A stretch of 5,541 nucleotides of DNA from a virus, in IMG/VR virus record IMGVR_UViG_3300045988_008363, positions 1 to 5,541 of that record; one strand, given 5' to 3'. Under the pieces are notes generated by a model. The model saw nothing but the letters and a program-made list of their open reading frames with translations, ran no database searches and had not been told where the DNA came from. Both the position numbers and the translations under genes were made by a program. This document shows positions 1 to 5,541 of this stretch, piece after piece (the stretch's first letter is position 1; each line of letters begins with the position of its first letter).

Positions 1-119
1 CCCAAAGCAGTAGTAGTATTAGTACCACTCTGTTGAACAACTTGATTAACACTAATAGGAGTGTGATTATAAGCTAACAATTCTGGACGTTGTTGTCTAG
101 CATCAGGCGAAGTAACACC
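1..119. repeat. Terminal direct repeat, copy 1 (identical to 5423..5541): the redundancy left by writing a circular genome as a linear string.
   Basis: Positions 1..119 match 5423..5541 base for base by direct comparison. The implied unit length is 5422 bp, and the VP1 reading frame is continuous through the junction. Confidence 0.9.
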
Positions 120-1163
120 GAAATGAGATTTAAGAATTTCTACATAACGAGTACCACCACGGGCGTCAAGTTCGTACAACTGTTGAGTAGCAAAAGCTAA
201 CCGCAACTGATTAATAGTAGCTACAGAAGTCTCCTTTAAGTTTACAAACAAGTTAGACGGATAAATCTTATCTGCAGAATCTGAGCCACCACTAGCGGTA
301 TGAGTACCATTAAGGAAAGCATCTTTACTATTTCCATGATAATAACTGTTTAAATACAACTGATGTGTACCTTGTGCAAAATCTGTACCATTTAGATAAT
401 TAAAAGCAATACCGTCGCTTTGTGACGGGTCAAAACCATAATCTTTAACCCATTGGTCTTTAACGGGAGTAACAGGGAATAAACCGTCTTGAGCAAGAGG
501 AATAGAAACCTCTGGACCTTTCTGCGGACTTGGTAAAGCACTTGTAAAATAATCATGGTACTTGTTAGCTTTAAGCAACTTACCACCATTAGAAGAATTA
601 GCTTTATCAAACGCAACTGTAGCATCTGTTAAAGGTACTAAAACAGGGTCTTGTAAGTTTTGGTCACGGAACCACTCATTCCAAATAAGATTGTAAGCAC
701 GAATAGGAAGAGCATTAATCTGTAAAGAAATATTTGCATTAGAACTAACATTATTTGTTGGAATACCCATATAATCCAAAATAGAACCTTTTAAATCGTC
801 ATTCCCTTTTATCGTAATTTGAGGAATAGTATACGTTGTTTGTGGATACCAAGCATTTTTAGAATTCTCACCGTTAAATTCTTTCCAATGTTCCCATGTA
901 AGACGGTTAGGAACAAAGAAGTAATACGTATCTAAATACATATCGTCCATTAATGGAGTAATTAAAGTTTGCAAACGTGCAAGTACATTTGTTTCTAAAT
1001 TAAAAGTATCACCCGGCAAGACTTCCATAACATCAAACGGAACTAAATCACCAGCATTAAATGTTGTTTTAATAGTATGCGACATATCAAATTTAGAACG
1101 TTGTATACCGCGAATATTTGTAGGGTTAACCGCAAAACGACTATTACTGTCAATTAAACTCAT
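1..1163 (-). CDS. VP1: Major capsid protein VP1 (Microviridae F-like), 5' portion. The gene starts at the ATG at 1163 and runs off the window start, continuing at 5422 downward; the full gene is complement(join(4876..5422,1..1163)), 569 aa.
   Basis: Hand translation of the minus strand from 1163 gives an uninterrupted frame with no stops: MSLIDSNSRFAVNPTNIRGIQRSKFDMSHTIKTTFNAGDLVPFDVMEVLPGDTFNLETNVLARLQTLITPLMDDMYLDTYYFFVPNRLTWEHW...NALPIRAYNLIWNEWFRDQNLQ...[52 protein letters not shown]. This carries the hallmark conserved blocks of gokushovirus VP1 (established knowledge of the family). The frame at position 80 matches the frame of the track ORF 4876..5502, since (1163-80) is divisible by 3. 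An RBS AAAGGTGGT lies 8 nt upstream, and the start ATG overlaps the VP3 stop (TAATG). Confidence 0.9.
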   Translation of the reverse strand, partial: MSLIDSNSRFAVNPTNIRGIQRSKFDMSHTIKTTFNAGDLVPFDVMEVLPGDTFNLETNVLARLQTLITPLMDDMYLDTYYFFVPNRLTWEHWKEFNGENSKNAWYPQTTYTIPQITIKGNDDLKGSILDYMGIPTNNVSSNANISLQINALPIRAYNLIWNEWFRDQNLQDPVLVPLTDATVAFDKANSSNGGKLLKANKYHDYFTSALPSPQKGPEVSIPLAQDGLFPVTPVKDQWVKDYGFDPSQSDGIAFNYLNGTDFAQGTHQLYLNSYYHGNSKDAFLNGTHTASGGSDSADKIYPSNLFVNLKETSVATINQLRLAFATQQLYELDARGGTRYVEILKSHFGVTSPDARQQRPELLAYNHTPISVNQVVQQSGTNTTTAL

Positions 1164-1714
1164 TATTCTTTACCACCTTTCTTATTTGCATCTTTTTTTG
1201 GTTCCTGAGGCTCAATTTTAACTTTTGGGGGTTCATCTACCTTTGGGTCAGTTTGAGCTTGTGGGGTAGCATATTTAGCCAAAATATCATTAAATGCTTG
1301 TGTACCGAACTGCGATACAAAGTTTTTAACAGAATAATTAAACTCCTTACGAATTTCTTCGGGAAGTCCATTAAACATATTTTCACCCTTTTGTACAAGA
1401 TTAAACATACCACCAAGAGTAGTAGGCATAGTTGCATAATCTACAATACCACTATTAACTAAGTCATCGGCACTGAAAGAACTAACCATGCTGTTGAGAG
1501 CAGTAGGGTCGATATTGCGAAGCAACATAGCCAAATCACAGCCCTCACGATACGATTGTATTTCTGCATATAAATCTGTTTGTCCAGTACAAACGAGGCA
1601 TTCACAACCATTATCATCAATATTAAGCATATGAGTAAGTACAATCCCTTGACCGCTAGGCATAAAAAACCGTTCACGGTTAGCAACTCTCTTTCGCCAT
1701 GTCAGAATCGGCAT
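1163..1714 (-). CDS. VP3: Putative internal scaffolding protein VP3 (183 aa).
   Basis: ATG at 1714 is preceded by AAAGGAG with a 9-nt spacer; the track's upstream extension to 1723 begins with TTG. The ORF ends TAA at 1163..1165, overlapping the VP1 ATG. The C-terminal half contains NGLPEEIRKEFNYSVKNFVSQF, which resembles the LPxxIRxxF block I recall in Chlamydia-phage-type VP3 scaffolds (recollection, not a search), followed by a Lys/Pro/Glu-rich tail. It sits immediately upstream of VP1 and is coupled to it. Confidence 0.55.
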   Translation of the reverse strand: MPILTWRKRVANRERFFMPSGQGIVLTHMLNIDDNGCECLVCTGQTDLYAEIQSYREGCDLAMLLRNIDPTALNSMVSSFSADDLVNSGIVDYATMPTTLGGMFNLVQKGENMFNGLPEEIRKEFNYSVKNFVSQFGTQAFNDILAKYATPQAQTDPKVDEPPKVKIEPQEPKKDANKKGGKE

Positions 1715-2003
1715 CTTCCTCAACTCCTTTCAAACGTTCGATAGTCAGCGAATTTAAGCGACTAACAAAATCATTATAAGCAGTAAGACCATTACAAATA
1801 AAAATAGGGGACATATCTGCAACAAAACCATGTGCAACATCTAATTCACCAATTTTATAAAGTGAATAATCTTCTAATCGTCCAAATTCAGGGTGCTCGC
1901 AATAAAAACCACGACCAAAATTAAATTTAGCAACGTCTACATTTTCCTCATTGACAACAGAAATATAACCAACTTTTTCATCTTTAACCGCAAAAATCTT
2001 CAT
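1680..2003 (-). CDS. 107-aa acidic protein, VP5-like by position and by the N-terminal MK[IV]FxVxDxK motif. Likely start is ATG at 2003, not the track's 2072.
   Basis: Strong RBS GGAGG plus a 9-nt spacer before ATG at 2003. The stop TAG of the upstream 52-aa ORF lies 1 nt before this ATG (TAGAATG). Protein: MKIFAVKDEKVGYISVVNEENVDVAKFNFGRGFYCEHPEFGRLEDYSLYKIGELDVAHGFVADMSPIFICNGLTAYNDFVSRLNSLTIERLKGVEEDADSDMAKESC. Net charge is about -9. Its 3' end overlaps the VP3 start by 35 nt in another frame. The functional call is from memory of gokushovirus VP5 N-termini and is unverified. Confidence 0.6.
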   Translation of the reverse strand: MKIFAVKDEKVGYISVVNEENVDVAKFNFGRGFYCEHPEFGRLEDYSLYKIGELDVAHGFVADMSPIFICNGLTAYNDFVSRLNSLTIERLKGVEEDADSDMAKESC

Positions 2004-2004
2004 T

Positions 2005-2163
2005 CTAATTTTCCTCCACAATATCAATTTGTTTAGCTTTTCTACGTCTAAAATTAATAAAATTCTTAGCAAGTGTCACAATCGCAAAAATCACAATAGC
2101 AAGAATAAACACCGCTACAATGAAAATAAGAAATTGTATCATCATTACATAGAAATCACTCAT
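2005..2163 (-). CDS. 52-aa predicted single-pass membrane protein: hydrophobic helix followed by a basic C-terminus. Below the ORF-track size threshold.
   Basis: Hand translation: MSDFYVMMIQFLIFIVAVFILAIVIFAIVTLAKNFINFRRRKAKQIDIVEEN*. GGAGG with a 9-nt spacer precedes the ATG at 2163. The ATG overlaps the stop of the upstream 40-aa basic ORF (ATGA), and its own stop abuts the next ATG. The hydrophobic core uses Ala/Val/Ile codons rather than only AT-rich Phe/Ile/Asn/Lys codons, which argues against a random AT-rich ORF. Confidence 0.5.
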   Translation of the reverse strand: MSDFYVMMIQFLIFIVAVFILAIVIFAIVTLAKNFINFRRRKAKQIDIVEEN

Positions 2164-2282
2164 AATCGAATACCTCCTCGAAATACAGGTGGATTAACAT
2201 TTAACCGTTTACTATCAATAGCAGTACGTCTAAAGAATTTCTTATCCTTTTTTGGACTTCTCACGGGAACTCTTTTTTTCAT
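2160..2282 (-). CDS. VP8: 40-aa highly basic protein, J-like ssDNA-binding/packaging protein (VP8-like) of gokushoviruses.
   Basis: Hand translation: MKKRVPVRSPKKDKKFFRRTAIDSKRLNVNPPVFRGGIRL*. An RBS AAAGGAG sits immediately after the VP4 stop (TAAAGGAGTGATATTTATG). The protein is small and Lys/Arg-rich like phiX174 J and the small basic ORF8 of Chlamydia phages, and it is located directly downstream of rep. Confidence 0.7.
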   Translation of the reverse strand: MKKRVPVRSPKKDKKFFRRTAIDSKRLNVNPPVFRGGIRL

Positions 2283-2295
2283 AAATATCACTCCT

Positions 2296-3309
2296 TTACA
2301 GTTCTCGAATTAATTTTTTTACAGAGGCTAACTTAGCTACTTCCTCTCGAGATAAACGCTTATACTTATCACCAAAAAGTTGCTCTTTTACGTTATCCGA
2401 AATCTTAGCACATTCTATACGTTTGTCTAAAACTTTCTGCCATTCCTCGGGAAATTCTTCAGAAAACTTCTTATCGAAAAATGGGGGCGGTTTAAACTTC
2501 TTACCGTCTTTTAAAATAATTTCATCATTAGCGTAGATTTCATGTTTATGTTCATCATAATAAGATTGCCCGATACCGGGCTTTAAAGACATTCGAACAA
2601 ACTCAGGTTCAATATTAAATTGTTCATACTCATCAGCATCTTCACCTTTACGTTTCTTCATAACATAACGAGCAGTATATGCACAAGTCTCGAAAGAAGA
2701 GGGCGAACAATTAATATAACCAAGTTTCCAACACTTATTAAGAAATTCACTTTCAAAAATATCATGACCCGTATTAGATTTCTTAAGCAACTTTAAATCA
2801 TCAAGTTCCAACCCAAAAATAATAGCATGATAATGCGGTCTTAATGTATTAGAACCATATTCACCACAAGCGAAAAAACGAAGTTCTTTATCATATTCAC
2901 GTTTATAATAACGCCTTAAACGTTTCATGAAATCGCCAAAATCTTTAGGTCTAAGTGTCAAAATATCCTTGACCTCGCCACTTACACTATCAGTATAACA
3001 AGAGTGAGGAACACACTCATCAGCATAAGTAAGAGTAACAAACATAGTAGCATTATGATACTGACTTTCAAGCATACAACGTAAAGCCCAGTTTCTAGAA
3101 TAGTCAATACGACAGCCAACACACTTTCCACAAGGCACATCAATATAATCATTATTGTAATATCTATGTGGGTCTTCTGAAAGGTACCAGTGATTAGTAG
3201 CACTATCAAAATAAACAGACTTAACTTTATTACTAGTAATTTTATAATGCGTTTTACCATCTTTTGTTACTCCGTCTTTAAAAGCATGTAGTGGACTATA
3301 ACACGTCAT
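2296..3309 (-). CDS. VP4: Replication initiation protein VP4 (Microviridae gpA-type HUH rolling-circle endonuclease), 337 aa.
   Basis: Track ORF. Motifs visible: FVTLTY (RCR motif 1); PHYHAIIFG (HUH motif 2); CAYTARYVMKK (motif 3, with two Tyr and a Lys); a CGKCVGC Cys cluster near the N-terminus; N-terminus MTCYSPL typical of gokushovirus Rep. No SD precedes the ATG at 3309, but the upstream 67-aa ORF terminates 14 nt inside it. Confidence 0.92.
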   Translation of the reverse strand: MTCYSPLHAFKDGVTKDGKTHYKITSNKVKSVYFDSATNHWYLSEDPHRYYNNDYIDVPCGKCVGCRIDYSRNWALRCMLESQYHNATMFVTLTYADECVPHSCYTDSVSGEVKDILTLRPKDFGDFMKRLRRYYKREYDKELRFFACGEYGSNTLRPHYHAIIFGLELDDLKLLKKSNTGHDIFESEFLNKCWKLGYINCSPSSFETCAYTARYVMKKRKGEDADEYEQFNIEPEFVRMSLKPGIGQSYYDEHKHEIYANDEIILKDGKKFKPPPFFDKKFSEEFPEEWQKVLDKRIECAKISDNVKEQLFGDKYKRLSREEVAKLASVKKLIREL

Positions 3310-3499
3310 TAAAACTAACTAAAAAATCAGCACAGATGCAAAAGGAATCATCTATAAAGAAAATATTAGTAGGAATTCCTAACGTGTAAGCATAAGGTAC
3401 ATCTCTAATTAAACCTTTATAAGACTTATCACAGCCATTAGCAGAAATAGTTATTTCTTGTTCAACGTGAAACAACTTCAATAAATCGTAAACTTTCAT
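3296..3499 (-). CDS. 67-aa hypothetical protein whose 3' end overlaps the VP4 start by 14 nt.
   Basis: Track ORF with a good RBS (TGAGGTGAT plus about a 5-nt spacer) before ATG at 3499. Protein: MKVYDLLKLFHVEQEITISANGCDKSYKGLIRDVPYAYTLGIPTNIFFIDDSFCICADFLVSFNDVL. No recognisable motif. Confidence 0.5.
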   Translation of the reverse strand: MKVYDLLKLFHVEQEITISANGCDKSYKGLIRDVPYAYTLGIPTNIFFIDDSFCICADFLVSFNDVL

Positions 3500-3553
3500 A
3501 ACATCACCTCATTTACATAATATCTATTACGCGAACAAAAGCATACAATTATA

Positions 3554-3576
3554 AGAGAGCTAATTATAAGCTCTCT
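3554..3576. other. Hairpin H4: 8-bp stem (agagagct / agctctct) with a 7-nt loop that overlaps the stop codon of the 56-aa ORF, between it and the 67-aa ORF.
   Basis: Pairing verified. No clean U-tract follows on the minus strand, so it is probably not a full terminator. It could be an RNA stability element or an attenuator. Confidence 0.45.
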
Positions 3577-3730
3577 CTAACTCTAGCATAACTTCAAAAG
3601 AAATCTCTTCATCTAATTCAGCGTATGCGCTAAAATCTCTACGATTATTAACATCACCACAGTCGGTATCTTGTCCTAAATCATAACAAACTTCTCGCCA
3701 TTCTTTGTATAAAACTTCTAAATCTTTCAT
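3560..3730 (-). CDS. 56-aa strongly acidic hypothetical protein. Likely start is ATG at 3730; the track's 79-aa version starts at a GTG inside a hairpin.
   Basis: A near-perfect RBS AGAGGAGG with a 7-nt spacer precedes ATG at 3730. Protein: MKDLEVLYKEWREVCYDLGQDTDCGDVNNRRDFSAYAELDEEISFEVMLELERAYN*. Net charge is about -10. It is the first ORF downstream of the intergenic region and a putative extended -10 promoter. Confidence 0.55.
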   Translation of the reverse strand: MKDLEVLYKEWREVCYDLGQDTDCGDVNNRRDFSAYAELDEEISFEVMLELERAYN

Positions 3731-3755
3731 AATAAATCCTCCTCTGTATATACAT

Positions 3756-3790
3756 ATTATAACACAAAATACATAAAAAATAAGGTATTT
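3756..3790 (-). promoter_or_regulatory. Putative sigma70-type promoter with an extended -10 (TGTTATAAT on the minus strand) upstream of the 56-aa ORF, the 67-aa ORF and VP4.
   Basis: The minus-strand sequence tattttgTGtTATAATatgtatatacagaggagg places a perfect TATAAT (plus-strand positions 3756..3761), with TGn immediately upstream, about 25 nt before the 56-aa ORF's ATG. The -35 is weak (CTTATT-like). This is inference only. Confidence 0.3.
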
Positions 3791-3796
3791 GTGTGT

Positions 3797-3838
3797 CACC
3801 TAGCCCCATTAATAACAAGAAGATTAATGGGGCTGGTG
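3797..3838. other. Hairpin H1: 16-bp stem with one bulged T and a 9-nt loop. Arms are cacc(t)agccccattaat and attaatggggctggtg.
   Basis: Base pairing verified position by position. A palindromic ATTAAT lies at the base of each arm. The loop and arm contain ATTAATAACA (3808..3817), which is identical to 10 nt of the phiX174 origin core CAACTTGATATTAATAACAC. Confidence 0.55.
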
Positions 3839-3874
3839 GGGTAACTCTCGCAATACTCGAGTTAAATGCATAAA

Positions 3875-3909
3875 AAAACCGCACTTGTTTTCACGACGTT
3901 AGCGGTTTT
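3875..3909 (-). terminator. Hairpin H2: candidate intrinsic terminator for the minus-strand transcript about 250 nt downstream of VP2. Stem aaaaccgc/gcggtttt, loop 19 nt, followed on the minus strand by a 7-T run.
   Basis: 8-bp stem verified. On the minus strand the stem is followed by TTTTTTTATGC. On the plus strand it is followed by TTTTCTT, so it could act in both directions. The loop is long, so as a terminator it is only moderate. Confidence 0.4.
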
Positions 3910-3920
3910 CTTAGCATGTT

Positions 3921-4125
3921 TTAAATATTATATTTGTTACATCATTTAACTAATAAAATAAATTTAAAAAATATATTTGTTTAAATAAAAACCAATTAAT
4001 TAAAAATAAAATAAATTGAATAAATAAATAAAAATAAATTTTTTTATCTAAATTATTCTTAGCTATAAATGGAGATAATATCTTATACTCCAAATACATA
4101 AAAACTAAATAAGCAATTAAAGTCA
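3921..4125. other. Extremely AT-rich, low-complexity A-tract/T-tract block with reiterated (a)aataaa(t) units. Noncoding.
   Basis: Direct reading shows recurring ataaaataaatt (near 3954 and 4007) and aataaataaataaaaataaattttttt (4019..4045). The only ORF here (track 3950..4144) encodes a Phe/Leu/Ile/Tyr/Asn/Lys low-complexity peptide and is judged spurious. Confidence 0.6.
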
Positions 4126-4127
4126 TA

Positions 4128-4156
4128 TATAATACTCCCTTCACGGGAGTATTATA
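4128..4156. other. Hairpin H3: perfect 12-bp stem (tataatactccc / gggagtattata) with a 5-nt loop, starting 6 nt after the VP2 stop codon.
   Basis: Pairing verified position by position. It is followed on the minus strand by a U-rich but not uniform tract (TATGACTTTAATTGCTTATTTAGTTTTTATG). Confidence 0.55.
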
Positions 4157-4162
4157 ACAAAA

Positions 4163-4867
4163 CTAAATTAAACCGGCAATAATAAGCGGTGCAATAGAAC
4201 CAATAATTCCAGAAATAGAATTAAATTTAGTTCCTTTATAATGCATGTCTGCACCATAACGACTAGCACTAGCAGAACTATTTGCACCATATATTTTAGC
4301 CATATAATCCAACTGAGCGTTAGCTTTAGAAACATCGGCAGAATATTTTTGAGCATGATGAGAACTATCTGCGCCATAACGAGAGGCATCAGCTTGCATC
4401 TTATAACCTTGTAACATTGCACGTGCTTGAACTTCTGCATTACGCATACTAGCGTTAGCGGCAATATTAGCAGCTTGAACTTGTGCAGCACTACTAATAG
4501 CGGCACCGGCAACGGCAGCCATACCTGAAACGGCAGAAGTATCAACATCACCTTTAGAACCTTGAGGAGAAGAACCTTGACTAGCACTAGCACCACTTGG
4601 AGTAGAGGCACTTGTACCACCGCTTGTAGCGGCTAGAATTGGATTAAGACCCGCTTTCTGCAAATCTGCAACAGAACGCTGAGCGGAAGTATTAGACATT
4701 TCTTGTTGAAAATCACGGTTTTTCTGAGCCTCTTGAGCATTGAAGTCCCGAAGTTTTTGAGCCTCGGAACTTTGGAAATTCATTTGTGTTTGAGCCTGTT
4801 GAGCAGACAGAGCATTATTCTTATCAGCCATAGACTGCATTTGATTAACTAAACCTGAAATATTCAT
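4163..4867 (-). CDS. VP2: Minor capsid / DNA pilot protein VP2 (234 aa).
   Basis: Track ORF. The N-terminal Gln/Ala-rich coiled region contains [20 protein letters not shown], matching the conserved DLxxAGLNP block of gokushovirus VP2 (established knowledge). A long Ala/Ser/Gly-rich central region follows. RBS GTAGGTG with a 5-nt spacer precedes ATG at 4867 and overlaps the VP1 stop. Confidence 0.85.
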
Positions 4868-4875
4868 ATTAACAC

Positions 4876-5541
4876 CTACATTCTTGTTAAACCGGGTACA
4901 GAGTACATCGGCATTGGACGAGTAGCCTCAATCTTTAAATAGATATCCATAAAAATCTGAGCGGATAAATTATCAGAAACGGCAAGAACACGATTTACAG
5001 TAGTAGAATTCTCTTGAATCCAATCACTAGAAAGTTTAGGAAGAGACTCATAATCGTCCGCGAGGTGCCAAACGTCTAAAGATTGTGGATAATCGCTACG
5101 CATTTCGGCGGAAACTCTATCGGGAACATATCTATACTCTGCCCAAGCTTCTTGATAGCCGAAAACTTCATCATTAACGTCATTCGGTTGTTTAGAGTAA
5201 TCTTGATAAATTTCTTTATTTAAAATAGGTTGCTCACCGATATTTGCAAAAACAGGCCAATAATAATCGAAACGAGTTTGACGAGACCACATACGATTAA
5301 TACCTTGTTGATAAGAATGTTTATAACGTACACATGCTAAACCAATAATATATCCATGTTCTGTAAAAGATTTAACAAAAGAACTATCACTATCGGCAGT
5401 AACACTCAATCCGGCAACATCACCCAAAGCAGTAGTAGTATTAGTACCACTCTGTTGAACAACTTGATTAACACTAATAGGAGTGTGATTATAAGCTAAC
5501 AATTCTGGACGTTGTTGTCTAGCATCAGGCGAAGTAACACC
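4876..5541 (-). CDS. VP1: Major capsid protein VP1, 3' (C-terminal) portion. Stop codon TAG at 4876..4878. Positions 5423..5541 duplicate 1..119.
   Basis: Track ORF 4876..5502 reads ...[23 protein letters not shown]...YSVPGLTRM*. The M reported by the track is really TTG (Leu) inside the continuous VP1 frame. It has the same frame and identical sequence to the continuation from 1..1163 through the terminal repeat. Confidence 0.9.
5423..5541. repeat. Terminal direct repeat, copy 2 (identical to 1..119).
   Basis: Same as for copy 1. Confidence 0.9.

What the first reader, a model, noticed from the sequence alone, without database searches (positions are those of the whole stretch)
3731..4162. 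Structured intergenic region of about 430 bp: three verified hairpins plus an A-tract block, a candidate origin/packaging/termination hub
This is the only sizeable noncoding stretch in an otherwise gene-saturated genome. It contains three hairpins and an A-tract block. H3 has a perfect 12-bp stem starting 6 nt after the VP2 stop. Next comes about 200 bp of reiterated aaataaa units that is nearly free of G and C. H2 has an 8-bp stem followed by a T-run and looks like a terminator. H1 has a 16-bp stem, one bulge, and palindromic ATTAAT at both arm bases. H1 also carries ATTAATAACA, a 10-nt identity to the core of the phiX174 replication origin (CAACTTGATATTAATAACAC), although it reads in that orientation on the strand opposite the genes. 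In gokushoviruses the Rep nick site and the complementary-strand origin are poorly defined, which makes this region a strong candidate for them.
Basis: partly seen in the sequence, partly recalled or inferred. Interest (0 to 1): 0.55.

Follow-up and report, generated by a model that had tools for sequence, protein, structure and literature searches.

The report
Conserved gokushovirus replication-origin hairpin
One of the three hairpins (H1) is this phage's copy of a stem-loop conserved across gokushoviruses that carries the phiX174-type nick motif in its loop, so it is most likely the long-undefined replication origin; the rest of the "noncoding hub" is a small gene, a terminator and promoters.

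Summary
The window is a circular 5,422-nt gokushovirus-type microvirus with all genes on the minus strand. The three hairpins are real.

H1 (3797-3838) is far more than chance. A covariance model finds the same element in about 63 of 80 gokushovirus contigs, in about 35 GenBank microviruses, and in Chp2, phiMH2K, SpV4 and an E. coli gokushovirus prophage. It is almost always in noncoding DNA.

- The stem covaries: 14 of 17 pairs show double changes.
- The loop keeps YCTNCTTGATR (CTTCTTGTT in the window).
- A 3' box STGACACC sits at a fixed 12-13 nt.

The loop profile's best hit in the whole phiX174 genome is the mapped nick site, CAACTTG^ATA. H1's orientation tracks the T-rich strand at synonymous sites. 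I conclude that H1 is the viral-strand origin, with the Rep nick predicted between G3816 and T3815 on the minus strand.

The "A-tract block" is probably a 58-codon gene for a protein with two hydrophobic segments. H2 is a terminator-like hairpin. H3 carries a -10 box and the small gene's ribosome-binding site. An extended -10 promoter follows H1. A dif-like integration site lies outside the region (3510-3537).

No experiment supports any of these assignments.

The parts
3797..3838 (-). H1 stem-loop. 5' arm 3838-3823 (CACC-AGCCCCATTAAT), loop 3822-3814 (CTTCTTGTT), 3' arm 3813-3797 (ATTAATGGGGCT-A-GGTG). This is the window's copy of the stem-loop conserved across gokushoviruses and is the proposed viral-strand origin.
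   Evidence: structure. The model R1 scores 69.1 bits on the minus strand against 21.6 bits on the plus strand. Conservation and covariation.
3814..3822 (-). Loop motif CTTCTTGTT (family consensus YCTNCTTGATR). The Rep nick is predicted between G3816 and T3815, by analogy with phiX174 CAACTTG^ATA.
   Evidence: CTTG is invariant in the alignments. The loop profile's top hit in the phiX174 genome is the annotated origin at 4298-4308. The nick position itself is inferred, not shown.
3793..3799 (-). Conserved 3' box GTGACAC (family consensus STGACACC), overlapping the base of the 3' arm. Proposed Rep recognition element.
   Evidence: Invariant in alignment A1. Its distance from CTTGATR is 12 nt (41 elements), 13 nt (19) or 11 nt (1) in 61 elements. 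Binding is inferred.
3871..3913 (-). H2: terminator-like hairpin (A-run, stem AAAACCGC/GCGGTTTT, 19-nt loop, then T7) lying 37 nt after the stop of the small ORF. Proposed end of the late VP1-VP2-small ORF transcription unit.
   Evidence: z only -2.3. Nearly identical in L102, L104 and L105. Not flagged by the terminator scan, which accepts loops of at most 8 nt.
3950..4126 (-). Probable gene for a 58-aa protein with two hydrophobic segments (MTLIAYLVFMYLEYKILSPFIAKNNLDKKIYFYLFIQFILFLINWFLFKQIYFLNLFY).
   Evidence: An open frame this long arises in 4% of block-shuffles. A positional counterpart in L105 has unrelated DNA but a similar protein (BLASTP E 6e-5, 32% identity, same hydropathy profile). 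The only substitution in L102 is synonymous. Gene callers call it on other contigs. No family match.
4128..4156 (-). H3 hairpin: TATAATACTCCC-GTGAA-GGGAGTATTATA. The 5' arm holds a -10 hexamer and the 3' arm holds the Shine-Dalgarno GGGAG of the small ORF.
   Evidence: A second allele with compensatory changes (TATAATCACC-GTGA-GGTGATTATA) occupies the same place in L001 and L105.
4151..4179 (-). Promoter-like site TTGCCG-17-TGtTATAAT. Its predicted start falls in the H3 loop, giving a transcript with the small ORF's ribosome-binding site unpaired.
   Evidence: 10 of 12 matches plus TG. L105 has TTTACT-17-TATAAT at the equivalent place (read by eye). Function is inferred.
3756..3764 (-). Extended -10 promoter TGtTATAAT, about 30 nt downstream of H1. 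It is followed by SD GAGGAGG (3745-3739) and the ATG at 3730 of the first early small ORF.
   Evidence: Read directly from the sequence. L003 has TGaTATAAT at the equivalent place before Rep. Not listed by the scan, which requires a -35 hexamer.

Best explanation
The interval is a compact mosaic, not one noncoding hub. Read on the gene (minus) strand it runs:
- VP2 stop
- H3, a hairpin whose 5' arm is a -10 box and whose 3' arm is a ribosome-binding site
- a 58-codon gene for a protein with two hydrophobic segments (the 'A-tract block')
- H2, an intrinsic-terminator-like hairpin
- H1
- an extended -10 promoter for the early genes

H1 therefore sits in the short gap between the predicted terminator H2 and the predicted early promoter. 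It is the viral-strand origin of rolling-circle replication.

Proposed mechanism:
1. In the supercoiled replicative form, the inverted repeat is extruded or melted.
2. The phage Rep (VP4) recognises the stem base and the 3' box GTGACAC. Rep has the HUH motif and the Y-x-A-R-Y-x-x-K-K double tyrosine, as in phiX174 protein A.
3. Rep cleaves the loop after CTTG, between G3816 and T3815, and becomes linked to the 5' end.
4. The host polymerase extends the 3' OH.
5. After one round, Rep cuts and rejoins the regenerated site, releasing a circular single strand for packaging.

Shown: the structure, its subfamily-wide conservation and covariation, the invariant loop and 3' box with fixed spacing, the match to the phiX174 nick core, and the link between H1 orientation and the T-rich strand.

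Inferred: Rep binding, the nick position, cruciform extrusion, and the promoter and terminator roles.
For: 1. Spread. blastn with H1 alone hits unannotated DNA in about 35 GenBank microviruses whose VP1 proteins are only 46-62% identical. Model R1 finds the element in 51 of 80 IMG/VR gokushovirus loci at E<=0.01, and in about 63 of 80 at E<1 including the filter-off search. It is also in Chp2 (29 bits), phiMH2K (15.6 bits) and an E. coli gokushovirus prophage (38.9 bits), and by eye in SpV4 at 508-552.
2. Structure under selection. 88% of cells are paired against 28-36% when partners are slid; 14 of 17 pairs show double changes; 0 of 500 shuffles reach the observed values. A 97%-VP2 relative (L104) has swapped the stem (TCCACCCTATTAA / TTAATAGGGTGGA) but kept the loop.
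3. Sequence. CTTG(A/T)T in the loop and STGACACC 12-13 nt further on are near-invariant.
4. Link to phiX174. The 11-nt loop profile ranks the annotated phiX174 origin (4298-4308, CCAACTTGATA; rep_origin at 4306) first of about 10,800 positions. It ranks the alpha3 origin second.
5. Rep. The catalytic motifs are shared with protein A: HUH region E 0.004, and AYTARYVMKK against FYVAKYVNKK.
6. Strand logic. In 17 genomes the element lies on the strand opposite the genes. All 9 of these tested have T-poor, A-rich four-fold sites in VP1 (T4 0.05-0.18). Same-orientation genomes, the window (T4 0.68) and phiX174 (0.64) are T-rich. The 'opp' genomes form three separate groups in an unbootstrapped VP1 neighbour-joining tree.
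7. Host breadth. The same loop and box occur in phages of Chlamydia, Bdellovibrio, Spiroplasma, E. coli and Firmicutes. This fits recognition by a phage protein rather than a host factor (inference).
8. Position. The element is nearly always noncoding. It moves between intergenic regions (before Rep, before VP1, after Rep) and coincides with a recombination breakpoint.
Against: - There is no experimental evidence.
- The window's loop is the minority CTTGTT variant, shared with L003, L004 (CTCGTT), phiMH2K and SpV4, so the base after the predicted nick differs from phiX174.
- The 3' box does not match the phiX174 recognition sequence, and the two-block profile does not single out the phiX origin (5.3 bits, within shuffles).
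- The loop profile's lead in phiX174 is narrow (11.6 against 10.2 bits). Within the window, H1's loop is only the third-best hit.
- About 17 of 80 loci gave no hit, some of them full length.
- Three same-orientation lineages (L048, L086/L090, phiMH2K) are A-rich at four-fold sites, so composition is not set by orientation alone.
- Alignments A3 and A4 were fitted to the model, which inflates the pairing counts somewhat. Many loci come from a single metagenome.
- A hairpin on the packaged strand could equally prime complementary-strand synthesis.
Confidence: 0.65

Rival explanations
1. H1 is the complementary-strand origin. On the packaged single strand the hairpin is recognised by a host primosome, primase or RNA polymerase, which starts synthesis of the second strand. 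Known examples are the phiX174 F-G hairpin, the G4 origin and the M13 minus-strand origin.
For: H1 is a stable hairpin on the gene-sense strand. PMC9865509, section 3.8, interprets conserved intergenic hairpins in other microviruses this way. An element confined to the packaged strand would also track strand composition.
Against: The loop and 3' box are conserved in sequence across phages of very different hosts: Chlamydia, E. coli, Spiroplasma and Firmicutes. Host priming signals are host-specific, so this conservation is unexpected for them. The loop matches the nick core of the phiX174 viral-strand origin. Inverting only a priming signal would not change which strand is packaged, whereas inverting the nick site would.
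Confidence: 0.13
2. H1 acts in double-stranded DNA or in RNA as a regulatory element between the late and early transcription units: an operator for a phage DNA-binding protein, or a terminator or processing hairpin.
For: It lies between a terminator-like hairpin and a promoter. Palindromes are typical operators.
Against: There is no T-run. The loop and the one-sided 3' box are conserved, which makes the element asymmetric. Its position relative to genes varies (before Rep, before VP1, after Rep) and its orientation can flip. Its orientation correlates with synonymous-site composition, which a transcriptional element would not cause.
Confidence: 0.07
3. H1 is a dif-like XerC/XerD site used for prophage integration, as in enterobacterial gokushoviruses.
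For: Some alleles can be read as 11-6-11 with a XerD-like arm (L022: TGATGTTAACT against TTATGTTAAAT, 9 of 11). This was read by eye.
Against: In the E. coli prophage the element lies between VP3 and VP1, and the dif sites lie at the prophage ends. The window has a separate dif-like site at 3510-3537, exactly where two prophage contigs join host DNA. dif motifs are rare in gokushoviruses and dispensable for infection (PMC7062461).
Confidence: 0.02
4. The AT-rich block is noncoding after all: a DNA-unwinding or curved element that helps open the nearby origin. On this view the open frame is a by-product of T-rich sequence.
For: An open frame of this length arises in 4-7% of block-shuffles. There is no family match. 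Only near-identical homologues were found. Translating T-rich DNA gives F/L/I/Y-rich 'hydrophobic' peptides automatically.
Against: L105 has a different DNA sequence at the same place, which again encodes a protein of about 53 aa with a hydrophobic-polar-hydrophobic profile and detectable similarity (E 6e-5). It again starts just after an H3-type hairpin that supplies an SD.
Confidence: 0.3

Closest known systems
phiX174 / Bullavirinae viral-strand origin (30-bp site in gene A, cleaved by protein A at CAACTTG^ATA)
   Same: Same virus family. Rep has the same HUH and Y-x-A-K/R-Y-x-x-K-K motifs. The nick core is shared: family consensus CTACTTGATG/A and window CTTCTTGTTA, against CAACTTGATA. The following ATTAAT is also shared in the window. 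The loop profile's best hit in phiX174 is the origin. The element lies on the T-rich strand, as in phiX174.
   Different: The phiX174 origin lies inside the rep gene and is not a hairpin. H1 is intergenic and presents the core in the loop of a covarying 9-17-bp stem. The 3' box STGACACC is not the phiX recognition sequence TAGACCAC.
Stem-loop origins of other HUH-Rep replicons (nonanucleotide stem-loop of circo-, gemini- and nanoviruses; pMV158-type plasmid double-strand origins)
   Same: Architecture: a conserved nick motif in a hairpin loop, a stem that varies by compensatory change, an adjacent conserved protein-recognition sequence, an intergenic location next to divergent modules, and a recombination breakpoint at the origin. 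The comparison with those systems rests on established knowledge.
   Different: The loop motif is YCTNCTTGATR, not NANTATTAC. The Rep is the microvirus two-tyrosine type. No iterated repeats were seen, only a single 3' box.
Conserved intergenic hairpins reported in very small microviruses (reekeekee- and roodoodooviruses; PMC9865509, section 3.8)
   Same: Intergenic hairpins next to Rep, conserved in sequence and with compensatory stem changes.
   Different: Those are in other clades, and the authors left their function open, favouring negative-strand priming. No loop motif or link to the phiX174 nick site was reported there.

Membership tests
phiX174-type viral-strand origin | Nick core CAACTTG^ATA on the viral strand | tested here: met
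   Family consensus CCTACTTGATG. The window has CTTCTTGTTA, 7 of 10 identical to CAACTTGATA, on the gene strand. The loop profile ranks the phiX174 origin first in its genome. The window carries the CTTGTT variant.
phiX174-type viral-strand origin | Downstream recognition sequence of the 30-bp origin (CACTATAGACCAC) | tested here: not met
   The 3' box is GTGACAC(C). Block 2 scores -6.4 bits at the phiX origin, and the combined score is within shuffles.
phiX174-type viral-strand origin | Located inside the rep gene | tested here: not met
   H1 is intergenic in the window and nearly always noncoding in relatives.
phiX174-type viral-strand origin | Cleaved by the phage Rep, with covalent 5' attachment | not testable with these tools
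   Only the conserved catalytic motifs of Rep could be shown.
Hairpin-loop origins of HUH-Rep replicons | Stem-loop maintained by compensatory change, with a conserved loop motif | tested here: met
   14 of 17 pairs show double changes, 88% of cells are paired, and 0 of 500 shuffles reach the observed values. CTTG is invariant in the loop.
Hairpin-loop origins of HUH-Rep replicons | Adjacent conserved Rep-recognition sequence at fixed distance | tested here: inconclusive
   The conserved box lies at 12-13 nt in 60 of 61 elements. Binding was not tested.
Hairpin-loop origins of HUH-Rep replicons | CRESS-type nonanucleotide NANTATTAC in the loop | tested here: not met
   The loop is CTTCTTGTT in the window and YCTNCTTGATR in the family.
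XerC/XerD dif-like site (tested for H1) | 11-6-11 site at the prophage-host junction | tested here: not met
   H1 is internal to the E. coli prophage, whose dif sites lie at its ends. The window's junction site is at 3510-3537.
Intrinsic (rho-independent) terminator (tested for H2) | G+C-containing stem directly followed by a T-run on the transcribed strand | tested here: inconclusive
   The stem AAAACCGC/GCGGTTTT is followed by T7 on the gene strand. However, the loop is 19 nt, z is -2.3, and the site is not listed by the scan.
Complementary-strand origins (phiX174 primosome site, G4, M13) | Hairpin on the packaged strand recognised by a host priming factor | not testable with these tools
   The hairpin is present. 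Conservation across unrelated hosts argues against a host-specific signal, but that is inference.
Any described RNA family (Rfam 15) | Match to a curated covariance model | tested here: not met
   No match at E<=1 over the whole window, on either strand.

The most novel reading that the evidence does not exclude
H1 defines which strand is displaced and packaged. About one gokushovirus genome in five in this sample (17 genomes, in three groups of an unbootstrapped VP1 tree) carries it inverted relative to all genes. Those phages would package the antisense strand, making them negative-sense microviruses, which to my knowledge have not been described. Their synonymous sites mirror those of ordinary microviruses: T4 is 0.05-0.18, against 0.45-0.74 in same-orientation genomes.
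Probability: 0.35. Interest if true: 0.85.

Novelty: new variant of a known kind. Interest (0 to 1): 0.65.

Why it matters
- I found no paper in the searchable library that defines the replication origin of gokushoviruses, the most abundant microviruses in gut and environmental viromes.
- This analysis gives a concrete, testable site: a covariance-model-detectable stem-loop, a predicted nick position and a predicted recognition box. The same element is present in the genetically tractable E. coli gokushovirus, in Chp2 and in SpV4.
- It links the hairpin-less phiX174 origin to the stem-loop origins of other HUH-Rep replicons.
- It provides a landmark for orienting and annotating metagenomic microvirus genomes.
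- It explains a module-exchange breakpoint.
- It raises the possibility that some microviruses package the antisense strand.

Tried and rejected
- Rfam scan of the window at E<=1: nothing.
- H1 as a dif site: rejected using the E. coli prophage and the window's own dif-like site.
- Full homology to the 30-bp phiX174 origin: only the nick core matches. The two-block profile fails.
- L001, a 92% relative that seemed to lack H1: its contig ends exactly at H3, and L105 carries the same H3 allele followed by the small ORF, H2 and H1. L001 is therefore probably incomplete and is not evidence of loss.
- L006 and L008, from the pattern scan: chance matches inside coding DNA of 12-kb contigs.
- L106: diverges straight after VP2 and is uninformative.
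- Exact H1 pattern in IMG/VR: no hit.
- Whole-genome TA skew as a marker of the packaged strand: suggestive but with exceptions. Four-fold sites were used instead.
- Homologue search for the 58-aa ORF: only near-identical copies. No PHROG match.
- Literature, ten searches: no paper on a gokushovirus origin or hairpin. Older subscription papers on Chp1, Chp2, SpV4 and phiMH2K could not be searched.
- Search for the uninfected host dif site in the nearest genomes: not found.
Full report
**What the window is**

The window is one circular genome of 5,422 nt carried with a 119-nt terminal redundancy. All genes lie on the minus strand. In reading order they are:

- VP1, the major capsid protein (1163, wrapping round to 4876; Phage_F, E 1.7e-160)
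- VP2, the pilot protein (4867-4163)
- the interval in question (4162-3731)
- two small ORFs (3730-3560 and 3499-3296)
- Rep/VP4 (3309-2296)
- an ORF8-like basic peptide
- a 52-aa hydrophobic peptide
- VP5
- the VP3 scaffold protein

This is a gokushovirus-type microvirus. It has no close relative in GenBank phages.

**Check of the observation**

The three hairpins exist at the stated places.

| Hairpin | Stem | Loop | Fold as ssDNA | z-score |
|---|---|---|---|---|
| H1 | 12 bp perfect, plus 4 bp across one bulge | 9 nt | -15 kcal/mol | -6.8 |
| H3 | 12 bp perfect | 5 nt | -10.1 kcal/mol | -7.8 |
| H2 | 12-nt arms, 92% complementary | 19 nt | -10.7 kcal/mol | -2.3 |

H3 starts 6 nt after the VP2 stop. 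H2 is followed by T7 on the gene strand. The whole interval folds with z -8.8.

The 10-mer ATTAATAACA is present once, on the plus strand. However, 21 of 200 shuffles give at least one such match.

The region is not simply noncoding, as explained below.

**H1 is a conserved element**

blastn with the interval hit only H1. The hits were in unannotated DNA of microviruses from rodent, lemur, pig, yak and capybara faeces and from Ciona gut. The VP1 proteins of these viruses are only 46-62% identical to each other.

I built a covariance model from ten copies and searched 80 IMG/VR gokushovirus contigs fetched with a VP1 alignment. It found the element in 51 of them at E<=0.01, and in about 63 at E<1 once the filter-off search is included.

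The element is also present in the cultured gokushoviruses:

- Chp2, in the intergenic region between VP3 and ORF8 (29 bits)
- phiMH2K (15.6 bits)
- an E. coli gokushovirus prophage, between VP3 and VP1 (38.9 bits)
- SpV4, found by eye at 508-552: TGGGGCATAT-ATTACTTGTTATA-ATATGCCCCA-TTGACGAC

The consensus has three parts:

- A stem of 9-17 bp whose sequence varies freely but stays paired. 88% of cells are paired, against 28-36% when partners are slid. 14 of 17 pairs show changes on both sides. 0 of 500 shuffles reach the observed values. This alignment was fitted to the model, which favours pairing somewhat.
- A loop reading YCTNCTTGATR. The window has CTTCTTGTT, a minority CTTGTT allele shared with L003, phiMH2K and SpV4 (L004 has CTCGTT).
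- A box STGACACC at the 3' base of the stem. It lies 12 nt (41 cases), 13 nt (19) or 11 nt (1) after CTTGATR.

In the window the canonical orientation is on the gene strand: 69.1 bits against 21.6 bits.

**Why H1 is read as an origin**

- *Match to the phiX174 nick site.* An 11-nt profile of the loop, built without the window, was scanned over both strands of phiX174. Its best hit is 4298-4308, CCAACTTGATA, which is the annotated 'origin of viral strand synthesis' at 4306. In alpha3 the origin ranks second. The lead is small (11.6 against 10.2 bits) and the motif is short, so this is supportive rather than decisive.
- *Shared Rep chemistry.* The window's Rep shares the catalytic motifs of phiX174 protein A: RPHYHAIIF against RLHFHAVHF, and AYTARYVMKK against FYVAKYVNKK, with Y343 and Y347 in protein A.
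- *Host breadth.* The element is conserved in phages of Chlamydia, Bdellovibrio, Spiroplasma, E. coli and Firmicutes. This suits recognition by the conserved phage Rep better than by host priming factors (inference).
- *Mobile position.* It sits in whichever intergenic region is largest: before Rep, before VP1, or after Rep. It is nearly always noncoding.
- *Recombination breakpoint.* L104 is 94-100% identical to the window from VP1 through H3, the AT-rich block and H2. It then changes exactly at H1. The stem is swapped with compensation, the loop is kept, and the downstream module is different.
- *Strand composition.* In 17 genomes the element lies on the strand opposite the genes. Four-fold degenerate sites of VP1 behave as follows:

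| Group | T4 | A4 |
|---|---|---|
| Same-orientation genomes | 0.45-0.74 | 0.02-0.26 |
| Window | 0.68 | 0.18 |
| phiX174 gene F | 0.64 | 0.05 |
| All nine opposite-orientation genomes tested | 0.05-0.18 | 0.26-0.80 |

Rep genes give the same picture. In a VP1 neighbour-joining tree the opposite-orientation genomes form three separate groups (no bootstrap was run). Two of them have same-orientation, T-rich sister genomes: L074 for L051/L052 and L067 for L047. The strand carrying CTTGAT is therefore usually the T-rich one, as it is for the packaged strand of phiX174. Exceptions exist: L048, L086/L090 and phiMH2K have the same orientation but are A-rich.

**What did not fit**

The 3' box is not the phiX174 recognition sequence, and a two-block profile does not pick out the phiX origin. 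H1 is therefore not a member of the phiX 30-bp origin family in the strict sense. It shares the nick core and the enzyme, but has the stem-loop-plus-box architecture typical of other HUH-Rep origins.

**The rival dif reading**

Some alleles can be forced into an 11-6-11 frame. Three observations exclude this reading:

- The E. coli prophage carries the element internally, with the dif sites at its ends.
- Kirchberger and Ochman found dif motifs to be rare in gokushoviruses and dispensable for infection (PMC7062461).
- The window has its own dif-like site elsewhere, described below.

**The rest of the interval**

*The AT-rich block.* It is 12% GC. It is an open frame on the gene strand, ATG 4126 to TAG 3950, 58 aa, with a hydrophobic-polar-hydrophobic profile. 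GGGAG lies 8 nt upstream of the ATG. By shuffling it is only marginally unusual (4%).

A relative, L105, has quite different DNA at the same place. That DNA again encodes a protein of about 53 aa with the same profile and detectable similarity (E 6e-5, 32% identity). It again starts just after an H3-type hairpin. I rate this block as coding at about 0.65-0.7.

*H3.* It has two alleles with compensatory differences: TATAATACTCCC/GGGAGTATTATA and TATAATCACC/GGTGATTATA. In both, the 5' arm is a -10 hexamer and the 3' arm holds the Shine-Dalgarno sequence. The window has TTGCCG-17-TGtTATAAT.

A plausible reading follows, though it is untested. Read-through RNA from VP2 would hide the ribosome-binding site inside the hairpin. 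RNA started in the loop would expose it.

*H2.* It is terminator-like and lies 37 nt after the small ORF.

*After H1.* An extended -10 (TGtTATAAT, 3764-3756), an SD (GAGGAGG) and the ATG at 3730 follow H1. H1 therefore lies in the gap between the predicted terminator H2 and the predicted early promoter.

**Relatives and lifestyle**

Two independent metagenome contigs, one of them 68.8 kb, carry this phage as a prophage. Homology to the window ends at 3511. That point is immediately after TGTTCGCGTAATAGATATTATGTAAAT (window 3537-3510), which resembles dif: its XerD-type arm is TTATGTAAAT.

The flanking host genes are a phosphopentomutase and a XerD-like recombinase. The phosphopentomutase is closest to Thomasclavelia (85%) and Massilimicrobiota (75-76%), both Coprobacillaceae.

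**Literature**

Ten full-text searches found no description of a gokushovirus origin or of this element. The nearest is the report of conserved intergenic hairpins of unknown role in very small microviruses (PMC9865509). Older subscription papers on Chp1, Chp2, SpV4 and phiMH2K could not be searched, so an earlier mention for a single genome cannot be excluded.

**Verdict**

H2 as a terminator is plausible. The A-tract is probably a gene. H3 is not a plain terminator.
- Confidence that H1 is the viral-strand origin with a loop nick: about 0.65.
- Novelty: a new variant of a known kind, namely a phiX-type nick core presented in a covarying hairpin loop with its own 3' box, conserved across a subfamily.

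Noticed in passing
window 3510-3537 (minus strand), between the two small early ORFs; L102 4330-4357; L105 4351-4378: There is a dif-like site, TGTTCGCGTAATAGATATTATGTAAAT. Two independent metagenome contigs (OHMN01000170.1, 68.8 kb, and OXOI01000194.1) carry this phage as a prophage whose junction with host DNA falls exactly here, next to deoB and a XerD-like recombinase gene. The host is probably a Coprobacillaceae bacterium (deoB 85% to Thomasclavelia). This phage is therefore probably temperate and integrates through XerC/XerD.
   Followed up: partly
L011, L013, L040-L047, L051, L052, L054, L056, L059, L069, L070 (element coordinates): In 17 gokushovirus genomes the H1-type element lies on the strand opposite all genes. 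In the 9 tested, four-fold sites of VP1 and Rep are mirrored: T4 is 0.05-0.18 and A4 is 0.26-0.80, against T4 0.45-0.74 elsewhere. These genomes form three separate groups in an unbootstrapped VP1 tree. They may package the antisense strand.
   Followed up: partly
L048, L086, L090, L098 (phiMH2K): These genomes have the element on the gene strand but are A-rich at four-fold sites (TA4 skew -0.26 to -0.61). Orientation alone therefore does not set synonymous-site composition. This is unexplained.
   Followed up: no
window 3950-4126 (minus strand); L105 about 3749-3910: The 'A-tract block' is an open frame of 58 codons for a protein with two hydrophobic segments. A diverged positional counterpart exists in L105. 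Its function is unknown; a lysis or exclusion protein is possible.
   Followed up: partly
window about 3797-3838 against L104 about 2440-2513; window about 3961 against L105 3897: There are module-exchange breakpoints. L104 matches the window up to H2 and diverges from H1 onwards. L105 shares H2, H1 and the first early ORF, but has a different VP2 C-terminus, H3 allele and small ORF.
   Followed up: partly
window 3554-3576: A fourth hairpin (AGAGAGCT-AATTATA-AGCTCTCT, -6.7 kcal/mol, z -2.7) overlaps the stop of the 56-aa early ORF, just upstream of the dif-like site. It is conserved in L102 and L105.
   Followed up: no
window 2005-2163 (minus strand): A 52-aa ORF with one strongly hydrophobic segment and a basic tail (MSDFYVMMIQFLIFIVAVFILAIVIFAIVTLAKNFINFRRRKAKQIDIVEEN) lies between the ORF8-like peptide and VP5. 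It is conserved in L002 and has no family match. It is a second small membrane-protein candidate.
   Followed up: no
window 1-119 and 5423-5541: A 119-nt terminal direct repeat shows that the window is a circular genome of 5,422 nt read past its start.
   Followed up: yes
L001 ends (5200 | 1): The IMG/VR contig of a 92% relative ends exactly at the H3 hairpin and lacks the small ORF, H2 and H1. It is probably an assembly break at the structured, AT-rich region and not a genuine deletion.
   Followed up: partly
L007 3956-4016; L009 173-238: In two more distant microvirus contigs the 3' box pairs with a downstream copy (TAGGTGAC-ACC-GTCACCTA) to form a second hairpin, instead of extending the first stem. 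In L003 inverted copies of TAAGTGACA flank the element. The box may therefore act as a repeated recognition unit.
   Followed up: no
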